A DNA stretch of 64,000 nt from a virus. Taxonomy: Duplodnaviria > Caudoviricetes. The stretch covers positions 1 to 64,000 of the IMG/VR virus record IMGVR_UViG_3300013947_000019, one strand, 5' to 3'. Numbering within the stretch: position 1 is the stretch's first letter; each line of letters opens with the position of its first letter. Shown here piece after piece: positions 1 to 64,000 of the stretch. The translations under genes were made by a program, and so were the position numbers. The notes below the pieces were generated by a model. That model saw nothing but the letters and a program-made list of their open reading frames with translations. It ran no database searches and was not told the DNA's origin.

Positions 1-510
1 CCCCATGATAATCACAGGAACATCCATATTATCATTCAGGAACTTAGCGATCATCGGAGATACACCGCCACCAGTACCACCATCAGCAGTAGTGGTAACC
101 AGAATATACTCCAGATTCTGTACCTGCTCTGCCAGCATAGCAATACCCTTCAGAAGCTGCTCTGCATATCCATTGGAGTTGCAGAAGACTTCCTTAGAGT
201 AACTCCGGACTTTACCGGAACCATCTTCTTCATCCGGGGCAATGACCATGTCTGGGTTAAGACGGGTCATACCACGAGTAGAAGTATTGTAGGCCACAAA
301 GAATGTATCAGGGCATACATTCTTAATAGCCTGGGCGATATTACAACCACCATCACCAGTACCCACTACGATAAAGTTGCGGGAAATCGTAGAATGAATA
401 CCAGAAGCAAAGGACATCGAAGACACTTTGTCATTCTTCGCACGATCGACAATCTTCTTCATATCCTCTTCAGTCAAATTGCTCAGATTCTTGCTCGGTT
501 CATTGCTCAT
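1..510 (-). CDS. Tubulin/FtsZ-family GTPase (PhuZ/TubZ-like), N-terminal 170 aa; runs off the window edge
   Basis: Manual translation from ATG at 510, preceded by AAGGAGG. Motifs: NFIVVGTGDGGCNIA (GxGxxGxN loop), EDGSGK, and TTADGGTGGGVSP (tubulin signature GGGTG[S/T]G variant). Not in the ORF track. Confidence 0.85.
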   Translation of the reverse strand, partial: MSNEPSKNLSNLTEEDMKKIVDRAKNDKVSSMSFASGIHSTISRNFIVVGTGDGGCNIAQAIKNVCPDTFFVAYNTSTRGMTRLNPDMVIAPDEEDGSGKVRSYSKEVFCNSNGYAEQLLKGIAMLAEQVQNLEYILVTTTADGGTGGGVSPMIAKFLNDNMDVPVIIMG

Positions 511-582
511 TATAAATTTCCTCCTTATTAGTTTACGCCTCATTGTTTACTACTTCCTACTGTTCATCTGTTCTACTTATTC

Positions 583-1347
583 TTATTTATAAGTAGAACG
601 ATATATGTCAACGCCGTCGGAAGAGGCGATCGACACAAGATTACGATAGTATGCTCCAGACGGATCACCAGAGTAATGATTGATCATCTTTTCCAGATTA
701 CCATTATACTCTTCTTTCATCCAGTCTAACAAGAATACCATCATCTCAATGGCAATATAAGGATCATATGCCATATCATGATCATATGTTCCTTTACCAT
801 TTCCCATCAGGTCTTCATAGACCCATTTACCAGAAGACTCAAGGAATCCACCTAGTCCTCTTGCATTTGTAGATGTGAGCATTACATTCTTATCGAAATA
901 AGACTCACAGGTGATAACTTCCCACAGCCAATGAGGATTAATATTATGCTCTTGGCACAGTTTATCACCATACACCATTACACCAACTGTGAACCCTCCA
1001 TTGGACTGTACCCGGGGAAACACATAGGTGTACTTGTTTAATACAGCAAATACACTAGCAGGATCTTCACTAACATCCACCATTTTATCAATAGCTTCAT
1101 CAAAATCCTGCATCTGCGACATGAGCTTAGCATCATACTCAGCAAGCTCACGGTTCTTTTCGACTAACTCATCGGAAAGAACACCAATCTCGTCTTGATA
1201 ACTACTACTAATCGTAGTATTGATACCAATGGCTAACGTTCCAACGACTATAGCACAGACGATTATCCCGGCCACCAATCCATGGATGATAGATTTACGA
1301 TTGACTCTATGAGTCTTGATTACATCCATGTACTTTAAGCTAGACAT
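583..1347 (-). CDS. Membrane-anchored lytic transglycosylase (SLT-like)
   Basis: N-terminal hydrophobic helix and coiled coil, then SLT-like motifs ITCES (catalytic Glu), ARGLGGF, YDPYIAI and INHYSG. Confidence 0.7.
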   Translation of the reverse strand: MSSLKYMDVIKTHRVNRKSIIHGLVAGIIVCAIVVGTLAIGINTTISSSYQDEIGVLSDELVEKNRELAEYDAKLMSQMQDFDEAIDKMVDVSEDPASVFAVLNKYTYVFPRVQSNGGFTVGVMVYGDKLCQEHNINPHWLWEVITCESYFDKNVMLTSTNARGLGGFLESSGKWVYEDLMGNGKGTYDHDMAYDPYIAIEMMVFLLDWMKEEYNGNLEKMINHYSGDPSGAYYRNLVSIASSDGVDIYRSTYK

Positions 1348-1383
1348 CTTTTCTTACCTACTTTCTTTGGTTTGTTTCATTGA

Positions 1384-1399
1384 TATAATATATATCTGA
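1384..1399 (-). promoter_or_regulatory. Phage early-like promoter motif (TCAGATATATATTATA)
   Basis: One of 9 intergenic copies of (G/A)ATATATA(T/C)TATA, all upstream of minus-strand gene starts. Confidence 0.7.
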
Positions 1400-1490
1400 A
1401 ATTATTTTATATAAAATAGGTAGCACCAGCCTGGTGTGGGATCCAAGCTGATGCTACTCTATATTAACTAGATAATGGGACGTGAAGAAC

Positions 1491-1649
1491 TTACTTCTGT
1501 TCTTCCTTCATATCTTCCTGATAGTTCTCGATATCGGAGTCCTGTACGGAATCCTGTCGACAACCGGGCATAGCAACTTCCGTCATAAAAGTCATGCCCT
1601 GTCCCTTCATCTGTTCAGCCATCTGGGCTGCAAGAGTATTTCTATCCAT
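1491..1649 (-). CDS. Small hypothetical protein, 52 aa (MDRNTLAAQMAEQMKGQG...)
   Basis: GAAAGGAG RBS, open frame, fills the gap after the RNAP subunit gene. Below the ORF-track cutoff. Confidence 0.7.
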   Translation of the reverse strand: MDRNTLAAQMAEQMKGQGMTFMTEVAMPGCRQDSVQDSDIENYQEDMKEEQK

Positions 1650-1668
1650 AATATTTGACTCCTTTCAT

Positions 1669-2412
1669 TTAGCGTTTAATTGTAGAAGATTTATCCTCGC
1701 GGGATTTCAATGTAATAGGCAGCAGATAACCAGTCTCATCAATCAGATTAGATGATATACCACTACCGAGAATAAAAGCATTGATCGTGTTCATTGTAAC
1801 TTTATTCAAAGGATCATTGGGAAGATCTTCCAAAGAAACTTCACCGTCTCGCAGAATCCGTTTCTGCATTTCAAAATAAGCAGCTTCATCATCTGCCATA
1901 GGGCCAAAGGCTTCCTGTGCGCATGCATAACATTCCTGTACCATCAGTGAATAAGCTTCAGGTTCAGTAACACGAGCCGTTTTATCATGGCCAGTAACCT
2001 GACCAGTCTTAGCATCACGCTTTGTATTTGTCAGAGATGTATGAGATTTCATAGCAACCATCTGCTTTAATCTCTTAATAGGAACATCCATAACTAATAC
2101 AGGATATACAGAAGCAGGAGGATTATTTACATCTCCTGTCACATAAGGCTTGTAAACAATTTCTCTAAGTTTTACATTATGTTTCTTTGCAAGTTTCTCT
2201 ACAAAAGAAACAGTTACTGGATTATTATATGCTTCATAACCAACCTGAATATATTTATCAGGATTCTTGAAGAACTCTTCAAAATACTGATAGAATTCTT
2301 TATCAGACATAGGCTGAAGATAAGAACGCAATCTTTCAGTATTCTTACCAGACGGATCGCAATCATCAAGGAAACTGAACAGTTCAGCTTCCAGATCTTT
2401 ACGGACAGACAT
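1669..2412 (-). CDS. Split multisubunit RNA polymerase, beta-subunit C-terminal fragment (probably virion RNAP)
   Basis: RLKQMV...RDAKTGQVTGHDKTARVTEPEAYSL matches the RpoB C-terminal KLxHMV...RSxxTQQPxxG...QRFGEMExWAL region. A short stand-alone fragment is typical of phiKZ-like phages. Confidence 0.75.
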   Translation of the reverse strand: MSVRKDLEAELFSFLDDCDPSGKNTERLRSYLQPMSDKEFYQYFEEFFKNPDKYIQVGYEAYNNPVTVSFVEKLAKKHNVKLREIVYKPYVTGDVNNPPASVYPVLVMDVPIKRLKQMVAMKSHTSLTNTKRDAKTGQVTGHDKTARVTEPEAYSLMVQECYACAQEAFGPMADDEAAYFEMQKRILRDGEVSLEDLPNDPLNKVTMNTINAFILGSGISSNLIDETGYLLPITLKSREDKSSTIKR

Positions 2413-2426
2413 TCACTGTTCCTCCC

Positions 2427-3572
2427 TTATTGGAATTTAGCCTCTTTGTTTAAGATAAAGTTAAAGAACATGTAGACCGATTTCTTATATCCCAGACGTG
2501 CAGTCTTACCATAATTCTGCCTACCAACGACAACAATGTTTTCATCTAACCATTTATCTAAACAAGCTTTAATAGCAAGCATCTGTTTATTATCACTATT
2601 AGAAGCATATGCTGCTTTCATATAGCTAATAAATTCACCACGACCAATATAGTCGAAAGTCTTACCTGATAGCAATAAGAAATATTCAACACAAGCGCTC
2701 AGATAAGTTTTTAAAGTACCTTCATCACTGTCAATGATATCATTAACAAGATTTGTTAACTTTTGAAGAGATGTATCAGATCTAGTAACAGAGTATTTCA
2801 AAAAGACTTTATCATATTGATGATTAATCAATTTAATATAAGTCTTAGTTACCAATCGACTGATAGCATATGAGTTATTATCCATTTCATGATAATCAGT
2901 CTCAGAGTAAGAATCATCATCCTCATTCAGATAATTACCAGATTTCCAATTGTTATAATAAGCATTAGAAATCTTACGTAACTTACCTTTTAAGCGATCC
3001 CATAATGCATTAATAACCCATGTGATATCATTATCTTGACATTTGATGATACGATCTTTATATGTATCAAATGTAGTGGATGCGTTATTGTCTAGCCACT
3101 GGAGAAGAGAAGACATCTGACGAATCAAGAAAGAGTTGTCCAGATGTGCAATTGTGTAGTTCATAATCTTGGGGTTATTCTTATACTTATAGAAACCCCT
3201 ATGTAAAGAAGTATACATATTTAGAGACATGTATACCATAATCTTCTTAGCTTCAGTTTCTTTCTTCTGCTTTAATAATGTACACATTGTCAGTATACAT
3301 GCACAGTAGAAAGGATTAGATTTGATCTGATTTACTTTAGGAATATCTTTTGCTTCCTGTATTTCTGCAATCATTCGTTCTTCTGATACACCGATATTAT
3401 CATAAAGAAGTCTACGATCAGCATCACCAAAAGAATATCGATCAGATAAATTCAGTGTCATTAAAATAGCTGAATTCTTATCAATATATAAACCAATACC
3501 TTTTGTGATATTAGAAAGAGCTTTAGACGTAAGAGCAGTATCAATCGTAGATCCTAAACGTTCACGAAGCAT
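2427..3572 (-). CDS. Hypothetical protein, 381 aa, co-oriented with the RNAP fragment
   Basis: Long ORF with GAGGTG RBS and an upstream late-like promoter; no motif recognised. Confidence 0.8.
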   Translation of the reverse strand: MLRERLGSTIDTALTSKALSNITKGIGLYIDKNSAILMTLNLSDRYSFGDADRRLLYDNIGVSEERMIAEIQEAKDIPKVNQIKSNPFYCACILTMCTLLKQKKETEAKKIMVYMSLNMYTSLHRGFYKYKNNPKIMNYTIAHLDNSFLIRQMSSLLQWLDNNASTTFDTYKDRIIKCQDNDITWVINALWDRLKGKLRKISNAYYNNWKSGNYLNEDDDSYSETDYHEMDNNSYAISRLVTKTYIKLINHQYDKVFLKYSVTRSDTSLQKLTNLVNDIIDSDEGTLKTYLSACVEYFLLLSGKTFDYIGRGEFISYMKAAYASNSDNKQMLAIKACLDKWLDENIVVVGRQNYGKTARLGYKKSVYMFFNFILNKEAKFQ

Positions 3573-3606
3573 CTAAAAATCACCTCGTTTCCCATATTAC
3601 CTTAAT

Positions 3607-3620
3607 ATTATAGGTTTGTT
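3607..3620 (-). promoter_or_regulatory. Late-like promoter AACA-AACC-TATAAT
   Basis: Recurrent AACA-N4-TAT motif upstream of virion/RNAP genes. Confidence 0.6.
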
Positions 3621-3650
3621 CACGGAAAACTCAATTAATAATAGAAAAAA

Positions 3651-3690
3651 AAAAGAACGAGACCCGAAGGCCCCGTTCTTTTTCATTTTT
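3651..3690 (-). terminator. Intrinsic terminator (UUCG-loop hairpin with U tract)
   Basis: AAGAACGGGGCC-TTCG-GGTCTCGTTCTTTTTTTT on the minus strand. Confidence 0.8.
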
Positions 3691-3772
3691 GTTAGATACA
3701 GATGATCTCGTGATCGATATCACCAATAGTATCTACATTGATATCATAATACATTTAAATCTGACCTTTACA

Positions 3773-4051
3773 TTAGAGTCCTCTCAGTGCCATACGAAGT
3801 ACAGGTAACCGATCAGCATTGATCTTACCACCATTCGGGAAACCCATTCTAGAAATAACATTCGCATATTGCGACTCTTTCACTTTCGGAAGATTGTATT
3901 TCTTCAAGAATGATTTGATTTCCTTGAACTGCTGTGTAGGATGAGGAAGGTATATGTACCTTGGCTCATGATACTCAGACTGTTGTACTTCGGTTTCCAC
4001 CTGGTCAGTAGGTGGAATCTGAGAGTTTCTCTTAGAGTTATTGAGGATCAT
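3773..4051 (-). CDS. Hypothetical protein
   Basis: ORF with AAGGAGGTG RBS; start overlaps the upstream stop. Confidence 0.7.
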   Translation of the reverse strand: MILNNSKRNSQIPPTDQVETEVQQSEYHEPRYIYLPHPTQQFKEIKSFLKKYNLPKVKESQYANVISRMGFPNGGKINADRLPVLRMALRGL

Positions 4052-4446
4052 TAGTAATAAATCACCTCCTTCTCTAAGAGTCCATGGAGAGTTTTAGCCA
4101 GAATATGATAGTTCAGATGTGAAACTAATTTCTTAGCTTCAATTACTGTATAAGTCGGAAGCTCTCCATCTACCAATCTATCATGTTCTTTATAATACTC
4201 CTTCAGCATATCAAGCATGCGCTTACACATTTTGCTGAATTTTGCATTAAAAGGAAACCATTTGGATGTCATGACCTGATTCTTTCTTTTACCTTCGTAA
4301 ATAAAGAATCTGACACCTCTTAAATCCTCATTGATTTGAACACCGAGCTGTTTCCCATCCAAGTTAATGAATGATTTCAGCTGAGGACGCGGTTCCACAC
4401 TATGACATAGAATTTTTATGTCATATAAAGCCACCCTTAGTTTCAC
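4051..4446 (-). CDS. Hypothetical protein
   Basis: ORF directly downstream of an early-like promoter (4460-4475) and GAAAGGAG. Confidence 0.7.
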   Translation of the reverse strand: MKLRVALYDIKILCHSVEPRPQLKSFINLDGKQLGVQINEDLRGVRFFIYEGKRKNQVMTSKWFPFNAKFSKMCKRMLDMLKEYYKEHDRLVDGELPTYTVIEAKKLVSHLNYHILAKTLHGLLEKEVIYY

Positions 4447-4459
4447 TCCTTTCTATATG

Positions 4460-4475
4460 TATAATATATATCCGA
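4460..4475 (-). promoter_or_regulatory. Early-like promoter motif
   Basis: TCGGATATATATTATA, lying just after a UUCG terminator hairpin (4496-4523). Confidence 0.7.
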
Positions 4476-4532
4476 GAACTTTTGTGTTTCCGGAAAGAAA
4501 GGAGAGACCCGAAGGTCCCTCCAATCTTAAAG

Positions 4533-7106
4533 TTACTTGGAGATGTCGATCTGATAATACTCATTTCGTCCTCTCTTAATAGCTTTTACAGGAGTGCTGA
4601 TCGAAGTACCAATACGGAACTTGGTTGTACAAGTACCATCCGACTGGATAAACTTAACCATATTACCAACCTCAATATTGAAAGGCTCAGAACCTAACTC
4701 ATCTCGATAAATATATGGCATATGCTGAGGATCAATCGGAATAGCACCCATAATCTCTTTCCCATTCAAATCAATAAATGCAGCTTTACGTTTATTAAAC
4801 TTGAGTACTCGAGCATCAACAACTTTCACATAACCAAATTCACCATAGATCATAATATAATCAGCAGGACCATTCATTAAGAAAGCATGCTGGATTGTAC
4901 CAGGATCCAATTTGATAATTCGATTACCAAGAGCCTGACGTTTCAGTACTGGGAAATCTTCCAGTTTCGTATAATACATACGATCATTAGCAGCCATAAC
5001 TACTAGACCATCTTTCTTACCATAGATAGGAACCACACCAGCAAGCTTATCATCTGCAGGAAGGTTAATGATCTTAGACTTTGTAGATTTCAATACATCA
5101 TCCATTTCAATCATCTTACTATAACCAGCAGAAGTGATCAGTGCCAAGTGTGTAAGTTCTTTTCTAATAGGAACAAATCCAACCACATGCGGGAATGCAA
5201 TCTGTTCAAAAGAAATGGTAGCAGTTGTTGCATTAAAGGCAAACCCATCCAAGAGCTTAATCATACCATTATCACTGATGAGAAGAATCTTATCTGTATT
5301 CTTCACTTCAACCATTCTGGTTGTCTTATCCAGTCTGCCTCTAAGTGCTTTCTGATCATCATCAGAAGTTGCAGTCATATAACCCTCAGAGTTCCAATAA
5401 ATTCTCTTAGAACTACTGGGATCACCTACAGGAGTATCACCAGAGAGATCCAATAATCTCGCAAGTCTGGTTTTACTATACTTCTTAAGACCATCTTTCA
5501 GATCATCTCGAATAGACTCTTTAACGGCAGTTTCATCAGAGAGAATCTTCCGATAATGCTTATATTCAGCAATTGCATTGTCACGTTTCATTTTCATATC
5601 ATCGATATTAACTCGATTCAATGTACGAAGCTGAAGACGAATAACAATTGCTGCTTGGAATTCATTGAACCCAAACTCTTTGATCAAAGCTTTGATAGTC
5701 TCTGCATCATCCTTGGACTTTTTGATAATAGCAATAGCTTTATCAATATTACCAGATTCCAATAAGATACAACAGGCTTCATATTCAGCTCGATCGCGTG
5801 CTGCTTTCAATGCTTGCTGATGGAAATACCGACGCTTCTGATCATATCTTTGAGTAATCCAGATATTCAGAGCTTCTCTTGGAGTATACTCAAAAGGTTG
5901 ATAGTCAGTGATCATCGTATAACGAACACCAACTGTAATACCAAGACTGGTAGATCTGAATAGCTTCTCAGCTAATGCGTTTGGATCATAACCCTTCTCA
6001 TACTCCACAATGAATTCAATGCCGCCAGGAGTACGATCACTCACTGACGTTTCAGTATTGATCACCTCAGGAAGTCTTTGCTGCGCCTTTGGTTTCTTCA
6101 TGTCGTCTTCTTTGATCTTGATAATCTCATTTTTAACGACTTCACCAGTGACATTAATGGGCAAAGAAGTAAACACAACAGTATACTTATCAACGATCTT
6201 ACCACGCTCATCGCGTTTCTTATCAGCTACGATCTTATACTGTCCACGCATCTTCACACCGAATGTCTTCTGGTCGAAACAGTGCTTCAAATCTTTCTTA
6301 TTAATGATGTCTACTGGAACTGGAGTATCAGGATATATCTCCACTTTACAATTCGGGTTGTCCAACATCTTCAATGCAGTATTGAAGACATCTGTAGGAT
6401 TGAAAGCACAGATCCAAGATGATGCACCTTTACCAATTCCTAAATTCCATTGCATCAATGCATTAGGATATCTGGTAGTCAGAAAGATTGGTTCTTGCTC
6501 ACTGTACTTATAATTATCCTTCGTATCAAAGATTGGATATTTAGCTCCCATCTCAGAGAAGAAACAATCCATAGCATAGTCGGACAAACTTGCCGAAGCG
6601 TAACGAGGAGATGCCGGACGCATTGTATCGAGGTTACCAAAGTTACCACCAGGTTTGATATACGGAATCATCATTGATTTAGATCGCCCAAGTCGATATA
6701 GTGTATCATTTACAGACATATCACCATGAGGATGAAACCGTGCAACAACAGTACCTGAAATAGATGCAACCTTATCAAACTTATTACCATATACTTTAGT
6801 CATATACATAGCATACAGAATACGACGTTCAACAGGTTTTAATGCATCAATAGAATTCGGAATATTTCTGCCGACATTTACATTCAAAGAATGGTTAATA
6901 CCTTTTGTATAAGTATAGTCACCAAGTCCAACCTCAGACATATTGGCGACATTATCAGTACCAAATTCGTCAGTAAACTTATCTAACAAATCATTCGAAT
7001 CCTTAGGTAACTTTGCTTTCTTGGTTTTCTTCTTTTGAAGCCATTGATCATACCGTCCACCAGGAATTGGTTTCAGTGTAATGAATTCAGGTTTCTTCTT
7101 AGCCAT
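4533..7106 (-). CDS. gyrA: Type IIA DNA topoisomerase subunit A (GyrA/ParC-like)
   Basis: DALKPVERRILYAM, FHPHGD, GNFG, PASPRYA (catalytic Tyr), GIGKG and a C-terminal beta-pinwheel-like region. Confidence 0.93.
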   Translation of the reverse strand: MAKKKPEFITLKPIPGGRYDQWLQKKKTKKAKLPKDSNDLLDKFTDEFGTDNVANMSEVGLGDYTYTKGINHSLNVNVGRNIPNSIDALKPVERRILYAMYMTKVYGNKFDKVASISGTVVARFHPHGDMSVNDTLYRLGRSKSMMIPYIKPGGNFGNLDTMRPASPRYASASLSDYAMDCFFSEMGAKYPIFDTKDNYKYSEQEPIFLTTRYPNALMQWNLGIGKGASSWICAFNPTDVFNTALKMLDNPNCKVEIYPDTPVPVDIINKKDLKHCFDQKTFGVKMRGQYKIVADKKRDERGKIVDKYTVVFTSLPINVTGEVVKNEIIKIKEDDMKKPKAQQRLPEVINTETSVSDRTPGGIEFIVEYEKGYDPNALAEKLFRSTSLGITVGVRYTMITDYQPFEYTPREALNIWITQRYDQKRRYFHQQALKAARDRAEYEACCILLESGNIDKAIAIIKKSKDDAETIKALIKEFGFNEFQAAIVIRLQLRTLNRVNIDDMKMKRDNAIAEYKHYRKILSDETAVKESIRDDLKDGLKKYSKTRLARLLDLSGDTPVGDPSSSKRIYWNSEGYMTATSDDDQKALRGRLDKTTRMVEVKNTDKILLISDNGMIKLLDGFAFNATTATISFEQIAFPHVVGFVPIRKELTHLALITSAGYSKMIEMDDVLKSTKSKIINLPADDKLAGVVPIYGKKDGLVVMAANDRMYYTKLEDFPVLKRQALGNRIIKLDPGTIQHAFLMNGPADYIMIYGEFGYVKVVDARVLKFNKRKAAFIDLNGKEIMGAIPIDPQHMPYIYRDELGSEPFNIEVGNMVKFIQSDGTCTTKFRIGTSISTPVKAIKRGRNEYYQIDISK

Positions 7107-7473
7107 TGGACTTCTTCTCTTTCTTTTTCAGATTGTAGGCATTACGAAGTTTAGCAAGGAAAGCAATAACTGATGGGAAACATGAATAATCAAGCATCGA
7201 CAGCGTAATCTCTTCTCCACAATGATCACAATGAATAAGAGGAGTAGCTGCCGAAAGAAGTTGATTATTGGACAATGGAGAATCGATCCTTAACCGAAGA
7301 TCATCTTTGCCTACTGTATTACTTTGTCCGCAGTGTGGGCATTTTTTAAATGCTTCTTCACCTTCCAAGAAAGTTTTATAGATTTTAATCTCATTGGGAT
7401 CTCTGAGCTCGATCGTAACTGAAATTAATTTACCATCAATCACATTACGACCTTTTATACCAACATCCACCAT
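7099..7473 (-). CDS. Zinc-ribbon protein
   Basis: CPHC...CDHC. Confidence 0.7.
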   Translation of the reverse strand: MVDVGIKGRNVIDGKLISVTIELRDPNEIKIYKTFLEGEEAFKKCPHCGQSNTVGKDDLRLRIDSPLSNNQLLSAATPLIHCDHCGEEITLSMLDYSCFPSVIAFLAKLRNAYNLKKKEKKSNG

Positions 7474-7476
7474 GAT

Positions 7477-9219
7477 TTATTCCTCCTTGGTATCGACATC
7501 AGTCATAAAGTAACCATTCTTTTCATTAACAATATCTTCCAGGTTGACGGAATCATCGTCACCATCCTCGTCATCGTCATCATCTTCATCAAAACCAAAG
7601 AGTAAATCCTCCTCAGTATCAAACTTCTCAAAAGACTCTACTGGAAGATTATTATACCATTCAGCAAAATGAGGATCCAGATATGCATCAGTATCACACA
7701 TATCATCACCAAGATCGGTTAATACAGCGCCATATGCATAACTAGAATACAGGCTGTACAGGTCGTTCATAATAGCCTCATTGGGATTGAATGCATCAGG
7801 GCTATTCAGACACCAACCCTCAGCAAAACCAATGGCCATAAACATTGTATTCAGATCAATCTCACTCTGAATACGATCCTCAACTGCATCAAAGAGCTGC
7901 TCTTCACGAACTGCACGAGAAGCATTGCGAAGATCGATACCCTTAACAGATTCAACCTCTTCAATAGTTAACTCACTGAAGTCAAAGACCTGATTAAAAT
8001 AGCACTTACTGGTCTCTCGGTTGTAGATACCAATAGTGACTCTACCATCCAGTGGAGTATTGGGCTTCTTGGCATTCACCTTGAACGGACTCATAGACAG
8101 CATAATATTGCAGGTAGTCTGCAGAGGAGCAACAAGACCAGGAACCAGATTTACATCAAGATAGTTCAGCTTATTCCGAAGCATATGATTATTCATATTA
8201 TTCATAAGCTGAGAGGTAATCGCCATGCTGATCAGATCCTTGTAGAGCTGTGCATATTCACTGCCGGTATCATCGCACATACACTCACAATTATCACAGT
8301 CACAGCGCTCTTCAGACTCAGTCTCATCTTCGTCTTCATTGGTTTCATCTTCTACCGGCTCATGAATATCATCCTCGGGTTCCGGCTCACGGTCAGGATC
8401 AGACTGCTCGTCCTGGATATCATTATTAGTATCTTCCTGCTCAAGATTTCTGATAGTATGCTCTATATCTTCTGCATTCAGGAAAGAATTAATCTTATCC
8501 ATCAGATCATCAGTAGTAGATGCAGCATCCTTACGAAAATTCTTGACACATTCAGTAACCTGTTTGATGATATTATCTACATTCTTAGGATTCTTAATAG
8601 TGATAATCTTCACACCATCATCATCCTTAGCAGAGACAGTGGTTGTATTATCATCCGTATCCTCAGCAGGAACATAAGCACCATACAAGTCATCGATATC
8701 AATGCCCATAGACTTACGCTCATCGAGAATCTCATCAAAGGCAGCAATAAACTCAGGAGCATACTTATCAGCAAACTTCCAAGCACTCACCAGAGAATTA
8801 TAGATATCAGTAGCGGTTTCTCTGATCCATTTGGTAAACCGCTTGGTATACAGTCCACTATCACTTACGGTGATCTTGTGGTGACAATACCCATCCATGC
8901 TGACACCCATATGCTCAATCGCATCGTTGTAGTACATGATATCAAATGTATAGATAACAGTATTCACAGGATACGTACGAGTAGTGACATCGATCTGGAT
9001 AAAATCGATCGGGCAGGTCAGCACATTCGTAGTATATGTGTTAACGAACTTTGACTCACGACCGACGGTACGTTCACAATGCTTATTATCCATAGTATGC
9101 TGAATAATATCTACAAGAGTTTTGTCATCAAATGACAGCATCTTGATAATCTTATCAGTATGACCATCCAGTACCATCTTCCGGAAATCATTCACCAGAA
9201 TACCTTCATTTCTTGCCAT
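7477..9219 (-). CDS. Acidic hypothetical protein, 580 aa
   Basis: Long ORF with GAGGAGG RBS, D/E-rich linker and tail, and a small CDCDNCEC cluster. Confidence 0.8.
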   Translation of the reverse strand: MARNEGILVNDFRKMVLDGHTDKIIKMLSFDDKTLVDIIQHTMDNKHCERTVGRESKFVNTYTTNVLTCPIDFIQIDVTTRTYPVNTVIYTFDIMYYNDAIEHMGVSMDGYCHHKITVSDSGLYTKRFTKWIRETATDIYNSLVSAWKFADKYAPEFIAAFDEILDERKSMGIDIDDLYGAYVPAEDTDDNTTTVSAKDDDGVKIITIKNPKNVDNIIKQVTECVKNFRKDAASTTDDLMDKINSFLNAEDIEHTIRNLEQEDTNNDIQDEQSDPDREPEPEDDIHEPVEDETNEDEDETESEERCDCDNCECMCDDTGSEYAQLYKDLISMAITSQLMNNMNNHMLRNKLNYLDVNLVPGLVAPLQTTCNIMLSMSPFKVNAKKPNTPLDGRVTIGIYNRETSKCYFNQVFDFSELTIEEVESVKGIDLRNASRAVREEQLFDAVEDRIQSEIDLNTMFMAIGFAEGWCLNSPDAFNPNEAIMNDLYSLYSSYAYGAVLTDLGDDMCDTDAYLDPHFAEWYNNLPVESFEKFDTEEDLLFGFDEDDDDDEDGDDDSVNLEDIVNEKNGYFMTDVDTKEE

Positions 9220-9239
9220 GTCTTTTGTCCTCCTCTAAA

Positions 9240-9563
9240 TTATTTAATATTTGTACGAGTTACCTTACCTTCAACGATCATACCATCTTCCAGTTCACGA
9301 CGACATTCAATGATACGACCCTGCTTATCACGTTTCAGATAAAACTCTCGATTATTGAAAATATCAATATTCAGGGTATTATCATCTGCCCAGAAGCGAT
9401 CAATCTGGTCAACAATACCACTCATATTATACCCATCGCGTGCCAACCATCCAGACATCATATTGCAGATATCATCAGATGCATCTTTCTGGGTATCATA
9501 AATAGTAGTCAATGTGATTTGACCATTTACCTTATGGATAGCTTTATATTTAGTTGTAGCCAT
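9240..9563 (-). CDS. Hypothetical protein (start revised to MATTKY)
   Basis: AAAGGAGG precedes ATG at 9563; early-like promoter at 9649-9664. Confidence 0.7.
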   Translation of the reverse strand: MATTKYKAIHKVNGQITLTTIYDTQKDASDDICNMMSGWLARDGYNMSGIVDQIDRFWADDNTLNIDIFNNREFYLKRDKQGRIIECRRELEDGMIVEGKVTRTNIK

Positions 9564-9648
9564 AGTAAGCCTCCTTTTGTAAAGTTGTTTTACCATTCTT
9601 CTTTTTATACTATAGTAGTGATACAGCCTCCTTTAACCATACCACTAC

Positions 9649-9664
9649 TATAGTATATATTTGA
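9649..9664 (-). promoter_or_regulatory. Early-like promoter motif
   Basis: TCAAATATATACTATA immediately after the gyrB stop. Confidence 0.65.
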
Positions 9665-9667
9665 TGC

Positions 9668-10735
9668 TTATGTGTCAAGATTTATGGGGTCGATTGTCAT
9701 CTGGAACATGGTTTTCTTACGAGCTTCTGCATATTCCTTCTTAGTAGACATAATCACACTGATCTTATCCATATCCTTCTCGAAGTCTTTAAACTTAAAG
9801 ATAACAACAGTACGATTATTTACATCAAGGCACTGCTCACGCAAATCTTCAGGGTCCATCTCACCAAGTCCCTTATAACGTATAACACCATTCGGAATAT
9901 ACTTACGAACAGCATGCATTACATCATATAGAGTCTTATCTTTCTTATCACCAATAGTATATCCGGCAAGCGTATTGTTTACTTTCTGATACTGTTTAAA
10001 TTTAGTGACATGTTTGTGGAAGTGCTCATCTAATGCAATATTGATATAATCACCACCATTTAAATCACCATCAATAACTAGTGTCTTATCTTCAATCAAT
10101 ACAGTAATACCAGGATATCTCTTTAATATATTGGACCAATAAGATTTCTTTTGATCTTTTAACTCGCCATGATAATACCATGCAATATATTCCATAAATT
10201 TAGGATCAACACAATATCGGTTGGAAAGTTTTTCTAAGCGAGTATCATATTCGAAGTTTCTTTCGATAAATTCTCGAAGCTCTTTCTTACTGAGCACTTT
10301 TCCGTTATATGAAATAGTCTCTTTGTCGATGAATGCTTTCGTAATCTTATCGTAGAAATCCTTCTGAGATCTCACAAAGATTGACTTACCATTACCCTTA
10401 GGAATACGATATGCGGGAGGTAAGATACGACCAACCATACCTGCATCAATGAGAGGTCTGCAATGTTTAGCTAACAGACAAATCACAGAGATAGCAATAT
10501 CATCACCATCTACATCACTATCTGTCAATGCTAAAATACGAGTCATTGTAGACTTCTCTGGATCACATTTCTTACCAGGTTCAATGCCACAAATATCAAG
10601 AACATCATTGAAAGTAGATTTAATCTTTGCTACAGAATCACTATCATTATCAAAGATATTCTTAGGACGTTTAATACCATAGATCGCTTGATTATGTGCA
10701 TCTCGGCCAAGAGCTGCATTATCTGCAGCTGAATC
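9668..10735 (-). CDS. gyrB: Type IIA topoisomerase subunit B, exon 2 (TOPRIM and tail)
   Basis: Starts DSAADNA, completing EG|DSA; also LTDSDVDG, RILPPAY and RYKGLGEM. Confidence 0.9.
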   Translation of the reverse strand, partial: DSAADNAALGRDAHNQAIYGIKRPKNIFDNDSDSVAKIKSTFNDVLDICGIEPGKKCDPEKSTMTRILALTDSDVDGDDIAISVICLLAKHCRPLIDAGMVGRILPPAYRIPKGNGKSIFVRSQKDFYDKITKAFIDKETISYNGKVLSKKELREFIERNFEYDTRLEKLSNRYCVDPKFMEYIAWYYHGELKDQKKSYWSNILKRYPGITVLIEDKTLVIDGDLNGGDYINIALDEHFHKHVTKFKQYQKVNNTLAGYTIGDKKDKTLYDVMHAVRKYIPNGVIRYKGLGEMDPEDLREQCLDVNNRTVVIFKFKDFEKDMDKISVIMSTKKEYAEARKKTMFQMTIDPINLDT

Positions 10736-11862
10736 CAATGAATTTCATTCGACCATTTCTTCTAGTGTCTATCTCTCGACAGTCAACTAGTCTACCGTTT
10801 CGGTTCTCAAGAGCTTCGTTCCCTAAAACTCTGACACGTACCAATAGTGTCCCTACTCCCCTCCCAGAAGGCATGGGGATGGCCTGTACAGGTTCTTTAA
10901 TATAAGTTACTCAACAAACCAAAATTTAACACCAGATACTACATTTGATTTTAATGCAGCTTCACTCACCTTTTTAGTAAGACGTTTAATGTTGTAGTCT
11001 TTCCAATATCCAAGTTTATGAAGCAATCTAGATAAATTAGCAGGACCCTTAGCTTTTACTTCTAGTCCGCTAGGAAGTAATGCGTGAACTTCTCTACCTT
11101 TAATACCACATCTATGATATACATAATCAGATGTAATATCAAATGGATCATCAATCCGCTCAACTTTTAATTTACCTAAATATAATTTATGCACTGATGA
11201 GCACCGTATAGCTGCAGCTCTCAATGAATTTCTAGACGCATTAAGGAAATAGCCCTCTTGATGAAGTCTATCTGCAACAGCATACGCGCCTCTAGCATTA
11301 AAATCCAGATTATCAATAGTAACATGATAATCATGTAGCATAAAATCAAATGTTTTTAATCCGGTCTTAATAGCATGGATATTATTCTCTCGACTAGTTG
11401 TCCATTCTAAATTAGAAAGATCTAAATCAAGTTTATTACCATTGATATGATTTACTATAGGTCTTTCAGGATCTGGACCGACAAATGTAAGCATTAATAG
11501 TCGATGTAGTTTAACCGATTTTTGACTACCATTTTTACAAACTAATCTTAATACATAATATCCATTATCATTTATATATGGTTTTAATATTTTGCCGGTT
11601 TTAATATTACGAACTCTAGCTTTGTTGCTAATTTCATATAAATATTCAAAACCATATGCAGGTTTCCATATTTCTTCCATATCTTTACCTCCTTTCATAT
11701 AATATTAAAGTTTGTGTTGAGTATTTATTATATTAAAGCTTCCCACGAGACTGGGCTAATAAATCCTTGGCAAAGTATTAGCTTTACCCTCGTTAGCATA
11801 TCAAATTGATATACCCGTGTGGTGAACACGTAAAATAGATAAAGGAGATTTCATACGATTTT
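10736..11862 (-). mobile_element. Group I intron (1127 nt) in gyrB, with homing endonuclease
   Basis: Splits the EG|DSA motif in frame and ends in a terminal G at 10736. P4 ACGAG/CTCGT, P7 C(A)GGCCA/TGGTCG in an AAGAAATGGTCG context, and P8 CTAGT/ACTAG are present. The IGS (11841-11850) is complementary to the spliced junction. Confidence 0.88.
10907..11680 (-). CDS. Intron-encoded NUMOD4-HNH homing endonuclease
   Basis: EIWKP..GFE.LYEISN (NUMOD4); LHRL...VNHINGNKLD...NLEWTT..EN..H (HNH). Start revised to the ATG after AAAGGAGG. Confidence 0.9.
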   Translation of the reverse strand: MEEIWKPAYGFEYLYEISNKARVRNIKTGKILKPYINDNGYYVLRLVCKNGSQKSVKLHRLLMLTFVGPDPERPIVNHINGNKLDLDLSNLEWTTSRENNIHAIKTGLKTFDFMLHDYHVTIDNLDFNARGAYAVADRLHQEGYFLNASRNSLRAAAIRCSSVHKLYLGKLKVERIDDPFDITSDYVYHRCGIKGREVHALLPSGLEVKAKGPANLSRLLHKLGYWKDYNIKRLTKKVSEAALKSNVVSGVKFWFVE

Positions 11863-13164
11863 TCCTTCTACTAAAAGAAGCTCTGGGGCTACTGTATCGA
11901 GATTCTGCACAATATCTTTAAACTTATCAAGACGATCTTTGGAGAAAGTGTTAGATACATCCTTCTTACGAACTTTCTTAGATGCCATACGACCCTTTGT
12001 AACACGTTTGACGAATTCGACCATAGGATTAGTGACATTTCCTTTCGCATTACAAAGATATTCATATACTGCATCACGAACAGCAAATCGGACTTCCTGA
12101 TTGGATAACTGATTCTTTTCCTGTCCCATATAGATAGGAGAAATAACTTTGACGGTAATAAATGCACAGATACCAGCAGTCATATCAGAAGGAAGCACAT
12201 TCATTTCCTTGTCCTTACCTTTGAATTTAGGAATGACTTGCTCCTTAAAATATTTCTGGATACCGAGCTTTAGACCATCCACATGACTACCACCCATATA
12301 AGTCTTTGCACCATTTGCATAACTGATAATAAAATCATCTTTATTATCAGCATCAAGAACATCTTCTTTATATGCAAATACGATATCAATCCCAACAGGT
12401 TCCGTAGTCATTTTATCATCAGCAATCGATTTCAGATAAGTTACTTTGCGAGATTCTTTGATTCGAATAACAGGTGTGTCTGGTTTCCAAAGCTTTACAC
12501 GATCTTCAATATCCTTACCACCATACTTAAACTTTTTCAGCTCTTTCTTTCCATCCAGAACTGTATAAGTTATTTTAAGCTGAGGATAGAGATATGAAGT
12601 ATCACTGAGCTTATCGTGAAGATCTTCCCATGTCACTTCAGAAGAATCAATGATCTTAGGATCAATATGAAACTTAGAATAAGTTCCATGCTTATCAGAC
12701 TTGCCTTTTTCCTCTTTGACCATTTCACCGTCCTTAAAATAATATCTCAAGAACTTTCCTTCTCGCATAGAAGTAAACTCACAATAATCAGAAAGAAATA
12801 CGGCAGTCTTTAAACCATGACCCCAACGACCAGCAGTTGTAAGATACGCACTATTTGTTCCATTATTAAACTTACCTGATGCAGCAAGCTTAGTTAAAAC
12901 ATCAAGAAGCTTCTCAAGAGGAACACCGGACCCATCATCTGCAACGGATACTTCTTTGGTTTTAATATCGAATGTTACATCCAAATGTGATCCGTCACTA
13001 CCGTTGACGGTCAATTCATCTGTAGAGTTTGATACCAATTCAAAGCAAATATGCACAAATCCATTCCTATATATATCAGGTACATACATAGATGGATTCT
13101 TTCGAACCTTTTCTTTGTCAGACTCAATTACAATAATTGAATCTGCATCATATTTTCTTGCCAC
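11863..13164 (-). CDS. gyrB: Type IIA topoisomerase subunit B, exon 1 (GHKL ATPase and transducer)
   Basis: VRKNPSMY, ELVSNSTDE, DDGSGVP, ASGKF...GRWGHG, GGSHVDG, GQEK; ends ELLLVEG. Predicted spliced product is 789 aa. Confidence 0.92.
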
Positions 13165-14309
13165 TATAATTCCTCCCTATTGTATTTTGGAATTAAATGC
13201 ATAAATCCATCCTTATCTACAAGACGTTTATTTTCAAGATGCATCTCAAGTTCAGGATGATTTACTGTGTACACATACTCATTGAGTGAACGATGTCTGA
13301 TTAATTTTGATACTTCTGCACGTTTGCGATTATGTTTTTCTTCGAACTGAGCAAATGTTAAATATTCACCATCAGCATCTACCACATATCGATTATATCT
13401 TTTATTGTTTGATTGCTCTTTTGGTGTAGTCCATCTACAATTCCATGGAGCATATGGACCATCATTATCTATACGATCAAGAGTAAGTCCATCTTTATAA
13501 CCATTAGATATGGCCCAATTGTAGAAATTAACTAGCCCAGTATTCATTGGATCTCCTGGTTTAGATAACCATTCATCACAAACCTTGATACCTCTACCGC
13601 CATAATTTTCATAACTATTACAACTAGGACGATAACAACGTGCTTTCATTGCATTATAAATACTACTTATACGTTTTCCATCTTTTGTAGTCATAATGCC
13701 ATGAGTACGTTTAGAATCAGATTGGTAACATCCACAGCTTTGAGTATGTCCATTAGTCAGATTACCAGTTTGAACTATACATGTGTTTCCACAATCGCAT
13801 TTACAGACCCAAAGACACGCTTTATGTTTTAAATTCCTAGGTCCTTCATATAGCTTCTCCACTACTAATCTTCCAAATCGTTTACCAGTAAGATCTTTGA
13901 AATTACGTTCAGATGTCAATTTTCGATTAAGACATCCACATGACTTTGTGTTATTACGGCCAAGATTAGAGCCTATTACACTTACTATATTTCCATAATC
14001 GCACCTACACTTCCACTTAAGAAGTCCAGGCTTACTATTCTCTTTATCGATACCAAGAACAGTAAGCATATCAAATTTCTTACCAGTTAAATCTTTTATT
14101 TGACCAATCTCACGATTCTCTTTCTGGAAACACCCACAGGATTTCTTATGACCATTGATCAAATATTTTCTCTTGGTAACTGTTTCATTACCACAGTCGC
14201 ACTGACACTTACACATGATTTCTCCACTATCATCAGTGTATACATCAGTAACAACAAGACGGGTAAACCTCTTACCCATCAGTTCAGTTTTAGCCTTTGA
14301 TAAATCCAC
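13164..14309 (-). CDS. Free-standing HNH-type endonuclease with three Cys-rich DNA-binding repeats
   Basis: Three repeats of [DLxGKRFxxLxV...CxCDCGN...SCGC], then MKARC...YGGRGI.VC.EW...TLDRIDNDGPY.P.NCRW. Confidence 0.85.
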   Translation of the reverse strand: MDLSKAKTELMGKRFTRLVVTDVYTDDSGEIMCKCQCDCGNETVTKRKYLINGHKKSCGCFQKENREIGQIKDLTGKKFDMLTVLGIDKENSKPGLLKWKCRCDYGNIVSVIGSNLGRNNTKSCGCLNRKLTSERNFKDLTGKRFGRLVVEKLYEGPRNLKHKACLWVCKCDCGNTCIVQTGNLTNGHTQSCGCYQSDSKRTHGIMTTKDGKRISSIYNAMKARCYRPSCNSYENYGGRGIKVCDEWLSKPGDPMNTGLVNFYNWAISNGYKDGLTLDRIDNDGPYAPWNCRWTTPKEQSNNKRYNRYVVDADGEYLTFAQFEEKHNRKRAEVSKLIRHRSLNEYVYTVNHPELEMHLENKRLVDKDGFMHLIPKYNREEL

Positions 14310-14328
14310 CTCTAAATTTTACACCACC

Positions 14329-14670
14329 TTACGTTGTATTATCAGATTTGTAATATTCTGTTTCCTTAGTATTCAGAAAATTAAGATACTTCTGTGCTCG
14401 ACGAAGCTGAATAACCATATCAGAAACCTGATGCGGGTATCTATTGGTAACCTCTGATGGAAGTTTATTAATATGACTATTCAGAATCATAATCTGACCA
14501 TTGATCAACGTCTGCTCTCGGTGAATCATATTAATGTATCGATCAGGATCATCATCTCGCATTGTCTTTAATGCATTATTCCACATATCCTTGCAAATGA
14601 TATCATCAAATGCTTCAGATACTTTAACTGACAAATTAACAGCTTCTGAACCTAACAGGAAATCTTTCAT
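14329..14670 (-). CDS. Hypothetical protein
   Basis: ORF in a tightly packed operon. Confidence 0.65.
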   Translation of the reverse strand: MKDFLLGSEAVNLSVKVSEAFDDIICKDMWNNALKTMRDDDPDRYINMIHREQTLINGQIMILNSHINKLPSEVTNRYPHQVSDMVIQLRRAQKYLNFLNTKETEYYKSDNTT

Positions 14671-14673
14671 TTA

Positions 14674-15069
14674 TTAAACATCTCCATTCTTCAGAATATG
14701 CTCCGTCTCCTGTACCGAATATGCAGTATTCTTAGTACTATTCAGTACATCATTCGGAGTCGGATATGTAGTATTTGCATAATTGTCAGGAGACTTCATA
14801 CCACCTTTATCATTGGAGTAGTATGAATTCTTCTTAGGAGTAATGGGTGCACCATACTTGATTTCACGATTCTCTTTCTTCTTAGCACGGGTCAAAGTCT
14901 TCACTTTAGTAGTAGGTTCATTGATCAGAAACCGATCAAAGGCTTCTCTGCAGAAAAGACACAGATTAATATTACTCATAGAACCAGGATGATTCTTAGA
15001 TTCATAGATAATCTGGAAACTCTTTCTGCCCTCCGGAATCTGGTGACCACATCTTGCGCACATTGTCAT
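14674..15069 (-). CDS. Hypothetical protein with N-terminal CxxC...CxxC
   Basis: CARC...CLFC; GAAAGGA RBS. Confidence 0.65.
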   Translation of the reverse strand: MTMCARCGHQIPEGRKSFQIIYESKNHPGSMSNINLCLFCREAFDRFLINEPTTKVKTLTRAKKKENREIKYGAPITPKKNSYYSNDKGGMKSPDNYANTTYPTPNDVLNSTKNTAYSVQETEHILKNGDV

Positions 15070-15177
15070 TTGGAATTCAAATCCTTTCTTGTATAAATTT
15101 TTATATACATAACTATCGAATAATGATAGCTGTATAACATAGTTGGTGAAATCTTCAAAATAAAAGAGGGAACCCGA

Positions 15178-15720
15178 CTACCTAGTCGGGCCCCTCATAT
15201 CTTGTAATTTCATTGTTAGCATAAATCCTCGAGCTCTGTCGAAGATCGGTTGATATAATTTCTGAATTGACTCAGAAGTCTGTGTATATGGAACTGGATC
15301 ATGCCCGAACCAGATTGGTTTCATTTCAAATATATAACACTTCTCCAACTTAGCATTATTTGCAACAATCCCCGGAGCTATTGTACTGAGTGATTTCCAT
15401 TTTGTACTGATTAAGCAATCCTTCGGCATAAAGATTGCACCAATCAGTTCAAATCCATTTGTATATAACTCCAATGTTTGATATGGATTCTGTGTTATAT
15501 AATATTTATTATTCAGACGATATAGCATTGTAGCTACAAAATGTTCTTGGTAGTCCAATAATGTACCGTCAGAAATAAATCTCATACGCTTTGAATTCTG
15601 GAACCAATTATGACACACAAGCATATTGATTCCAGCAAACGGATTCGGATTCGATGGATCTCTGAATACATAGCATTGAAATATAGAATCGATCCATTCA
15701 GAAGGCTTAGGGAGATCCAT
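15178..15720 (-). CDS. Hypothetical protein
   Basis: GAGGAGGAG RBS; 180-aa ORF. Confidence 0.7.
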   Translation of the reverse strand: MDLPKPSEWIDSIFQCYVFRDPSNPNPFAGINMLVCHNWFQNSKRMRFISDGTLLDYQEHFVATMLYRLNNKYYITQNPYQTLELYTNGFELIGAIFMPKDCLISTKWKSLSTIAPGIVANNAKLEKCYIFEMKPIWFGHDPVPYTQTSESIQKLYQPIFDRARGFMLTMKLQDMRGPTR

Positions 15721-15846
15721 ATCGAAACTCCTCCTCTCATAAGAAAAATCAGTTGATATGAAAATAGGGGAGACGAAGTATAATGCATATACCCCGCCTC
15801 CCCAATTTAGATTTTTGTTAGACTGTTAGAAGCAGGCCCTTACTTC

Positions 15847-16452
15847 TTACAGAGTGAAATTGTTCAGCTGACTGATATCCACATCAGCACTGGCAGTATG
15901 ACCATTGACAGCAGGAGTATCATTCTCCTTGATCTCAGCCAGCAGATCAGCCACCTTCAGCCAATCCTCCAGATCATTCTTGATCTTGGCGATATCCTTT
16001 ACCTCATCGTCCTTCATACGCTTATTGGAAACCACCATATTGGCAGCCGCATACAGCGTGTTGATGGAACCCAGGACATCAGACACAGAGATCTGATCCT
16101 TACCGACCAGGACATCGAAGCAGGACTTGCAGATGCTGCAGTTCTCCTCGCCGAACAGCTCAACGATCGTATCCAGCATCGGGGTATAGGCAGCATAGGT
16201 AGGAGTCATAGCCTTGAACTCAGCCACAGAGATCATGTTACCGGCATGATTGCACTTGGTACGATTCTTGATGAACTCCTTGGGGATCTCCACCGGAGCC
16301 AGCAGGATCTTCTTGGACTTCTTAGCATCAGCCTTGTCCAGAGTCGGCTTCACGGTCTTCAGCTTCGGAGCCTCATAACCCTTAACCTTCTTACCCTTCT
16401 TCTTGGACTTCTTGTCGCTCTTAGAATAGAAATACTTATTCTTCTTGCTCAT
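15847..16452 (-). CDS. Hypothetical protein with Lys-rich N-terminus and CNH...CSIC..C cluster; likely highly expressed
   Basis: AAGGAGG RBS; strong AAG/CTG/ATC codon bias; both promoter types lie upstream. Confidence 0.8.
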   Translation of the reverse strand: MSKKNKYFYSKSDKKSKKKGKKVKGYEAPKLKTVKPTLDKADAKKSKKILLAPVEIPKEFIKNRTKCNHAGNMISVAEFKAMTPTYAAYTPMLDTIVELFGEENCSICKSCFDVLVGKDQISVSDVLGSINTLYAAANMVVSNKRMKDDEVKDIAKIKNDLEDWLKVADLLAEIKENDTPAVNGHTASADVDISQLNNFTL

Positions 16453-16563
16453 TTTAATTTCCTCCTTGTAATTTTGAAAGAATATTGTTTAAATGTTGGG
16501 CCCAACATTTAACGATAAAAGAGACCAAGTAACGAGCAATTACTTGATCCCTTGTATCACATG

Positions 16564-16579
16564 TATAATATATATCTCA
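16564..16579 (-). promoter_or_regulatory. Early-like promoter motif
   Basis: TGAGATATATATTATA. Confidence 0.7.
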
Positions 16580-16648
16580 ATTTCATTTGCTCGAAACTGA
16601 TACACATATTCTACTTGGATGGGATTATTGAAGTGTTATACTAATCTT

Positions 16649-16918
16649 TTAATACAACACTTTCACTTCACCCAAGAAACGGAAACCATTCTGATAAATG
16701 AAAATAGGACCGATCTCTGCTGCAAGAATCTCAGCAGCCTTCTTGAAATATACATCGACCATACGGCCACCAAGCTTCTTGTCATCGGCAGACATTTCAG
16801 GAAGGGATTCCTCGGGAACATGAACCAATGCAGTCAGTGGAAACTTAGGAACCTTATTCTTATCTACATCATCAGAATAAGTTACCTCTACAACATTAAC
16901 CAGATTAACATTAATCAT
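16649..16918 (-). CDS. Hypothetical protein (start probably MINVNL)
   Basis: GGAG RBS; overlaps the upstream stop. Confidence 0.65.
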   Translation of the reverse strand: MINVNLVNVVEVTYSDDVDKNKVPKFPLTALVHVPEESLPEMSADDKKLGGRMVDVYFKKAAEILAAEIGPIFIYQNGFRFLGEVKVLY

Positions 16919-17675
16919 TTTCTTCATCTCCATAATCATGATAACTAATGTGTTTATCAGAGACTAGTGCATACCCTCTGATTGTACCATTCATTTTCAA
17001 AGGATTGGTATCGCAATAGGAAGCTTCTTCTTGTGTAATACCCATATCCTCTAATGTTTTACCTGTGCTCTTAATTAAAGTTTTATAATTTGCATAGGTA
17101 TTATCACCCAGCAATAAAACTTTACCAAGATCAGGTGGGAATTTAACATCTGCTGGTTGATCAATATATCGTGTACCAATAATGATATCTACGGTATGAT
17201 GATTTACAACATCTACAGATATGATTTCATTACGAGTCAATAGTTCACTAACTATCAACGGGAAGTAATGAATCCAGAATTCATAACTGGGACGATCTTT
17301 ACCCATAATATTACAGGTATTCTCCCAATCGAATTCATACCGTCCAGACTCTGTTTCAGCAGCACAATAGCTAATCATAGCATTTACAATACTACTTATC
17401 ATACTGAGCACTGCTGGGAGTCTGAGACTTAATAAACTGCGAAACTGATAGGATTTCATAATCCTATCTGCAGCTTTTGTTTCTTTTTTCTTTGGCGTAT
17501 ATTGTACACCTGCCAGGAACCCAGCAACTGTAGCGAGTACCCCAAAGATTGCTGCATAATATAGCAAAGTTGTTTTTAGTGCAATTTTATATGACATCAT
17601 GGTAATGATGAACATAGAAAATGCAATTAACCCAATAAATAGGTTAATCTTAAATTTATTGGTTTGGTTTTTCAT
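16911..17675 (-). CDS. Membrane protein with two N-terminal TM helices
   Basis: Two hydrophobic segments at about aa 10-58. Confidence 0.7.
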   Translation of the reverse strand: MKNQTNKFKINLFIGLIAFSMFIITMMSYKIALKTTLLYYAAIFGVLATVAGFLAGVQYTPKKKETKAADRIMKSYQFRSLLSLRLPAVLSMISSIVNAMISYCAAETESGRYEFDWENTCNIMGKDRPSYEFWIHYFPLIVSELLTRNEIISVDVVNHHTVDIIIGTRYIDQPADVKFPPDLGKVLLLGDNTYANYKTLIKSTGKTLEDMGITQEEASYCDTNPLKMNGTIRGYALVSDKHISYHDYGDEEND

Positions 17676-18059
17676 TTACTTCTCCTCTTCAGGGATATCC
17701 TTTTCAACATCAAGACTACTATAAGTAGTACTACCAGACGTATAAGAAACAACAGTATCCCGAGGAATAACAAAATCCTTTGTTCTGCCGGTCAGAACCA
17801 TTCCAACGGCAGTCATCGTATGGATAGCCAGTTCATAGGTCAGATGACCATTGGCTACCTCTTCAGTTACTTCAGTGGAACATTTCGCAATCAGTTCATC
17901 AATATGATTCACTGAAGTTTCATTCTTTGAAGCAGAGGAAGTCTTCTGTGCAGTAGATGCCACATTCGCATAGGACTGAAAGACCTTAGCGATAACACCC
18001 TTTGCAACCTTCAGTACTTCCAACTCCTGTTTCGTTTTGGTGTACATCGTCTCACACAT
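17676..18059 (-). CDS. Hypothetical protein
   Basis: AAGGAGG RBS; early-like promoter at 18136-18151. Confidence 0.7.
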   Translation of the reverse strand: MCETMYTKTKQELEVLKVAKGVIAKVFQSYANVASTAQKTSSASKNETSVNHIDELIAKCSTEVTEEVANGHLTYELAIHTMTAVGMVLTGRTKDFVIPRDTVVSYTSGSTTYSSLDVEKDIPEEEK

Positions 18060-18135
18060 TTCTATATCCTCCTTATTTTCTATTAGTAGTTTAAATGTGA
18101 GAAAAGGTGAAGCAGCTGTTAAACTGCTTCACCTA

Positions 18136-18151
18136 TATAATATATATCTCA
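18136..18151 (-). promoter_or_regulatory. Early-like promoter motif
   Basis: TGAGATATATATTATA followed directly by the hairpin AGGTGAAGCAG...CTGCTTCACCT. Confidence 0.7.
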
Positions 18152-18168
18152 AACTTCTTTGTGATCAT

Positions 18169-18789
18169 TTAGATAGCGTCAGTTACGCCATATGCTTCAG
18201 CAAGTAACTTCTTAAACTTCTCCTGATTCTTATAGAACTTCTGCCATTCAATACAAACAGCCTCGGAATAAGGATGCAGATAAGACTCAGGCTTATCAGT
18301 CGTAGCAGTTTCATCATCACCAAGGAAAATAGTCTTAGTAGACTGCTTCGTCTGCTGATAATAACGGGTAACCGTATTAGTACCATCAGCCAGACCGGTT
18401 TCAGGATCAAACGTCAGAGCCATAATCTCAGCACGAGTAGGAATCTTAGGAACAGGCATCTTAGTCTGACCATCACTATAGAAAGTCTTACGCATGTACT
18501 GAGCCAGGTCAAAATGCTGCAGATGATTCGTAGAAGCTACTGTAATATTTGTCTGGGGAGCAATTGTATACTGGGGCAGAGCAATATACTTACCTTCTAC
18601 AATACTGGATAGAGAAGAATCCAAATGCTTCATTGCAAAGAAACATTGCTTAGAAGGAGAGTAAGCAACATATCCCTCACAAGTGGGAATATTAATCACA
18701 TATGAGTTATCGAAATATAAAGTAGAAATCCCCAGCCAATCAAGCTTCTGCAGGGATTCATAGAAGAAATCAAAAACGGGATTGTCCAT
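18169..18789 (-). CDS. Hypothetical protein
   Basis: AGGAGG RBS; late-like promoter AACA-ATAA-TATAAT at 18838-18851. Confidence 0.75.
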   Translation of the reverse strand: MDNPVFDFFYESLQKLDWLGISTLYFDNSYVINIPTCEGYVAYSPSKQCFFAMKHLDSSLSSIVEGKYIALPQYTIAPQTNITVASTNHLQHFDLAQYMRKTFYSDGQTKMPVPKIPTRAEIMALTFDPETGLADGTNTVTRYYQQTKQSTKTIFLGDDETATTDKPESYLHPYSEAVCIEWQKFYKNQEKFKKLLAEAYGVTDAI

Positions 18790-18853
18790 TCGTACATCCT
18801 CCTAACGAGCTATAATTTAAAGAGTATTAGTAGATTCATTATATTATTGTTTC

Positions 18854-19687
18854 TTAATACCCCTCATTAGCCTGGAGAGATTCATCATTTTCAACCCAGT
18901 CTGATACCTGAATGGTTCGATAACGATAAGGAACTTCGGGATGACCAATACCTACATCAGGATCGGCAACAACCACATCCTTAATACCAGCATTAATGAT
19001 TAAACGTTTACAAATAGGACAGCAGTTTGCATCTTTAACCATTTCATGCGTTGCTCGATTATAGCCATAGAGATATAGTGTAGCATCTTTAAGCTCATCT
19101 GGAGATGCATTAATAATGGCATTCATCTCTCCATGAACGGACCTACACGAGGTGCTGTAGTCTGTTCCGCGTTTTACATTATTTGCAAGCCTTGGGCAAT
19201 ATCCAATATCAGTACAATTCTTTCTTCCTCTAGGAGCACCATTAAACCCTGTACTACGAACAACATTATCTTTTACAATAACTGCTCCATATCTCTTAGA
19301 GAGGCAAGTACTTCTCTTAGATACAGCTTCTGCAATACCGAGATAATAGAAGGGGAAAGGAATACGATTGTTCTCTTCAATAACCATAGTCTTATTTTCC
19401 TCTGATGTATTTCTATTCTTTAATGCTTCAATTTGATTCATAATATCTTCCATCGTATCAGATACCATAATAATGGGAGACTTCGAATTAAAATACCGAA
19501 TAAGTCTATACTTCGTATAATCCTCTATCTGACACACATTCTTAATGGGAACATGAATCTGTTTAGGTTGAGTAAGGGTTGATATGTCTTCATGGATCGT
19601 CCCAATCTGAGTGACTTCGATATAATCCTGCAGACCAAAACTATTCATGATAGACTGATACCAATTAATCTGCGTCATAATCATCAC
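18854..19687 (-). CDS. dCMP deaminase with a ~100-aa N-terminal extension
   Basis: SKRSTC...GAVIV...TGFNGAP, SVHGEMNA and CCPICKRLIINAGI (Zn-binding HxE/CxxC). Confidence 0.9.
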   Translation of the reverse strand: MMIMTQINWYQSIMNSFGLQDYIEVTQIGTIHEDISTLTQPKQIHVPIKNVCQIEDYTKYRLIRYFNSKSPIIMVSDTMEDIMNQIEALKNRNTSEENKTMVIEENNRIPFPFYYLGIAEAVSKRSTCLSKRYGAVIVKDNVVRSTGFNGAPRGRKNCTDIGYCPRLANNVKRGTDYSTSCRSVHGEMNAIINASPDELKDATLYLYGYNRATHEMVKDANCCPICKRLIINAGIKDVVVADPDVGIGHPEVPYRYRTIQVSDWVENDESLQANEGY

Positions 19688-19925
19688 TCCTCATATTACT
19701 AATATATCGCATTACACCATCGAATGTATCATCTGTAAATAATACTGAATGATTATCCAGAAGAATACCAGTACAATTGGGATACTCTTTAATAGATGCT
19801 GGGAAGATCTTAACGATCTTATCCATATTAATTGCTTCTCTTCGTTCTTTTTCAGAAGCATATACGGAGTTGCTATTATAGTGTGTAGAAGTACCAACGA
19901 TATTAAAAACGATAAAAGTAACCAT
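19665..19925 (-). CDS. Small hypothetical protein
   Basis: AAGGAG RBS; resembles the N-terminal extension of the adjacent deaminase. Confidence 0.65.
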   Translation of the reverse strand: MVTFIVFNIVGTSTHYNSNSVYASEKERREAINMDKIVKIFPASIKEYPNCTGILLDNHSVLFTDDTFDGVMRYISNMRSDDYDAD

Positions 19926-19942
19926 AATACATATTCTCCTTC

Positions 19943-20131
19943 TTAAAATGATTTAAGTATAACAATAAACCAGATAAACGCTGTGGCAATTATATATGGG
20001 AGTATAGTCTTTGGTTTACGATAGTAACTAACCAATGCAGCTACCCCATATGACAATATCACGTAGATCAATAGCTTCCAATCAAACACTTGAGACACAA
20101 ATAACGTAAAGTTCATATCAGTAACCTCCAT
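19943..20131 (-). CDS. Small membrane protein
   Basis: Two hydrophobic helices. Confidence 0.6.
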   Translation of the reverse strand: MEVTDMNFTLFVSQVFDWKLLIYVILSYGVAALVSYYRKPKTILPYIIATAFIWFIVILKSF

Positions 20132-21500
20132 ATGTCAGATCAGTCCAAGTAGGATTCTTCTGAGATCTGGGAAGTACATAATATAACTTATTCTTAGCTC
20201 GAGTCACAGCTGTATACCGAAGTCGCATATGATACTCTTGACTACTATGACCCATGAAATTATCCAGAAACATAACAGTATCAGATGAAACACCCTGAGA
20301 TGCATGGACTGTAATAATATGTGCAAACTCAAACTTCTTACCAGGATTGAGTCTTTCATAGTATGACATATCTTTATCACCAAATGGAGCATTCAAAAAC
20401 TTAGCATCGCAGAGTAATCCTTCAAATGCCAGATTAGGCGTATGATCTGGAATGAAGTCCATTGTATATACATTAGATACTGGATCTACATCACTTTTAG
20501 CTACATTATATGCACAGATCCCTTGTGTTCCATTCGTAAGAGGATATGGACCAAGTTTTGTATTCCAATCATTCTTACGACAAATCATACGCTCTCCTTT
20601 ACGAGGATATGGAGAATCTGTTTTTACAATATACTTCCGGTATATATCCGTGTATACTTGTCTTTGCTTATTTGTTGTAGAGAGAATGATGTCAGACCCC
20701 CTAAAGAAGGGTTTAAAACGATGAAAAGTTGCTTCTGGTGAATCTTGCTGCCAAAGGAAATGAACTTCATTCCGATAACTACTAATATCCACTGGTGTAT
20801 ATGTACGAATACGAGTAGCAAGATCGATAATCTCAGAATCGAGAGCTTGTCTCATCACATCAGTCATAAAGTAATCAAGATTATCAAGCATAAAACACTG
20901 CTTACCAGTTACTGGTGGAAGCTGAATTGGATCACCAGTTTCCAGAATAGGCACATTATATGATGCAATCAGATTCTGTAAAGACTCTGATAAGAATGAT
21001 GCCTCATCTACAATGATTAACTTAAGAGAACCAGGCAGTTTCTTGACTGGCGTAAATTTAGTCTTCATTAGAGGAACACCAGATCGATACATAGGTTCAC
21101 CCTTATCATTCAAAAGAGGTACATCTTTGGACTTAAAGAATGTAGAATGAATCGTCTTAGCAATAATACCACCTTGACGTAAAACATTTACAGCCTGACC
21201 AGTATATGCTACTACATAACATTCATTATCCAACAGATCTAACTGTTGCAAAATATATCGAATCAAAAATGTCTTGCCGACGCCTGCGCAACCACCAATA
21301 CGCAGAATTGGTTTTCTTCTTTTAGATCCAACATACCAATCATAGAACAGCGAATATGCTTCTTTCTGTGATCTTGTTAAATCATGATAATCAATCTCTT
21401 TATTTTGACCTTTAATAAGTAGAGGTTCTCCTGGGATGTCTCTATACCCGCTACCTCTCTTTTTCTTTGGCTTTTTCAATACTGCCATTGTAAATACCAC
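20118..21500 (-). CDS. SF1B helicase (Dda/RecD-like)
   Basis: GCAGVGKT, AYTGQA, TIHS, IVDEAS, GDPIQLPPV, MRQ, TVHASQG and YTAVTRAK. Confidence 0.92.
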   Translation of the reverse strand: MVFTMAVLKKPKKKRGSGYRDIPGEPLLIKGQNKEIDYHDLTRSQKEAYSLFYDWYVGSKRRKPILRIGGCAGVGKTFLIRYILQQLDLLDNECYVVAYTGQAVNVLRQGGIIAKTIHSTFFKSKDVPLLNDKGEPMYRSGVPLMKTKFTPVKKLPGSLKLIIVDEASFLSESLQNLIASYNVPILETGDPIQLPPVTGKQCFMLDNLDYFMTDVMRQALDSEIIDLATRIRTYTPVDISSYRNEVHFLWQQDSPEATFHRFKPFFRGSDIILSTTNKQRQVYTDIYRKYIVKTDSPYPRKGERMICRKNDWNTKLGPYPLTNGTQGICAYNVAKSDVDPVSNVYTMDFIPDHTPNLAFEGLLCDAKFLNAPFGDKDMSYYERLNPGKKFEFAHIITVHASQGVSSDTVMFLDNFMGHSSQEYHMRLRYTAVTRAKNKLYYVLPRSQKNPTWTDLTYGGY

Positions 21501-21505
21501 CTTAT

Positions 21506-21847
21506 TTACGATTTATATATCATATATGATAGCATATCCCATATAAATGCTAATACCATGTATATTAATATTATTGGACTTAGTATAATTAAACGAGGGA
21601 TAATTAAGATTATAGTAAATAAAATCTTCCCAAATGGATTCATCTCATAGTATAATATAAAATCCCGTGTTTCTTCTATATTACATTTCCAATAAGAAAG
21701 CCACGAAATCTTATTAGAATAAGTAATGAGAAAATAACAATTCGATGCGATTATTATTACTATATATAATGCCGCAATAATTAGTAATACACATTGGAAA
21801 GATGATAAATTATATAACCAAAGTTCTAAAGAACTTATATTTTCCAT
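21506..21847 (-). CDS. Membrane protein
   Basis: Hydrophobic 113-aa ORF; AGGAGGT RBS. Confidence 0.6.
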   Translation of the reverse strand: MENISSLELWLYNLSSFQCVLLIIAALYIVIIIASNCYFLITYSNKISWLSYWKCNIEETRDFILYYEMNPFGKILFTIILIIPRLIILSPIILIYMVLAFIWDMLSYMIYKS

Positions 21848-21864
21848 CAGTTAATACCTCCTGA

Positions 21865-21878
21865 AACATCACTATAAT
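21865..21878 (+). promoter_or_regulatory. Late-like promoter AACA-TCAC-TATAAT
   Basis: Upstream of a two-gene + strand unit. Confidence 0.6.
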
Positions 21879-21903
21879 AATTCTATCTTGAGGTGAAGGT
21901 ACT

Positions 21904-22284
21904 ATGGGAACAACAGATAATGCACTGAAGTCCACAAATAAACAGGTAATGAGAGTATATGCCGCAAAGACATATAAAAATTTACCTTGGAAACAAGATG
22001 AAGAGACTGGAGAGCTCCCATCCACTGTATATATTACAGTAAATATTCCTGAATTTACACCTACTGTTCCCACAGATGATTCTTATGAACAGTTAGGTCT
22101 TTCAGGCTCTTTCTTTGAAAATAAAAACTTCCCTACTACAGCGGGAACGATTCAGATGAGTCATTATTTAACTCTACCTATTGCAAGAGGTTCACGTATT
22201 CCTCCCACGATTACATACGGAACTCCATTCCTTCTATTTATGCCTACTAATAAAATAGAAGAAGGATACCTGATTTACTTATAA
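21904..22284 (+). CDS. Hypothetical protein, probably virion/baseplate
   Basis: GAGGTG RBS, late-like promoter, adjacent to a gp53-like gene. Confidence 0.65.
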   Translation: MGTTDNALKSTNKQVMRVYAAKTYKNLPWKQDEETGELPSTVYITVNIPEFTPTVPTDDSYEQLGLSGSFFENKNFPTTAGTIQMSHYLTLPIARGSRIPPTITYGTPFLLFMPTNKIEEGYLIYL

Positions 22285-22302
22285 GAAAGGAGATAAGTAA
22301 TC

Positions 22303-22758
22303 ATGGCTGTTGATTTCAAAACGCTCGATAGTCTGATTGAAACGCAGACTCGATTTGATATGAACAATGTCACATTGTTTACAATGACAGATGATAAAAG
22401 TCTAATCATTGCAGATACTGATCTATTTACTATATATGCAAAATATATTACTCCATATGTATCTACTTATACTGTAACCAAAGAACAACGAGAAAAATAT
22501 GCTCGTAAACCAGAGTGGTTAAGTCAAGATATTTATGGTTCTCCAGAACTTGCTTGGCTATTGATCAGACTGAATGATATGGAATGTGCATCTAAATTCT
22601 ATCTGAAATCTACTATCAAAGCAATTTCACCAGATGATTTAGATGAATTATATGATACCGTTATCACTCGTAGTAATGACCGTATTACCAAAAACTGGAA
22701 TCAATATATTCCTGAATCATATCCGACAGAGGATGACTTAGCTGATATTCATGAATAA
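22303..22758 (+). CDS. Baseplate wedge-like (T4 gp53/LysM-like) protein
   Basis: KPEWLSQDIYGSPELAWLLIRLND matches the RPExxxxxxYGxxxxxWxxxxxN pattern. Confidence 0.65.
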   Translation: MAVDFKTLDSLIETQTRFDMNNVTLFTMTDDKSLIIADTDLFTIYAKYITPYVSTYTVTKEQREKYARKPEWLSQDIYGSPELAWLLIRLNDMECASKFYLKSTIKAISPDDLDELYDTVITRSNDRITKNWNQYIPESYPTEDDLADIHE

Positions 22759-22804
22759 AAAATAAGGGGAGGCAATTACGCCTCCCCAATTATTCTTTTT
22801 ATTT
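22759..22804. terminator. Bidirectional intrinsic terminator between convergent genes
   Basis: GGGGAGGC-aattac-GCCTCCCC flanked by A/T tracts. Confidence 0.8.
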
Positions 22805-23392
22805 TTACTCGGGAGTATCCTCAGTGGTAGTCTCATTATTCTCCTCAATAGGAACCGCTTCAATCTGATCCATACTAATGGGCTCAGAGCTATCCACATC
22901 AGTCAGAACGCAGCCATCTCCAAACAGACTCTGCATAACAGACGGATCAGAAACATCAAGAGTTTCACCAGCTTCCATTTGAGTCCGCATAGTAGTAATC
23001 TGAGTCATAGTACCAGCCATAACCTGAGCATAAGTTTCCAGATCACCCCAGTACTCAATCTTGTTACAGCGACGGCACTCACGGATGATAGCACCAACAC
23101 CCACATAGCGACCATGCTCAGAAATTACAATCACGGCATAGTTGTACTGAGAAGGATCATCTTCGATAGGCTGATCATTCAGCAGAGTAATACCGCTATT
23201 CCGCTTCTTACCAGCACAAGAGGGGCAGGGATAATAATCATTCAGAATCTTCTCCTGAATAACACTATTCAGAAGATTATTATTACTTGCATTCATCTCC
23301 TGAATCTCTTCTTCACTCATCGTATGTGAATCATCATACTTATCAATCTCATAAACGATCACATTCTCATCAAAATTCTTAATAGCATCCAT
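22805..23392 (-). CDS. Zn-ribbon protein with acidic termini
   Basis: CPSC...CRRC. Confidence 0.7.
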   Translation of the reverse strand: MDAIKNFDENVIVYEIDKYDDSHTMSEEEIQEMNASNNNLLNSVIQEKILNDYYPCPSCAGKKRNSGITLLNDQPIEDDPSQYNYAVIVISEHGRYVGVGAIIRECRRCNKIEYWGDLETYAQVMAGTMTQITTMRTQMEAGETLDVSDPSVMQSLFGDGCVLTDVDSSEPISMDQIEAVPIEENNETTTEDTPE

Positions 23393-23395
23393 TCT

Positions 23396-23614
23396 TTAAA
23401 TACCTCCATTAAAAATCACTTGTAGACCGAGATGCATATGATAAATCAAACTATACAAGATGAAAGATACTGAAGATATAGACAGAATCATACTGATTAT
23501 TCTAACACTCGGATCTTCTTCTTGCATAGAGGTTTCTACCAGAATCTTTCCAGTAAATAGTATGTAAATAAAGGCTATCAACATACCAACTAACATGAAC
23601 CATTTCCCTACCAT
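23396..23614 (-). CDS. Small membrane protein (start revised to MVGKWF)
   Basis: AAAGGAG RBS before ATG 23614; two TM segments. Confidence 0.6.
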   Translation of the reverse strand: MVGKWFMLVGMLIAFIYILFTGKILVETSMQEEDPSVRIISMILSISSVSFILYSLIYHMHLGLQVIFNGGI

Positions 23615-23631
23615 AATATATAGATTCTCCT

Positions 23632-23847
23632 TTAGTAAGAAATAGCCATATAATAAATGACTAAAAGAATCCCAGTTAGAACTGTGCTTACAATACATGC
23701 AAGTACATTGAACATCACACAGCGAGTTTTCTTCCAATCTGGGATCTTTCGGTCACTCAGTGTAGCTGATATTAAGCTAGTACATCCGATAATACCTTTA
23801 CTAAGAAAGATACAGCAGACAATTGTTACAATTATAAAACAGATCAT
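23632..23847 (-). CDS. Small membrane protein (start revised to MICFII)
   Basis: GAGGTGG RBS; ATGA overlap with the upstream gene; two TM segments. Confidence 0.6.
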   Translation of the reverse strand: MICFIIVTIVCCIFLSKGIIGCTSLISATLSDRKIPDWKKTRCVMFNVLACIVSTVLTGILLVIYYMAISY

Positions 23848-24044
23848 ACTCTCCACCTCAATGTTATTATGGCTGCCAACCATAGAATAATGAATACAAA
23901 ACACAATACCATATTCATGAACCAACCAGATAGTTCTGTATAACTTGTATCCTTGCTTCTCATTTTCATAAAACTGATTACAAATCCTACACAGTTAATA
24001 TAGATCATTACAATATTCCAAATTAAATGTAATGTATAACTCAT
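23844..24044 (-). CDS. Small membrane protein
   Basis: ATGA overlap with the helicase stop; two TM segments. Confidence 0.6.
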   Translation of the reverse strand: MSYTLHLIWNIVMIYINCVGFVISFMKMRSKDTSYTELSGWFMNMVLCFVFIILWLAAIITLRWRV

Positions 24045-25852
24045 GTGCTCATCATATGGACGTTACCCAATGCCTCCAAATTTAATTCTTTGCTCCCATG
24101 ATTCCGGGGGATCAACATAATAAATCCCTCTTCATCTCTCTGATAAGCTTCCTGCGGAACACCAGATCTATCGATATCATCAAACATAGTATCAATAAAC
24201 TCATGTGCCACATTCTCATCAGGATCATCACTCATAGGAGCTAAGAATCCCACATCCCTTTGGGTCATGATATTAATGGACTCAGAATCATCTCGAATCT
24301 GTGCACCAATCTCATCCATGAGACTCAAACGATACAAAGGATCCGTACTGATATCATCCATTAACTGAATCTGTGTATTCTTACCAGCAAAAGGTTGTAA
24401 GAAATATTCAATCGACTTTGTTGTATCACCACGGAACTTCAATCTTCTGAAAGACAAATAATATCTTTCTTCATTGGAATCGTACTCCACAACGATTGCA
24501 ATATTTACATCGAAGTTCTTTAACATACCAAAGGACTCAGAGATATTACCTGTACCAACCTTACGACCGATATCTGCATTACCTTTTTCTCTCTGCTCTT
24601 CGATAATAGAAACACCTTCTCGGTTAAACTGAGAAGCAGTGATAATCGGAATATCCAACTCAATCGCTAGATCATGCATCTGGTTAGATACATCTGCCAA
24701 GGCATTTCTCTTCTCAGAATTAGCCATTGGAGGACGAAGTCTTTCGATATAATCCTGAATAACACAGATTACCTCTTTACCTGAGTTATCCAGCTCTTCT
24801 ACAATACCTTTAATGTCCGGAACACTGATATCCATATTTCCATAATAGCGAAATTCAATATCGATATCCTGTTCATCCTGAACGACACAGAATCCGCCCT
24901 TCTTCATAATCTGAATGATCTCTTTCGGTTTATGAGATTTAATATCCGTACCTCCAAAGATACCATAGATACGAAGAAAAGTTTCCCAAATATTATTTTC
25001 CTGAGATAAGAATAAGATAGTGGGTCTCTTGGTTGGATCTTTATGCGATCTACCTTTATTATACAACTTAATCTGTTTCATCAAGTTCAATAACAAACCT
25101 GACTTAAAGCCACCAGTTGCACCAATAAAGTTATATACACGAGCATCTTCAAATCCACCGTTCAGCATCTTATTCATTCCCTGCCAACCAGTCTGAAGAT
25201 AATGAGATGTAGATAATGCTCTTTCAGCACCTTCTAACATGATTGCATTGAAATGATCCTCATCTGTCAGATTAAATCTATTCTCTTGCTTAGATTTTCT
25301 CTGTGCTTTTGTCAATTCATTTAACAAACCTTGGAATAATCTGATTGCATTATCGCAATCTTCTGACTCTCTACCAAACTCATTATTCTTCAGATCTCCC
25401 AGAAGTTTCATCATGGCATCATTATACTCATGCATGAAAATCATATTAAGTTGGCTATAGACCATCGAGTTCATAAACTCAATATCTTTCTTACCCATAT
25501 GATTATGCTCAATGCCTTCAATGACATCACGCTTAATAATCGCTGCATACTTCTTAGATGCATGATCATACACATACTGAATACATAACTTCGGAGAGAC
25601 AACACCTTTATCCAATCTCGCTTCAAGGAAATATGTAATAAACAGATATCTTGCCATCTTAGCTTCATTCTGTTTAAAACTCTCTTCACTCACACGAGCA
25701 AAGTAATCCTTCACATTTGAAAGATTGCTATAATTTATTGTGCGGTTTTCATAGTTGAGAAGATACTCACAATACAAATCCAATGTATCCAAATCCGCAT
25801 GTATAATGAGTTTATCTTTGCGCTTCAACATCTTGACATAATCTACAGACAT
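24041..25852 (-). CDS. DnaB-like replicative helicase
   Basis: TGWQGMNKMLNGGF, GATGGFKS (Walker A), FLSQEN, IQDYI, IPIITASQFNR and ISES. Confidence 0.9.
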   Translation of the reverse strand: MSVDYVKMLKRKDKLIIHADLDTLDLYCEYLLNYENRTINYSNLSNVKDYFARVSEESFKQNEAKMARYLFITYFLEARLDKGVVSPKLCIQYVYDHASKKYAAIIKRDVIEGIEHNHMGKKDIEFMNSMVYSQLNMIFMHEYNDAMMKLLGDLKNNEFGRESEDCDNAIRLFQGLLNELTKAQRKSKQENRFNLTDEDHFNAIMLEGAERALSTSHYLQTGWQGMNKMLNGGFEDARVYNFIGATGGFKSGLLLNLMKQIKLYNKGRSHKDPTKRPTILFLSQENNIWETFLRIYGIFGGTDIKSHKPKEIIQIMKKGGFCVVQDEQDIDIEFRYYGNMDISVPDIKGIVEELDNSGKEVICVIQDYIERLRPPMANSEKRNALADVSNQMHDLAIELDIPIITASQFNREGVSIIEEQREKGNADIGRKVGTGNISESFGMLKNFDVNIAIVVEYDSNEERYYLSFRRLKFRGDTTKSIEYFLQPFAGKNTQIQLMDDISTDPLYRLSLMDEIGAQIRDDSESINIMTQRDVGFLAPMSDDPDENVAHEFIDTMFDDIDRSGVPQEAYQRDEEGFIMLIPRNHGSKELNLEALGNVHMMST

Positions 25853-25921
25853 GTCAGTGTTCTCCTTTACTTTGAGTGTTGCTTAATATAAAGAAGTTCC
25901 TCCAGGTGTCAGAAAATAAAG

Positions 25922-27133
25922 TTATGCTTCTGAAGTTTTAATCTCATCTTTCACTTCATTCAAAATTCGTCTGAAATCTGCCTCCGTAATCTTAGCAGCT
26001 GGACTAAACTTATCAGGAAGTGTAGGTACCACTTCAGTCTCATAATATTTGAAAAGGATTTCTGCCATAGATAGATTCGTATCCATTACATAGGAATACT
26101 TCTCTTTGCGCTCCTGGTTTTCCTTTTCATGTTCTTCTTCTTTCTTTGACTTTACTTTCTTGACAATAGATATTCTTTTATCTTTTCGATATCTACTTTC
26201 CAACATATAGACTTTATCTGCATCTTCAAGAGTATCTGATCTTGTAATTCTGAGTGTAATCAAATCATTCTCTTTACAATCAGCAATTAATTCATCGATT
26301 GCTTTAAAGATTTCATCAATACTGAAAGTAGATAAGATAGTGCGAGAAATATGAAGATCATAATAATCAGCAGCATCGGTATTGATATAGTGTTCAATCT
26401 TAAACTTAGATCGATCTTTATCATAAATACCACCAATAATATAACCTGCATCCGTTCCTCCTCGTTCCAGAAGAGTGAATGGCCCTGCATAGTAAAAATG
26501 GTGCTTGATATGCTGATATTGATGAATGTGACCAAACATCACTGGACCCTTAGATGTTGCAATCAGATCCTTCGTATCAAACGTATATGATTTAGTAGGC
26601 ATTGTCTCAGATTCTTGTGTAAAGAACTTCATAGAATCAATCATACCATGCCCTAAGATCATATCATACTTCTTATCTTTTGTAAGATATTTTTCATATT
26701 CAGAATCTTTCTTAACTTTTACGTCGGGTAAAATCAGAATATGATAATCGTCCCAAATAGTCGTTTCTTCAATTGTCTCATATATTCTGAAATCGACACC
26801 ATCGTCATTATGTATATATGATTTAATATTAGATAATTGATCATTATCATGCGCAGGCGTACCTTTGATAATAATAACAGTTGAATTTTTCTTCTTTGCA
26901 ATCTTATAGATTTGATCAACAAACCAAAGATAGAGCTGAGAATATTCAGAGTTCAATGATACGACTGTATGTAACATATCACCAAGAATAAAGATACCAT
27001 CAAGGTATGGAAGTTTCTCCAATACCTTGATGCAATGTTCTTGTAACTGTTTCTTCATACTTGCTGCAGTAATACGATTTAAACCGATATGAAGATCGGC
27101 TAATGCAACAAAAATCTTAAAGTCTCTCTTCAT
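25922..27133 (-). CDS. SbcD/Mre11-like metallophosphoesterase nuclease
   Basis: ADLHIG, ILGDMLH, KGTPAHD, LGHG, FGHIH and YAGP. Confidence 0.88.
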   Translation of the reverse strand: MKRDFKIFVALADLHIGLNRITAASMKKQLQEHCIKVLEKLPYLDGIFILGDMLHTVVSLNSEYSQLYLWFVDQIYKIAKKKNSTVIIIKGTPAHDNDQLSNIKSYIHNDDGVDFRIYETIEETTIWDDYHILILPDVKVKKDSEYEKYLTKDKKYDMILGHGMIDSMKFFTQESETMPTKSYTFDTKDLIATSKGPVMFGHIHQYQHIKHHFYYAGPFTLLERGGTDAGYIIGGIYDKDRSKFKIEHYINTDAADYYDLHISRTILSTFSIDEIFKAIDELIADCKENDLITLRITRSDTLEDADKVYMLESRYRKDKRISIVKKVKSKKEEEHEKENQERKEKYSYVMDTNLSMAEILFKYYETEVVPTLPDKFSPAAKITEADFRRILNEVKDEIKTSEA

Positions 27134-27201
27134 TTTTATTCTTCTTTCACTTAAGATGTATAGTGATGTCTGTAAAAGTGTGGAAAAGAAAAGAGAGGCA
27201 C

Positions 27202-27588
27202 TCAGCCTCTCTCCTCATTATGTAAATGTACAAATTGATCCATAATCATAATGTATGGATGCCAATAATATTCAGTTTTATATGGGATTCCAGTAACTAT
27301 GTAGATTTCTTTAACACGCTCTGATACATAATCGAACATAGATTCGAAAAGAATACTTTCTTTAATAAAAGATAATTCATTATTCTGTAACTGTTTTAAT
27401 ACTTCTTTTTCTTCAGGAATCGTCAACGTCTTGGCACTCATAGATGCTACCAATTGATATTTGAATATATTCTTGGTGACATGACATTCACGAATGATGT
27501 AAGCCGCCGTATCAGGCTTATTACGATAGAGTCTGTACATCGGTGCATGGAGCAGATCACTAGCCCGATGTGAAAGATATAGTTTCAT
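27202..27588 (-). CDS. Hypothetical protein
   Basis: AAGGAGG RBS. Confidence 0.65.
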   Translation of the reverse strand: MKLYLSHRASDLLHAPMYRLYRNKPDTAAYIIRECHVTKNIFKYQLVASMSAKTLTIPEEKEVLKQLQNNELSFIKESILFESMFDYVSERVKEIYIVTGIPYKTEYYWHPYIMIMDQFVHLHNEERG

Positions 27589-27682
27589 AATCTGATCCCT
27601 CCTTCGTGGATGTTATTATAATAATGTCAAATTTTAATAGTAGAATTGGGTAGGCATTTAAGCCTACCCAATTATCTACTTA

Positions 27683-27698
27683 TATAGTATATATCTCA
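27683..27698 (-). promoter_or_regulatory. Early-like promoter motif
   Basis: TGAGATATATACTATA. Confidence 0.7.
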
Positions 27699-27700
27699 GA

Positions 27701-28351
27701 TTATGATCCCATTTTGAAGATCTTATAAAAGATAGCTAACATCTCTTTCTGCTTATCTACTTCTTCTTGTGTTTCATATTTAGAGGGATCAACATGAAAC
27801 GTCTTTAATTCTTTGAAAAGATAGAAGAATCGAGAAATCAGATTCTGATCAGTTCCTTCTAAGATCTTATCAATTTCTTCATCACTTGGAATCTCAAACT
27901 CCGGAAGCTTGCCAGTATCATCTGAAGTAAGATATTCCATTTTATCAGCAATTACTTTTTCTACTGCTTTCTTCATACCCAAAGCGAATGCATCATTATC
28001 TTCTACATTTCGATCATATGTATCTTCAGGTTGTAGATTTTCATATACAAGAGACATTGTATAGATAAACCCTAAACGTTCTACTTTGAATTGAAGTTTA
28101 GAATGAGTCAAACAATCACATACAACTTCCCAATATTCTTCGCCAATTGCAATAGCTTTTGCTAAGAACTCTTCAGGAATTAAAGTAATAGTTGAATCCT
28201 GTTTAACTGCTAACTCCATACCATGTTCATAACATCGGAAAGCAAGTTCTACAGAGGGATCACCTTCGATGCATTTTTCGGTATCACTAAGAACTTCCTG
28301 GATTTGCGCAGTAACCCATTGTGCTGCAGTAATGAAATCATTTTGTTCCAT
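27701..28351 (-). CDS. Hypothetical protein
   Basis: GGAGGT RBS; acidic 216-aa ORF. Confidence 0.75.
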   Translation of the reverse strand: MEQNDFITAAQWVTAQIQEVLSDTEKCIEGDPSVELAFRCYEHGMELAVKQDSTITLIPEEFLAKAIAIGEEYWEVVCDCLTHSKLQFKVERLGFIYTMSLVYENLQPEDTYDRNVEDNDAFALGMKKAVEKVIADKMEYLTSDDTGKLPEFEIPSDEEIDKILEGTDQNLISRFFYLFKELKTFHVDPSKYETQEEVDKQKEMLAIFYKIFKMGS

Positions 28352-28366
28352 AGTGACATACCTCCA

Positions 28367-29257
28367 TTAATCATAACAGATAGGAACATCTACACGAGAG
28401 GTATCTACAGTCTTCCGAATACTCATAATATGAGCCAGTTCATTCTTACCAGTATTCGGATTGTATGCATAATCATACCTGACAAGCTTACCAAGATCTC
28501 CAGGAATAGCAGCTTCTACCTGATCAGCAAGCCCTTCAATATCATGCCTTAACTCTTGTGTAGCATGTGTATATGCATTACGACGCTTATAAACATGACG
28601 CAAATCAAATAGATTGATTTTACAAATTGCATTCATAGGAATGTGCAAAGGATAGTTACCACGAGTATAATCTCCATTCTCATCAAATCCTTCAGGAACA
28701 TATCCATTTTGTGCACGTACCCAGACCTTACCATCTATATCAGTAAATTTCTCAGGGAACTCAAAACCAATTACATTTGCAACTTCAGCTAATCCAAGAT
28801 TTTTATCTTGATACCACCAGGAAGTTTCTAATTCTTGATATTTAGCAATGCGTGAAGAAGATCGAATAATACGATTATTAAAACGCATAGCATGTGCATC
28901 CAAATCCGCAACAGTACCATATCCGCATTTTTCAACAACAAAAGTTAAATCGATATAGCGCAACAAAGTTTCATGGCCAGCATCAATCCATGTACCATTC
29001 TCTTCCTGGCCAACACCAGCTCCCCACTTAGCCAGTTTATTGAGTATATTAACAATCTTATCATGCTCATCGTGATACCCCTGAGTATTCCGACCAGGAT
29101 CATTAGAAGGAGGAAGAATAAAACCTCTATAATCAGAATGATTATAAATTAGTTTCATTGTATTATAATATGTCTCCATATCAAAAGAACGTTTTGTTTG
29201 TTTCAAAGATGCATCTGCAGCAGCTAAGCCATTGACCTCGGTTAATGTAATAGCCAT
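28367..29257 (-). CDS. Divergent ThyX-like (flavin-dependent thymidylate synthase fold) protein
   Basis: GHETLLRY, RSSSR and NLFDLRHVYKRR...HATQELR follow the ThyX motif order, but the canonical RHR motif is absent. Confidence 0.5.
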   Translation of the reverse strand: MAITLTEVNGLAAADASLKQTKRSFDMETYYNTMKLIYNHSDYRGFILPPSNDPGRNTQGYHDEHDKIVNILNKLAKWGAGVGQEENGTWIDAGHETLLRYIDLTFVVEKCGYGTVADLDAHAMRFNNRIIRSSSRIAKYQELETSWWYQDKNLGLAEVANVIGFEFPEKFTDIDGKVWVRAQNGYVPEGFDENGDYTRGNYPLHIPMNAICKINLFDLRHVYKRRNAYTHATQELRHDIEGLADQVEAAIPGDLGKLVRYDYAYNPNTGKNELAHIMSIRKTVDTSRVDVPICYD

Positions 29258-29274
29258 CTCTTACAACCTCCTAT

Positions 29275-29910
29275 TTATTTTTGTATATAATTAATTAAAC
29301 TCTTCTCTGCAATATCACAATCTCGTACACTATATGCAGCTTTATTTGAATAAATAGCAATTGCTCGATTGTGTACATAAATTGTTTCAGGATTACCATC
29401 TGCTCCCTGGATAGTAACCTTATTAGTAAGAATAGACCTTGTATCGATATACATATATGGCTTATTATCAATACTAATAAATGGGTGGTTATCAGAAAAT
29501 TCTTTTACACTCTCAGGTGTATTAAAATTACCATTAATGATAATAGCTACTGCATTATTATAGATAGCATATTCACCAAATGGAGGAATCGGAACATGTG
29601 CGCTAATTACAGTCCGATTAAAATATGACTGATCCATAGTTACATCTAAGATAAGTGTAACAACTTCATTTTTAGCGCCATCCACAGTATACTCTCTAAC
29701 TGCCGTAACTCGAACAGGAGTTACATATGGTTTAATTTCAGAACCATCTTTCTCCTGCATTAAAAACATATCTCCGGTAACGATAGATTGAAGTTTACGA
29801 GAATAAAAGATTTCTTCAGCTTTTCTATTATTCAAGTAAATAGTACGCTTGAGTCCATCTCCTTCTGTTACAGAAGTTTGATCAACGATAAACTGGCCAA
29901 TAATATTCAT
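29275..29910 (-). CDS. Hypothetical protein
   Basis: Operonic ORF with ATGA overlap. Confidence 0.7.
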   Translation of the reverse strand: MNIIGQFIVDQTSVTEGDGLKRTIYLNNRKAEEIFYSRKLQSIVTGDMFLMQEKDGSEIKPYVTPVRVTAVREYTVDGAKNEVVTLILDVTMDQSYFNRTVISAHVPIPPFGEYAIYNNAVAIIINGNFNTPESVKEFSDNHPFISIDNKPYMYIDTRSILTNKVTIQGADGNPETIYVHNRAIAIYSNKAAYSVRDCDIAEKSLINYIQK

Positions 29911-30395
29911 ATATTATTCCCCCATTCAAAAGTATGCACATCTTCAGGATCTACTTTTAACCATAACATAAACTCTTCTATCATTTTACGAAGAATTTTA
30001 ATTTCTCCAAGAGGGCGCATTTCTTTAATAGATGCAATCATCTTATTCAAATAACTGCAATATTGAATCTTTTCTGCAGTAGTCATAGAGTCAATCTCTT
30101 CATAGATATCTTTCTTCAGATATAAAAAGATTGCAGGAAGTTGCACAAACTGATTATATTCCTCATCCGTTAAGAAAGAATATAATTTTCTGGTACCTGT
30201 CTCATTAGCACATGCTTCAATATTTACTACTGGGTGAACTCTCTGATATTTTACAGTACCAAAACTAATAATATCATACTCATCTGTAAAAATGTCATTA
30301 ACTAATTCTCGATTAGACTTAGGGATATTGAAATATGCTAACAAAAATGGATCTCGACGAATAACCTTAGTAACTTGCGGGGTTACAACAAACAT
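29907..30395 (-). CDS. Hypothetical protein
   Basis: AAGGAGG RBS. Confidence 0.7.
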   Translation of the reverse strand: MFVVTPQVTKVIRRDPFLLAYFNIPKSNRELVNDIFTDEYDIISFGTVKYQRVHPVVNIEACANETGTRKLYSFLTDEEYNQFVQLPAIFLYLKKDIYEEIDSMTTAEKIQYCSYLNKMIASIKEMRPLGEIKILRKMIEEFMLWLKVDPEDVHTFEWGNNI

Positions 30396-30410
30396 GGTTC
30401 CCTCTCCTCC

Positions 30411-31121
30411 TTAAAGTTTTTCTGTAAGCTCAGTTAAATTAGTTTGAAGCATCTTTACTCCAGATGCTGTATCAAATAAACATTGGAAGCAAAGAATAAA
30501 TGGTTCCAGATTCTTACGATTAATAAACCGAGCTTCTGCTTTGCCACCTTTTTTGTTCAACCTAACTACCATAACTCCTTCAACTGTATCTTTTCCATAA
30601 TTTTCTTCATATGCAATTACATATCCTGCAAGCTGTAGGAATTGAGTCAAATAAAATGAAGATGAAGTTTTATAATCCACAAAAATAACTTTTTCAGGAT
30701 CATCCCAACCATCAATCCCACAGTCAATCGTACCACCAAAATTATCAGCGACGACAACTTTTTCAGTAAACTTCACATTGTATGTATGATATTTCAGAAA
30801 CTCTGGCAACCAATTGAAGAAACTATCTAATGCATACCGGACTTCTAACTTATCTCCATAGTCAGAAATATTATACTCATCATAGTCGATATCAGCAAGA
30901 TATCTTTTATTAAAATATTTTTCGATAACAGAATGGCAGAGAGAACCGATATTAGCAGTTCTCTCTAGCTCATCTTTATATTTAATACCTTTAAAACCGA
31001 GCATATTAGCCCAGATAGTGATTTGTTCTTTACCGATTAATTTAATAATCTCAGAGACACGCATTACACGCTCTCCATATTTATTTATATATGCTTTATA
31101 GTTATTATCTGTCTTTTTCAT
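30411..31121 (-). CDS. PD-(D/E)XK exonuclease (Cas4/RecB-like)
   Basis: RVSEII, GSLCH, FTE, GGTIDC, VDYKTS and QLAGY. Confidence 0.85.
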   Translation of the reverse strand: MKKTDNNYKAYINKYGERVMRVSEIIKLIGKEQITIWANMLGFKGIKYKDELERTANIGSLCHSVIEKYFNKRYLADIDYDEYNISDYGDKLEVRYALDSFFNWLPEFLKYHTYNVKFTEKVVVADNFGGTIDCGIDGWDDPEKVIFVDYKTSSSFYLTQFLQLAGYVIAYEENYGKDTVEGVMVVRLNKKGGKAEARFINRKNLEPFILCFQCLFDTASGVKMLQTNLTELTEKL

Positions 31122-31625
31122 CTACTTTGCCTTCCTCTTATAACGCACACAGTTATAATAGTTTCTACACCATGTATTCTGTCGATCATATTTACAACGA
31201 TATAATCGAATATAATTTTTTGTTTTATTATCAGTATAGACTTCATGATCTTTAACTTCTATAGTATGTATACATGTAGCACAACTCTTCTGATCTTCTT
31301 TTGGAATAATTCTACCTTTACCACAATTTAGTTTAGGATAGATATCTTTCTCTGGATCAGTATTTATATACTCTTCACACTGATAAAACTTGAAATCATG
31401 AACCATAATACCGGGAATAAGCTCCAGGTTAATATACCTACGCTTTCTCATTTTTCCACAGCGAAAGCATGTTGTATATTTTGCTTGATATTCAGTAGCT
31501 TTCTGCTCATGTCTCATATCATTAATAGCAGAATCTGTATACGTTCCAGGAACATACCCACTAGACATTCCAGTAGATTTTACATCATTAATAGAACGAT
31601 AATCATCATGCATTAAATGAACCAC
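31122..31625 (-). CDS. Cys-rich hypothetical protein
   Basis: CFRC, CATC and several further Cys; AAGGGTGG RBS. Confidence 0.65.
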   Translation of the reverse strand: MVHLMHDDYRSINDVKSTGMSSGYVPGTYTDSAINDMRHEQKATEYQAKYTTCFRCGKMRKRRYINLELIPGIMVHDFKFYQCEEYINTDPEKDIYPKLNCGKGRIIPKEDQKSCATCIHTIEVKDHEVYTDNKTKNYIRLYRCKYDRQNTWCRNYYNCVRYKRKAK

Positions 31626-31686
31626 CCTTTCTTTTATGAAATGGTACTTAATATGGTGTTGAACAAGTATTCAAAAACAACAACTT

Positions 31687-31700
31687 GACATTAGTATAAT
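31687..31700 (+). promoter_or_regulatory. Late-like promoter GACA-TTAG-TATAAT
   Basis: Start of the + strand structural block. Confidence 0.6.
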
Positions 31701-31745
31701 ATCTACTAATACCTTATTTAATTATATCGAAGGAGGAATCCTGAC

Positions 31746-32804
31746 ATGGTTGAAACTATGGCTAATGAATTCATCCCGAATTGTTCCGGTATAGAAACTC
31801 TGGATGAATCTATTGGCTCTCGTGGTATTTATTACCGCTTAGGAGAGTCAGAATTTTTTGAGTATGCAAATACACATGCTCTTGTTGGTGGCATCAAGAT
31901 GATTGATGTAATCCCTCGTATGGTTATGAAGGATCAGGGATTTATTCACGTATCTTTGCAGATGCTTGATCGTCAGACAATATTTGAACTGTTTGAATCT
32001 GGTAGATTTAAGATGCCTTGTAAAAAGACTCTGCGAGAGATGCTGGATAAAGGTCAGGTTGTGATGGTGTATAGTGATAAATATCGTCTGCCTGTTTCTA
32101 TTCCTTATATTGCTCAAACTAAGAGTAAGAATGACGCCACTATCTATATTAATATCTCTGACTTCGTTGAGATGGATCAGTATGGTCAATTCTCGGTGAA
32201 AGTAGTGCGCAACTATAATGCACTGATGGCCTTGATTCTTGCTGGCTGTTTGACTTACCGTATTGTCACTCTTAACTCTTCTCTCCCCTCTGATCTTGCT
32301 GATGGCATGGTTCTTTTATATGCCAGCATGATGGAATCTGTTATTAATTCTATGGTTCATATGGACCCTCTTACCAGAGAGAAGATTCGTTATCTGGCTT
32401 CTGAGTTCTGCTTGGTTCAGATGTATGGTACGCAGAATGGTTTAAGTATGTTTAGCCGTTTACGTAACTCTTACTTCCCGAAGCTGTCTAAGCTCATGAT
32501 GGATGCTATTGATAATCAGTTTGATGAGGATGCTTTTGATAAGTTTACCTTATGGGTTGGTGAGCTTACTCGTCTGTATCCTTCTCTTCGTGGACTGACT
32601 ACCTATGCAATCTATGATAAGTGGATCAAGAGATATGGACCTGCTACTGCTATGTCTATTGACTATCTGGGGTATCATATCTATACAATTTGTATGATCC
32701 TGATGGAAAGTCCTCTGACAACTCGCACTACACTTGAACCAATGATGGAAAAGTGTAAAGGTGCTGATATGTTCCGCCGTATCCAGGCGATTATTGGAGT
32801 ATAA
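31746..32804 (+). CDS. Hypothetical protein, probably virion structural
   Basis: AAGGAGG RBS, late-like promoter, first gene of the + strand block. Confidence 0.75.
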   Translation: MVETMANEFIPNCSGIETLDESIGSRGIYYRLGESEFFEYANTHALVGGIKMIDVIPRMVMKDQGFIHVSLQMLDRQTIFELFESGRFKMPCKKTLREMLDKGQVVMVYSDKYRLPVSIPYIAQTKSKNDATIYINISDFVEMDQYGQFSVKVVRNYNALMALILAGCLTYRIVTLNSSLPSDLADGMVLLYASMMESVINSMVHMDPLTREKIRYLASEFCLVQMYGTQNGLSMFSRLRNSYFPKLSKLMMDAIDNQFDEDAFDKFTLWVGELTRLYPSLRGLTTYAIYDKWIKRYGPATAMSIDYLGYHIYTICMILMESPLTTRTTLEPMMEKCKGADMFRRIQAIIGV

Positions 32805-32865
32805 ACATTATATGGGAGGAGCTATTGCTGCTCCTCCCATAATACAATGAAAGGAGGGTTACTCC

Positions 32866-35800
32866 TTGGATATCACTGAAATTCGTCGCTCAGAAATATA
32901 TAATACGCTGAGTTGGATGGGACTCTTAAGTACAGAAGAATATCGTATTCGAGAAGTCCGCAATACTCCCAGCAAATATTATATCGATCTTGATTTAGAA
33001 AATACAGATATCGAACGAGTTGGATATCTGTACCCTCATGTCAGAATCAAGTCTGAATATAAAGACGTATGTGAACTCTGGTTTGATAATCAGTATATCA
33101 ACCCAAAAAGATGCACTTGGATTGATACGAATAATGGTACATATTGTATTACTGATAAAGCATATGATGATCAAAAGCCCGTTAACTGTTTTATCAATCC
33201 TAGTATCATCATCCGATACACAAATCTATCCGATGATCCCGAGAAAGAATTAGAGCATGTTGTGGATATTGATACGACTGATTTGATTTATTCTAATATT
33301 ATCAATATTGAACATTGTGCTTACTATATTTCTCAGAATAAAGTTCGAGTTCCCACTATAGAATGGCTGGATGCAAAGACCTTACGTTTCCATGCTCCAT
33401 ATAAAGAAGATATTGACTTCTTCCTGTGCAGTAATGTAGTAAATGTAGTTGAAGCAACTGCTAATATAGGTGTATATCTTGACCAACCTTATTCGAATAA
33501 ATGCTATCATGAAATCTTTGTAGATCATGAAAGAGATTATCCAATTGATGCAAGATTTTATCCTTGTGTTTCAGTAGATAAAGATTGTGTCATTCGTGTA
33601 TTTTCTTATAATAGTCATACAATTCTTTATCCTGATGTATGCAGATTAATTTTGTATCCTGAATTTCTGGATGTAGATGATCCATATAATACAGATAAAC
33701 TTGGAATGACTGATTTGCCTCGAATTGATGACTGCATCAAGAGTTCTGACTCTGATACAGTAATCGAAGAGAAGTTTTCTCATATTGCTCAATATTTTTA
33801 TCGAATGTGGGAAAAGTTTCCTGTAGACACTACTGAGCAATCTGACTTTATCATATGTGACAATGGTAGACTTGGAGATGAGCACTTCTTACGTAGGACT
33901 GTAGGATTAGTTGATGTAAAAGAAGAAAGAATTGTATCAACTGTTCCTGTAGAAGAATTCCGTGATGTGTTATTGTATAATGGAATGATGTTTAATGATT
34001 ACATTGTACGTAATATGCGAGTGGATGCTAAAGGAAACTATGTAGAAGATACAAAAGATGGTGTTCCAAGTTATATCATTTCTAATGAATATGATGAAAA
34101 CCAATTTACACTAATTAAGTTTAATACTGGTGAAGATACAACAATTATGAATATTGGTGATTACGTTGATACAAAGAATATTGCTCAACTTCACCGTAAG
34201 GTTAATCGTTTTTATCGAAACCTGTTATTAATTCGTAGTGAACTATTGGATGATAATATTCAGGATAAAGTTCATATTGGTACTAAAAGACCCTCTCAAG
34301 TTGATGAATATCTCTGGTATGAGTTATTAATCAATGCTAACCCTGAAATGTTTAAGAATCATCTGATTGATGCTATCCATATTTTTGGTTTAGATGAGGC
34401 TGATATTCCTGATGATATTAAAGAGGGTGCATATAAAATTGATATGGATCCAATGACTGGTCCTAAAACCTATACAGAATTAATGATGACTTACTTTAAT
34501 CTTACAAAGAGCTATCGTAAGTATCTCGTTCTTCATATGGGTGATGGAGTAGAGGATCCTCGTATTCAGATTTTCCACAAAATTCATACTGGTAAAATCA
34601 AGAATCCAGATTTGAATGCTATGACGATAGAAACAGATACAGAAGAGACCACTGAAACTGAATATGAAACTGGTTTCAAAGATCATCCTGTATCTGGTGA
34701 ACATCGAGAAGGTAATCTATATGTAGAAGCTCAATACATTGGTGATGATACAAATACTCGTATCGATCAAATTGAGCTTGGTCCTAATACTCCCGAACCA
34801 AATGAGCATACGTTGTGGATTGATGCTCCTTCCAGTGCTATTAATGGAATCACTGCTGCACCTAATGAGTTAGATAGTACGACTGAGATTATTGACGTAG
34901 TAAATGACCCTTCTACCATTAATGATCCTAAGAAATCTGACTATGCCTTAGATTCTATTAATGATACATTAGAAGAAGATTCTGAAATCAGTATTGATGA
35001 CCTGTTTGGTGATGATACTGATTTTGATGATGAAGATGATGAAGTAGAGGATGGCGAAATGCCAGATGATCCTAATATGATGTCTGGTATCAGCGCAGCC
35101 ATTGCTGAAAACCGTCAAGCTTCTGATGTCATCAATCCAACAGCTGGCATGTTAGCATTGGATGATATCTCTTATTATAATGAAGAGACTGGCGAGAAGA
35201 TTAGTATGGAAGAAATTGAAAAGATGTCCCATGATGAGAAGGTTGGAGTAGCAAAGAAGTTTATTACTGATGATGATACTCCTACTAATGCAAACATTGG
35301 AGATCTATGGGTTTCTTATTTAAATACTTCTTCTGAAGAAGTCTTGAATACTGTTGTATATAAGATTCTACTCAGTGCATATGTACTTGGTATGGATAGA
35401 CCCGAAAAAGGAACTCTGGTTATCGAGGGTGATGATTTACCTGAAGAGGAGGATACGGTTGCTATTGGTGATAGTACTCGACATACTGCACCTAATCAGT
35501 TATTGATCCATACTGACTTCAATGCTATGGGTGAAGAGATTCCTGATTATGAGATTGTGAAGAAAGAAGCTCTTACTTATATCTTATCAGTAAAAGAGCC
35601 TGATAACCCGAAGAAAAATGATATCTGGCTCTCCATGCCTGCATCCTTCAAGGTTGAAATCATCATTGACGTTATTTCTCATACACTGGAAGAGTTTGGT
35701 GAAGAACTGCCTGAAGGATACTTCTATGATGATGGTTATGAGGCTACAGCTACTATGGGCTTCGATTATTTTGCTCATGATAAAGGTACAAGTGGTCTTG

Positions 35801-36873
35801 GTGAAGAGTTCCAGGAATCTTCTTCTGATAAACTGAATAAAATTATTTTCGATAATGATATAGAAACTGCTACTATCGAAGATAATGATATCTGGTTTGA
35901 ATTCTTAGATGATATTGACAATCGAGTTGTCTATAGTGATGAAAACTCTATGGTTATTCGAGTTGACGAAAGATTAATTCTTGTTAATTTCAATCGAGAA
36001 GGAATTATTGGATATGCTTTCGATGATATCTTGATTAACTTCCGTGGTAAACAAGGTATTCGATATCTTTCTATTGTATCCGATTTGATCAATAGTGGAG
36101 TTATCACTAAAGACGATATTGATATCTTCTATAAGAGATTAATTACATTCCATGATGAGTTTGATCCGAATCTGAAGAGACTATATACAGGAACATCACA
36201 TGTATTATCTACCACAAAAGTAGATATGAATGATTTTGCTGTTCTATATTCTACTAATATCGGAAGATTCAGAATGAACTATGCAGATGAAAGCACAACA
36301 AACACCGAACGAGCTGGAGCATATCAACTCTGTATTGATTATAGAGAAAGAGATTTTGCTTTCTTGAAGAATCGTATGCTTTTATTTGTCAATGGTAAAT
36401 ATATTCCCAGGAATAATTATAGGGAGAATTTCCCAGGTAAGATTCAACTCCTTAATTGGAATGAATTGATAACCACAGTTGATATTCTGTATTCGAAGAA
36501 AGATGAACATTTAATGGATATGAAGAAGCTTGCTATGAAACATAGTCAAGCTCCTGATAATAGTAAAATGATTGAACGCCCATCTAAGTTTGATGAAATG
36601 ATTCCTATTGAAGCATATGATCAAACGATGAAGGGATATTATGATATTTTACTGGATGAATATATCCTGAATGGAAAGCTTGTTCGAATTTTGAATTATC
36701 TGGAAGAACATCCTGAAGAAGCAAACGATTATCGTAAAGATATTATTCGTAAATTCCATGATATATCAGATACTGGTTTATCTGGAATTGATGAAGCAGA
36801 TGCTCGAATTGTTATTCCTACCAATACGGATATTGATATACCTCCGTATCAAATCGGTGTTGATCAAGACTGA
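32866..36873 (+). CDS. Large acidic virion/baseplate-associated protein, 1335 aa
   Basis: GAAAGGAGG RBS with TTG start; repeated P...(G/N)D(L/I)W motifs typical of tail appendage proteins. Confidence 0.7.
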   Translation: MDITEIRRSEIYNTLSWMGLLSTEEYRIREVRNTPSKYYIDLDLENTDIERVGYLYPHVRIKSEYKDVCELWFDNQYINPKRCTWIDTNNGTYCITDKAYDDQKPVNCFINPSIIIRYTNLSDDPEKELEHVVDIDTTDLIYSNIINIEHCAYYISQNKVRVPTIEWLDAKTLRFHAPYKEDIDFFLCSNVVNVVEATANIGVYLDQPYSNKCYHEIFVDHERDYPIDARFYPCVSVDKDCVIRVFSYNSHTILYPDVCRLILYPEFLDVDDPYNTDKLGMTDLPRIDDCIKSSDSDTVIEEKFSHIAQYFYRMWEKFPVDTTEQSDFIICDNGRLGDEHFLRRTVGLVDVKEERIVSTVPVEEFRDVLLYNGMMFNDYIVRNMRVDAKGNYVEDTKDGVPSYIISNEYDENQFTLIKFNTGEDTTIMNIGDYVDTKNIAQLHRKVNRFYRNLLLIRSELLDDNIQDKVHIGTKRPSQVDEYLWYELLINANPEMFKNHLIDAIHIFGLDEADIPDDIKEGAYKIDMDPMTGPKTYTELMMTYFNLTKSYRKYLVLHMGDGVEDPRIQIFHKIHTGKIKNPDLNAMTIETDTEETTETEYETGFKDHPVSGEHREGNLYVEAQYIGDDTNTRIDQIELGPNTPEPNEHTLWIDAPSSAINGITAAPNELDSTTEIIDVVNDPSTINDPKKSDYALDSINDTLEEDSEISIDDLFGDDTDFDDEDDEVEDGEMPDDPNMMSGISAAIAENRQASDVINPTAGMLALDDISYYNEETGEKISMEEIEKMSHDEKVGVAKKFITDDDTPTNANIGDLWVSYLNTSSEEVLNTVVYKILLSAYVLGMDRPEKGTLVIEGDDLPEEEDTVAIGDSTRHTAPNQLLIHTDFNAMGEEIPDYEIVKKEALTYILSVKEPDNPKKNDIWLSMPASFKVEIIIDVISHTLEEFGEELPEGYFYDDGYEATATMGFDYFAHDKGTSGLGEEFQESSSDKLNKIIFDNDIETATIEDNDIWFEFLDDIDNRVVYSDENSMVIRVDERLILVNFNREGIIGYAFDDILINFRGKQGIRYLSIVSDLINSGVITKDDIDIFYKRLITFHDEFDPNLKRLYTGTSHVLSTTKVDMNDFAVLYSTNIGRFRMNYADESTTNTERAGAYQLCIDYRERDFAFLKNRMLLFVNGKYIPRNNYRENFPGKIQLLNWNELITTVDILYSKKDEHLMDMKKLAMKHSQAPDNSKMIERPSKFDEMIPIEAYDQTMKGYYDILLDEYILNGKLVRILNYLEEHPEEANDYRKDIIRKFHDISDTGLSGIDEADARIVIPTNTDIDIPPYQIGVDQD

Positions 36874-36951
36874 CTAAATAGGGAGGGTCCATTGGGCTCT
36901 CCCTATTCTTTTCTTGGAGGAACAACCATATAATAATCTAGACATAAAGGA

Positions 36952-38175
36952 GTGATTTCTATGGATACTCAGCCCGTGCTGACTCCATTTCAGATGGAAC
37001 TTCTCTCTAATATTTTCCGTGTTATGATTAAAGAGATCGTAACAGATGAAGATAAAGAAAAATTGGCTCCTGGTGAAATGGGAATCAATTATAAAGAGGG
37101 ATCTTTTTATATTCGTAATCCCCATACAGGTGAATTATTTACTCCAAACAGTTTAAGCTATCTCAATCAGATTTTATCTAAGTATGAGGATGAGACTAAT
37201 TTACTGAATGCTGATAGAGCTGGTGGTATTCGTTTTTATTCTAATATTTCTCAGCTTACTCAGCTTGGTATTTCTTTAACTGCTGATAGTATTATCCGAC
37301 AGATGGAATATCCAGGTATTTTGATGAGCCCTGTGGAATATGAAAATTATGAGATTCTTGGTATGCCTAGCAATTCTGGTATGATTTTGGTATTCAAAGC
37401 AGCTCCTGAATTTGTAATTGCTACCTATTATGATAATCTGACTCGTATCACATATCAAGGAAGATATAATCCTTTTAAACAATATTTTGAAGGATGGATT
37501 TGTCAAGATGCTCCCAGCGGGTTTATTACTGCTGAAGGTGATGCTGATAGAATCAAAATTCGTATGGAAAATCTTCCTGAAGATATGGAACCTATTACCT
37601 TACGAGTACCATATGGTGTAAACCCTGGTGCTACTATTTCTGTGAATAATCAGGCTTTCCAGCCTATTATTACGGCCTCTGGAGATCCTCTGGGGTCGAC
37701 CATAACTGCAAACAATATTATAATGCTTATCTACGATGATATGCGTAAATCGTGGATTTTATCCAACTCTAACGAGTCCACCATCAATAGTGTGATCACC
37801 GTACTCCGTGAACGTGTCGAGACTGCAACTGCTGATATTGATAAGGCTGTTAAAGACTACAGAGAGCGGCTGGATCAGCTTACCAAGTCGGTAAATGATG
37901 ATATTGCCGCACTGAAAGCTCGTCCAGGTGTAATCAGTAATGTAACTAGCGACCTTACTATTATGCAGGATAATCTCAATATGATCACTGGTATTACAGG
38001 ATTTGATCAGAGATATGATAAGCTGTTGGTTAACTTCCAGCAGACTATCCTCCGTCAAGGTCTGGATTATACAATTGATGAAGAAACTGGTAACCTTTAC
38101 TTTAAGGACATCAGATTCAATAGTGGTGATGTATTGCAATTCATTGTTCTTAAGCAAGCTCGACCTACCGAGTAA
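36952..38175 (+). CDS. Tail/baseplate-associated protein
   Basis: Late-like promoter at 36921-36934; LAPGEMGIN fibre-attachment-like motif; C-terminal KLLVNFQQTILRQGLDY module. Confidence 0.65.
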   Translation: MISMDTQPVLTPFQMELLSNIFRVMIKEIVTDEDKEKLAPGEMGINYKEGSFYIRNPHTGELFTPNSLSYLNQILSKYEDETNLLNADRAGGIRFYSNISQLTQLGISLTADSIIRQMEYPGILMSPVEYENYEILGMPSNSGMILVFKAAPEFVIATYYDNLTRITYQGRYNPFKQYFEGWICQDAPSGFITAEGDADRIKIRMENLPEDMEPITLRVPYGVNPGATISVNNQAFQPIITASGDPLGSTITANNIIMLIYDDMRKSWILSNSNESTINSVITVLRERVETATADIDKAVKDYRERLDQLTKSVNDDIAALKARPGVISNVTSDLTIMQDNLNMITGITGFDQRYDKLLVNFQQTILRQGLDYTIDEETGNLYFKDIRFNSGDVLQFIVLKQARPTE

Positions 38176-38227
38176 AAGAACGTAGGTAATTCAGAAAATT
38201 CTATTATATGAAAGGTGGAATTTTATT

Positions 38228-40822
38228 ATGGCTACTATTCAGAAAACCACTCTGAAGCGCTTCAATGGTACCGATTGGGATCCCGTATATCTGGCTAACT
38301 CTGCTGATATCAGCTACATTGGTACTGGTTTCGAGGTTGCTTCTGGTGAAGGTTTTGAGAAGGGCGAGAGCATCTCTGCCTCCGCTTCTACCTATGAGAT
38401 TCTGAAGCGCACCGTTGAGGGCCTGACCGCTGTTATGAAGGACAAGATCCCCGCCCTGGAGGCCGGTACTTCTCTGTCCAGCGTCGATGTCAAGCTGCTG
38501 AAGGGTGTTATCGATCGTGCTAACCTGCCTGCTGATGTTGGCGGTAAGGGTAAGGAAGTTGAGTCTGAGGATGCTAAGGCTGCTCTGACCAAGACTGATG
38601 TTAACATTGGTGATATCGTTAAGGTTAACGGCGGTAAGGTTTACCTGGTGACTGGCGTTGAGCCTATGGCTTTCATGGAGCTGTCTGATTCTGCTTCTGA
38701 GATCGCTTGGAGCCGTATCACTGGCACTCCGACTACGCTGGCCGGTTATGGTATTACTGACAAGCTGGTTGCTGAGTCTGAGAAGGTCACAACCGCTTCT
38801 GTCGCTAACGCTGGTAAGATTCTGGTTCTGAACGCTGAGGGCAAGCTGGATGCCGATGTCACTGGTAGCGCTGCTAAGTTTGGTGGTCAGGAGCCTTCCT
38901 ACTACACCACTAAGGCTGACCATGACACTCTGGCCGGTCGTGTTACCACTAATGAGGGTGATATCAGCACGCTGAAGACTGACATCAAGGCCATTGATGC
39001 CGCTTGGATCACCAAGGGTGTTATCAGCATTGATCGTCTGCCTGCTACCGCTGTTGAGCGTGTCTACGTGACTCCCGATGAGGCTGGTCGTCAGGCTCTG
39101 ACCACCGAGCAGGTCCAGAATGGTGATACCGTTAAGGTTAATGCCACTGGCAAGATGTTCTTTGTGGTCGATGATACTAAGCTGGGTACTGCTGAGTGGG
39201 CTGATGCTTACATGGAGTATTCCGCTGGTGTTGCTGGCTCCGTTGCTTGGTCCGGTGTTACTGGTACTCCTACGACTCTGGCTGGCTACGGTATTACCGA
39301 TGAGCTGGTTAAGGCCGATGAGGTCGCTGCCACTGCTACCGCTAACAAGCTGCTGAAGCTGAATGGTGATGGTAAGCTCGAGGCTGATGTTGTTGGTTCT
39401 GCCAGCAAGCTGGGCGGCCAGGAGGCTTCTTACTATGCTAAGCAGTCTGACATGACTACGGCTAACACCAATATCACCAAGAACGCTACCGACATCAAGG
39501 ATCTGCAGGATGCTGTTGGTCTTGGTGGCGGTACTGGTGGTAACTCTATGCGTGAGGATATCACTGCTCTGCAGGGTCGTATGACCACTGCTGAGACTGA
39601 TATCACCAACCTGAAGGCTGGTACTGCTATCACTGCTCTGGCTGCTTCCAAGATCACTGGTACTCTGACCCGTGCTCAGCTGCCTGCTGATATCTCTGGT
39701 CGTCTGTTTGCTAAGGCTGATCTGGCCGAGGCTAAGGAGTCTCTGACCAAGGATACCGCTGCTGTTGGTGATATCGTTAAGTGTGCCAATGGTAAGGTCT
39801 ATGTCATCACTGATGCTAATTCTCTGGATGCTGATGCTGGTTATACTCTGATCGTTGACGTTGCTGGTTCCGAGATCCAGTGGTCTCAGATCAAGGGTGT
39901 TCCCACGACTCTGGCTGCTATGAACTGGGCCGATGCCGTTACCACTGCTATGCTGGCTGATGAGGCTACTGTTGCTAATGCTGGTAAGCTGCTGAAGATC
40001 GGTGCTGATGGTAAGCTGAAGGCTTCTATCTCTGGCGATGCTATGAGCCTGAATGGTCATGCTGATACGTACTTTGCTACCAAGGAAGAGCACGATGCTC
40101 TGAATACCACTGTTACCGGTGAGGCCGCTAAGGTTACCGAGCTGCAGGGTCAGATCAAGGCTATCGATGCTACCTGGATTACCACTGGCAAGATCGACAT
40201 CGAGCGTCTGCCTCATGGTGCTCTGGAGCGTTGCAAGGTCGTTAAGGATGATGCTGCCCGTAAGGCCCTGACGAAGGATGATGTTCAGAATGGCGATACC
40301 GTTAAGGTTACCGATACTGGTCTGATGTACTTCGTCGTCGATGACACCAAGCTGGCTGAGGATGCTGGTTATGAGGTCTATACTGCCGGTACGGCTTCTG
40401 CTGTTGACTGGTCTGGTATTACCAACAAGCCCACTACGCTGGCTGGTTATGGTATCACTGATGCCGTTAATAAGAACGAGAAGGTTACCGTTGCCTCTAC
40501 CGCTAATGCTGGTAAGATCCTGGTTCTGAACGATGCTGGTAAGCTGGACGTTGACATTACCGGTTCTGTTGCTTGGGCTAAGATCACTGATGCTCCCACG
40601 AGCACTGTTGCTGCTATCGATGCTGCTGTTGAGGCTGCTACTCATAGCAACCGCGCTGTTCTGGATAAGCTGTCTGAGGTCGATGGTGTCCTGGCTTACA
40701 ATGGTGCTAAGGTCGCTACTGCTGATGAGCTGTCCAAGGTCTCTCTGGGTGCCCTGCAGGTCGTTGAGACTGCTCCTGCCGATGCCACTGCTGGCCAGCT
40801 GGTCCTGGAGGCTATTAAGTAA
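38228..40822 (+). CDS. Tail fibre-like protein with four long internal repeats
   Basis: Four copies of [RxxLP...GDxVK...WSxxxxxPTTLA...KxLxxxxxGKL]; extreme codon bias. Confidence 0.8.
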   Translation: MATIQKTTLKRFNGTDWDPVYLANSADISYIGTGFEVASGEGFEKGESISASASTYEILKRTVEGLTAVMKDKIPALEAGTSLSSVDVKLLKGVIDRANLPADVGGKGKEVESEDAKAALTKTDVNIGDIVKVNGGKVYLVTGVEPMAFMELSDSASEIAWSRITGTPTTLAGYGITDKLVAESEKVTTASVANAGKILVLNAEGKLDADVTGSAAKFGGQEPSYYTTKADHDTLAGRVTTNEGDISTLKTDIKAIDAAWITKGVISIDRLPATAVERVYVTPDEAGRQALTTEQVQNGDTVKVNATGKMFFVVDDTKLGTAEWADAYMEYSAGVAGSVAWSGVTGTPTTLAGYGITDELVKADEVAATATANKLLKLNGDGKLEADVVGSASKLGGQEASYYAKQSDMTTANTNITKNATDIKDLQDAVGLGGGTGGNSMREDITALQGRMTTAETDITNLKAGTAITALAASKITGTLTRAQLPADISGRLFAKADLAEAKESLTKDTAAVGDIVKCANGKVYVITDANSLDADAGYTLIVDVAGSEIQWSQIKGVPTTLAAMNWADAVTTAMLADEATVANAGKLLKIGADGKLKASISGDAMSLNGHADTYFATKEEHDALNTTVTGEAAKVTELQGQIKAIDATWITTGKIDIERLPHGALERCKVVKDDAARKALTKDDVQNGDTVKVTDTGLMYFVVDDTKLAEDAGYEVYTAGTASAVDWSGITNKPTTLAGYGITDAVNKNEKVTVASTANAGKILVLNDAGKLDVDITGSVAWAKITDAPTSTVAAIDAAVEAATHSNRAVLDKLSEVDGVLAYNGAKVATADELSKVSLGALQVVETAPADATAGQLVLEAIK

Positions 40823-40876
40823 GGTAACTTACTTAGGAGTTTATAGCTAAGTAATAATGAAAGGCTTGGTGTTTAA

Positions 40877-42982
40877 ATGAATCGTTTGTTTCGAATGAGA
40901 CGTGCAAATACCAAGTCCAAACCAACAAGTTATGACGTTCTATTCCCACAAGGGATCACGAGTAACGTCATTCGAGCTGAGAATGGCGGCGTGCTGGAGT
41001 CTTCGTTACTCCAGTACGACCGCCATCTTGGCGATCATTCTATTCATATCAATTCTGCTACTAGTAAAGGTACGAATCGATATCTTGAAGTTAGAATGAA
41101 GAATGAGGTTCTCGTAGATAATTATCCTTTAATCCTGACTCTCCATACCTCACTGGAATGTGAGCCTTACCTGAAGTTTAATGATGGTGAGTTTAAGGAA
41201 ATTATTTCCGCTAGTGGTGATAGAATTCCTGGCGGGCAGGCTGAAGGGACTATGATCTTCCTGGTATGGAATGCCAATCTCGATAAATGGATTCTAATGA
41301 GCGCTGATAACTTCAGTGATATTACGAAAGTTGTTCTTCCTGTAGAAACAGAGTATAACTATACTGCTATTACAGATAATGAAGAAACAATCGTAATTCC
41401 AGGATTTAATAAAAAGTCTGATAAGCTGTCCGTAAACTATGGTCAAACAATTCTTCGTAATGGTATTGACTATGAGTTTGTGAAAAGCGCTAATGACGCC
41501 ATTCATCTGATTGGGTTTGGACTTAGTAAGGGTGATATCCTTCATTGTATTATCACTTCCTATATCACTGCTGCAAAGCGTGGTCACTTCCGCTATGAGT
41601 TAAAAACTAGTGATTTCATCGTACCCGCCGAGAAAGATGGTACGACTGTTTTTAATATTCCAGTAGAAGCTGATGGTGCTCATAGTATGATCATCAATTA
41701 TAACCAGACAATTCTCAGGAATAACCTGGATTATGATATTGACAATATTGAGCATGTAATTAAGTTAAAAGAAATCTCTTTGGATAAAGGCGAAGAGATG
41801 GTATTTACTATTACCCAGTTTGTAGAAGCTAATGGTGAAATTGTTCCTAATAACTGGGGCGCTACTGGTAATTATCGATATAAAATGAATGTCATTCATG
41901 GTTCTTATGTAGCTACTGAAGATGATGTTAAAGTTTTTGTTGTTCCTGAGTTTAATTATAAGGCTGATGATATCTCTCTGATTGATAATAATCAGCTATT
42001 GATTATGGATGTTGATTATACGGTTGATGAAATCGGTAATGTAGTCTTACTTAAGAAATCCTTGAATACCGGTGATGAAATCTTCTTTACCATTCTTCAA
42101 GGTGCCATGATGGATGTTCCAAACTTCAATGTTATTCGTGCAAGCGGACAAGATGGACAGCATATCTTACTGGATATGTCTTATAGTGTACTGTCGAATT
42201 TCTACTGTTTGCTCGTAAAATTGAAGTATGATCTGAAGACTGCTCCTACAGTTAAGTGTATCGATGGTCCTGCAGAAATGATCTGTGACTGTTTCCATAC
42301 ACCTATTACCGGTGGGTATAAAGCTGGTTCTTATTTATGGCTTGTATATGATGAAGGTGAACATCTGTGGTATTCTCTGTCTCATAGTCAGGTAGACATT
42401 TCTCAGATGATTCCCACACATAAACATGCTAGTGGTTCTGCTAAATTCTCTGGATATCATCCAGATGAAGGTGATGTCGGATTTAAGGAAACTGTGATCA
42501 AACATGGTCTTGGAATGAAGCCTCAAAGAATCGATGTTGTACCTTCTGAACCTCCTACCGTTAACTCTGACGGTAGTATCTCGACCATTGGTGATATTTG
42601 GTCTTATGCGGATGAGAACTACCTCTATGTAGGCAATAGTGGCACTTCTACATCTAAATTTGACTGGTCTGTGAGTTGTGAAGATGCTACAAATGATCTG
42701 CGTTCTTATATCGATGAAGAGATTAAACAGGTCAAGAATAATCCTGGTAAGATTGAGACAAAGCTTTCTACCTTTACTGCTACTACAGATGGAGCATATA
42801 GTATTACTATTAACGATTTCAATGCACAGGTTGATAAGTTAATTGTAAACTATAACCAGACTGTGCTCCGTGAAGGTATTGACTATGATATCAATAAAGA
42901 TATCAATGGTATTACTATGAAGGCATTCAATCTGAAGACAGATGATATTCTGCAGTTTATGGTTATTAAACAGACTGTCTAA
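40877..42982 (+). CDS. Tail/baseplate-associated protein with repeated beta modules
   Basis: Four copies of xNYxQTILRxGxDY-like modules; IKHGLGMKP (H-type lectin-like) segment. Confidence 0.65.
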   Translation: MNRLFRMRRANTKSKPTSYDVLFPQGITSNVIRAENGGVLESSLLQYDRHLGDHSIHINSATSKGTNRYLEVRMKNEVLVDNYPLILTLHTSLECEPYLKFNDGEFKEIISASGDRIPGGQAEGTMIFLVWNANLDKWILMSADNFSDITKVVLPVETEYNYTAITDNEETIVIPGFNKKSDKLSVNYGQTILRNGIDYEFVKSANDAIHLIGFGLSKGDILHCIITSYITAAKRGHFRYELKTSDFIVPAEKDGTTVFNIPVEADGAHSMIINYNQTILRNNLDYDIDNIEHVIKLKEISLDKGEEMVFTITQFVEANGEIVPNNWGATGNYRYKMNVIHGSYVATEDDVKVFVVPEFNYKADDISLIDNNQLLIMDVDYTVDEIGNVVLLKKSLNTGDEIFFTILQGAMMDVPNFNVIRASGQDGQHILLDMSYSVLSNFYCLLVKLKYDLKTAPTVKCIDGPAEMICDCFHTPITGGYKAGSYLWLVYDEGEHLWYSLSHSQVDISQMIPTHKHASGSAKFSGYHPDEGDVGFKETVIKHGLGMKPQRIDVVPSEPPTVNSDGSISTIGDIWSYADENYLYVGNSGTSTSKFDWSVSCEDATNDLRSYIDEEIKQVKNNPGKIETKLSTFTATTDGAYSITINDFNAQVDKLIVNYNQTVLREGIDYDINKDINGITMKAFNLKTDDILQFMVIKQTV

Positions 42983-43057
42983 ATATAAGTCCCCTCCCTG
43001 TTTGGGAGGGGCTTTCTTTTGAACATTACTATACTAGGAGATTAATAGAAAGGAGGA

Positions 43058-43516
43058 TTGATTCCTATGGCTAAGAAAAATAAAGAGATCGATATGGCAC
43101 AAGAACTTCTTGCTAAGAAGAAGAGACAACTACGTAATGAACGTATCAGAGAAAGTCTTGCTGCTAATTTAATGAGTACAACTAAACAGCTTGTTTGGTT
43201 ATTTTCTATTAATGGTATTTTATGGATCTGGTGCTCTTATGTACTAGCATTTATGGATAAAGTACAGATTGCTGAGAGCCTCTCTAGTAATGTATGTACA
43301 GTTGTTCTTGGTCAGCTTGGTATGTACCTAATCACCAAGACTGTGGAGAACGTCTTCCGTTATAATAATTTCGGAGGTACATCTTTATATACTGCCGACA
43401 ATCAAAATGTCGAAGTAAATAATACTTTTACAGAAAGTGAGGAAATGAATAATGGAACAGAAGCAGACCAATACTGTAGTGGAGGAGACCAAGTCGACCC
43501 AGGCTCCTTGGTATAA
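43058..43516 (+). CDS. Membrane protein, possibly lysis-related
   Basis: Late-like promoter at 43022-43035; GAAAGGAGG RBS; two hydrophobic segments. Confidence 0.6.
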   Translation: MIPMAKKNKEIDMAQELLAKKKRQLRNERIRESLAANLMSTTKQLVWLFSINGILWIWCSYVLAFMDKVQIAESLSSNVCTVVLGQLGMYLITKTVENVFRYNNFGGTSLYTADNQNVEVNNTFTESEEMNNGTEADQYCSGGDQVDPGSLV

Positions 43517-43814
43517 GAAGTTTACCTCCCGTAAGTTCATCATGGCCCTGATCGGTGTAATTACTGGTATCTGTGGTATGATCGGTTTCAGTGACAATAC
43601 GACTGCAGTGATCGCTTTCATTGCTATCGAGATTTTATCCCTGGCCGGTTATATCATTGCTGAGGGTGTCGTTGATGCTAAGGCTGTGAAGACAGGTGCT
43701 ACGATTCTGCAGGAGATTGCAGACATCATTGCTGCACTGATGGATCATAAGGAACCAACTGTTGATCCTGATGGTGGTACTCATGATGATACGATGAAAG
43801 ATTTGGATGAATAA
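43452..43814 (+). CDS. Putative holin
   Basis: KKFTSRKFIMALIG...AGYIIAEG.VDA, a pattern seen in Firmicute phage holins; two TM segments. Confidence 0.65.
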   Translation: MEQKQTNTVVEETKSTQAPWYKKFTSRKFIMALIGVITGICGMIGFSDNTTAVIAFIAIEILSLAGYIIAEGVVDAKAVKTGATILQEIADIIAALMDHKEPTVDPDGGTHDDTMKDLDE

Positions 43815-43850
43815 AGATGGGAGGGCAAATTTGCCCTCCCAATTCTTATT
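43812..43850. terminator. Bidirectional terminator between convergent genes
   Basis: GGGAGGGCA-aatt-TGCCCTCCC. Confidence 0.75.
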
Positions 43851-44526
43851 TCTCATAATGAATCTTATACCCAGATTCTGGAACCATGCACTTAGCTTCA
43901 TAATAAATTTCATTCGTGGTACAATCTTCATTATATGTAAGTGTTAGTGCTAATCCACCAGACATGATATTCTTAGCAATCTTATCAACAAGACCAAGTC
44001 GCATCAGATAATTCAGACAATATGAATATTTCTGATCAATACCAGGTAACGTTTTCATCTTAGCTGTAGCTTCATCATCCATCGTTGTTCTACCACAAAC
44101 AACAATAAAATTTAATGGATTATTGTGTGTTTCTTGCATAGTTTCACAGGAGACGGATGACGACCCGGGGAAGCACATATTTCGAGCAAATGAGAACATA
44201 TGGTCATCATGAAGTGCCCTCCTAAGGCCTTTCTGAACCTCTTTATAGTACTCTTCACTCTTTTGCATCTCAACATGAATCTTATCATGCTCTGCTTGCA
44301 GTCGATCATTTTCTGATTTCAATTCTTCCATTGTAACCAGATTCATAGCATTAATTCGACCTCTACAAATATTCAACTCTTCAGTTAATTGATCCGTGCA
44401 GGTTTGCAATTTCTTGATTTTATCGTCATAATCTGTAATGCGCGCAAAATGTTCATCTGCATCAATCACAACAAATCCATGACGCTCTAAGAATTTTCTG
44501 AACCACTTAATTAATAGTTTAATCAT
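43846..44526 (-). CDS. Coiled-coil hypothetical protein
   Basis: AAGGGAG RBS; heptad-rich N-terminal half. Confidence 0.7.
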   Translation of the reverse strand: MIKLLIKWFRKFLERHGFVVIDADEHFARITDYDDKIKKLQTCTDQLTEELNICRGRINAMNLVTMEELKSENDRLQAEHDKIHVEMQKSEEYYKEVQKGLRRALHDDHMFSFARNMCFPGSSSVSCETMQETHNNPLNFIVVCGRTTMDDEATAKMKTLPGIDQKYSYCLNYLMRLGLVDKIAKNIMSGGLALTLTYNEDCTTNEIYYEAKCMVPESGYKIHYEK

Positions 44527-44549
44527 ATAAATTACTCCCTTCTTTATTT

Positions 44550-45090
44550 TTATAGTACGATTGCTCCAGGTCGCCCTGGAGCATAACTTAACCTATGATT
44601 AACGAGTGAAGTAGCAAAAGACAGAGGTGTATGTCATGGTACCTTATGCAGTGAAAGGAGATATCTACAATGAGCGATGTAGATTTATCATTGGAGGTCG
44701 GTTAAGTTTTGGTATCGTACTGAGGCAAGCCTCACCGGAGATAGAGATGAAAAATTATTCGCACATCCATTCCAGGTATTCCCTGATTTGGATGATATAA
44801 AAATGGATATTATCTGAAGAACCATCACTTCAGTAATACCCTTGGATGAGGTGTCCAATGATGATAAATATCAGATACTTGGCAGTTATAGATATAAGAG
44901 TTATGGGAAGTGGTGGAGTCTCTTATACCTGAGGTGGAATATCTGATATCATAAGTAATCCAGTATCCTTGTTAGTACTCAACAGATGGTTAGGATCAAC
45001 CGATTACTGGGAAGGAGGACTTAATATAGGTGAAATCAAATGTACTTTGTGGAGGTATACAACATGATTCGGTGGTGAATACCAAGCCCT
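44550..45090 (-). ncRNA. Putative ~540-nt structured RNA with multiple anti-Shine-Dalgarno motifs
   Basis: 650-nt gap with no ORF of 60 aa or more. Promoter AACA-ATTT-TATG at 45089-45102. More than 10 hairpins, with minus-strand GCGA and CUUG tetraloops. About 10 CCUCC/CACCUC/CUCCUUUC motifs. Confidence 0.6.
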
Positions 45091-45174
45091 CATAAAATTG
45101 TTAGTATATGTATAAAAATAAAATAATGAGAAAGAATTTGCCCGGGAGAGTAGTATCATCTCCCGGGCTTATCT

Positions 45175-45702
45175 TTATGGTAACTTGTACAGAGTTGGAT
45201 ATCCACTTTCTCGAGTCTTCTGCAGATCAATGATACGTTGATTACTGCTACCTCTAAAACGAAGGGATATATCTTTTAACTCTTCTACAAAACGACCATC
45301 TACCAATACATCAAATGGTTTAAGCATTTCATCCATTCTTGAATTATATGCACGACAAGTCGGGTTATGAAGTTCCTCATAAGTAAATCCAGTATATAAC
45401 CAGAAATTTTTATCAGGGTGATTTGCCTTCAAAAACTTAACCAATTCACATACATACATTTGATTCTCTGGTTCCATTGGTTCACCACCAAGAATTGTTA
45501 CACCATCAATATATGATCGATCTAATGCTGCACTGAGATCATATGCAAGTTCTGTTGTTACAGGTTTACCATAATTGAAATCCCATGTACACTCATTGAA
45601 ACAATTCTTACAATGATTCCGACAACCAGATACAAAAAGAGAAATACGGACACCTAAACCATTTGCAATATCACAGTCTTTTATTGCACTATAATGTACC
45701 AT
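45175..45702 (-). CDS. nrdG: Anaerobic ribonucleotide reductase activase (radical SAM)
   Basis: DIANGLGVRISLFVSGCRNHCKNCFN, GGEP and FRGSSNQR. Confidence 0.95.
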   Translation of the reverse strand: MVHYSAIKDCDIANGLGVRISLFVSGCRNHCKNCFNECTWDFNYGKPVTTELAYDLSAALDRSYIDGVTILGGEPMEPENQMYVCELVKFLKANHPDKNFWLYTGFTYEELHNPTCRAYNSRMDEMLKPFDVLVDGRFVEELKDISLRFRGSSNQRIIDLQKTRESGYPTLYKLP

Positions 45703-45717
45703 TAAAAGACCTCCTAA

Positions 45718-45786
45718 TTACAGATGGAGAACTCGATCACGGATCTCTTCTGTTCTTCCCTGATTCCAGTACTGTGTGCCAATGTA
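45718..45786 (-). CDS. nrdD: NrdD exon 2 (YIGTQYWNQGRTEEIRDRVLHL*)
   Basis: Completes the RTCG|YI glycyl-radical motif and the conserved NrdD C-terminus. Not in the ORF track. Confidence 0.92.
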   Translation of the reverse strand, partial: YIGTQYWNQGRTEEIRDRVLHL

Positions 45787-46744
45787 CTTGAACTACCCAT
45801 AGTAACAACCATCCTATGGGAATAGACTATCCCTTGCAAGGGTCCATTATAATTGGTTCCTCATGCCGATATTTATAGTCGTTGCACCTTCTCTTCAACA
45901 TACTTTTCAATTTCTTTAGCTCGATTTTTTGGAATTTTTGGTTTTTCTTTTGGATACCTATATTCTTTGAAGAGAATTTCTTCCGCATACCATCTTGCAT
46001 AATATGCTTCTTCTTCATGTTCATAAGTTCCTAAATGTACCGATTTTCCATGAAGTTTGATTCGCGCAGCCCATTTACCATTATGATCATCAACACCACG
46101 ATAATTACTATTCATCTGGTTTTGAGATTTAGTAATGATGCGCAAATTACATCTTCTATTATCAAGCTTATTGTGATTAATATGATCAACAAATTGATCA
46201 GTACCTAGAATAACTCTATGCATAAATAAAGTAAGCTCATTAGTTCCTTTTATTTTATTCTTTGAATTCTTACTATTATTTATAGCATATCCAGAAGCAC
46301 TCTTTCTCCACTTAGTATATCGAACTTTATTGTAATCTTTGATATCAACCATTGCTTGGTCTACAAATTCACCATTTTTATCAAATAGATCGATATACAC
46401 TACATCATTTTTTATATGTGCAGTATTCGGAGTATACATAGTTCTAGGATTAGTATCAATCGGATGACCATATTTTTTAATTTGTTTATAATGCTTATTG
46501 CAAAGAGTTTGTCCAAAATATGCAATTTTACGATATAGCATTTTTCCACAAACATCACATTGAAAATGATATTCTTTCATATATACTACACCTCCTTTCT
46601 ATCTTGTTTGAGATATAGTATATATTTAAAATAAATTTATGTTAAAGAGCATGGCTCAGGATTACCCTTTTAGTTTAGTTTATAGGTTCGGGCTTCCCCT
46701 GAATTTCTATCGATTTATAATGCGGCTAAATATAGCACACCTTC
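45787..46744 (-). mobile_element. Group I intron (958 nt) in nrdD, with homing endonuclease
   Basis: P1 TGCGGT/GCCGCA with a canonical U.G pair; P7 GACTA/TAGTC (AAGGGATAGTCT); terminal G at 45787. Confidence 0.92.
45873..46580 (-). CDS. Intron-encoded HNH endonuclease with C-terminal AP2-like domain
   Basis: MHR...VDHINHNKLDNRRCNLR...QN; YRGV...KWAARI...HLGTY...EEA. Confidence 0.9.
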   Translation of the reverse strand: MKEYHFQCDVCGKMLYRKIAYFGQTLCNKHYKQIKKYGHPIDTNPRTMYTPNTAHIKNDVVYIDLFDKNGEFVDQAMVDIKDYNKVRYTKWRKSASGYAINNSKNSKNKIKGTNELTLFMHRVILGTDQFVDHINHNKLDNRRCNLRIITKSQNQMNSNYRGVDDHNGKWAARIKLHGKSVHLGTYEHEEEAYYARWYAEEILFKEYRYPKEKPKIPKNRAKEIEKYVEEKVQRL

Positions 46745-48847
46745 ACCGCATGTGCGCCTGCAGATGTTCATCGTAGATTGATTTGTATTACCACACTTAG
46801 GACATTTCCAGATTAATTTACCATTCTCATTTGTTACAATATCGATTTCTCCATCCCAGCCACATTCCTGACAATAATCAGATTTAGTGTTGAGTTCAGC
46901 ATACATGATATTATCATAAATAAATTTCATCACATTAAGTACTGCAGGAATATTACCCTTCATATCAGGAACTTCCACATAGCTAATAGCACCACCAGGA
47001 GAGAGCTTCTGAAACTCAGCTTCTTTGGCAAGTTTAGTAAAAGCATCAACTTTTTCATATACCGCGAAATGGTACGAGTTAGTTATGAAATTATGATCAG
47101 TTACACCAGGAATAATACCAAAACGCTCTTTCAAACACTTAGCAAACTTATATGTAGTAGATTCCATAGGAGTTCCATATAAAGAATAAGAGATATTCTC
47201 TGCTGCTCTCCATTCAGCACACTTATCATTCATGTGCTGCATAATCTTAAGAGCAAATTCTTTATTCTCAGGATCCATATGAGACTTACCAGTCATTGCT
47301 ACTACACATTCATGCAGACCAGCATATCCAAGAGAAATAGTAGAATAGTTATTATACAATAACTTATCAATGGTTTCACCTTTCTTCAAACGTGCAAGTG
47401 CACCATATTGCCAAAGGATAGGAGCTACATCAGAAGTTGTACCTTTAAGTCTATTATGTCTGATCTGAAGAGCTCTATGACAAAGTTCAAGTCGTTCATC
47501 AAAAATCTTCCAAAACTCGTCAAAATCTTTATGTGCAGAGAGACCAATATCAACCAGATTAATGGTCACAACTCCCTGATTAAAACGAGAATAGTATTTA
47601 TGTTCACCATTAGGACCAAGACCTTCAGTATCGGGAGTTAAGAAAGAACGACAACCCATACATGGATAAACATCACCATTCTTAAGCTCTCTCATCTTCT
47701 TTGCAGAAATATAATCAGGCACCATCCTTTTAGCAGTACATTCGGCAGCAAGTTTGGTAAGATACCAATAAGGGGAATCCTCATGAATATTGTCTTCATC
47801 AAGAACATAGATTAGCTTCGGGAAAGAAGGAGTAACCCATGCACCAACTTCATTCTTAACTCCCTGAATTCTTTGCTTTAAAGTCTCTTCAATAATCATT
47901 GCAAGATCATGTTTAGTTTGTTGATCTTCTACTTCTCCAAGATACATAAAAGATGTAACAAATGGGGTTTGTCCATTAGTTGTCAACAATGTTAAAATTT
48001 GATACTGAATCATCTGAACACCACGAGTAACTTCCTCATGAAGTCTAGATTCAGTAATCTTATCAATCAGGTAAGTATCATTTGCACTATGCGTATCTTT
48101 CAGCTCCTCGATAACCTTCTTGCGAATCTTCTGACGAGAAATATCAACAAAAGGTGCAAGATGACTCAAAGAGAAGGTTTGGCCGCCATATTGATTAGAA
48201 GCAACCTGTGCAATGATTTGAGTGGTAATATTACATGCAGTAGAGAAAGAATGTGGCTTCTCGATCATAGTACCAGAAATAACGGTACCATTCTGAAGCA
48301 TATCTTCTAGATCAATCAAATCACAATTATGCATTCTCTGTGCTACATAATCTTGATCATGCAACCAAATGATTCCAGCCTCATGTGCTTCTACTAAATC
48401 ATGCGGATATAAATATCGTTTACATATATCTCTAGAAATCTCACCAGCCATATAATCACGCTGGGTAGAATTGATTACAGGGTTCTTATTAGAATTCTCC
48501 TGCTTAGCCTCTTCGTTTGTCTGATCAATGATAGAAAGGATCTTATCATCAGTTGTATTCTTCTGACGGATCTTGCTTCTCTCATAACGATAGGTTATAT
48601 AATTCTTAGCAATCTGGTAGAAACCAAGTTTCATGATTGCTAATTCAACCATATCTTGAATATCTTCTACACCAACAGCATGTCCAAGTTTTTCACATTT
48701 AGCTTGAACTGTAGAAGCAATATCTTTGATATAATCATCAGTCATTCTTGCTGTCTGCGGGACAGTTGCATTTGCTTTACCGATCGCAATTTCAATTTTA
48801 GAAATATCAAAGACTGCTTCAGAGCCATTCCTTTTTATGACATTCAT
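46745..48847 (-). CDS. nrdD: Anaerobic (class III) ribonucleotide reductase, exon 1
   Basis: ATP cone (VIKRNG), HNCDL, QYGGQT, MGCRS, YGTPMES, TNSYH, CQEC...CPKC; ends RRTCG. Predicted spliced product is 723 aa. Confidence 0.95.
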
Positions 48848-48997
48848 GGTTTGTTCATCCTACCTTTCTGTGAAAAATCACAATGTGTATATTCATTTTA
48901 TATCTCGGAAGAGATAAGAATAGGATCGGGCATGACTAACATACCCGATCCATAAAATTCTTAAAATGTCGCATTACCAACCATTACAAAATAATGG

Positions 48998-49519
48998 TTA
49001 TTTCGTTGTGATAGCATTATATATCTCCGATACAAATTCGCTGGGGGTGGGGAAATTCATATCATATGACATGATGCCATTGGGGTTAAGTGTAATGACT
49101 CGGCTATATACACTAAGTCCATCTTCTGTGCACATAATAATCTCGTAACATGCCTCTGTTTGGGGTTCAGGAGGATGTTTTGGATCATAACGAAACGTTA
49201 ACGTAAATTTATCAATGATATTATTATGTGAATTTTGAACACAACAAACACATTCAGTATAATAGTCAATGCGATTCACACATAATTTTACGTCTGAGAT
49301 AGCTAATGTATGTAGCAAATATTTAACGGAATGGAGGATCGTCTTCCCAGCCTCAAAAAGCTTTGAATAGTCACTTGAGACGCTCGCCCCACTAGATAAA
49401 CCATGAGCCGCACGCGTATGGATAAGTTTATCTGAAAGATATTGAATATCAGCAATTGATAAACTCTCACAGTAGGGTGCGGGTTTCTCTGGAGCATGCA
49501 CCTCGAATAACAAAGACAT
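48998..49519 (-). CDS. Hypothetical protein
   Basis: GGAGGTG RBS. Confidence 0.65.
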   Translation of the reverse strand: MSLLFEVHAPEKPAPYCESLSIADIQYLSDKLIHTRAAHGLSSGASVSSDYSKLFEAGKTILHSVKYLLHTLAISDVKLCVNRIDYYTECVCCVQNSHNNIIDKFTLTFRYDPKHPPEPQTEACYEIIMCTEDGLSVYSRVITLNPNGIMSYDMNFPTPSEFVSEIYNAITTK

Positions 49520-49544
49520 GAGAGATCACCTCCGGGAAACTTAC

Positions 49545-49763
49545 TTACTTCTTACCTCTATAGTTAGAGCAGGCCTTGTTCCCACACGGTGACTGACGAC
49601 CACACAGTTCATAACAGCTATGGTGAGAATAGGATTCTTTGACATAGGGTTTGCGAGGAGCTCGTTCCGTAGTATCGCTCATCTGAGGAATAATTTTGCT
49701 TTGTCTTGTTGCAGGAGCAGAAATATTATTGGATTTCTTTTCAGCCAGGTTGGTAATGATCAT
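49545..49763 (-). CDS. Small basic protein with C-terminal Cys/His cluster
   Basis: AAGGGTGA RBS; late-like promoter at 49818-49831; HHSC..C...PC...C. Confidence 0.6.
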   Translation of the reverse strand: MIITNLAEKKSNNISAPATRQSKIIPQMSDTTERAPRKPYVKESYSHHSCYELCGRQSPCGNKACSNYRGKK

Positions 49764-49886
49764 TATTATTTCACCCTTCTATCAAAATTTTTTGACCCTT
49801 CAACTCGCTATAGGGGCCCTATAATCTTGTTTAAGCCAGATTCAATAAATAAAAGAGACCAGGAGTTTTATCTCCTGGTCATTCTT

Positions 49887-51101
49887 TTAATCAGTTACAT
49901 ACTTAAGAATATCTTCCTCTTTGATCGTATATGTACCAACTGTCACATTATGCTTTGTTTTCAGTGCAGCATTCAGTGTAGCACCAGACAGAATTGAAAC
50001 AGTCAGACCAATATTGTGTACACCAATATCATATAGACGATCACCCATACATACATTACAGTAATATGGATCTTTTGCATGACAATGAAGAGGTGAACGA
50101 AGTTTACAAACCTTGCCTTTATATTTATCAATTACTTCTGGAGTTAAACAGACAGGTTTACCATTCTCCATAATATATCGATATAAATGCCGGTTTGTAA
50201 TTACTGTCTGAAGAGTATCTGGAGTCTTACAGTCAGAACCTCTTTCCATAAGCTTGACTCTTTGTAAGATTGTATTATACTTCTTACCCATATAACCAGA
50301 GTCCTGTGTAGCAACACCAGAGTTATAAGAAGACGTAACAACAGTATCTGCAATCTTAGGCATATCCTCTTTAGAGATTCCATTATCATATTCAGAAGTC
50401 ACAATCTTATATCCAGTTGGAGATTCTCCAGTATTATCTTTCACTGCACCCTTCATGACAAACATTGTACGATAGTTATTATATGGATCAATTGCACCAG
50501 ACTTGAAGAAAGACAAAGACGGATCATTTCTTTCATTCATCCAATTCATAGCAACTTTTGTAACTTCCTTCTCGATTTTAGAAGATGTCTGAGGATCATT
50601 GGCTTCAATGCCAGCTTTATTCTCAGCAAGTAATTTCTTCTTTAGCGCAGCTGCCTGAGGAGGAAGAGTCATAATATCCGGATTAATAGAAGGATTAATT
50701 AGATGCGCAAGAGGTCCACCGAGTAAGAACTGAAGTCGATCAATATACTCAGCAGCTTGAGCTGGTGTAATATCTTTTTGCATCAATCCATCAGAAATAC
50801 CATCTTCCAATGCTCCCAATTCTTTACTACCAAACGGTTTATTTACATAACCAAAGATCTTTAATGGTTCCAGAATAAACTTATTGAATAGATAGATACC
50901 ACAAGTTGTTGTAGAATTCTCTTTTACAAATGGGGACTGTTCTGGACCAATGATAATCATATCATCTACATGATATTTCGGAGGAGAATCTTTATGCGCT
51001 GCAAACAAATCTGCAAACATTTGTGCAGTAGGATTATGCAAATCACCTAATATTTCAAAGTATGCAGTTTGTAACGGTGTATTACGAATATCACGTGGCA
51101 T
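49887..51101 (-). CDS. Split multisubunit RNA polymerase, beta' C-terminal fragment (probably virion RNAP)
   Basis: TQDSGYMGKK (bridge helix), SDCKT, LRSPLHC...CNVCMG (Zn site) and NIGL...LNAALKTKH (trigger loop). Confidence 0.85.
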   Translation of the reverse strand: MPRDIRNTPLQTAYFEILGDLHNPTAQMFADLFAAHKDSPPKYHVDDMIIIGPEQSPFVKENSTTTCGIYLFNKFILEPLKIFGYVNKPFGSKELGALEDGISDGLMQKDITPAQAAEYIDRLQFLLGGPLAHLINPSINPDIMTLPPQAAALKKKLLAENKAGIEANDPQTSSKIEKEVTKVAMNWMNERNDPSLSFFKSGAIDPYNNYRTMFVMKGAVKDNTGESPTGYKIVTSEYDNGISKEDMPKIADTVVTSSYNSGVATQDSGYMGKKYNTILQRVKLMERGSDCKTPDTLQTVITNRHLYRYIMENGKPVCLTPEVIDKYKGKVCKLRSPLHCHAKDPYYCNVCMGDRLYDIGVHNIGLTVSILSGATLNAALKTKHNVTVGTYTIKEEDILKYVTD

Positions 51102-51116
51102 AGTGATTCACCCGCC

Positions 51117-51974
51117 TTACTGAATAAACAGTCGATAGATGAAAGTAATCGTAGATTCAGAATCTTTCAGTTCTTGATTCTCCATATTAAACGTAGTCAT
51201 ACCACGCACATTGAAATACTCTTCATTACCATCCTTATCCGGAAGGGGATAACCAGTAATCAAACCAACAGAGTTAATCAGAGAACGGAGAGTAGAACCC
51301 TCTGTATACTTAAAATACTCACGGATATCACGCTGATCAATCACAGCACGATATTTGGTAAAGACCTTAATGAACTTATCAGGAACCTGAGTGTTGACAT
51401 CAACGGGAACGACAGTACCATCTTCAAACATGACACCAATTTCCGGCTCAATATCAAACTTCTTACCATAGTAATAAGCATACTCACCTTTAACTACCCG
51501 GAGGAAGTACTTCTCTCTATCGGTAGCAGAAAGGTCATTCTCTACAGGGACAACGCGGAAAGGAACAGGACCTGGAACAGATAGTGCAGCACGGTTTACC
51601 TTATATACGGTATTATACGTATCACCAGCTCCGCCGTCACCTACCATGATACCACCAATCTTTTCATAACCAATCGTCTTAGTAGAAACCTCAACTTGAT
51701 CAGCAGTATGAACACCAAGACTGATATCCAATGGAGTGGTCTTAAAAGTAGATCTCATATTATTGGCTTTCTCAGACAGGAACACAGCACCTGTCACAAG
51801 TAGATCATTGTGATCGTGGAGCGTACGAGTAAAGACAACTTTACCATTCTTCTTAGATTCATAAATAACCTGGACATCACCGATAATCTTAGAACCGGCT
51901 TGACCATCATACTCTACATTATTGATAGTGAGAGAATCCCTCACATTTGCGCAGTCATTACCCTTTAATAACAT
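51117..51974 (-). CDS. Probable baseplate/tail-collar protein
   Basis: N.L.VTG...VGDGG...INSVGL pattern; follows a baseplate-like gene under a late-like promoter. Confidence 0.5.
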   Translation of the reverse strand: MLLKGNDCANVRDSLTINNVEYDGQAGSKIIGDVQVIYESKKNGKVVFTRTLHDHNDLLVTGAVFLSEKANNMRSTFKTTPLDISLGVHTADQVEVSTKTIGYEKIGGIMVGDGGAGDTYNTVYKVNRAALSVPGPVPFRVVPVENDLSATDREKYFLRVVKGEYAYYYGKKFDIEPEIGVMFEDGTVVPVDVNTQVPDKFIKVFTKYRAVIDQRDIREYFKYTEGSTLRSLINSVGLITGYPLPDKDGNEEYFNVRGMTTFNMENQELKDSESTITFIYRLFIQ

Positions 51975-51991
51975 CGCTCAGCTACCTCCTT

Positions 51992-54187
51992 TTAAGTATT
52001 ATAGTAAGCCTTATCTAAGCCATAAACTGTATCGTCTACAGTAATTGTTTTATGAACTGCTACATCATCCGTTACATATACCGTATCATTGATATAGGAT
52101 GTCAAATGCTTTTCTTTCTGGTCAATTACACGAATTGGATCATGATCACCTAAGCGGAAAAAGACATTGATTGTATCCAATTGCACAGAAGATGCTTTGA
52201 ACACATTGATAGCCATTTTTAGATATTTCTCAATCAATGCACCATATGCACTTGGAGTATTTAAGAATAGATACTTCAGTTCATCACTATTAAATAAATC
52301 TTCTAACTTCTCAAGGATATAGATAATCATTTTATCCAAATCATTGGCATGATCCTTCATATCAATACTATCAAGTTTGGAACAAATGACAGGATCCAAA
52401 TCCTCCAGCATTTCATGATATGTATGAGCTTCAGTACCATCCATCTTTCTGAAGTCCTGCTTTTCCATCCAAGATGTATACATACATTTCTTAGCATTCG
52501 ATAATGCAATATACCGACGGATATCTGTAGTAACTTCCATCTCTTTACAAATAGCATCATACAGATTACGATTATAAACATATACATCAATCATCTGTTG
52601 ATCTTTTGCTTGACCAACTGGAAATTGTAATGCAGGAGGAGAATCATAATCTGGAATCAAGGTAATTCCATCATCAACATCTACTAATTTCTCATAAGAG
52701 TTGGCAATGGATCTAATTTCATCCATAATATCAGAACTATTAAATCGAAGAATCTCTTCAATATGATCAGGTTCATAGACAATATTACCATCAAAACCAG
52801 ATCTCTTAGCTAATGCTGCTAATAAGAATACAATCATTGTATATGCCTCTGATTTACCTGCAGCTGCATACATATTTGTACAATATATCTTAAACATATT
52901 TTCTCTAGAATGAAGTAGTAAGTTCAAGAAATAACATACTTCAAAGGTAAGTGCAGTTAAATCATATGTGGCCTCTACATCAATGTATTTTGTCATCATC
53001 AGATTAAAATCTTCTTGCAGAAGATCTTTTCTTTCTTCTTCTGTCAACTGCCAAAGATAATCATTGTTGACAACCGTTTCATATGGTGTAATATCCTCTG
53101 GCTGATAACTAATCTCGTGATCTTCAATAGGAGCTTTTACAAAATGTAAATCGTTATCTTGATCAGGATCTCCTGTGAAGATAATATTACCATCATTATC
53201 CTTTGGTTGCGTTTTCATCAAGAAGTATCTCTTTGCATCAAAGTTCTCCATAGAGAAAATCTTACAAAGATCGACTAATACACCATCGGTACCTTTTACC
53301 ATAAGAATATTATCAAGTGCTAGTACTAGGCGTCTCTTAAACGTAAATGGAAAGTTTTCAAAATATTTCTTTAAACCATATGATTCAAGAATTGCATCTA
53401 ATACTTCCTCAAAATTCAGATAAGCAGCTTCATCAGGAACCAATAGATTTCTAATAGCTAATGTAATCATTAATGTACCAATAATGGGATCATATAAAGT
53501 CTTATTGGTAAACATGTCACGATTATATACCGTTGCCATCAGATATCGTCTGGCTCCATAATATTCCTTCTCGAACATAGATTGAACCATACTATTAGAT
53601 GGAACACCAATACGAAGGATTTCAAAAGGCTTAGCCAGTCGAGCATCGATAATATCAATCTTATTGATACCTAAATATTGAAGATATTCTTTATCAGGAT
53701 TCTCTTCAATTAGTTTATCAATTGTACCTCTTGTTTGGAGATATGCAATTTGCTCAACGGAAAGCTCATGAATGGGAACATCGGCTGGGATACGAGTATC
53801 ATCAGTAATATAGATCCAAAAATGATCATTCATAGGAGGCTGACCATTTAACATCCGATAATACTCATTCTTCTCTACATAGTTCTCTACTACTCGTTTA
53901 GATTGTTCATCTACAATAACAGATCGAAGAGCTTGAGGAATATTATTAGGATCTCGGTAACAATCAGTCACTTCTTGTGGACTCATATATTTTTCAAGAA
54001 TATCAATATCAAATTCTCTAAAGTCATAAAAATACCTGCTTCCAGTTAAGCAGGCATAGTATAACTCAAAAGCTCTGATACTATCAATATCCTCAGCAGC
54101 TTGTGCTAAGTCCTGACGTTTGACAACTAAGTTATCCAACATCATCAAAGTATCTTTATAGAGTGACTTAAGGAACTCATATGTCAT
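51992..54187 (-). CDS. Probable baseplate protein, 731 aa
   Basis: LMVKGT..VL..LC.IF resembles the P2 gpI-type KGT motif; late-like promoter at 54236-54249. Confidence 0.5.
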   Translation of the reverse strand: MTYEFLKSLYKDTLMMLDNLVVKRQDLAQAAEDIDSIRAFELYYACLTGSRYFYDFREFDIDILEKYMSPQEVTDCYRDPNNIPQALRSVIVDEQSKRVVENYVEKNEYYRMLNGQPPMNDHFWIYITDDTRIPADVPIHELSVEQIAYLQTRGTIDKLIEENPDKEYLQYLGINKIDIIDARLAKPFEILRIGVPSNSMVQSMFEKEYYGARRYLMATVYNRDMFTNKTLYDPIIGTLMITLAIRNLLVPDEAAYLNFEEVLDAILESYGLKKYFENFPFTFKRRLVLALDNILMVKGTDGVLVDLCKIFSMENFDAKRYFLMKTQPKDNDGNIIFTGDPDQDNDLHFVKAPIEDHEISYQPEDITPYETVVNNDYLWQLTEEERKDLLQEDFNLMMTKYIDVEATYDLTALTFEVCYFLNLLLHSRENMFKIYCTNMYAAAGKSEAYTMIVFLLAALAKRSGFDGNIVYEPDHIEEILRFNSSDIMDEIRSIANSYEKLVDVDDGITLIPDYDSPPALQFPVGQAKDQQMIDVYVYNRNLYDAICKEMEVTTDIRRYIALSNAKKCMYTSWMEKQDFRKMDGTEAHTYHEMLEDLDPVICSKLDSIDMKDHANDLDKMIIYILEKLEDLFNSDELKYLFLNTPSAYGALIEKYLKMAINVFKASSVQLDTINVFFRLGDHDPIRVIDQKEKHLTSYINDTVYVTDDVAVHKTITVDDTVYGLDKAYYNT

Positions 54188-54264
54188 GTGATGTTTCCAC
54201 CACCTTTCTATAAGAGAATTATCACAATGTCTTACTTTATACTGTTGTTCCGGGGTGTATCGAT

Positions 54265-54485
54265 TAAAAGATGAGAATCAGGCCTGGGACCAACCCAGAC
54301 CTGATCTCAAAGAAAGGAGTAACCAATGTAAACCATGCCTAACCCGCCAGCAAGTTTACCGCATCTTTGATGTAGTCTACCCCGCAGAAGACTACATCCC
54401 TACTAAAAAAGGAGGTGTAGGAAAAATGAACAAAAGAGGAGCAAGAGTATCGAGCAGGTATCGTTTTAAGCGTAGAACGTACCTA
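54265..54485 (-). ncRNA. Putative ~220-nt sRNA with three anti-SD motifs, its own promoter and terminator
   Basis: AACA-ATAT-TATAGG at 54482-54495; five hairpins; terminal hairpin with G.U pair and U tract on the minus strand. Confidence 0.6.
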
Positions 54486-54534
54486 TAATATTGTTATATA
54501 ATTATTTCTATAATAGTTAAAAGGAGGATCTATT

Positions 54535-55167
54535 ATGGGAAAAAAGAAAGAGTCACTCTATGTATGGGGACGTGGTAGACACGAAGATGAAAAATTAGCA
54601 TTCGGAGCAGATCCTGACATTATTCTTCATGACTATGATCTATATACTAAATTCGTAAAAGGTATTGAACATGCTGTGCGAAAAGATGATCGATATACCA
54701 AATATGTGGGAAAGATTCGTATGTCTGGTTTCAATCATTGTGCAGTACTTGGTCATGCTGCAGATAATATGGATAAAGTTGAACTTGAAATGCATCATGG
54801 TCCTATCTTTAACTTATTTGATATTTGTGATATCGTCTTAAAACATTGCTTAAATAAAGGTGATATAGATAACCTGACTACATTTGATGTAGCAGATATC
54901 GTACTTACTGAGCATGAAAAAGATCATATTCAAGTAGTTATGCTGACACAAACTGCTCATAAAGCTGCTCATAAATCTAATATGTTTATTGATACCAGAG
55001 CTAGTGTTGGCAGACTTGATAAATTCATTGATAAATTCTATGATGGGATGGAAGATGATCATTGGGATAAAATTAGTAGATACTTGGATAGATGTAAGAA
55101 ATATGGCGGAACTTTGGATAAAGGTTTATTTGATACTGTTGAAAAGCTGACTGAATATAAAAAATAA
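54535..55167 (+). CDS. HNH-fold protein
   Basis: C....ELEMHHGP...MLTQTAHKAAH; paralogous to 63209-63982. Confidence 0.6.
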   Translation: MGKKKESLYVWGRGRHEDEKLAFGADPDIILHDYDLYTKFVKGIEHAVRKDDRYTKYVGKIRMSGFNHCAVLGHAADNMDKVELEMHHGPIFNLFDICDIVLKHCLNKGDIDNLTTFDVADIVLTEHEKDHIQVVMLTQTAHKAAHKSNMFIDTRASVGRLDKFIDKFYDGMEDDHWDKISRYLDRCKKYGGTLDKGLFDTVEKLTEYKK

Positions 55168-55204
55168 AAGATCCCCGGGAGTTACCCCGGGGATCCTTCT
55201 TTTT
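55166..55204. terminator. Bidirectional terminator
   Basis: GATCCCCGGG-agtta-CCCCGGGGATC inverted repeat with A/T tracts. Confidence 0.8.
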
Positions 55205-55416
55205 CATGAAACCAATGTAATTATCTTCATGATAAATACAATACTCATTGCAGTACTGCATATCATAATAAATAACTCGCCACAGATATACAATACCTTA
55301 AGCTCTTTATCGATATTACTGTTTGTAATATCTTTGCTCATGCACCATCCTGCATGAATTATTGCAAATACTAATAATACAATAGCAAGAATGTATAGTA
55401 TCATTGGAATAATCAT
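55204..55416 (-). CDS. Small membrane protein
   Basis: Two TM segments. Confidence 0.6.
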   Translation of the reverse strand: MIIPMILYILAIVLLVFAIIHAGWCMSKDITNSNIDKELKVLYICGELFIMICSTAMSIVFIMKIITLVS

Positions 55417-55914
55417 TTATTCTTCCTCATTATATTCTCTTGGATGAATGGTATCAATCAGTTTGCTCAGTGTTCCAGTCTGGGACATAAGGTTATATCT
55501 TAATTCACACCACCGATAGATATAGTCTTTTCCATAGAAGAAATTAATAGAATCTTCTGTGGTCTTTCCGACATAAGTGATTAAACTTTTTATAGCATAT
55601 GCATATACAGTCTCACCATTAATCGGATCTTTCGGGGTGTAATGTCCAGCAATGGACAACTTCAAGCAACTTGTAAAGATTTCATCCAACCATTTATCTA
55701 GTTCTTCTGGTTTCATTGTACCAATCTTATTATATTCCATCTGCACAGATGTCATAACAGATTTCCTATAATTATCGATTTCCTGATACTTCTTTTTATT
55801 AATAATAATAAGTCGAACTAGATAGTATCCAAGGAAACCGACAAAGATACTAATAATCCAAAACTGAAGAGTTGCTCCAACAGTGAATACTTGTGCAATA
55901 GCAGTCCAATCCAT
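55417..55914 (-). CDS. Membrane-anchored hypothetical protein
   Basis: N-terminal TM segment; GAGGAGG RBS. Confidence 0.7.
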   Translation of the reverse strand: MDWTAIAQVFTVGATLQFWIISIFVGFLGYYLVRLIIINKKKYQEIDNYRKSVMTSVQMEYNKIGTMKPEELDKWLDEIFTSCLKLSIAGHYTPKDPINGETVYAYAIKSLITYVGKTTEDSINFFYGKDYIYRWCELRYNLMSQTGTLSKLIDTIHPREYNEEE

Positions 55915-55917
55915 AAA

Positions 55918-56154
55918 TCAATCCTCCTCATCATATAGTGCAGATGAGTTAGCATTGATTGTAATTGTTGCTCCACACATGGGGCATATTACTGAAGTAA
56001 AGATAGATCTGTATTCACTATCATGTTCGAATGAATATTCCCGAGGAAGACGTTTTACTTCCTTATATAGAATTTCATGTTCACAAATATCACAGACAAC
56101 ATTTCCATCATCAGTGAAATCATTATAGATGATTTCTTTCTCTTTTACTTTCAT
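55918..56154 (-). CDS. Zn-ribbon protein
   Basis: CDIC...CPMC. Confidence 0.65.
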   Translation of the reverse strand: MKVKEKEIIYNDFTDDGNVVCDICEHEILYKEVKRLPREYSFEHDSEYRSIFTSVICPMCGATITINANSSALYDEED

Positions 56155-56165
56155 CTTACTCTCCT

Positions 56166-57014
56166 CTACATAAACATCCGGATGATTGGTAATATAAATC
56201 TAGTATAATTATATACTGGATTAATGATATCCATATCTTTCTCGCCTATCTCTAATAGGTTATATTCAAATCCAGCTATTTCATATACAGTTCGATAAAT
56301 ATTTTCTCCATTCAATTCTTTATAATAATAGTGAGGAAGATTTTTAGCTTTATAATCTCTCACAAATTGAATTAAGAACTGACGAAGTTCATCTCTCTGA
56401 TCCATAGATAAATACTTGAATACTTGTAGGAAGAATTGAATCATTCCTTTCTGATGATCTGGATCTTCTACTACCTCATCACGAATGCCTTTAATAGTAA
56501 TAGATTTATTTCTTTTATCATAATAGAATTCGATCTTATCGATATTCAGATATCCCATATAAGTATGCTTGGGTCTGAATTCAAAGGGACCGAATTTCGT
56601 ATATTTTAACTTTCTACCAATAATGAACACTGCATCATTTTTGATAGCAAGTACATCTTTGTCTTGAATATGATTTATTCGGAATAACTTTTCTTTAGCA
56701 GATTGAATACCATCAGATATTGCTTTATATATAGTATTCTTTTTGGACTGCTTTTCCCGACGAATCATTTTACCAATCGCTTCTTCTCGCGCTTGCTTAT
56801 TCAATCCCTCTAGCATAGTTAAAATTTTAGGATCAATAAGTTTAGATGCTCGTAAGGCAGATGTATTAGCAGAACGAATATCATACTCATAGATATGATC
56901 CACTACATACTGTACATCTGCAGTATAGTTGACTTTCTTATACAACTCAGAATAAGTTCTTTTGAGCTCTATAAAACCTTCAGAATTGCGAACCATATCT
57001 TCCATGAATATCAT
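56166..57014 (-). CDS. Small family-B DNA polymerase palm-like protein
   Basis: IYEYDIRSAN resembles motif A (DxxS) and LAIKNDAVF resembles motif C (xxDTDS); followed by IKGI. Confidence 0.45.
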   Translation of the reverse strand: MIFMEDMVRNSEGFIELKRTYSELYKKVNYTADVQYVVDHIYEYDIRSANTSALRASKLIDPKILTMLEGLNKQAREEAIGKMIRREKQSKKNTIYKAISDGIQSAKEKLFRINHIQDKDVLAIKNDAVFIIGRKLKYTKFGPFEFRPKHTYMGYLNIDKIEFYYDKRNKSITIKGIRDEVVEDPDHQKGMIQFFLQVFKYLSMDQRDELRQFLIQFVRDYKAKNLPHYYYKELNGENIYRTVYEIAGFEYNLLEIGEKDMDIINPVYNYTRFILPIIRMFM

Positions 57015-57045
57015 ACACCTCCTTACTATGAAAAATCATTTTATG

Positions 57046-57081
57046 AAAGAGAGGGGAGGGGACATCATCCCCTCCCTTTTT
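57046..57081 (-). terminator. Intrinsic terminator
   Basis: GGGAGGGGA-tgatg-TCCCCTCCC then CTCTCTTTC on the minus strand. Confidence 0.65.
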
Positions 57082-57082
57082 A

Positions 57083-57440
57083 CTCTCCCGATCAACCTAA
57101 TCATTTCCGGTAATGGCTATAATCAGACAGGGGCCCGAAATTCACTCTATGGAAGCGAGACCTCATTACACATCCGACCGTCACACCAAGGTTATTAGTT
57201 TTGGCGTGCACTCCTATGCACACTTTCGCTAATACACCTAAATGCTAATAGGTAATAGGAGTTACCTGAATAGCAAAGTAGCCTTACCGATAGTATCGAT
57301 TAAGCAGATCTATATAATAGACCTGGACGAGCCGATCTCGACCAGATCACAACAAGAGAAACCGAAACGGGTCCACGAATTGGAATCACCAGAGACTACC
57401 TGTTTATCAGGATTGGGTGAATATGCACCGTTTCGATAAC
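57083..57440 (-). ncRNA. Putative ~360-nt highly structured RNA with complementary (kissing) loops
   Basis: Gap with no credible CDS, GC-richer than its flanks. Nested long-range helices with minus-strand G.U pairs; loops CUCCUA and UAGGAG. Confidence 0.6.
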
Positions 57441-57465
57441 TCATGTTGCCTGGAATGATATGAAC

Positions 57466-58605
57466 TTACTTGGACTCCTCAGTGGTCTTCAGAGCCTTTG
57501 CCGCAGCAATGAAAGCCTTGGAGAAAGTATCCTCATAGTTCATATAGCCGATCATGGTAGTCATGATCTTGTTATACTCCTTGGAACCGATAGTCACATC
57601 GCACAGAACGGCACTGGTGTGAGCATAGATCATGGGGATGAAGTCAAAGTTCTTCTTCTTGGAGAAGTACTTCACAAACTTCTTCACCTTCATCTTGGGA
57701 GCCTTGCCCTTCTTATCATAACCGTTCTTCACGGTGGGCAGCTTCATATCAGTACCCATAGCAGTATTCAGGATCTCGGTGAAGGTATCATAAGCAGCCA
57801 CTGCCACCTTGTTCTTCTCCTTCAGAGAACCGCAGACCTTCTTCATCTGCTTCTTCTTCAGACCCTCAGTGATAGCGAAGTTGTCATTGGTATAAGCATC
57901 CAGCAGGTTCTTCAGCATGATGTGACGCTCATCCTTACGGATATGCAGCTCGCCTTCCTGCTGGGCAATATTGAACAGAGCAGCCTGACGCAGCTCGATA
58001 GCGAAGAAACCAAACAGGCGCTTCTTCAGCTTCATGCCCTTGCCGGAAACACGGACCTTATCATTAGCACGAATGAAGTCGGCAACACGACGAGCAACCT
58101 TCTTGCTCTTACCCTTACCGAACAGCTTCTTCAGAACCTTGGTATCAGTCACGATCTCGATACCGAAAGCATCAAACAGAGCAGCCAGATACTTGGTCAG
58201 GAACTTATTCTTCTTCTTAGTGATCTCATCAGTGGGATCATCCAGGACGATCACGATGATGTTAGGACCGTGCTTCTTGATGTTCTTGATCTCACGCTTG
58301 GTCAGCTTACGATCGGAGCTGATGATATTCACCAGCTGAGCCATCTCGATGCACAGGCCGTTGTTCTCCATGGAAGGAACCATCAGAGCCTTGCAGGCAC
58401 TCTTGATGACCTTCTTCTCCTTCAGGCTGCCATCCAGAACACCATTGATCTCGTCCTCATCGGGCAGAATGTTCAGCTTGGTCAGACTGACCTGCAGTTC
58501 AGCATCATCGATACCCTTGGTCTTACCTGCGGTAAATGCCGCAATATTCGTATCATACTTTGCAAAGATAGTCTTTGCCTTGGATGCGGTAGTTACGATA
58601 ATCAT
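57466..58605 (-). CDS. Very basic hypothetical protein, 379 aa, likely highly expressed
   Basis: AAAGGAG RBS; Lys-rich; strong AAG/CTG/ATC codon bias. Confidence 0.8.
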   Translation of the reverse strand: MIIVTTASKAKTIFAKYDTNIAAFTAGKTKGIDDAELQVSLTKLNILPDEDEINGVLDGSLKEKKVIKSACKALMVPSMENNGLCIEMAQLVNIISSDRKLTKREIKNIKKHGPNIIVIVLDDPTDEITKKKNKFLTKYLAALFDAFGIEIVTDTKVLKKLFGKGKSKKVARRVADFIRANDKVRVSGKGMKLKKRLFGFFAIELRQAALFNIAQQEGELHIRKDERHIMLKNLLDAYTNDNFAITEGLKKKQMKKVCGSLKEKNKVAVAAYDTFTEILNTAMGTDMKLPTVKNGYDKKGKAPKMKVKKFVKYFSKKKNFDFIPMIYAHTSAVLCDVTIGSKEYNKIMTTMIGYMNYEDTFSKAFIAAAKALKTTEESK

Positions 58606-58664
58606 AATAGTATCTCCTTTTCTTTGATTATAATATAGTCTGTAGAATTTTCTTTTTCTACAAA

Positions 58665-60737
58665 TTATTCCGCGGGGTATACATCCTCATGGTCATTATC
58701 ATTCTCAAGATGATTCTCAATACGTTCTGCTTGTGCATCCAGTACTGCAGTCTCCATGAGCTTTTCCATAGTAGATGCAGGAATCGCCTTATAAGATGTA
58801 TGAGGATCATCTGCGAACGAAATATAGAGCGAGAGGCCATTGTTATCAAATGCCTCTCTGAAGTCCCCGGAAATCTCCATGAAAATACCCGGGAACAGCT
58901 GGGTATCACTCTCATCGCAAGTATCGTTTACAACACGATACCAGCAATGAGGTTCGGTCGGTCTAATGATATCATCAGACTCCCCTGTATTATCATTGTT
59001 AGTAATTTCTTTTTCTACATCAGGCTGATCAGGGATGACATAGAAAGCCTCACAAATATTTGTGAGAATCTCGGAAGCTCTGGGATCAGCAGAGTCCTTG
59101 ATTTTAGCGAGCATATCATATGCTCTTTCACCCATATCGAGAACATTGAGTTCTTCAGGGTTTTCATCGAGAACGGTGGGACTATCCTCAGTAACCTGAG
59201 TCTGAATATCACCCACTGAATCATTCAGTACCTTCTCAATAGAGTCAGATACAAATTTAACGAACCCCTGGTACATAGAAGCTTCCAAAGGATCGCTCGA
59301 ATGCTTCAAATGATCACACAATGCAAGGAAGTTTTTAACGTTCTCGTCTCCCTTGTCAATCTCCAGCTTGAATTGAGTGCTGTTGGTATTGGACTGGCCA
59401 CCCTGAGTAGCTTCTAAACTCTGGGTCTCACTTACATTAGACTTATCAGACTCCACGGTCGAATCTGTGCTAGGAGTGCCAGCAGGAACCACACTACAAT
59501 CAGCAAGATCCCCCACAGGATCAGTACCGGCCATTTGTGTGTCATCGTTATCCATCTCGCCAGGTTCAGAATTATCGAATGTAGGAAGCTCAACGTCGAC
59601 AAGGTTGTCATCTCCCTCGACTTCATCCTCAGATGTATTCTGATCCTCGATTAGACCATTAGTTTTCGGTTTCAGAACTGTGAACCCTTCAGCATCACGA
59701 TCGTCATCAGTGACCTGGGAGTTCATGCCTTCTTTCTGATCATTCAGATCAGATTCAATATCATCGTCGTCTTCATCTACATTGACAAAGACAGTACGAG
59801 GTTCACGTTCCTCTTCCTGATACCCGTTGAGACTACGGGCCTTGGACTCATACTGGTTCGTATGACAAATTGCAGCCAACTCAGCATTGGCCATGGCTTC
59901 ACGCTCTTCTGCGTTATAACCATCTCGATACAGTTCCAGCACTTTGGTTACCTCCTTTTTCGGACGCATTTCCAGCGTCATATATTTTGCACCACATTCA
60001 TTACAAATGAAATACTTAAAGTCTTTGGAGTACTTAAGTTTGTTTCCACAATACTTAGGTTCTCCAGTATGCTTATGTTCCCCAACTATTCTTTTACAAC
60101 GAGGAGGGAACTCTTTCATTTGACTCAGTGGATACAAATCAGATCCATCAATTATTTTGATCTCGCCATCACGAGTAACACCATAATTTAGTCTCATATC
60201 AGGAGACAGATCTGCGATAAGGAAGTACTTCGAAAGATCTGACAGGATACTGAGTATCTCTGGCATGAACATGTCCATCTGATACGGAGTCGGAAGTACC
60301 AGACGCTCCTGCACCGAAATCAATGCAGCAGGATCTCTCGAATAAACTCGGTTAAATTTACCGATACATTTAGATAATTGGAAATCGTTAAAATTATCAG
60401 CGATTCCGTTTTCGTCCAATGCAACTTTGAATACGACACCAGGATAATATGGGTGTGCCATCGTAAGAATATTTGTTCCAAGACCAACTGTCTCGAAACC
60501 AAGATCAGACCATTCTTTTTCGATGTATTCAGCTTTCTGCTGATTATCCGAACAACTGGTCATAATCGTCCGAATATCGTCATACATTTCTGGTGTAAAT
60601 AATTCAAGCCAATCTTGACTCAAATCAGGTTCTCCAAATCGTTCATAATTCTTTATCTGATCTGGAGTTAAAATATTACTATATTTATATCTGCCTCCTT
60701 TCTTTTTAAGTTTCTTTTTATTACCCATAAAGAACAC
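58665..60737 (-). CDS. Protein-kinase-like domain, Zn ribbon and long acidic region
   Basis: VGLGTN (Gly loop), VVFKVA, ADLSPDMRLNYG (catalytic loop), IKIID; C...C...CNEC. Confidence 0.6.
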   Translation of the reverse strand: MFFMGNKKKLKKKGGRYKYSNILTPDQIKNYERFGEPDLSQDWLELFTPEMYDDIRTIMTSCSDNQQKAEYIEKEWSDLGFETVGLGTNILTMAHPYYPGVVFKVALDENGIADNFNDFQLSKCIGKFNRVYSRDPAALISVQERLVLPTPYQMDMFMPEILSILSDLSKYFLIADLSPDMRLNYGVTRDGEIKIIDGSDLYPLSQMKEFPPRCKRIVGEHKHTGEPKYCGNKLKYSKDFKYFICNECGAKYMTLEMRPKKEVTKVLELYRDGYNAEEREAMANAELAAICHTNQYESKARSLNGYQEEEREPRTVFVNVDEDDDDIESDLNDQKEGMNSQVTDDDRDAEGFTVLKPKTNGLIEDQNTSEDEVEGDDNLVDVELPTFDNSEPGEMDNDDTQMAGTDPVGDLADCSVVPAGTPSTDSTVESDKSNVSETQSLEATQGGQSNTNSTQFKLEIDKGDENVKNFLALCDHLKHSSDPLEASMYQGFVKFVSDSIEKVLNDSVGDIQTQVTEDSPTVLDENPEELNVLDMGERAYDMLAKIKDSADPRASEILTNICEAFYVIPDQPDVEKEITNNDNTGESDDIIRPTEPHCWYRVVNDTCDESDTQLFPGIFMEISGDFREAFDNNGLSLYISFADDPHTSYKAIPASTMEKLMETAVLDAQAERIENHLENDNDHEDVYPAE

Positions 60738-60759
60738 ACTCCTTATCGATTTCTATACA

Positions 60760-60775
60760 TATAGTATATATCTCA
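60760..60775 (-). promoter_or_regulatory. Early-like promoter motif
   Basis: TGAGATATATACTATA upstream of the kinase-like gene. Confidence 0.7.
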
Positions 60776-60800
60776 AAAAGTTTTATTCAAAACAGGTAAG

Positions 60801-62294
60801 TTAATAATCTGGTAACTGATTATACTCGTCCCAATACTCTTTTGTAAACTTTGGTTTTGATACATGTCTTGGTTCAGTTGGCTCATTCAGGAACAAAGCA
60901 TCTTCCAAAGATCGTTCAGAATACACGGTGGTACCAGTACCAGTCTCACACTTGTAAATAGGTTTCTTCGCACCCGGATTTATAATACTAGCTGTTATAC
61001 CCTCCTCTTCATCAATTACTACAAATCCTTTATCGGTTATATCTCCTCCATGTTTTTCAAACCATTTTTTACGCGCTTCATATGTCTTCTTCTGATGAGC
61101 ATATTGTTTCTTGGCATGTTTCTCACGAATTTTAGCTCGCTCATATTCAGCGTACCATTGTTTGCGAACTCGATCTCGTACAAGTTTGGTATCTCCCATC
61201 CAACCATTTGCCATCTCTTCAGAGATCTGACCATCTTTTACAAGACCATCTAAAAGTTTCACAAAATCTTTCCGCTTCTCATCATATTTCTTTAACTGTT
61301 TTTGAAGCGCAGCTTTCATCTTCTTTTCGCTAACAAAAGATGCACCAGTTAAAGGATCATGAAGCATCATATTCTTACGCCAACCTTTATTCCTCTTATT
61401 GATCTGCTTCAGGAATACGATTCTTCTCATTCCCATAGCAGTCATATTCGGATACTTCTTGGCTTTCTTCTTGAATTTCTTAATTGGATTTTTATCACAC
61501 CAATCAGAAAATTCTTTCCAATATTCATCTGGAATATCGGGACACTTTACCGTATATGGATTGACATCATACTCTCTCCGATGACGTTCTGCCACTTCAA
61601 TACGCTTGAACTTTAAACCACCAACATCCTCCACTGTGGTAGCTTCATCCTCATATTTTGATTTCAAACGTTCATACATCTCTTTCGAAGAGATTGTCTT
61701 ATTAGTATTATGTGTCATATACGTAGACCAATACATGGCTGCTTCATAACACACTTCTACCAACTCATCCAATTTACCTGCATATTCATAATATAACTTA
61801 TCAGCTTCAGATCTCTTCAAGAAAGATTCCAGATACCAATAGGCAATATCATATTTAACTTGCTGTTGCTGTTTATATTCAGCTTTCTTTCTCTTCTTAC
61901 GAAGCTTTCTGATTTTCTTAGATTCTTTGGCCTCCTTGGGAAGATGAATCGTTGTGATCTCAGGAACATATTTCTTTTTCCACTCAGATTCATCTGTGAT
62001 CTTCTTAGACATCTTTTTGATATCTTTATCAGAGTAATCTAAGAATTCATCAGGTGGTTCTGGACCAGGGCCTAACCAACGATCAGTCCAGGGATCTCGA
62101 TTAAACATCTTCACATAGTTTTCTTCTGTTCCTGCCAAGTCTGCTCTTTTACGAGCTGCTTGACGTTTCGCTTCATAAAACTTGTCTTCTGCTTCAGTAG
62201 TTTCTTCCTCTGGAATACCAAACTCTTTTCTGAGTTCCATAATCTTTTCATGTGCACTCTTACGCTTTCTGGGCTCATCACTCATCATCTTCAC
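60801..62294 (-). CDS. Charged, helical hypothetical protein
   Basis: 497-aa K/E-rich ORF; GAGGAGGTG RBS. Confidence 0.75.
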   Translation of the reverse strand: MKMMSDEPRKRKSAHEKIMELRKEFGIPEEETTEAEDKFYEAKRQAARKRADLAGTEENYVKMFNRDPWTDRWLGPGPEPPDEFLDYSDKDIKKMSKKITDESEWKKKYVPEITTIHLPKEAKESKKIRKLRKKRKKAEYKQQQQVKYDIAYWYLESFLKRSEADKLYYEYAGKLDELVEVCYEAAMYWSTYMTHNTNKTISSKEMYERLKSKYEDEATTVEDVGGLKFKRIEVAERHRREYDVNPYTVKCPDIPDEYWKEFSDWCDKNPIKKFKKKAKKYPNMTAMGMRRIVFLKQINKRNKGWRKNMMLHDPLTGASFVSEKKMKAALQKQLKKYDEKRKDFVKLLDGLVKDGQISEEMANGWMGDTKLVRDRVRKQWYAEYERAKIREKHAKKQYAHQKKTYEARKKWFEKHGGDITDKGFVVIDEEEGITASIINPGAKKPIYKCETGTGTTVYSERSLEDALFLNEPTEPRHVSKPKFTKEYWDEYNQLPDY

Positions 62295-62910
62295 CTCCTC
62301 GTCTTGGAATCATTGTAATAAAACCTCTTCTGTTACGTAACCATACATTGCGAACTTCTGTTGCTTTCTCATCAGCCCAAGCATTCATCTTCATAATAAG
62401 TTTAGCCTGTGCATTCGATACATTTACTCCAGCATTGATAATTTTATATTTCATCTTTGTCACATCATTCTTATCTTTAATATTCTTATGAGAATTAATG
62501 TGCACATACTTAATTGTGAGATTTAGATCTCTTTCTAAGTTTTGAATCTTTCGATATATTTCCTGATTCTTAACTCTTCCACCTTGGGATTTCTTCCAAT
62601 TGAATGGATTAGAAGTATTCCAATACTGTTTTGACCATATCGTCAAAGCTTGTACTGTTAATTTTGAATCGGATATCACTAAGACATTCGTTGGTTTTGC
62701 TTTAGTATATTTTCCAAGCATTTGAAGTGCTTTATAGATAGCATATCCTTCACAATAATTAATACCTTTACCATTCAAAGCTTTTCCATGAATGGTATAT
62801 TTCATCGTCTTGCAATTTAAAATAACAAATGCATAGGCTCCAGGAACTTCACCATTTCTTTCGTCCCGGAATACTCCAGCATCTGTTGCAATAATATATT
62901 CTGGAACCAT
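62278..62910 (-). CDS. rnhA: Ribonuclease HI
   Basis: IATDAG, NYCEGYA, ISDS, W...W...VKN, HINSH and NAWADEKA (D-E-D-D catalytic set). Confidence 0.88.
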   Translation of the reverse strand: MVPEYIIATDAGVFRDERNGEVPGAYAFVILNCKTMKYTIHGKALNGKGINYCEGYAIYKALQMLGKYTKAKPTNVLVISDSKLTVQALTIWSKQYWNTSNPFNWKKSQGGRVKNQEIYRKIQNLERDLNLTIKYVHINSHKNIKDKNDVTKMKYKIINAGVNVSNAQAKLIMKMNAWADEKATEVRNVWLRNRRGFITMIPRRGGEDDE

Positions 62911-62937
62911 AATGAAGTTCCTCCTTTCATTCGTATA

Positions 62938-62953
62938 TATAATATATATTTCA
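62938..62953 (-). promoter_or_regulatory. Early-like promoter motif
   Basis: TGAAATATATATTATA, lying after a terminator hairpin (62954-62995). Confidence 0.7.
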
Positions 62954-62994
62954 AAAAAGAATGTGGAGAATCCCTAACGGATCCTCCACACTTT

Positions 62995-63222
62995 TTATTT
63001 CACATTAAATTGCTGGAATAAATTTTCCAACCGATGAGCAAGAATAGTTACATCTGTTCGCATTTTGATACGAAGATTTGTAAGTTGTCCTGACTCTTTT
63101 GCATCTTCCATATAGTCAATATTATCCATTAATATATGCGCATATTTCTTACATTCATAAATTTCATTTCGTAATGAAGTCAATTTTCTATCTGTTACAA
63201 TTTTCATATCATTTACCCTCAT
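62995..63222 (-). CDS. Small hypothetical protein
   Basis: Operonic ORF; true start may be the internal MKIV. Confidence 0.55.
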   Translation of the reverse strand: MRVNDMKIVTDRKLTSLRNEIYECKKYAHILMDNIDYMEDAKESGQLTNLRIKMRTDVTILAHRLENLFQQFNVK

Positions 63223-63982
63223 TAAGAGACATGATCAAGTCATAGAGTTTTGTTTGAGAAATACCATCTCCATGCTTTCCGCCCTCTTCTTGATCAATAT
63301 ATACTAAATGTCGTCTCAGGTTATCTGGGATTTCATTCTGAATAATTGTATATCCCTTTGTCATTTCCTGAAGATTTCTGAATTTAATCTTCAATGTATC
63401 GCTGATATATTCACCATAGATATCAAAGAATGCTTCAGGATCTCCATATAATACATTTAATGGAATAAATAAATCATTCTCTTCAGAGTGAATATAACTG
63501 TGACAGACTTCACATAAAGGATATAATCCTACTAAACCAAGATAGTGATCATACATTACTTCTTTAGCAATGGCTGATTGCTTTAAAGATTCACCACGTT
63601 TTAATCGTTTATTGATCACAATATAAATGATATCCTCAATTGTAAGTGGAGTATGATGAATTTCGATTGTAAACCCATCATACTTCTTAATATTTGGATG
63701 AACTCCACAGTGATACATCATACATTTATCTTTCAAGAAAGCAATCAGTTGTTTGTATTCATAACTATTGCGAATCATAAACTTCGTTCTGACTACAAAC
63801 TTGTGGAGTTCTTTTGGATCATCTTCAAACATACTCAAGTCATCTACATACTCAGAAGGAGATAATGATACTTGAGCAGTTTCATATTCTTTCTTTTCTT
63901 TATATGTCTCTTTTGGTTGTCCTATATCTATCGTATTAGGAGGTAGAGACTTACCTTTCTTATGAACAGATGGCATCCTCAT
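63209..63982 (-). CDS. HNH-fold protein
   Basis: C....IEIHHTP...PLCEVCHSYIH; AAGGAGG RBS. Confidence 0.65.
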   Translation of the reverse strand: MRMPSVHKKGKSLPPNTIDIGQPKETYKEKKEYETAQVSLSPSEYVDDLSMFEDDPKELHKFVVRTKFMIRNSYEYKQLIAFLKDKCMMYHCGVHPNIKKYDGFTIEIHHTPLTIEDIIYIVINKRLKRGESLKQSAIAKEVMYDHYLGLVGLYPLCEVCHSYIHSEENDLFIPLNVLYGDPEAFFDIYGEYISDTLKIKFRNLQEMTKGYTIIQNEIPDNLRRHLVYIDQEEGGKHGDGISQTKLYDLIMSLNEGK

Positions 63983-64000
63983 ATTGAGATCTGCCTCCTT

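Follow-up and report, generated by a model that had tools for sequence, protein, structure and literature searches.

The gyrB gene of a gut jumbo phage is split by a 1127-nt intervening sequence (11862..10736, minus strand) which is probably a mobile, self-splicing group I intron of the T4 td type that carries an A-U pair at its 5′ splice site, a derived P1 cassette and an endonuclease gene in P6a. The window analysed in this study is the whole 64,000-nt stretch of DNA formed by positions 1 to 64,000 of IMG/VR record IMGVR_UViG_3300013947_000019, and all features described below are located on its minus strand. The element (10736..11862) has a td-like core of the IA2 type, and ORF-less versions of 290–381 nt are present at the same site in relatives.

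Concerning the intron boundaries, exon 1 (11863..13164), which encodes the ATPase and transducer domains (Pfam HATPase_c_3, HATPase_c and DNA_gyraseB) and is collinear with the uninterrupted 789-aa GyrB of lineage L003, ends ...LLVEG with the codons GTA GAA GGA (last base at 11863), and exon 2 (9668..10735; DSAADN..., Toprim and C-terminal domain, Pfam DNA_gyraseB_C) begins with GAT TCA GCT at 10735. The insertion point is thus between the GGA (Gly) and GAT (Asp) codons of the gyrB EGDSA motif, and because intronless relatives read GGN|GAY the site is exact. The original prediction had restored EGDSA by joining GAA GGA to GAT TCA, with the omega G at 10736, and both the junction coordinates and the uninterrupted homologues (LVEG|DSA in L003, L012, L013, L015, L016 and L028) agree with it. 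A G at 10736 forms the 3′ terminus of the intron, which ends ...UUG| in all 16 lineages for which the 3′ end was read. The U residues nearest to the 5′ junction are found 8 nt upstream (−8) and 5 nt downstream (+5), which upholds the earlier remark that there is no U near the junction. The intron is present in one and absent from the other of two relatives with 90% identical proteins (L002 and L016, respectively), and gyrB is split at EG|DSA in at least 42 protein clusters.

The 5′ strand of P1 is formed by the final six bases of exon 1, GAAGGA (11863..11868; A at −1), and the internal guide (11841..11850) consists of AAUC, the P10 partner of exon 2 GAUU, followed by UCCUUU, the 3′ strand of P1. 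The guide AAUC-UCCUUU (11850-11841) pairs with GAAGGA|GAUU without interruption across the junction, as had been described from the single sequence: P1 comprises six pairs (one G.U and five Watson-Crick pairs, with A-U at −1), P10 comprises four Watson-Crick pairs, and U at 11846 stands opposite A(−1) at 11863, giving a Watson-Crick A-U pair at the splice site. Comparison with the gyrB introns of relatives, proposed at the outset as a check, revealed that, of 17 lineages with an intron at this position, 11 have U.G as the splice-site pair (L002 and L026 among them), the others being A-U in four (the window, L020, L022 and L046) and C-G in two (L018 and L025). The U.G wobble feature of group I introns is absent from the window intron and present in 11 of the 17. 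P1 covaries with the guide across these lineages, in that exon U faces guide G in 11, exon C faces G in two and exon A faces U in four, the guide base always complementing the synonymous third base of the Gly codon. Twelve lineages were tabulated, each with 5–6 paired positions in P1, and the five later ones, read by eye, display the same pairing. RNAalifold, applied to ten relatives, predicts the same P1 unaided, with a covarying splice-site pair (UG:5, AU:2, CG:1), and in the two C-G lineages no other register yields a sensible protein. All four A-U introns possess one nearly identical P1 cassette with A at +1, a similarity from which it may be supposed that the cassette has spread recently. 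From this anatomy and covariation we infer that the element splices, and that it does so at exactly the GGA|GAT bond.

The predicted ribozyme core is that of a group I intron, as originally proposed: the guide pairing, the omega G, P7, P4-P5-P6 and the remaining core helices were all found. The 5′ strand of P3 is tentatively assigned to UCUAUU (11834..11839), with GGUAGA at 10791-10796 as its partner; 100% of cells are paired, changes are one-sided only (L045 has UCUACU/AGUAGA), and the motif is that of td (UCUAUC/GAUAGA). Between P3 and J3/4 lie two hairpins (11798..11830), A (CGUGU/ACACG) and B (AUAUCAA/UUGAUAU), both predicted by RNAalifold; hairpin A shows both-side changes in three of its five pairs with 74% of cells paired, and hairpin B contains double changes. 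P4 (CGAGG/UCUCG), J4/5 (GUAAA), P5 (GCUAAUA/UAUUAGC) and J5/4 (CCAG) follow at 11746..11792. RNAalifold also predicts P4 and P5, and P5 is formed in 15 of 15 lineages with differing sequences, while P4 and P6 (GGG/CCU) are invariant and their support is one of consistency only. The 5′ strand of P6 (GGG), an internal loop and the 5′ strand of P6a occupy 11728..11744, with their 3′ partners at 10890-10905. A short J6/7 (GUA), an A-rich J4/5 and a purine-rich J8/7 (AAGAAA) are all present.

In the 3′ part of the core, the 5′ strand of P7, C[A]GGCCA (10880..10886), contains a bulged A and pairs with UGGUCG at 10750-10755; the bulged A is followed by the G-binding G-C pair, and 100% of cells are paired. 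P7.1 (UCCCC/GGGGA), a GUAGGG motif, P7.2 (GACAC/GUGUC) and an extra hairpin X (AGAG/CUCU) fill 10810..10879. P7.1 and hairpin X have three pairs each with changes on both sides, and hairpin X differs in a compensatory manner between the A-U introns L020 (AGAG/CUCU) and L022 (UAGG/CCUA). The 3′ strand of P3 (GGUAGA), P8 (CUAGU...ACUAG) and J8/7, located at 10756..10796, contain motifs that align to td, and a P9 hairpin (AAUGA/UCAUU) precedes the terminal omega G at 10736..10749. Overall, 96.7% of cells are paired in the helices versus 35–50% with slid partners, both-side changes occur at ten pairs, and the observed values were reached by none of 500 shuffles. Four other pairings were considered and rejected: P3 as CGAGGG/CUCUUG clashes with the covarying hairpin X, P3 as GAGGG/UCCCC clashes with the covarying P7.1, P3 as GCUAAC/GUUUUAG would place four invariant pairs inside a hairpin loop, and a CCCA/UGGG hairpin 3′ of P5 is missing in L010 and L014.

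The original prediction had interpreted the A-U pair as the mark of an atypical subclass with altered splice-site recognition and a variant core, perhaps assisted by a protein, and this interpretation does not hold up. Eleven of the 17 lineages have U.G in an intron whose position and core are the same; J4/5 (GUAAA), J5/4, J8/7 and P7 are identical in A-U and U.G members, and the 3′ core aligns with td. P7 was correctly read as GGCCA/UGGUC with the G-C pair after the bulged A retained, although its designation as variant reflects ordinary covariation: L027 and L044 have the canonical GACUA/UAGUC in its place, L027 having changed both bases of one pair (C-G to U-A) and a single base of another (G.U to A-U). 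As regards protein assistance, three of the four A-U introns (L020, L022 and L046) lack an ORF, and help from an intron-encoded protein therefore cannot be general. To judge from these sequences, the window intron is a derived P1 cassette within an otherwise canonical family and not a separate subclass.

The homing endonuclease gene (10907..11680) encodes a predicted 257-aa product from an ATG at 11680, preceded by a Shine-Dalgarno sequence, AAAGGAGGU, at 11687-11695, and matches Pfam NUMOD4 (7.4e-15) and HNH_3 (5.7e-11). It is located in the P6a loop; in ORF-less relatives this stem is capped by a loop of 5 nt. The gene is missing from L018, L046, L002 and one contig of run X10. Contigs of four sequencing runs yielded DNA variants only, one ORF-less form among them, and no RNA runs were found among the listed sequencing runs holding the stretch. 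I-HmuI of Bacillus phage SPO1 (PDB 1U3E) matches residues 5-102 of the intron ORF (E 1.5e-12); the two are alike in the HNH core, whereas the C-terminal 150 residues of the intron ORF are unmatched and the host gene and intron differ.

Rfam cmscan of the whole window gave no match at gathering scores, and RF00028 (Intron_gpI) gave none up to E 10 in the window or in the ORF-less intron of L002; this model treats P7 as sequence (AGACUA/AUAGUC), from which the window P7 differs, and the T4 td control, at 40.3 bits, was itself under the gathering score of 50. Rfam matches at E values up to 10 were at chance level only (for example, RAGATH-1 hammerhead, E 0.13, 25 bits versus a gathering score of 56), and no Rfam match was obtained in the 42-52 kb region of the window, where an nrdD intron was sought. 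Megablast and blastn with the intron against 50,697 phage records returned no match, an exact 18-mer of J8/7-P7′ retrieved one true relative from IMG/VR (the matches in L006 and L007 being due to chance, inside unrelated genes), and no second copy was detected in the phage’s own 260-kb genome with R1, a covariance model built on the 3′ core.

Three other explanations were weighed. The best of them, which we nevertheless consider unlikely, shifts the register by +1 at both ends, so that exon 1 would end in GGAA, A(+1).C would lie at the cleavage site, G 10735 would serve as omega and the joined codons GGA AAU UCA would encode EGNSA. This is the sole other register that keeps a terminal G, as previously noted. 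It is favoured by the two consecutive Gs at the 3′ end, by the presence of A at +1 in all four A-U introns, by the non-Watson-Crick pair that guide C opposite A(+1) would place at the site, and by the intronless homologue L031, which naturally has EGNSA; in E. coli GyrB, moreover, D426N (the D of EGDSA) is a viable quinolone-resistance allele. Against it, the shifted register would introduce Tyr or His in most other lineages (UAU in L009, L018 and L027; CAU in L014; CAC in L043), and only register 0 gives a single protein for the whole family. Furthermore, in register 0 the guide change from U to C lets exon 2 G(+1) form a perfect G-C pair, the C-G lineages already carry a Watson-Crick pair at the site, and an A.C pair whose A is contributed by the substrate strand is oriented oppositely to U.G.

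It is less probable still that introns with the A-U cassette splice defectively or barely at all and are kept because phage gyrB is dispensable or complemented by host gyrase. The ribozymes of Tetrahymena and Anabaena work less well with a Watson-Crick pair at this position (PMC1891724, PMC12355055), and the near-identity of the cassette in four hosts would fit a recent spread. Nonetheless, the cassette occurs in four phage backgrounds, the exon 1 cluster has 98 member sequences, the guide change from G to U is itself compensatory, and helix X exhibits the compensatory difference between L020 and L022. The exons of A-U carriers are under purifying selection, although part of the exon divergence may predate the cassette: pN/pS is 0.065 and 0.069 between the window and L046 and 0.025 for exon 2 of L020 versus L022, and exon 2 is strongly purified between A-U carriers overall (0.02-0.07).

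The remaining explanation, that no splicing occurs and GyrB is made as two polypeptides, one ending ...VEGKIV and the other starting at TTG 10738, is highly improbable: every lineage has a TTG in frame before exon 2, gene callers give products of ~430 and 356 aa, and T4, with its gp39/gp60, has split type II topoisomerase subunits, but the UUG is the conserved ribozyme 3′ end, the break would fall inside the catalytic EGDSA motif, the group I fold is conserved with compensatory changes, and the guide tracks synonymous changes in the last codon, which is sensible only if RNA pairing is selected. The absence of a ribosome binding site before this TTG had already been held against such expression, and an SD-like core indeed precedes it in 0 of 16 lineages, compared with 26 of 41 long ORFs in the window.

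Returning to accurate splicing at register 0, gyrB would be transcribed whole as one RNA, in which the guide UCCUUU would bind GAAGGA to form P1 and guanosine would attack after A(−1). AAUC would then hold exon 2 GAUU in P10, the terminal G at 10736 would leave with the intron, and the product would read GAA GGA|GAU UCA, restoring EGDSA. In the gyrB intron family, U.G would be the ancestral pair and A-U the derived one, the cassette presumably having arisen by a change of exon GGU to GGA and of guide UG to CU, whereby both pairs flanking the ligation junction become Watson-Crick. Its presence in four phage backgrounds may be the result of recombination or co-conversion, with the end of exon 1 moving along with it. 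An A-U pair has no guanine 2-amino group to offer, and P1 is therefore expected to dock less strongly. As neither the ribozyme core nor the J4/5 wobble receptor has changed, P1/P10 geometry and the omega G, rather than the wobble, probably fix the site; immediately above it, the A(+1)xC mismatch may provide local flexibility. On balance, it seems reasonably likely that this is a natural group I lineage which splices accurately with A(−1) in a Watson-Crick A-U pair and with no guide guanine, the rest of the ribozyme, including J4/5, being as in its U.G and C-G sisters.

To our knowledge, the U.G wobble is near-universal at group I 5′ splice sites. It docks P1 via the guanine amino group, and both annotation tools and those who design trans-splicing and circular-RNA ribozymes (guide NNG, site YNN) make use of the rule. 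The occurrence of A-U and C-G pairs with neither a coding constraint nor a change in the receptor suggests that this rule is less strict than has been assumed, at least for one subgroup, and splice-site callers that demand U(−1) will miss or misplace such introns. If the present reading is true, the “universal” wobble would be dispensable in td-like introns, and a natural, near-isogenic allelic series (U.G, C-G and A-U) would be available for measuring its contribution. With this simple series from the gyrB intron family, the contribution of helix stability could be told apart from those of wobble geometry and of the contact made by the guanine amino group. EG|DSA of gyrB also represents a widespread, previously unannotated intron site in a clade of jumbo gut phages, and our literature search found no publication describing group I introns in phage gyrB.

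Exceptions of the C-G type have already been published, and a literature search found no report of a natural A-U pair at a group I 5′ splice site, which is not proof of absence. Two natural group I introns with C.G at this position were reportedly described by Hur and Waring in 1995 (Nucleic Acids Res 23:4466). A further 72 Leu.3Cg tRNA introns of Proteobacteria have C.G at the 5′ splice site, their splicing itself being without a test in that work (Williams 2020, bioRxiv 10.1101/2020.01.27.920355). In these published cases a Watson-Crick pair likewise replaces the wobble, and L018 and L025 of the gyrB family are also C-G; they have, however, a pyrimidine at −1 and a guide G, whereas the window intron has a purine at −1 and a guide U. 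With U as the guide base there is no guanine amino group for the J4/5-J5/4 contact, and as all four GGN codons encode Gly, the protein sequence does not require the change of pair. In Tetrahymena, a C(−1).G22 pair makes undocking approximately 80-fold faster, and J5/4 is contacted by the amino group of G22 (PMC1891724); in Anabaena, a terminal G is required of the guide and a pyrimidine of the splice site (PMC12355055). By these rules, an intron with A-U would be expected to perform poorly as a substrate.

The closest known relative of the core is that of T4 td (IA2, I-TevI). The best match of model R1 was the P7-to-P7′ core of td (22.8 bits, E 1.7e-4), which was missed with default filters and matched only with the filters off; in this alignment P7.1, the GUAGG motif and the P7.1/P7.2 arrangement correspond to those of td. 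The motifs CGAAACGGUAGAC and GAAGAAAU of the P3′/P8/J8/7 region align to td CGAAACGAUAGAC and GGAGAUAU, and AUCUAU (P3), UCCC..GGGGAGUAGGG, CGAAACGNUAGAC and a purine-rich J8/7 are common to both introns. Given the position of P7.1 and P7.2 between P7 and P3′, the subgroup is predicted to be IA2-like. The P3-J3/4 hairpins, whose placement depends on the tentative P3, could not be matched to a described subgroup, and the absence of a P2 before P3 and the short P9 appear to set the window intron apart from the td, sunY and Twort architecture (P2 before P3; P9.1/P9.2). Both the window intron and td interrupt a phage DNA-metabolism gene, carry an ORF in the P6a loop and follow the order P7, P7.1, P7.2, P3′, P8, P7′. 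Td alone has a U.G splice-site pair, a P2 before P3, a GIY-YIG endonuclease and a 3′ domain that continues ~70 nt past P7′, whereas the window intron has an A-U splice-site pair, no P2 before P3, a hairpin pair between P3 and J3/4, an extra hairpin after P7.2, GGCCA/UGGUC as P7, an HNH enzyme and a 3′ domain reduced to a single short P9 hairpin.

A gyrB-like gene is interrupted on the minus strand of the window, which makes up the opening 64 kb of an IMG/VR virus record of 259,863 bp and parts of which occur in sequencing runs labelled as pig gut, feces and wastewater metagenomes. Exon 1 (13164-11863, minus strand) encodes the ATPase and transducer domains, its last residues being ...LLVEG (codons GAA GGA), exon 2 (10735-9668, minus strand) starts with GAT TCA GCT (DSAADN...) and encodes the GyrB C-terminal domain, and a 1127-nt intron (11862-10736, minus strand) lies between them, dividing EGDSA, a near-universal motif of type IIA topoisomerases. 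Uninterrupted IMG/VR relatives (L003, L012, L013, L015, L016 and L028) read LVEG|DSA, with GGT, GGA or GGC as the Gly codon and GAT or GAC as the Asp codon, and the position of the intron junction is exact. At the protein level, exon 2 is 90% identical to its counterpart in the intronless L016 and equally close to that of L002, whose gyrB has an ORF-less intron of 298 nt at the site occupied by the window's intron. A protein search with exon 1 returned 42 clusters of approximately 430 aa (44-97% identity), all of which stop at ...EG plus 0-20 residues; division of gyrB at EG|DSA is widespread.

The intron harbours a 257-aa ORF (11680-10907, minus strand) with a strong Shine-Dalgarno sequence, whose product contains NUMOD4 and HNH_3 domains and matches I-HmuI, the SPO1 intron endonuclease (1U3E, E 1.5e-12). 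This endonuclease gene is polymorphic (region 10907-11731 in the window), as ORF-less introns occur in the close relatives L018 and L046 and in one metagenome contig (run X10), the deletion endpoints of such forms falling inside the P6a loop. An antisense RAGATH-1 hammerhead match within the ORF (11169-11277, plus strand; 25.5 bits, E 0.13, gathering score 56.3) is probably due to chance. Directly upstream of gyrB, a gene with repeated Cys-rich GKRFGRLVV-type units (13164-14309, minus strand) looks like a free-standing HNH/AP2-type endonuclease, judged from its C-terminal end (...LDRIDNDGPYAPWNCRWTT..EQSNN), and a related gene (L003:1864-2712) precedes the intronless gyrB of L003.

The original prediction held that the internal guide 5'-AAUC UCCUUU-3' (11850-11841) pairs with GAAGGA and then GAUU. 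This pairing proved to be real, and the A-U pair at -1 and the omega G at 10736 both follow from it. Among 17 intron-bearing lineages examined at the DNA level, a P1 of 5-6 pairs was present in all 17, immediately 5' of a conserved AUCUAYUUU. The splice-site pair is U.G (exon ...GGU, guide G) in eleven lineages (L002, L010, L027, L009, L026, L024, L014, L042, L043, L044 and L045), C-G (exon ...GGC, guide G) in two (L018 and L025) and A-U (exon ...GGA, guide U) in four (the window, L046, L020 and L022), the predicted A-U in place of U.G thereby being confirmed and set among U.G and C-G relatives. A second P1 position covaries (GAAGG/CCUUU versus GAGGG/CCCUU), and RNAalifold predicted the same P1 from ten sequences without hints (splice-site pair UG:5, AU:2, CG:1). 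Covariation of the guide with a synonymous codon position constitutes the strongest evidence that RNA pairing is selected, and hence that RNA is likely to be spliced, at this junction.

Register 0 (GAAGGA|GAUUCA, EGDSA) is favoured over a register with both splice sites one base further 3' (GGAA|AUU, EGNSA, with an A.C mismatch at the site), which we consider improbable. The intron's 3' end (UUG|G) and its initial A would accommodate this displaced register, but only register 0 works for every family member, and in it the guide C pairs perfectly with the exon 2 G. The protein itself cannot discriminate between the two, since L031 naturally reads EGNSA (L031:3899) and L033 EGKSA (L033:3902), both being intronless relatives whose exon 1 part shows approximately 50% identity; the GyrB allele D426N of E. 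coli is reportedly viable.

The fold, derived from an alignment of relatives, comprises P1, P3 (UCUAUU/GGUAGA, tentative), two hairpins and J3/4 (UAA); P4 (CGAGG/UCUCG), J4/5 (GUAAA), P5 and P6 (GGG/CCU); P6a, whose loop holds the ORF, and J6/7 (GUA); P7 (C[A]GGCCA/UGGUCG), P7.1, a GUAGGG motif, P7.2 and an additional hairpin, X; and P3', P8, J8/7 (AAGAAA), P7', a short P9 and the omega G. Across ten sequences, paired cells amount to 96.7% in this fold versus 35-50% with the 3' partners slid, and ten pairs vary on both strands, the observed values being reached by none of 500 shuffles. P5, P6a, P8 and P9 vary in sequence among lineages, with the helix forming in each. The P7 (GGCCA/UGGUC), initially regarded as variant, reflects normal covariation, as the canonical GACUA/UAGUC occurs in L027 and L044.

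If P3 is UCUAUU/GGUAGA, the two covarying hairpins (11798-11830, minus strand), the first with a conserved ACC in its loop, separate the P3 5' strand from J3/4, a placement for which no described group I subgroup was matched. Hairpin X (10810-10832, minus strand; AGAG/CUCU, invariant loop UUUUAGGGAACGAAG), between P7.2 and P3', has three covarying pairs and is missing in L044 and T4 td. In L020, L022, L024, L042, L043, L044 and L009 the intron's 3' tail (GGCGG/GCGGC/GCAGC, last ~15 nt) is complementary to exon 2 codons 3-4 (GCCGCC/GCCGC/GCUGC), giving a hairpin that spans the 3' splice site and covaries with synonymous Ala codons; the window's tail instead folds on itself as a P9 hairpin (AAUGA/UCAUU).

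All four A-U introns share a nearly identical 5' cassette, GAAGGA|AA(A/G)AUCGUAUGAAAUC-UCCUUU, outside which they diverge (hairpin B, P5, P6a, X and P9), and their gyrB backgrounds show just 55-97% protein identity. The introns of the window and the closely related L018 (C-G, no ORF) are identical over their 3' two-thirds and differ by a block replacement covering the final 60 nt of exon 1, the P1 loop and the guide, so that the exon base and the guide base opposite it move jointly via recombination or co-conversion. Relative to U.G introns, the guide of the A-U form has changed from UG to CU, which turned both junction-flanking pairs into Watson-Crick pairs: in P1 the pair A(-1)-U, and in P10 the pair G(+1')-C. 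As J4/5, J5/4 and J8/7 are the same as in U.G introns and three of the four A-U introns lack an ORF, a distinct subclass with a remodelled receptor is ruled out, the proposed atypical subclass with altered splice-site recognition is not supported, and the suggested protein assistance is argued against for an intron-encoded protein.

The case for splicing of the A-U introns is indirect, being built from sequence. The guide G-to-U change is compensatory, and the exons of the carriers are under purifying selection (pN/pS for the window versus L046 of 0.065 in exon 1 and 0.069 in exon 2, at pS 0.29-0.46; for L020 versus L022, 0.025 in exon 2). In agreement with the prediction that the in-frame TTG before exon 2 lacks a ribosome-binding site, an SD-like core was found there in 0/16 lineages, compared with 26 of the window's 41 long ORFs, and a search inside the intron for an excess of promoter- or terminator-like sequences found none. 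Since no alternative register yields a sensible protein in the C-G lineages, splicing across a Watson-Crick splice-site pair is probable for this family. Against A-U splicing counts that such a pair cannot make the tertiary contact formed by the amino group of the guide G in crystal structures, the Twort intron's included (PMC1891724), as do the findings that U.G to C.G makes undocking ~80-fold faster in Tetrahymena (PMC1891724) and that the Anabaena intron requires a guide ending in G and a pyrimidine at the site (PMC12355055). An A x C mismatch above the splice site in all A-U introns may mitigate this, an unstable neighbour on that side having been argued to favour catalysis (PMC1891724).

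Natural C.G exceptions at the 5' splice site have already been published; for a naturally occurring A-U pair, or for any purine at -1, a search of open-access text found no report. Hur and Waring in 1995 reportedly described such C.G exceptions under a title raising coding constraint, an explanation that cannot apply here as the Gly codon at the gyrB splice site is four-fold degenerate. Among 5292 bacterial tRNA introns, 72 Leu.3Cg introns are further C.G exceptions, and U(-1) with omega G occurs in 98.5% of raw calls (Williams 2020, bioRxiv 10.1101/2020.01.27.920355). The gyrB intron family offers a ready allelic series for experiment.

Rfam RF00028, which scores T4 td at 40 bits, gave no match to the gyrB intron. 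This miss is attributed to the model treating P7 as fixed sequence and to additional hairpins in the gyrB intron, but it still weighs against membership. A covariance model of the 3' core, run with filters off, placed its top match exactly on the td core (22.8 bits, E 1.7e-4). Fold, covariation and this match bear out the predicted group I intron in gyrB and point to the td type, T4 td and the gyrB intron having in common AUCUAU, UCCC..GGGGAGUAGGG, CGAAACGNUAGAC and the J8/7-P7' arrangement.

Follow-up and report, generated by a model that had tools for sequence, protein, structure and literature searches.

The gap between the flanking genes at 44527-45174 of the window (648 nt; by window we mean the whole 64,000-nt stretch of phage DNA analysed here) encodes, as comparison with its homologues indicates, a real structured RNA of ~540 nt that belongs to a family not yet described, since conserved, covarying helices are combined with the absence of any Rfam match. 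The same comparison establishes the conservation, strand, promoter class, fold, and complementarity of this RNA, and we regard it as about an even call that this late transcript, likely a leader, represses a distant gene for a 210-aa protein via a 22-nt antisense element. The longest open reading frame in the gap has 57 aa, in agreement with the original prediction, which had described the gap as free of frames of 60 aa or more. Homologous gaps are present in at least four gut jumbo phage lineages (the main-clade variants, L011, L009/L022, and L047), and the RNA lies between nrdG and a gene for a 226-aa protein in all of them, with a DUF3307 gene inserted between the RNA and the corresponding 227-aa gene in L009. 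Three helices are kept through compensatory changes across lineages, while indels break the plus-strand frames and no peptide is conserved. Searches with the covariance models of Rfam 15, a set that took in GOLLD, ROOL, OLE, HEARO, group I/II introns, and riboswitches, found nothing that reached a gathering threshold anywhere in the window, only chance-level hits in 44400-45300 at E values up to 10 (best E 0.61, 17.9 bits vs the threshold of 39), and no match in the RNA regions of L003, L009, L011, and L047 at E values up to 0.1. No tRNA or tmRNA was found at the RNA region, and no DNA match to the RNA or to the 10 kb around it was found among INPHARED phage records. Pattern scans of IMG/VR, using a conserved 20-mer or the terminal hairpin plus the box that follows it, returned the relative G001 only, the RNA model R1 recognised no member among 79 other IMG/VR phages with nrdG, and no description of such an RNA was found in the literature.

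The original prediction placed a long structured RNA on the minus strand, which is supported by the promoter, the folding z-scores, and the G.U pairs. A late-class phage promoter of the AACA-N4-TAT type, AACAATTTTATG, is located at 45091-45102 on the minus strand with a conserved TTTTTATACATATACT upstream, and CTAACA[AG]TTTTAT is kept in every homologous gap. Genome-wide, AACA-N4-TAT[AG] occurs at 44 sites, 30 of which fall in intergenic DNA (8.8% of the genome), mostly 20-90 nt upstream of same-strand genes, so that the predicted motif proved to be a genuine promoter class; the exact motif CTAACAATTTTAT is not repeated and was rejected as a repeated promoter in favour of this looser class. 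The class drives the major head and virion protein genes and is thus assigned as late. Another late-class promoter precedes a second predicted small RNA at 54250-54495, which carries a conserved CUCCUUUCUUU word before its terminator and is present in the L009 lineage too. Transcription of the structured RNA probably starts a few bases downstream of its promoter, near 45085-45090. RNAfold gives the 648-nt gap a z-score of -8.9 on the minus strand vs -3.0 on the plus strand, the 529-nt body scores -4.4, and G.U pairs in the conserved helices occur only on the minus strand. Downstream, the 226-aa gene (43846-44526, minus strand; function not assigned) follows the RNA in every case, with its SD GAAGGGAG at 44535-44542, and a bidirectional terminator at 43818-43841 ends the minus-strand unit. 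The terminator scan called nothing before that position, neither between the promoter at 45102 and the end of the last long-range helix at 44554 nor between that helix and the SD, and therefore the transcript of the 226-aa gene most probably has this RNA as its leader, with or without later processing. The 226-aa protein has no Pfam or PHROG match, and its structural model is poor (pLDDT 55), with an N-terminal coiled coil and a low-confidence C-terminal part.

The RNA body, between its predicted ends, covers about 535 nt (44554-45088, minus strand), and the hairpins named in the original prediction are all present in it. It folds into three parts, the first being a 5' domain that varies and is built of hairpins with C/U-rich loops. 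The 5' hairpin domain (45015-45091, minus strand) consists of the helix GAGGGCUUGGUAU/AUAUUAAGUCCUC enclosing the C-rich loops UUCACCACC (45071-45079) and UAUACCUCCACAAAG (45045-45059), for which the predicted P(unpaired) is 0.98; an alifold analysis of nine main-clade variants revealed both one-sided and two-sided changes in this helix, and L011 has a CCUCCA-type loop at the equivalent place. A variable hairpin, UAUAAGAG-(ACUCCACCACUUCCCAUAA)-CUCUUAUA, at 44893-44927 on the minus strand exposes an anti-SD-like loop (predicted P(unpaired) 1.00), followed on the same strand by the predicted hairpin UUGGA-CACCUCA-UCCAA at 44842-44858. The second part is a conserved junction with the UAUAUCAUC box and the hairpins H1 and H3. 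In this core (44764-44801, minus strand), a single-stranded U(U/C)UAUAUCAUC leads into H1, which is built of CAUCC..GGAUG plus an inner stem. The UAUAUCAUC box is invariant in the main, L011, and L009 lineages, and the inner stem of H1 covaries (CAGG/CCUG, CUAG/CUAG, GCGAAG/CUUUGC, and UGAG/CUCA), with four pairs changed on both sides. Hairpin H3 (44722-44733, minus strand) reads GAGG-CUUG-CCUC in the window, CGGG-UUAU-CCCG in L011, and GAGG-ACAU-CCUC in L003, and it is absent from L009 and L022.

The third part is a 3' domain that is shut by two long-range helices and displays a single-stranded UCUCCUUUCA beside a hairpin. The locking helix joins AGUACGAU (44714-44721, minus strand) to AUCGUACU (44554-44561, minus strand), the latter immediately following the terminal hairpin and ending 12 nt short of the next gene's SD. 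All 12 sequences pair at 8/8 positions, and two independent compensatory changes, U-A to G-C in L009/L022 and A-U to G-C in L047, were identified, with one G.U pair in L022. This helix explains the perfectly conserved, promoter-like box after the terminal hairpin, which was considered as a promoter and rejected as being the covarying locking-helix strand. The closing helix, AACUUAACC (44700-44708) with GGUUAAGUU (44585-44593), both on the minus strand, encloses the anti-SD subdomain. In four lineages, whose sequences all differ here, it pairs at 9/9 positions, with double changes at 7/9; none of 500 shuffles reached this, and slid controls gave 0-1. Within-lineage duplexes of its strands reach -11.6 to -13.2 kcal/mol vs -0.9 to -9.3 kcal/mol for cross-lineage combinations. 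In the RNA, 10 pairs with double changes were observed vs 3.3±1.3 in shuffles (0/500). Enclosed on the minus strand are the hairpin AUCUACA-UCGCUCAU-UGUAGAU (44663-44684), with an anti-AUG in its loop, the word UCUCCUUUCA (44652-44661), and the predicted hairpin GACA-UACACCUC-UGUC (44620-44635). The terminal hairpin UGCUCCAGG-GCGA-CCUGGAGCA (44562-44583, minus strand) has a stem that is invariant in all lineages under the loops GCGA, GAAA, UUAAU, and UCGC; no U-tract follows it, and the terminator scan does not call it.

The gap had originally attracted attention for SD-like words on its plus strand, and every word and ATG reported was confirmed in the sequence: GAGGTG 44624/ATG 44636, GAAAGGAG 44653/ATG 44670, GGAG 44737/ATG 44747, GAGGTG 44848/ATG 44858, AGGTGA 45028/ATG 45040, and GGAGGT 45051/ATG 45064. 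The comparison with shuffled sequence that had been proposed was run on merged GGAG/GAGG sites with 2000 dinucleotide-preserving shuffles as control. It yielded 11 SD-like sites on the plus strand of 44560-45092 vs 4.9±1.8 in shuffles (P about 0.0005), which ties the genome maximum (mean of 2.15 sites per equal-sized segment), together with six SD-N3-11-ATG units vs 1.7 expected. On the RNA strand, the corresponding CUCC/CCUC words show a ~twofold excess in five homologues from three lineages as well, and they are mostly unpaired in predicted ensembles (0.49-0.74 vs 0.41-0.43 for other bases). C is frequent in the RNA (0.24) and G scarce (0.16); since the word excess survives dinucleotide-preserving shuffles, it goes beyond composition alone. 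The proposal of anti-SD words displayed in loops thus holds for the excess of exposed words, which together with their loop placement is kept in every lineage according to the predicted folds, but not for the position of the modules. The only anti-SD word kept in every lineage is UCUCCUUUCA, which is invariant in main, L011, L009, L022, and L047 and has a predicted P(unpaired) of 0.88 in the window's RNA. It presumably resembles the CCUCCUUUCU tail of Bacillota 16S rRNA, and we take the recurring CACCUC/ACCUCC words to resemble the same 3' end (..CACCUCCUUUCU-3'). Like the 16S tail, these words would pair with the SD preferred by the phage, GAAAGGAG(G); unlike it, they are internal words of an unrelated RNA, and the invariant one fits GGAGA-type SDs best because it reads UCUCC rather than CCUCC.

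In the window's clade, UCUCCUUUCA and the neighbouring hairpin loop together make up the 22-nt element GCUCAUUGUAGAUAUCUCCUUU (44654-44675, minus strand), to which the 3' arm of the anti-AUG hairpin also belongs. Its 22/22 complementarity runs from the SD through spacer and AUG to codon 2 of the gene for the 210-aa protein (genome 67493-67514; L002:1501-1522), which is located outside the window and 23 kb from the RNA. The 260-kb genome contains no other long match (BLAST E about 2e-5 for this one), and the predicted duplex of -38 kcal/mol is the top outlier among 226 start regions (background -21.6±3.8, z -4.3), so that the complementarity to the SD and start codon of one specific mRNA is beyond chance; about -23 kcal/mol of net interaction energy remain after opening costs. 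The target gene belongs to the early/middle promoter class, which also drives ligase, RNA polymerase beta-like, and kinase-like genes. Its product has no Pfam or PHROG match, and the Atlas model of the protein is largely disordered. In G001 the 22/22 relation is kept through a coordinated change, U to A in the RNA site and A to U at the paired position of the target, and the partner of the RNA site is again the sole second match in the genome. This single event has a chance probability nearer 0.1 than 0.01, as the changed position is free to vary in both partners, being the loop-closing base in the RNA and position -2 of the spacer in the target. Moreover, conservation extends well past the 22 nt, and other constraints therefore also act at the site.

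Further variants occur on both sides: the RNA-site form CAUAAGUAGAU in L021, L034, and L037, with which a target reading CUACUUAUG would be expected to pair, and the target form AUAUUCACUAUG in L045, the partners of both not being in view. More than 100 target variants are present in public assemblies, for example Hadza NODE_46 (246,477 bp), ERZ1035027 NODE-2, and ERZ941615 k127_64509. The most divergent of the lineages checked is without the 22-nt match. The L009 lineage has an element of its own, GAAAGGAGACCUUCACAAUGAAGG, which does not match the positional target orthologue (L029:101-550; rank 33/37, with the SD alone complementary). The start regions of other distant orthologues, which may come from different lineages, match neither the L009 nor the L011 element, and the anti-AUG part is missing from the L047 RNA. 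IMG/VR scans for the predicted target start regions gave no hit for L009, and for L011 only the start of one unrelated gene. A GTDB scan with the 22-nt element hit one unrelated contig from a MAG, which was judged to be a chance or convergent start region.

Given a late promoter on the RNA, an early/middle promoter on its target, and a 22-nt antisense match between them, we infer a late block of the target mRNA. About 540 nt would be transcribed from the minus strand, and the RNA would act by base pairing through its exposed anti-SD sequences; on the 210-aa gene's early/middle-class mRNA this would hinder ribosome binding and shut the gene off late in infection, and the duplex may in addition expose the mRNA to a double-strand RNase. 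Expression of the RNA, the position of its ends, and repression of the target are all deductions of this scheme. Precedents exist in other phages. The sar RNA of P22 is a phage antisense RNA that blocks translation of a phage mRNA by binding its ribosome-binding region through bases in loops. The c4 RNA of P1/P7 likewise uses complementary bases in its loops to bind the ribosome-binding region of an mRNA of the phage and block translation, and matched changes on the RNA and target sides shift its specificity from one relative to another (PMC12197685). Like these, the present RNA is complementary to the ribosome-binding region of a phage mRNA, a relation known here from sequence. Whereas c4 and sar are about 70-80 nt long, come from temperate phages, and are encoded within or next to the operon under their control, the present element is part of an ornate ~540-nt jumbo-phage RNA, and its predicted target is 23 kb off under a different temporal promoter class.

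It is possible, although we think it improbable, that the RNA instead acts in cis as a 5' untranslated region controlling translation or stability of the 226-aa gene, for example with its anti-SD words hiding the gene's SD until a signal refolds the leader, and that the distant 22-nt match is incidental or secondary. The lack of a terminator before the gene, a locking helix that ends 12 nt ahead of the SD, and a position always upstream of the 226-aa gene, or of DUF3307 plus that gene in L009, suit such a leader; an RNA adjoining the next gene's SD fits a cis role equally well. In L009, L022, and L047, moreover, UCUCCUUUCA(A) complements the gene's SD UUGAAAGGAGAG perfectly over 10-11 nt, a form of SD that is found in only 3 of about 260 genes of the window's genome, and in ensemble folds of the main clade the SD of the gene is bound by one anti-SD word or another (P(unpaired) 0.01-0.08). 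However, the window and its close relative L003 have different predicted partners for this SD, other lineages show only weak ones, and no conserved helix that sequesters it, or alternative pairing that forms a terminator, appears in ensemble folds across lineages. The main-clade and L011 versions of the SD match the invariant word over 7-8 bp, no better than any generic SD. L009 has another gene between the RNA and its 227-aa gene, and one anti-SD word would suffice for cis control, whereas about ten are kept.

The original prediction went further than one target and read the loops as an array of guides against many start regions. One module, 44654-44675, does qualify as a full antisense guide, but for the others no extended target in the phage rose above background, whether by exact, mismatch, or G.U-tolerant matching or by duplex energies, and these modules offer nothing beyond generic SD complementarity to any phage start region. 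Comparison of homologues gave helices with compensatory changes, but module positions are not kept between relatives; in L021, unrelated sequence replaces the whole hairpin 44893-44927. The loops are thus present, enriched, and mostly unpaired, and the partners found among phage start regions amount to one. Staphylococcus aureus RNAIII, a 514-nt multi-hairpin regulator that is also an mRNA, pairs with SD regions through C-rich loops and blocks initiation. The phage RNA is of similar size, with many hairpins, C-rich loops, and possibly part of an mRNA. Unlike RNAIII, it has no sequence or Rfam relation to that regulator, is phage-encoded under a late phage promoter, and has one extended target; the mini-ORFs inside it are not kept from lineage to lineage, even if the RNA may head the mRNA of the 226-aa gene, and its conserved core is the junction plus the locked 3' domain rather than the loops. 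We speculate, while considering it doubtful, that it is nevertheless an RNAIII-like master riboregulator of the late phase, whose many loops resembling the 16S tail would damp SD-led early phage and host mRNAs, with one module re-tuned in each lineage, to a distant early/middle gene here and to the adjacent gene elsewhere, perhaps in cooperation with the small anti-SD RNA at 54.3 kb.

A general anti-SD activity, in which an abundant late RNA binds many host and phage SD regions in the manner of RNAIII or a sponge and the 22-nt element is its highest-affinity site, appears unlikely to us. The twofold excess in every lineage despite shifting positions, the mostly unpaired sites, the C-rich loop that the main clade and L011 share in corresponding 5' hairpins, and the CUCCUUUCUUU word of the late-promoter RNA at 54250-54495 all speak for it. 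On the other hand, a single phage start region stands out with no second, modules are exchanged or lost between close relatives, and a difference between early/middle and late genes in SD strength towards the anti-SD words was sought and rejected; since both classes are equally strong, a general effect would not separate them. We consider it quite improbable that the RNA binds proteins or has an architectural role, with its C/U-rich loops serving as protein sites (the 226-aa protein being one candidate) and its SD complementarity a by-product of composition. A large, ornate RNA with conserved core and variable periphery, constant synteny with one protein lacking assigned function, and the C-rich, G-poor composition are consistent with that account, which is opposed by the survival of the anti-SD excess in shuffles and leaves the perfect 22-nt antisense unexplained; the model of the 226-aa protein is too poor to reveal an RNA-binding fold. 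That the plus strand carries small translated peptides or the remains of decayed gene starts is scarcely credible despite its six SD-ATG units and the strong SD of unit 44653-44672, kept with its ATG in three lineages, as the peptides are wholly unlike between lineages (MSDVDLSLEVG, MSNFYLPRR.., MKVEVPST..), indels break the frames, no plus-strand promoter of either class was found for the gap, read-through would be stopped by the bidirectional terminator at 43818-43841, and both the covariation of the helices and the G.U pairs point to the minus strand.

Like GOLLD and ROOL, the RNA is several hundred nt long, phage-borne, and non-coding, has many helices in a conserved architecture, and lacks a known biochemical function; unlike them, it matches no Rfam model, is not near tRNA genes, and carries an antisense element and an anti-SD excess. 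Jumbo phages have hardly been explored for post-transcriptional control and go unmentioned in a 2025 review of phage small RNAs. Here, comparative evidence strongly supports a family of large structured RNAs, to which a perfect 22-nt antisense match with a start region gives a concrete candidate partner, a late promoter facing an early/middle one. If the antisense role is correct, jumbo phages would time their own gene expression through trans-acting RNAs, and the RNA would be a natural example of a re-targetable anti-start-region module. Even without that role, this new, ornate family from a phage clade common in human and animal guts is a candidate for structural work. At the upstream end of the gap, a further hairpin after nrdG, GCCCGGGAGA..UCUCCCGGGC (45140-45168, minus strand), has an equivalent in relatives and likely marks the end of the upstream nrdD-HNH-nrdG unit.

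The gap at 44527-45174 is flanked by minus-strand genes: on that strand nrdD (46715-48847), an HNH endonuclease gene (45873-46580) and, directly adjoining, nrdG (45175-45702) lie upstream, and a 226-aa ORF of no family (43846-44526) lies downstream. The whole belongs to an IMG/VR jumbo-phage record of 259,863 bp in total, the window being its first 64 kb. ORFs in the gap reach 57 aa at most, in agreement with the proposal that none of 60 aa or more is present. Sub-threshold group I intron matches were seen in relatives at the nrdD end, ahead of nrdG (metagenome assembly loci L009:2991-3351, E 8e-7; L003:2361-2725, E 7.5e-6); nrdD of L009 is split around an HNH gene, and that of the window is intact, with the HNH gene between it and nrdG.

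Two recurrent promoter classes are carried by the genome. Class 1, TTTGAGATATATA[CT]TATATAAGTGA, has about 35 good copies genome-wide (for example at 46610, 60756 and 62934) and precedes DNA ligase, RNA polymerase beta-like, kinase-like and HNH genes. Class 2, AACA-N4-TATA(AT) or AACA-N4-TATAAT, has 44 copies genome-wide (for example at 3609, 18840, 36921 and 43022), 30 of them in the intergenic 8.8% of the genome and mostly 20-90 nt 5' of same-strand genes; downstream of it stand the genes for the major head protein and a virion protein as well as one of 3114 aa. From this gene content we take class 1 to be the early or middle class and class 2 the late one. The minus-strand AACA-N4-TAT promoter originally proposed for the gap (AACAATTTTATG, 45102-45091) is of class 2, and its box is kept in all homologues. 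A perfect bidirectional terminator, UGGGAGGGCAAAUUUGCCCUCCCA at 43818-43841, between the convergent genes 43452-43814 (plus) and 43846-44526 (minus), keeps plus-strand transcription out of the gap and also closes the minus-strand unit. Fold z-scores against shuffles are -8.9 (gap) and -4.4 (529-nt body) on the minus strand vs -3.0 on the plus strand. Promoter, terminator and fold thus bear out the minus strand as the RNA strand. Besides, class 1 promoters often stand directly after a CGGAAG..CUUCCGAUUUU terminator, with replication and transcription genes downstream.

Homologous gaps were gathered from human and animal gut metagenomes via the flanking 226-aa protein and NrdG. They comprise a main clade of nine distinct sequences, 82-99% identical (window, L020, L021, L034, L035, L037, L039, L040 and L003, the last of which equals L033), and three further lineages (L011; L009/L010/L022; L047/L048). 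Across lineages little of the sequence can be aligned beyond a few boxes; indels disrupt every reading frame, and the plus-strand mini-peptides are unrelated. The core hairpin H1, 3' of an invariant UAUAUCAUC box (the two together at 44764-44801), has the inner stem CAGG/CCUG, CUAG/CUAG, GCGAAG/CUUUGC or UGAG/CUCA. The helix closing the 3' subdomain (44700-44708/44585-44593) forms 9/9 pairs in four lineages (AACUUAACC/GGUUAAGUU, UAUUGUAUC/GAUACAAUA, AAUUUAUUC/GAAUAAAUU and AUUUAUCUA/UAGAUAAAU), with duplex energies of -11.6 to -13.2 kcal/mol within and -0.9 to -9.3 across lineages; four perfect helices of different sequence in the same place would otherwise be hard to obtain. A long-range locking helix joins AGUACGAU (44714-44721) to AUCGUACU (44554-44561), paired 8/8 in 12/12 sequences, with U-A to G-C changes in L009/L022, A-U to G-C in L047, and in L022 a G.U pair that would be C.A on the opposite strand. 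Both boxes had looked like conserved stretches and no more. Two-sided changes occur in 10 pairs of the model-guided 3'-domain alignment, vs 3.3±1.3 in shuffles (0/500) and 0-1 with the partners slid along it, a count favoured by the fitting of this alignment to the structure. No Rfam family was matched in any lineage, and a search with the RNA model next to nrdG in 79 further IMG/VR phages gave no member; the family seems to be restricted to this clade of phages. We are confident that the gap specifies a real structured RNA of a new family, read from the minus strand behind a late promoter.

Genome-wide, a single long repeat of the gap was found: 22 nt at 44654-44675 (BLAST E ~2e-5), identical on the plus strand to 67493-67514, where a 210-aa gene has its SD, spacer, ATG and codon 2. 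The minus-strand RNA is therefore perfectly antisense to this start region. The duplex reaches -38 kcal/mol, compared with -21.6±3.8 across 226 start regions (z -4.3), and about -23 kcal/mol net of the opening cost of both partners. An anti-AUG loop and a single-stranded anti-SD tail, both predicted to be accessible, may serve as seeds flanking a 7-bp arm. The target has a class 1 promoter at 67418, and its protein is without known family, largely disordered and highly variable in metagenomes. This protein (67509-68141, corresponding to L002:1517-2149) is Lys/Glu-rich with a short conserved helical core, has gut-metagenome variants in more than 110 sequence clusters and measures ~145 aa in some lineages; its gene adjoins the RNA polymerase beta-like gene. 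The 25 nt AAAGGAGATATCTACAATGAGCAGA at its start also begin an unrelated gene (L044:2973-2997, minus) on DUOU01000060.1, a digester-derived Bacteroidetes MAG contig, which is odd but probably a coincidence between strong start regions.

In the IMG/VR relative G001, a U to A change in the RNA site is matched by A to U at the paired target position, so that the 22/22 relation is kept, and the target is the sole second match of that RNA within its genome. We put the chance probability of this coordinated change near 0.1, because it happened once, at a position where both RNA and target can vary freely; two same-genome pairs were assembled. Main-clade RNA sites show three variants before GUAGAU (CAU-U, CAU-A and CAU-AA), and target starts read CAAUG (own genome), CUAUG (G001, L043) or AUAUUCACUAUG (L045). 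That the 210-aa gene is the true target in the window's clade, and that the RNA acts by pairing with start regions, we hold to be an even call.

The L009 lineage was followed through a 249-kb record to the target's positional orthologue (L029:101-550), whose start region AAAAGGAGAUUAAUAUUAUGAGC has the SD alone in common with that lineage's element (rank 33/37). As far as these sequences go, the 22-nt guide is a property of the window's clade and not of the whole family, because this orthologue is unmatched, the L047 RNA lacks the anti-AUG, and the invariant word of L009, L022 and L047 matches the adjacent gene's SD instead. The end of the locking helix is 12 nt short of the next gene's SD, no U-tract follows the terminal hairpin, and a terminator scan called none ahead of 43818 on the minus-strand unit; the simplest view of the gap RNA is therefore as leader of the 226-aa gene's transcript, cut free or not. 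A purely cis role of this leader is the main rival to start-region pairing: in those three sequences the word would pair with the SD of the 226/227-aa gene over 10-11 nt (UUGAAAGGAGAG, an SD form rare in the window's genome). We regard it as a tentative alternative.

The original prediction saw in the gap an array of guides against start regions. Its word and ATG coordinates are all correct, and the excess of SD-like words over shuffled sequence on which it depended holds, because merged GGAG/GAGG sites on the plus strand of 44560-45092 number 11 vs 4.9±1.8 in dinucleotide-preserving shuffles (P ~0.0005; genome mean 2.15 per window of this size), and SD-spacer-ATG units 6 vs 1.7 expected. The CUCC/CCUC sites on the RNA strand are mostly unpaired in predicted ensembles. 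Their positions vary between relatives, and in L021 unrelated sequence replaces the module hairpin 44893-44927; the sole invariant anti-SD word is UCUCCUUUCA (44652-44661), single-stranded, 3' of a hairpin within the closed 3' subdomain. Of the array, one module stands (44654-44675, 22/22 to SD and ATG), and the remainder found no phage partner. A broad multi-target anti-SD role, possible given the roughly twofold excess in every lineage tested (9-11 sites vs 5.1-5.8) but unsupported, is unlikely, as neither exact searches, nor those tolerating mismatches or G.U pairs, nor duplex energies over all phage start regions gave a second partner above background, and class 1 and class 2 genes have equal SD strength towards the anti-SD words.

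RNAIII is the nearest known system in form and P22 sar RNA in mode, and the gap RNA is a member of neither. Nor does it belong with P1/P7 c4 RNA, also nearest in mode (PMC12197685). In the literature searched, no jumbo-phage RNA of this kind is described.

The minus strand at 54250-54495 carries another candidate small RNA, ~230 nt long, behind the late-like promoter AACAATATTATAGG. It has the loop ACACCUCCUUUUUU and, directly 5' of a strong hairpin terminator, the conserved word CUCCUUUCUUU; its fold z is -3.4. The L009 lineage (L027:4291-4653) keeps its promoter, word and terminator, and among phage start regions none stood out as a target. Beyond the window, 208306-208326 and 135899-135919, each in a gap between convergent genes, match as inverted copies over 21/21 nt (CATATGAGATTGTATAGTCCA), possibly another RNA-RNA pair or a shared element. 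Late-class promoters at 166064 (minus), 137240 (plus) and 240819 (minus), also outside the window, have their next same-strand gene 550-1140 nt away by crude gene calls and may drive further long leaders or non-coding RNAs.

Follow-up and report, generated by a model that had tools for sequence, protein, structure and literature searches.

Does the 347-bp gap that separates two diverging genes of an uncultivated jumbo phage hold a gene of its own, and if so, how might that gene act? The gap lies in the window, the whole stretch of 64,000 nucleotides (64 kb) of DNA that was analysed and the beginning of a 259,863-bp phage genome (an IMG/VR record rated complete). The genome carries split RNA polymerase beta pieces, AR9-/PBS1-like, together with an anaerobic ribonucleotide reductase, and its source is an AR9-like jumbo phage of gut Bacillota. 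A sequence-only reading of the window had proposed that the gap holds an independent small RNA on the minus strand with tracts complementary to ribosome-binding sites. The reading that we favor, with a probability of roughly 0.55, is a stand-alone late gene for a non-coding RNA of ~220 nt of this AR9-like jumbo phage, which would pair with ribosome-binding regions. Taken by themselves, the existence of a real non-coding transcription unit under selection is quite probable, and the action of the RNA by pairing in trans with ribosome-binding regions has about even odds. The unit is probably a small regulatory RNA because relatives keep it and its exposed stretches complement ribosome-binding sites. 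To our knowledge, very little is known about the regulatory RNAs of virulent phages. The features of the unit and of its two neighbors are the following.

51992-54187, minus strand: gene for a 731-aa virion structural protein (phrog_20751)
54238-54249, minus strand: P2, the late promoter that serves the 731-aa virion gene, AACAACAGTATA, 51 nt before the gene
54264-54308, minus strand: predicted terminator (terminator scan), a hairpin at 54308-54273 with one G.U pair and a U-rich tail, AUCUUUU
54308-54328, minus strand: tract 3, CAUUGGUUACUCCUUUCUUUG, that is CAU-N6-CUCCUUUCU, directly ahead of the terminator
54327-54360, minus strand: internal hairpin GUAAAC/GUUUAC (fold), with 94% of cells paired in close relatives
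54369-54398, minus strand: internal hairpin GAUGUAGUCU/AGACUACAUC (covariation), with 100% of cells paired
54405-54428, minus strand: tract 2, CAUUUUUCCUACACCUCCUUUUUU, that is CAU-N8-CACCUCCUUU, complementary to an SD and a start codon
54431-54442, minus strand: tract 1, GCUCCUCUUUUG, weak, with an anti-SD match of 5 nt only
54456-54484, minus strand: 5'-terminal hairpin, beginning at +1 (single-sequence fold)
54484-54495, minus strand: late promoter P1, AACA-ATATTA-TA (AACAATATTATA), which fits the AR9 late consensus
54476-54487, plus strand: opposite arm of the P1 palindrome, AACG-TACCTA-TA (AACG-N6-TA), 48 nt before the 210-aa gene
54535-55167, plus strand: gene for a 210-aa protein, function not assigned (phrog_12252)

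The late promoter, the 5' hairpin, the three tracts, the stems and the terminator proposed by the sequence-only reading were all recovered at the same minus-strand positions. Late promoters of AR9, which are used by its non-virion RNA polymerase, follow the rule AACA-(6N)-T-A/G (PMC5312081). In P1, AACA at 54495-54492 is followed by six bases, T at 54485 and A at 54484, and by the AR9 rule the predicted transcription start is A54484. The AR9-like late motif AACA-N4-TATA[AG] has 35 copies in the genome, 24 of which fall in intergenic DNA (9% of the genome), and most of the 49 intergenic matches to the late motif are located 20-90 nt ahead of a gene on the same strand. The early motif, TTGAGATATATAYTATA-N3-GTGA, is also over-represented in intergenic DNA, and these two over-represented motifs mirror the early and late promoters of AR9. 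The 20-bp palindrome AACA-ATAT-TATA-GGTA-CGTT contains P1 as one arm, and its opposite arm on the plus strand is likely the late promoter of the 210-aa gene, as judged from sequence: the pattern AACG-N4-TATA[AG] has four genomic copies, 4/4 of them intergenic, and an AAC[GAC]-N6-TA arm is found at the equivalent place in relatives. Given a late promoter of its own and a short leader, the 210-aa gene would thus not need the gap as its 5' UTR.

At the other end of the unit, the terminator scan matched 54306-54276 (13 pairs, 7 of them GC, tail CTCATCTTTT), and the scan of the region gave 4 sites vs 0.4 in shuffles. No U tract lies behind the hairpin on the opposite, plus strand. AR9 polymerases terminate at predicted terminators (PMC5312081). 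All 16 terminator pairs are kept, and in every lineage a GC hairpin with a U tract behind it occupies the place of the terminator. A two-way terminator at 55166-55199 stops upstream minus-strand transcripts, so the 54308 hairpin can serve only P1. The claim that the next gene has a promoter of its own holds: P2, at 54249-54238, is kept in relatives together with a CCGGAACA extension, lies outside the RNA and marks the downstream limit of the unit. A transcript would accordingly be expected to start at P1 and to end at the hairpin, giving a minus-strand RNA of ~220 nt with predicted ends near 54484 and 54265.

Searches against known sequences gave little that resembles the locus. The DNA had no match to cultured phages (blastn, 50,697 phage records), no Rfam family matched at the gathering score in the 64-kb window, and around the locus at E values up to 10 Rfam yielded chance-level matches only, with neither RsaE/RoxS nor c4 among them; tRNA and tmRNA genes were searched for and none was found. 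The AR9 homolog of the 210-aa gene, g242, is 32% identical and sits in a different gene context, and RNA data on AR9 are therefore not transferable to the unit. The fold of the 210-aa protein was considered as a hint to the function of the RNA and dropped: the model has a pLDDT of 82, and a PDB search with it gave no significant match (top, the T5 SciA endonuclease at E 1.4).

Homologs of both flanking proteins served to retrieve the loci of relatives from IMG/VR, JGI/ENA metagenomes and Logan assemblies. The divergent arrangement of the two genes is widespread, occurring in 66 of the 80 IMG/VR loci; distant jumbo phages have a short gap that lacks the unit. In the clade whose flanking proteins share ~47% or more identity with those of the window, 14 separate lineages of related jumbo phages (48-96% identical) have the unit: the same layout is kept in the slot upstream of the virion-gene homolog, and a homolog of the 210-aa gene lies on the far side of the unit in nearly all of them. 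This layout opens with a consensus AACA-N6-TA promoter (P1 is kept in 14/14), in most cases with a hairpin that begins at +1 to +4. Next come 150-355 nt that lack a conserved frame, CU-rich tracts that number from one to several, and a long GC hairpin with a U tract; P2 closes the series. The proposed independence of the minus-strand unit and its lack of a conserved gene are borne out by this arrangement from a consensus late promoter to an intrinsic-type terminator, while the sequence itself is barely alignable between lineages and clades. The slot is empty in two lineages (L109 and L126) and is filled in three others (L106, L108 and L111) by a minus-strand gene for a protein of ~165 aa. Being filled, empty or protein-coding according to lineage, the slot behaves as an independent, exchangeable late transcription unit.

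Within the close clade, which comprises the window and the relatives L099, L003, L100 and L101, the unit differs by ~10% overall, and the 47-nt block at 54448-54401 that holds tracts 1 and 2 shows no change; the chance of such an invariant block is about 0.9^47 = 0.007. In L103, whose 210-aa protein is 90% identical, the middle of the unit is scrambled, and tract 3 with the terminator is nearly identical and forms the best-kept block.

These relatives bear directly on the explanation that the P1 RNA is a cis-acting leader, that is, the upstream part of the virion-gene mRNA with the hairpin as an attenuator, and that any short RNA is a by-product or a 5'UTR-derived sRNA. The position of the unit suits such a leader, since in every case it immediately precedes the virion gene and shares its strand, and there are precedents for it: giant phages have sRNAs that arise from early termination in 5' UTRs, one of which is conserved upstream of a tail gene (PMC11512511), and AR9 5' UTRs reach 491 nt (PMC5312081). 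The terminator-side anti-SD could moreover pair with the AGAAAGGUGG ribosome site of the virion gene with one mismatch. However, in every lineage a full-consensus P2 with its conserved upstream extension separates the gene from the terminator, and the lineages in which the slot is empty or holds a protein gene have the virion gene behind P2 alone. On inspection across lineages, the terminator-side tract showed no co-change with either neighboring ribosome site, that of the virion gene or that of the 210-aa gene, and the turnover of the sequence is far too fast for ligand sensing. We regard a leader as unlikely.

The favored reading of a stand-alone RNA gene requires that the minus strand be the one that folds. 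A 5' hairpin and a 3' terminator hairpin are the usual layout of stable Bacillota small RNAs. The predicted 5' hairpin keeps 11/11 pairs in 5 close relatives, a hairpin beginning at +1 to +4 is predicted in ~11/14 lineages, and its loop motif, GCGUUUUUGAAG, is conserved in several of them. Against shuffles, the minus-strand RNA has a fold z of -4.0 and the plus strand one of -3.5; the plus strand also folds better than shuffles because hairpins are expected to do so. The two strands are told apart by the substitutions. Between two sub-clades of the close clade, four pairs of the 54398-54369 stem are changed on both sides and two to G.U, and all cells remain paired. Over five local helices in the close clade, the minus strand accounts for 268 paired cells out of 274 and the plus strand for 241. 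Comparison of L016 with L017 gives four paired-site substitutions, and 4/4 change C-G to U.G or G.U to A-U, which is valid only for a minus-strand RNA. These compensatory and G.U changes, few in number and all pointing in one direction, place the predicted folded RNA on the minus strand. The GUAAAC/GUUUAC hairpin shows no covariation among close relatives.

The anti-SD tracts were defined against the reference CACCTCCTTTCT, the 16S 3'-tail sequence, which is complementary to AGAAAGGAGGTG. Counts of 4-nt anti-SD motifs are not above composition (3 CU motifs in the window unit vs 2.5 in dinucleotide shuffles, p 0.46), and only tracts of at least 6-7 nt were therefore used. The 14 lineages together have 19 anti-SD matches of at least 7 nt, where dinucleotide shuffles give 2.0 +/- 1.4 and the opposite strand gives 0; the window unit alone has 2 such matches vs 0.24 expected (p 0.012). 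The mean predicted unpaired probability of the tracts is 0.75, compared with 0.44 over the whole RNAs. Tract 2 has 10 nt of identity to the 16S-tail-like anti-SD and a predicted unpaired probability of 0.86, and tract 3 has a match of 9 nt and a probability of 0.77. The stem CCUAC/GUAGG at 54421-54399, which would put tract 2 in a loop, loses one pair in three relatives, and in an alternative fold tract 2 is paired with the GGCGGGUUAGG stretch. A CUCCUUU-type tract just ahead of the terminator recurs in nearly all lineages; L017 has lost one of the anti-SD tracts of L016. The proposal of three anti-ribosome-site tracts thus stands for the long ones, which are enriched, strand-specific and predicted to be exposed, and it is weakest for tract 1 with its 5-nt match. 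The sequence CAU is found 4-10 nt upstream of 14/28 tracts vs 19% expected (p 1.6e-4), and with CAU at start-codon spacing the tracts are complementary to the entire initiation region, SD and AUG. The CU tracts were also considered as a Rho-utilisation site, an idea that was dropped, the tracts being short and U-rich and the polymerase the phage's own.

Targets within the phage were sought by ungapped, start-codon-anchored scoring of the RNA against the start regions of ~257 genes of the phage genome; RNA duplex energies were dropped for this purpose since they gave uninterpretable long looped duplexes. The best matches align SD and AUG in register. The top-scoring site is the start of an HNH_3 + AP2 endonuclease gene at 45873-46580, with a z of 3.1 and 4 mismatches in 24. 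Tracts taken from nine other lineages reach z 2.5-3.7 against the same genome, level with the 3.1 of the window's own tracts. In a 99%-complete related genome (G001) whose tract 2 is identical, no site of the endonuclease type is present within 3 mismatches, and the sequence AAGGAGGTGTAG occurs there at the RNA locus only. The HNH endonuclease start was therefore rejected as a specific target, and a specific antisense target is not supported: the strings that the sequence-only reading had suggested for a search occur in the phage genome only at the locus itself and, with 4 mismatches, at the HNH endonuclease start. Gene starts behind early and late promoters show no difference in pairing (p 0.57), and since early starts pair no better, a late shut-off of early genes gains no support from complementarity. 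With foreign tracts scoring equally, the site missing from G001, no early/late difference and no co-change with neighboring ribosome sites, the complementarity is best described as generic.

The following mechanism is consistent with these observations. The non-virion RNA polymerase of the phage would start at A54484, on one arm of a two-way late promoter, and would stop at the hairpin and U tract at 54308-54264, so that the RNA would be capped by its 5' hairpin and by the 3' terminator hairpin. Between the two hairpins, single-stranded copies of the 16S 3' tail (CACCUCCUUU and CUCCUUUCU), each with CAU ahead of it, would be exposed. Most likely these tracts would pair with the SD and start-codon regions of mRNAs late in infection, and the pairing would block ribosome access or alter mRNA decay. 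Such action by base pairing, suggested by the complementarity described above, would be generic and would not be directed at a single gene. If this is correct, a conserved late RNA with generic anti-ribosome-site sequences would add a post-transcriptional layer in phages that bring two RNA polymerases of their own. A further-reaching version, which we consider an unlikely extension, is that the RNA mimics the 16S anti-SD tail (CACCUCCUUU) together with the CAU anticodon of the initiator tRNA at their natural spacing, in 2-4 repeats, and serves as a general mask of start regions. If that version were true, a bulk late RNA would compete with ribosomes on many messages, unlike small RNAs that act on a single gene, and a jumbo phage would exert RNA-based control of translation initiation.

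The RNA might instead work through a protein. A structured late RNA could act, for example, as a decoy of the 16S tail for a host or phage factor that recognizes or cuts that tail, or as a scaffold; the identity of the tracts to the 16S 3' tail over 8-10 nt, the lack of a specific mRNA target in the phage-genome scoring and the conserved loop motif of the 5' hairpin all agree with such a route. The CAU at start-codon spacing, however, has no counterpart in the 16S tail and suits pairing with an initiation region. Neither is a partner protein linked to the unit, the family of the 210-aa gene being far more widespread than the RNA and its product without a match in the PDB. On balance, a protein-mediated action appears quite unlikely.

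It is also conceivable that the plus strand is the functional one, with SD-ATG pairs that start tiny frames, such as a 20-aa frame (MNKRGARVSSRYRFKRRTYL), and that the minus-strand RNA is a cis-antisense or irrelevant. An SD-like sequence and an ATG at correct spacing do recur in most lineages, and 4/5 substitutions in the 20-aa frame within the close clade are synonymous (p about 0.02-0.05). These synonymous substitutions, however, all fall at positions neutral for RNA structure, and the frame's first half is free of them entirely, a sign that the nucleotides themselves are constrained. The ATG mini-frames of the plus strand range from 1 to >65 codons and are unrelated between lineages. The 20-aa frame, whose conservation as a translated element would have argued against the RNA, is kept in the closest clade only and lost in L103, which has an unrelated 14-aa frame; a pair "ATG TAA" loses its ATG in L003. 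No early or late promoter motif is found on the plus strand inside the window unit or inside 14 other units, a promoter arm of its own precedes the 210-aa gene by 48 nt, and the G.U pairs favor the minus-strand fold. A 77-aa plus-strand frame, as which a gene caller wrongly annotates the stretch, is broken by single-base indels in L099 (98.5% identical) and L100 and carries many amino-acid changes where it is still open. On the minus strand, the sole ORF is a 20-codon TTG frame without an SD. A translated plus-strand element is unlikely, and we give a functional plus strand as a whole only a slim chance. That the unit has no function, the minus arm of the promoter firing as a by-product and the hairpin shielding the virion gene, is extremely improbable: P1 does share a palindrome with the arm that would serve the 210-aa gene, and the slot is empty or otherwise filled in some lineages, but a mere spacer would not keep compensatory changes in an internal stem, a 47-nt invariant block, long anti-SD tracts in nine-fold excess and confined to one strand, or a length of 150-355 nt in 14 lineages.

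The stand-alone RNA gene can be compared with several known systems, of which RoxS/RsaE and the phage RNAs c4 and sar come nearest in mechanism. RoxS and RsaE bind SD sequences through C-rich regions, and RoxS thereby blocks initiation (PMC5419742, PMC8216469, PMC6158497). Like RoxS/RsaE of Bacillota, the phage unit would be a stand-alone transcript that ends in a terminator hairpin and exposes several pyrimidine-rich stretches which complement ribosome-binding sites; in contrast to the CCCC seeds of RoxS/RsaE, it has CUCCUUU, a copy of the 16S tail, often with CAU, and it is phage-encoded, has an AR9-type late promoter and shows no sequence or Rfam similarity to them. The c4 RNA of P1/P7 and the sar RNA of P22 are phage small RNAs that block translation by loop pairing around a ribosome-binding site (PMC12197685), and they share with the unit that a phage-encoded RNA is complementary to a ribosome-binding site. 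Each of the two has a single defined target gene (ant) and comes from temperate Enterobacteria phages, whereas no specific target was found for the unit, whose host virus is a virulent-type jumbo phage with RNA polymerases of its own; the unit has no Rfam match to c4. The word "jumbo" is absent from the 2025 review of phage-derived small RNAs (PMC12197685).

Mapped small RNAs of giant phages include sRNA005 of 201phi2-1 and a phiKZ sRNA upstream of the tail gene gp182 (PMC11512511). Compared by description, they resemble the unit as short terminated transcripts with a conserved position upstream of a virion gene, but they are 5'UTR-derived, belong to phiKZ-like Pseudomonas phages and have no reported anti-SD design, whereas the unit has a separate promoter between its terminator and the structural gene. 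AR9 itself has late promoters without a protein gene, seven of which drive antisense RNA (PMC5312081). The logic of the late promoter, AACA-(6N)-T-A/G, is the same in both phages; however, no counterpart of the unit was found in AR9, and its orphan and antisense transcripts are not described as anti-SD RNAs. With no Rfam match, other seeds, another type of promoter and no defined target, the unit stands outside the RoxS/RsaE, c4/sar and giant-phage sRNA families. It offers a concrete experimental object of ~220 nt with defined predicted ends and three mutable tracts.

A last question is whether the unit belongs to a family, as had been proposed from a locus at 44.5-45.1 kb. A search of the whole 260-kb genome (nhmmer and short-word blastn) found no second copy, only the unit itself. 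A simple caller returned ten orphan late-promoter units in the genome, and only two of the ten, this unit and the one that starts at 45091 on the minus strand in the 44.5-45.1 kb locus, combine several CTCC motifs with zero GGAG. Unlike the unit studied here, the 45091 unit has no U-tract terminator of its own and no second promoter, and it may therefore be a long 5' leader of a 226-aa gene. The family proposal thus survives as regards design and fails as regards sequence similarity and the terminator; the two loci share a predicted design and no detectable common ancestry. Over its 532 nt, the 45091 unit has 7 six-mer anti-SD tracts vs 1.3 expected and 0 on the other strand, 4 of the tracts have CAU upstream, and its fold z is -5.9.

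The predicted minus-strand RNA unit (about 54484-54265), a non-coding stretch with three anti-Shine-Dalgarno (anti-SD) tracts, lies between a plus-strand gene for a 210-aa protein (54535-55167) and the minus-strand gene for a 731-aa virion protein (51992-54187). Its surroundings contain the following elements.

54476-54495, both strands: palindromic late promoter of 20 bp, AACA-ATAT-TATA-GGTA-CGTT
54188-54203, minus strand: small hairpin GUGGUG-GAAA-CAUCAC, immediately before the AUG of the virion gene
54032-54057, minus strand: terminator-like hairpin with a U tract, about 130 nt into the virion gene

The predicted starts of the two palindrome arms are 3 nt apart and point in opposite directions; one arm would serve the RNA unit and the other the 210-aa gene. 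Relatives retain this overlapping, back-to-back arrangement. In three related phage loci (L106, L108, and L111), the slot between the 210-aa and virion genes lacks the RNA and contains a minus-strand gene encoding a protein of about 165 aa; in two others (L109 and L126) it is empty, leaving a gap of 118 nt. The loci L021, L022, L023, and L027 share a conserved motif, GCGUUUUUGAAG or AGCGUUUCUGAAG, in the loop of their 5'-terminal hairpin, though the stems differ between these lineages; the motif hints at a binding site.

The 210-aa protein has homologues in AR9 (g242), PBS1, phiR1-37, and Staphylococcus jumbo phages, with an invariant EMHHGPIF motif and conserved Cys and His residues. Its AlphaFold model is good (pLDDT 82), and a PDB search with this model gave no significant match, the top one being the T5 SciA endonuclease (E 1.4). 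An antisense RNA to AR9 g242 has been reported (Lavysh et al.).

The small hairpin just ahead of the virion gene's AUG would bury the Shine-Dalgarno sequence of that gene; it is kept in the close clade (the window with L099, L003, L100, and L101) and in L103. The Rfam family 'ncr952' matches this region (54028-54204) weakly, with an E of 0.015 and far under the gathering score.

Further features were located elsewhere in the window.

44560-45102, minus strand: non-coding stretch of 532 nt that follows an AACA-N6-TG-type late promoter
45873-46580, minus strand: free-standing HNH_3 + AP2 endonuclease gene, flanked by nrdG-like and nrdD genes
18148, 27695, and 60772, all minus strand: example matches to the early-promoter consensus

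The non-coding stretch contains seven anti-SD tracts versus 1.3 expected, and its fold z is -5.9. Since it has neither a U-tract terminator of its own nor a second promoter ahead of the 226-aa gene, it may be a long leader. The start region of the endonuclease gene is identical at 20 of 24 bases to the complement of tract 2 of the RNA unit (54428-54405); this matching site was not found in G001, a 99%-complete relative with an identical tract 2. The early-promoter consensus of the phage, TTGAGATATATAYTATA-N3-GTGA, closely resembles that of AR9, AAATATATATTAT-(6N)-G; the whole genome has about 25 good matches to it, most of them directly upstream of genes.

Follow-up and report, generated by a model that had tools for sequence, protein, structure and literature searches.

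The window analysed in this study (the whole stretch of 64,000 nucleotides) is the start of a 259,863-bp IMG/VR virus record. The 282-aa product of one of its genes has tblastn matches in Bacillus phages AR9 and PBS1, in Staphylococcus jumbo phages, and in Yersinia phiR1-37, and by these matches the source is identified as an AR9/PBS1-like jumbo phage of about 260 kb from pig gut. Upstream of this gene lies a gene for a 379-aa protein, also on the minus strand, and the two are separated by a gap of 451 nt, which is occupied by the RNA described here. The positions of the genes, of the parts of the RNA, and of related features elsewhere are collected in Table 1.

Table 1. Features of the RNA locus and related features. 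Positions are those of the window unless a locus handle is given; RNA sequences are those of the minus strand.
Feature	Position	Strand	Sequence or remark
Upstream gene	57466..58605	-	379 aa; Lys-rich basic protein, pI 9.7, 16% Lys
Whole non-coding RNA cassette	57045..57465	-	From stop codon of 379-aa gene to terminator tail, ~420 nt
5' domain	57349..57449	-	P1 enclosing P2 and three small hairpins (consensus fold)
P1	57449-57440 with 57358-57349	-	GCAACA.GAG with CUC.UGUUGU (consensus fold)
P2	57435-57428 with 57370-57363	-	CGAAACGG with CCGUUUCG; inside P1
Small hairpins in P1	57410-57406/57390-57386 (first)	-	UCACC/GGUGA (first); CCUG/CAGG; CCA/UGG (consensus fold)
P3 hairpin	57320..57348	-	GAUCUGG.CGAG-AUCGG-CUCG.CCAGGUC (consensus fold)
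AU-rich single-stranded linker	57311..57319	-	UAUUAUAUA; directly 5' of closing helix
P4, 5' strand of long core-closing helix	57297..57310	-	GAUC.GCUUAAUCG; CUUAAUC = 57304-57298
P5, 5' strand	57279..57289	-	CGGUAAGGCUA (CGGUAA-GGCUA); partner UAGCC-A-UUACCG 57108-57119
P6 arm with kissing loop 1	57243..57275	-	UGCUA 57275-57271/UAGCA 57247-57243; AGGUAA 57267-57262/UUACCU 57255-57250
Kissing loop 1	57256..57261	-	CUCCUA; exact complement of 57211-57216
P7 arm with kissing loop 2	57189..57239	-	AGGU.UAUUAG, 7x7 internal loop, GUGCA-UAGGAG-UGCAC, CUAAUA.ACCU
P7 outer helix	57239-57229 with 57198-57189	-	AGGU 57239-57236, bulged G 57235, UAUUAG 57234-57229; CUAAUA 57198-57193, ACCU 57192-57189
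P7 apical stem	57221-57217 with 57210-57206	-	GUGCA with UGCAC
Kissing loop 2	57211..57216	-	UAGGAG; exact complement of loop 1
Unpaired joiner	57178..57187	-	GGUGUGACGG; 3' of P7 arm; invariant in group A
P8 subdomain	57121..57177	-	GUCGGAUG...CCCUGUCUGAU and inner hairpins; contains CCCUGUCU, common to group C
P4, 3' strand	57090..57103	-	UGAUUAGGU.GAUC; GAUUAGG = 57102-57096
Intrinsic terminator	57045..57089	-	GGGAGGGGA-UGAUG-UCCCCUCCC 57076-57054, extended by GGGAGAG/CUCUCUU; U-rich tail
Downstream gene	56166..57014	-	282 aa; homologue of AR9 g239; own strong Shine-Dalgarno
Nearest upstream early-type promoter motif	60755..60780	-	TTTTTGAGATATATACTATA; ~60770, before 690-aa gene
Other early-motif copy	~62946	-	Just past strong terminator 62992-62960
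Early-type motif copies (examples)	1393, 4469, 16573, 18145, 46624, 60770, 62947	-	Motif scan
Group I intron	L062:1019-1377	-	Genome ~135.5-135.9 kb; Rfam
Group I intron	L063:1221-1547	+	Genome ~208.0-208.3 kb; Rfam
Small ORFs in slot, sister lineages	L020:3728-4141, L023:3724-4131, L006:4217-4585, L042:2162-2428		88-137 aa

The 379-aa protein is modelled with a pLDDT of 90 and a pTM of 0.87. Foldseek gave no match for it at E ≤ 0.001, the best Z in VIA-align was 5.0, and no Pfam or PHROG family was matched; the model may represent a new fold. The 282-aa protein (model pLDDT 92) has a family-B DNA-polymerase-like (PolB-like) fold, with herpes simplex virus helicase-primase chain C and DNA polymerase alpha as its best structure matches (E 7e-5 to 1e-3). 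The AR9 homologue g239 is annotated as hypothetical, and the gene is widespread among gut jumbo phages as part of their core.

No conserved ORF is found in the RNA cassette when the homologues of group A (see below) are compared, and the indels among these copies are mostly not multiples of three; therefore, the region is not protein-coding. The minimum free energy (MFE) of the minus strand is -136.6 kcal/mol (z = -4.81), and that of the plus strand is -106.6 kcal/mol (z = -3.21). A preliminary description of the locus had assigned the RNA to the minus strand on account of its G-U pairs, and the difference in z agrees with this assignment, because better folding of the minus strand is expected if G-U pairs matter. 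The terminator that it had placed 3' of the RNA was recovered, hairpin and tail, by a terminator scan. Its suggestion of a structural RNA, possibly a new one, is supported by the lack of an Rfam match and by compensatory changes in the homologues. The region is almost certainly a real, non-coding and strand-specific structured RNA. No exact repeat of it longer than 14 nt occurs elsewhere in the phage genome.

All the helices proposed earlier were located by direct reading of the minus strand, and the two 6-nt loops are indeed exact complements. One proposed helix stands only in part: UUCUCUUG (57360-57353) and CGGGAGAG (57090-57083) are both present, but their pairing is doubtful and probably not preferred. 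In the consensus fold it is replaced by the pairing of CUC.UGUUGU with GCAACA.GAG in P1 and by that of GGGAGAG with CUCUCUU 3' of the terminator stem. The covariation described below shows a fold in which the 5' domain (P1-P3) is followed by a core; the 13-bp P4 and P5 close this core, and the arms P6 and P7 and the subdomain P8 radiate from it.

Relatives were gathered through homologues of the 379-aa protein, on contigs from pig-gut and human-gut assemblies. Wherever such a homologue is at least about 59% identical, it is always followed by a non-coding gap of 450-570 nt with a terminator before a gene of 279-282 aa. These gaps fall into at least four groups that are mutually unalignable by BLAST: group A (the window, L005, L043, L044, and L046), group B (L013, L019, L024, L026, and others), group C (L034-L037), and group D (L028, L053, and L055). 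About 50 more loci, found in IMG/VR and JGI metagenomes by way of the downstream protein, added only group B copies. A blastn search of the RNA against 50,697 GenBank phage records gave no match, and an exact 16-mer scan of IMG/VR returned the known copies and two chance matches in coding DNA, and nothing else.

The group-A alignment consists of the window and the four further copies found via the flanking protein, which are 79-92% identical. In this alignment 95% of the base-pair cells hold standard pairs, compared with about 41% when the partners are slid by 1-3 columns, and 12 pairs are changed on both sides, of which five belong to the arm below loop 1 and one to the stem below loop 2. In the 5' domain, two-sided changes are seen in one small hairpin (CACC/GGUG to CGCU/AGCG) and also in the CCA/UGG hairpin. 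Five pairs of P3 vary one-sidedly through G-U, which argues that P3 is RNA and not merely promoter DNA. In P4, 13 of 13 pairs are retained in all five sequences with one G-U/G-C change, and P5 has one two-sided change. As to the two arms, 5 of the 13 pairs of P6 are changed two-sidedly under a constant loop, and P7 contains the compensatory changes GUGCA/UGCAC to GUCCA/UGGAC and AGGU/ACCU to GGGU/ACCC. The helices of P8 are mostly invariant and thus weakly supported, and the terminator has an invariant stem and a variable loop.

Like group A, the other groups fold much more stably than shuffled sequences. In group B, 96.8% of the cells are paired, compared with about 40% in the slid control, and 12 two-sided changes are present. 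The MFE z values are -7.8 (L026) and -10.8 (L013) in group B, -9.4 in group C, and -9.7 in group D. All four groups exhibit a common layout. It begins with one or two hairpin domains at the 5' end, followed by a short UAUA-rich linker and a long closing helix; then come a first arm, a longer second arm with internal loops, further hairpins, the closing strand, and a GC-rich terminator hairpin at the 3' end. The linker of groups B, C, and D is the equivalent of UAUUAUAUA in group A; the element may serve for processing or as a promoter. Equivalents of the closing helix are found in group B (GUCAUGUUCC/GGAACAUGAC), group C, and group D, and in groups A-C the second arm has about twice the length of the first. 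Between groups A and C, homology is visible in the sequence. In P1 they have GCAAC...CCCUUGUUGUG in common, with the shared form GCAAC...C(C/U)CUUGUUGUG, and they also share CCCUGUCU and the joiner 3' of the second arm (GGUGUGACGG in group A, GGUGUGAUGG in group C); the joiner serves as an anchor by which the two hairpins of one group can be equated in position with those of the other. Group B shows further variation. Its 5' hairpin domain is modular, about 75 nt of the apical part being absent from L013 and L015; L024 and L026 have an additional hairpin before the first kissing arm; and the core tolerates large insertions and deletions.

The complementarity of the two loops, in which the preliminary description had seen a possible basis for folding or multimerisation, is retained in the homologues: the loops are the same within a group, and between groups they differ and are nevertheless complementary. 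Against random loops of matching sizes, the chance of the group-A pair (CUCCUA/UAGGAG, 6 paired bases) is 1.5e-4. The corresponding figures are 8e-4 in group B (AUCUGCA/AUGCAGAA, with UCUGCA/UGCAGA as 6 paired bases), 1e-3 in group C (UCUUCCAC/GUGGAA, with UUCCAC/GUGGAA as 6 paired bases, or 8 with the stem opened), and 7.5e-3 in group D (GCUGCA/AUGCAGAA, where CUGCA/UGCAG gives a weaker pairing of 5 bases). The joint chance for groups A, B, and C is of the order of 1e-10, uncorrected for the choice of loops. The occurrence of different but complementary loops in every group supports a real kissing interaction, and the six-base loops of P6 and P7 very probably pair with each other.

It may be argued that the RNA is structured but its loops do not pair, their complementarity being a coincidence. 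The loops are constant within each group though the stems beneath them vary, so that covariation of the loops is confined to comparisons between groups, whose alignment is difficult; the equivalence of the group B hairpins is drawn from architecture and not from alignment. Moreover, when the 260-kb genome was scanned crudely, two nearby hairpins with 6 complementary loop bases turned up at about 13 loci, three of which are in non-coding DNA. Loop complementarity in one sequence alone is thus only moderately unusual, and the case for kissing rests on its recurrence across groups. A coincidence would have to place 6, 6, 6, and 5 complementary bases of different sequence in the same neighbouring pair of hairpins in four groups at the joint chance given above, and is considered quite improbable. 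An anti-Shine-Dalgarno role, with CUCCU masking and UAGGAG mimicking a ribosome-binding site, was also considered and rejected, as the loops of groups B-D are unrelated.

With respect to transcription, the phage has an early-type motif, TTTGAxATATATA(T/C)TATA, of which about 20 exact copies plus variants are present, nearly all on the minus strand. The motif is close to the early consensus of AR9, AAATATATATTAT-(6N)-G (PMC5312081). Several copies precede hairpins instead of genes (e.g. that at 18145). The motif is absent from the gap, the AR9-type late motif AACA-N6-T[AG] is not conserved in the gaps, and no promoter of the RNA's own was found in the gap. Two candidates were rejected: a sigma-70-like site (TCGAGA-16-TATTAT, 57341-57314) is a weak match not above chance, and the internal TATTATATAGAT shows no enrichment as an upstream motif. 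Between the early motif near 60770 and the RNA's own terminator, the terminator scan gave no convincing terminator, and none between the 379-aa gene and the RNA. With an early motif upstream, no intervening terminator, and no motif in the gaps, the RNA is probably the 3' end of an early transcript starting near 60770. Such an early operon would run from this promoter through the 690-aa gene and the 379-aa gene into the RNA, and would end at the RNA's own intrinsic terminator (57076-57045). Among public sequencing runs, no RNA run containing the sequence was found, and contigs from two possible RNA runs and two DNA runs yielded only fragments of relatives.

As no promoter of its own was found, the RNA could be simply a 3' UTR and terminator module, which shields the early mRNA against degradation by 3' exonucleases, insulates it from the gene that follows, and lacks any function in trans. 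The continuous stretch from the 379-aa gene to a terminator at the end of the RNA is in keeping with this explanation. For this purpose, however, a plain terminator hairpin would suffice, and a multi-domain structure of about 400-570 nt with a conserved kissing pair and invariant loops is unexpected for a simple stabiliser. So is the wholesale exchange of the cassette between 99%-identical phages described below, and some relatives do without the RNA. This explanation is therefore regarded as unlikely.

Comparison with known families gave no assignment. With Rfam 15 nothing was found at the gathering score in the 64-kb window, and nothing relevant at E up to 10 in 56900-57600; seven loci of the related groups gave no match at E up to 1. 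The models of tRNA, tmRNA, RNase P, 6S, and riboswitches do not match the RNA, and ARAGORN found no tRNA or tmRNA in the 64-kb window. The absence of tRNA, tmRNA, and group I hallmarks noted earlier is thereby upheld, ARAGORN giving 0 hits and the Intron_gpI model giving no match to E 10, and the Rfam search proposed at the same time found no family at the gathering score or at E up to 10.

The group I model also bears on a possible intron origin, in which a group I-like intron, degenerate or free-standing, or a mobile ribozyme of another kind would have inserted between genes. The phage does contain several group I introns, and the RNA is similar to them in size and has sharp borders and a history of exchange between genomes. 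As a control, the same model (RF00028) finds two introns of the phage at 45 and 27 bits, below the gathering score (E 2.8e-9 and 5e-4), and the missing match at the RNA is therefore meaningful. In addition, no gene is interrupted: the RNA is flanked by a stop codon on one side and a ribosome-binding site on the other. It also ends in a terminator of its own, which would not be compatible with an intron. An intron origin is thus extremely improbable.

The cassette is exchanged between close relatives. In L026 (group B) and L028 (group D), the 2.6 kb upstream and the 1 kb downstream agree at 99% identity and the 384-aa upstream protein is identical, whereas the gap of about 500 nt between these flanks is unalignable (42%). 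One breakpoint lies six bases past the stop codon and the other about 27 bases ahead of the following start codon, and the borders of the cassette in the window (57045 and 57465) coincide with them. Within group A, L046 and L044 have an identical 378-aa protein and flanks that are 96-99% identical, and their RNAs are 83% identical. Near-identical flanks around unalignable RNAs mark the locus, as judged from these genome comparisons, as a hot spot of exchange or rapid change, that is, an exchangeable and fast-evolving cassette. Wholesale replacement between otherwise identical phages is a pattern usual for arms-race genes.

At the same slot, a gap is missing or a small ORF is present in AR9, Machias, L022, L041, and about 40 further lineages. 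More distant relatives have an ORF of 122-137 aa, an ORF of 88 aa (L042), or no gap, and in AR9 and Machias a guanylate kinase gene is found there. A PHROG search with the three 122-137-aa ORFs (L020, L023, and L006) found no family. The slot looks like a general hot spot for accessory genes.

These distributions bear on two explanations that tie the RNA to its neighbours. In the first, the RNA and the basic 379-aa protein form a ribonucleoprotein. The two are probably co-transcribed, the protein has the Lys content and pI that would suit such a role, and in the clade the RNA always stands immediately 3' of the protein's gene. On the other hand, the identical 384-aa proteins are paired with unalignable RNAs of group B or D, the protein is likewise encoded by lineages that lack the RNA at the slot, and no nucleic-acid-binding fold was recognised in it by the structure searches. 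In the second, the RNA acts in cis as a leader, either riboswitch or attenuator, and regulates the PolB-like gene via the terminator. A long structured RNA followed by a terminator and a gene with a strong Shine-Dalgarno would be the arrangement expected, and GGGAGAG has two possible partners (UUCUCUUG or CUCUCUU), with all the bases involved being invariant. Yet the PolB-like gene is kept in many phages without any leader, unrelated RNAs substitute before the same gene, and no Rfam aptamer family is matched; furthermore, the core terminator stem has no conserved competitor, and the CUCCU loop, a potential Shine-Dalgarno mask, is not retained in groups B-D. Both flanking genes exist without the RNA in relatives, which, together with the identical upstream proteins beside unalignable RNAs, argues against a sequence-specific protein-RNA pair as well as against a leader function. 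The ribonucleoprotein is accordingly a distinctly unlikely explanation, and the leader a very improbable one.

The variable slot, the absence of the RNA from distant relatives, and its swaps between near-identical phages point instead to an accessory RNA acting in trans. It would act at the interface of phage and host or of phage and phage, for example as a scaffold, cage, or decoy, and would not be a regulator of the neighbouring genes. To this explanation as a whole, including the trans-acting accessory role, a probability of roughly 0.6 is given, the function being read entirely from context. The group-A RNA is a member of an undescribed family in a clade of AR9/PBS1-like jumbo phages of the pig and human gut. 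Among AR9-like, uracil-DNA jumbo phages it would be the first structured RNA gene on record, and it lends itself to study by cryo-EM.

A catalogue of about 10,000 candidate phage RNAs, with a mean length of about 67 nt, mentions nothing similar (PMC10690425). The RNA is outside any described family, and is nearest in kind to ROOL and GOLLD, and in logic to the pRNA of phi29.

The phi29 pRNA (RF00044) has two mutually complementary loops per molecule, which pair between molecules into a ring, and the pRNAs of related phages have a common fold with little sequence in common, their loop complementarity being kept in different letters. Mutually complementary loops that are retained across relatives with changed sequences are likewise found here in groups A-D. 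The differences are considerable, however. The pRNA model does not match the RNA, and the pRNA, at about 120-174 nt, is two to four times smaller than the RNA of about 420 nt. It lies beside the packaging motor at the end of a small genome, whereas the present RNA is in the early or replication block of a 260-kb jumbo phage, with a PolB-like protein and RNase H as neighbours and not with a phi29-like packaging function.

The lysine riboswitch provides a comparison for pairing within one molecule, as its L2 and L3 loops form an intramolecular clamp. The present RNA resembles it by analogy in having neighbouring junction arms, about six loop-loop pairs, and a longer arm with internal loops that may act as hinges. 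In contrast to a riboswitch, it has no match to a riboswitch model, its groups have no conserved core resembling a ligand pocket in common, and the downstream gene is independent of it.

ROOL (RF03087) and GOLLD (RF01998) are large ornate RNAs of phages and prophages, found in gut, rumen, and Firmicutes, whose function is unknown. The present RNA is similarly a large ornate phage RNA with probable kissing loops. It is not matched by the covariance models of the two families and is shorter (about 420-570 nt). ROOL and GOLLD usually lie near phage tRNA islands, whereas the present RNA has no tRNA near it in the 64-kb window and occupies one syntenic slot between the same two protein genes, with exchange of the cassette. 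Covariation had first revealed the loop pairings of ROOL and GOLLD, which were taken for tertiary contacts; they were later found to join separate molecules in cages made only of RNA (PMC12286853). These cages were shown only recently, and the present locus adds an unrelated family of large phage RNAs.

The kissing helix of P6 and P7 would be the main long-range contact in the architecture of the RNA. It is thus a candidate architectural or assembly contact in which the sequence shifts between lineages while the complementarity stays. Whether it clamps the two arms within one molecule or joins molecules hand in hand is given roughly even odds. For the intramolecular clamp, hinges like those of the lysine riboswitch could be provided by the internal loops of the second arm. 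Helix lengths, roughly counted, suggest that intramolecular closure in groups B and C needs sharp bends, which slightly favours pairing between molecules, although both are still treated as even.

If pairing is between molecules, it might lead to closed dimers, rings, or cages, and the loop pairs might then be codes of assembly specificity that keep apart the RNAs of co-infecting and recombining jumbo phages. This extension is tentative and has clearly less than even odds; if the between-molecule reading is true, the RNA would form a quaternary assembly of a new, RNA-only kind, whose specificity system is natural and can be exchanged. The cassette types constitute natural variants for mix-and-match experiments.

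Two other long gaps were observed. In the window, positions 44527-45174 are an ORF-free stretch of 648 nt, one of 33 gaps of at least 250 nt in the genome. In two IMG/VR contigs of 110 and 266 kb (L077, positions 860-1567, and L078), an apparent gap of 708 nt precedes the PolB-like gene; it looks like AT-rich coding sequence broken by table-11 stops and not like RNA, and may reflect a recoded stop codon or a pseudogene.
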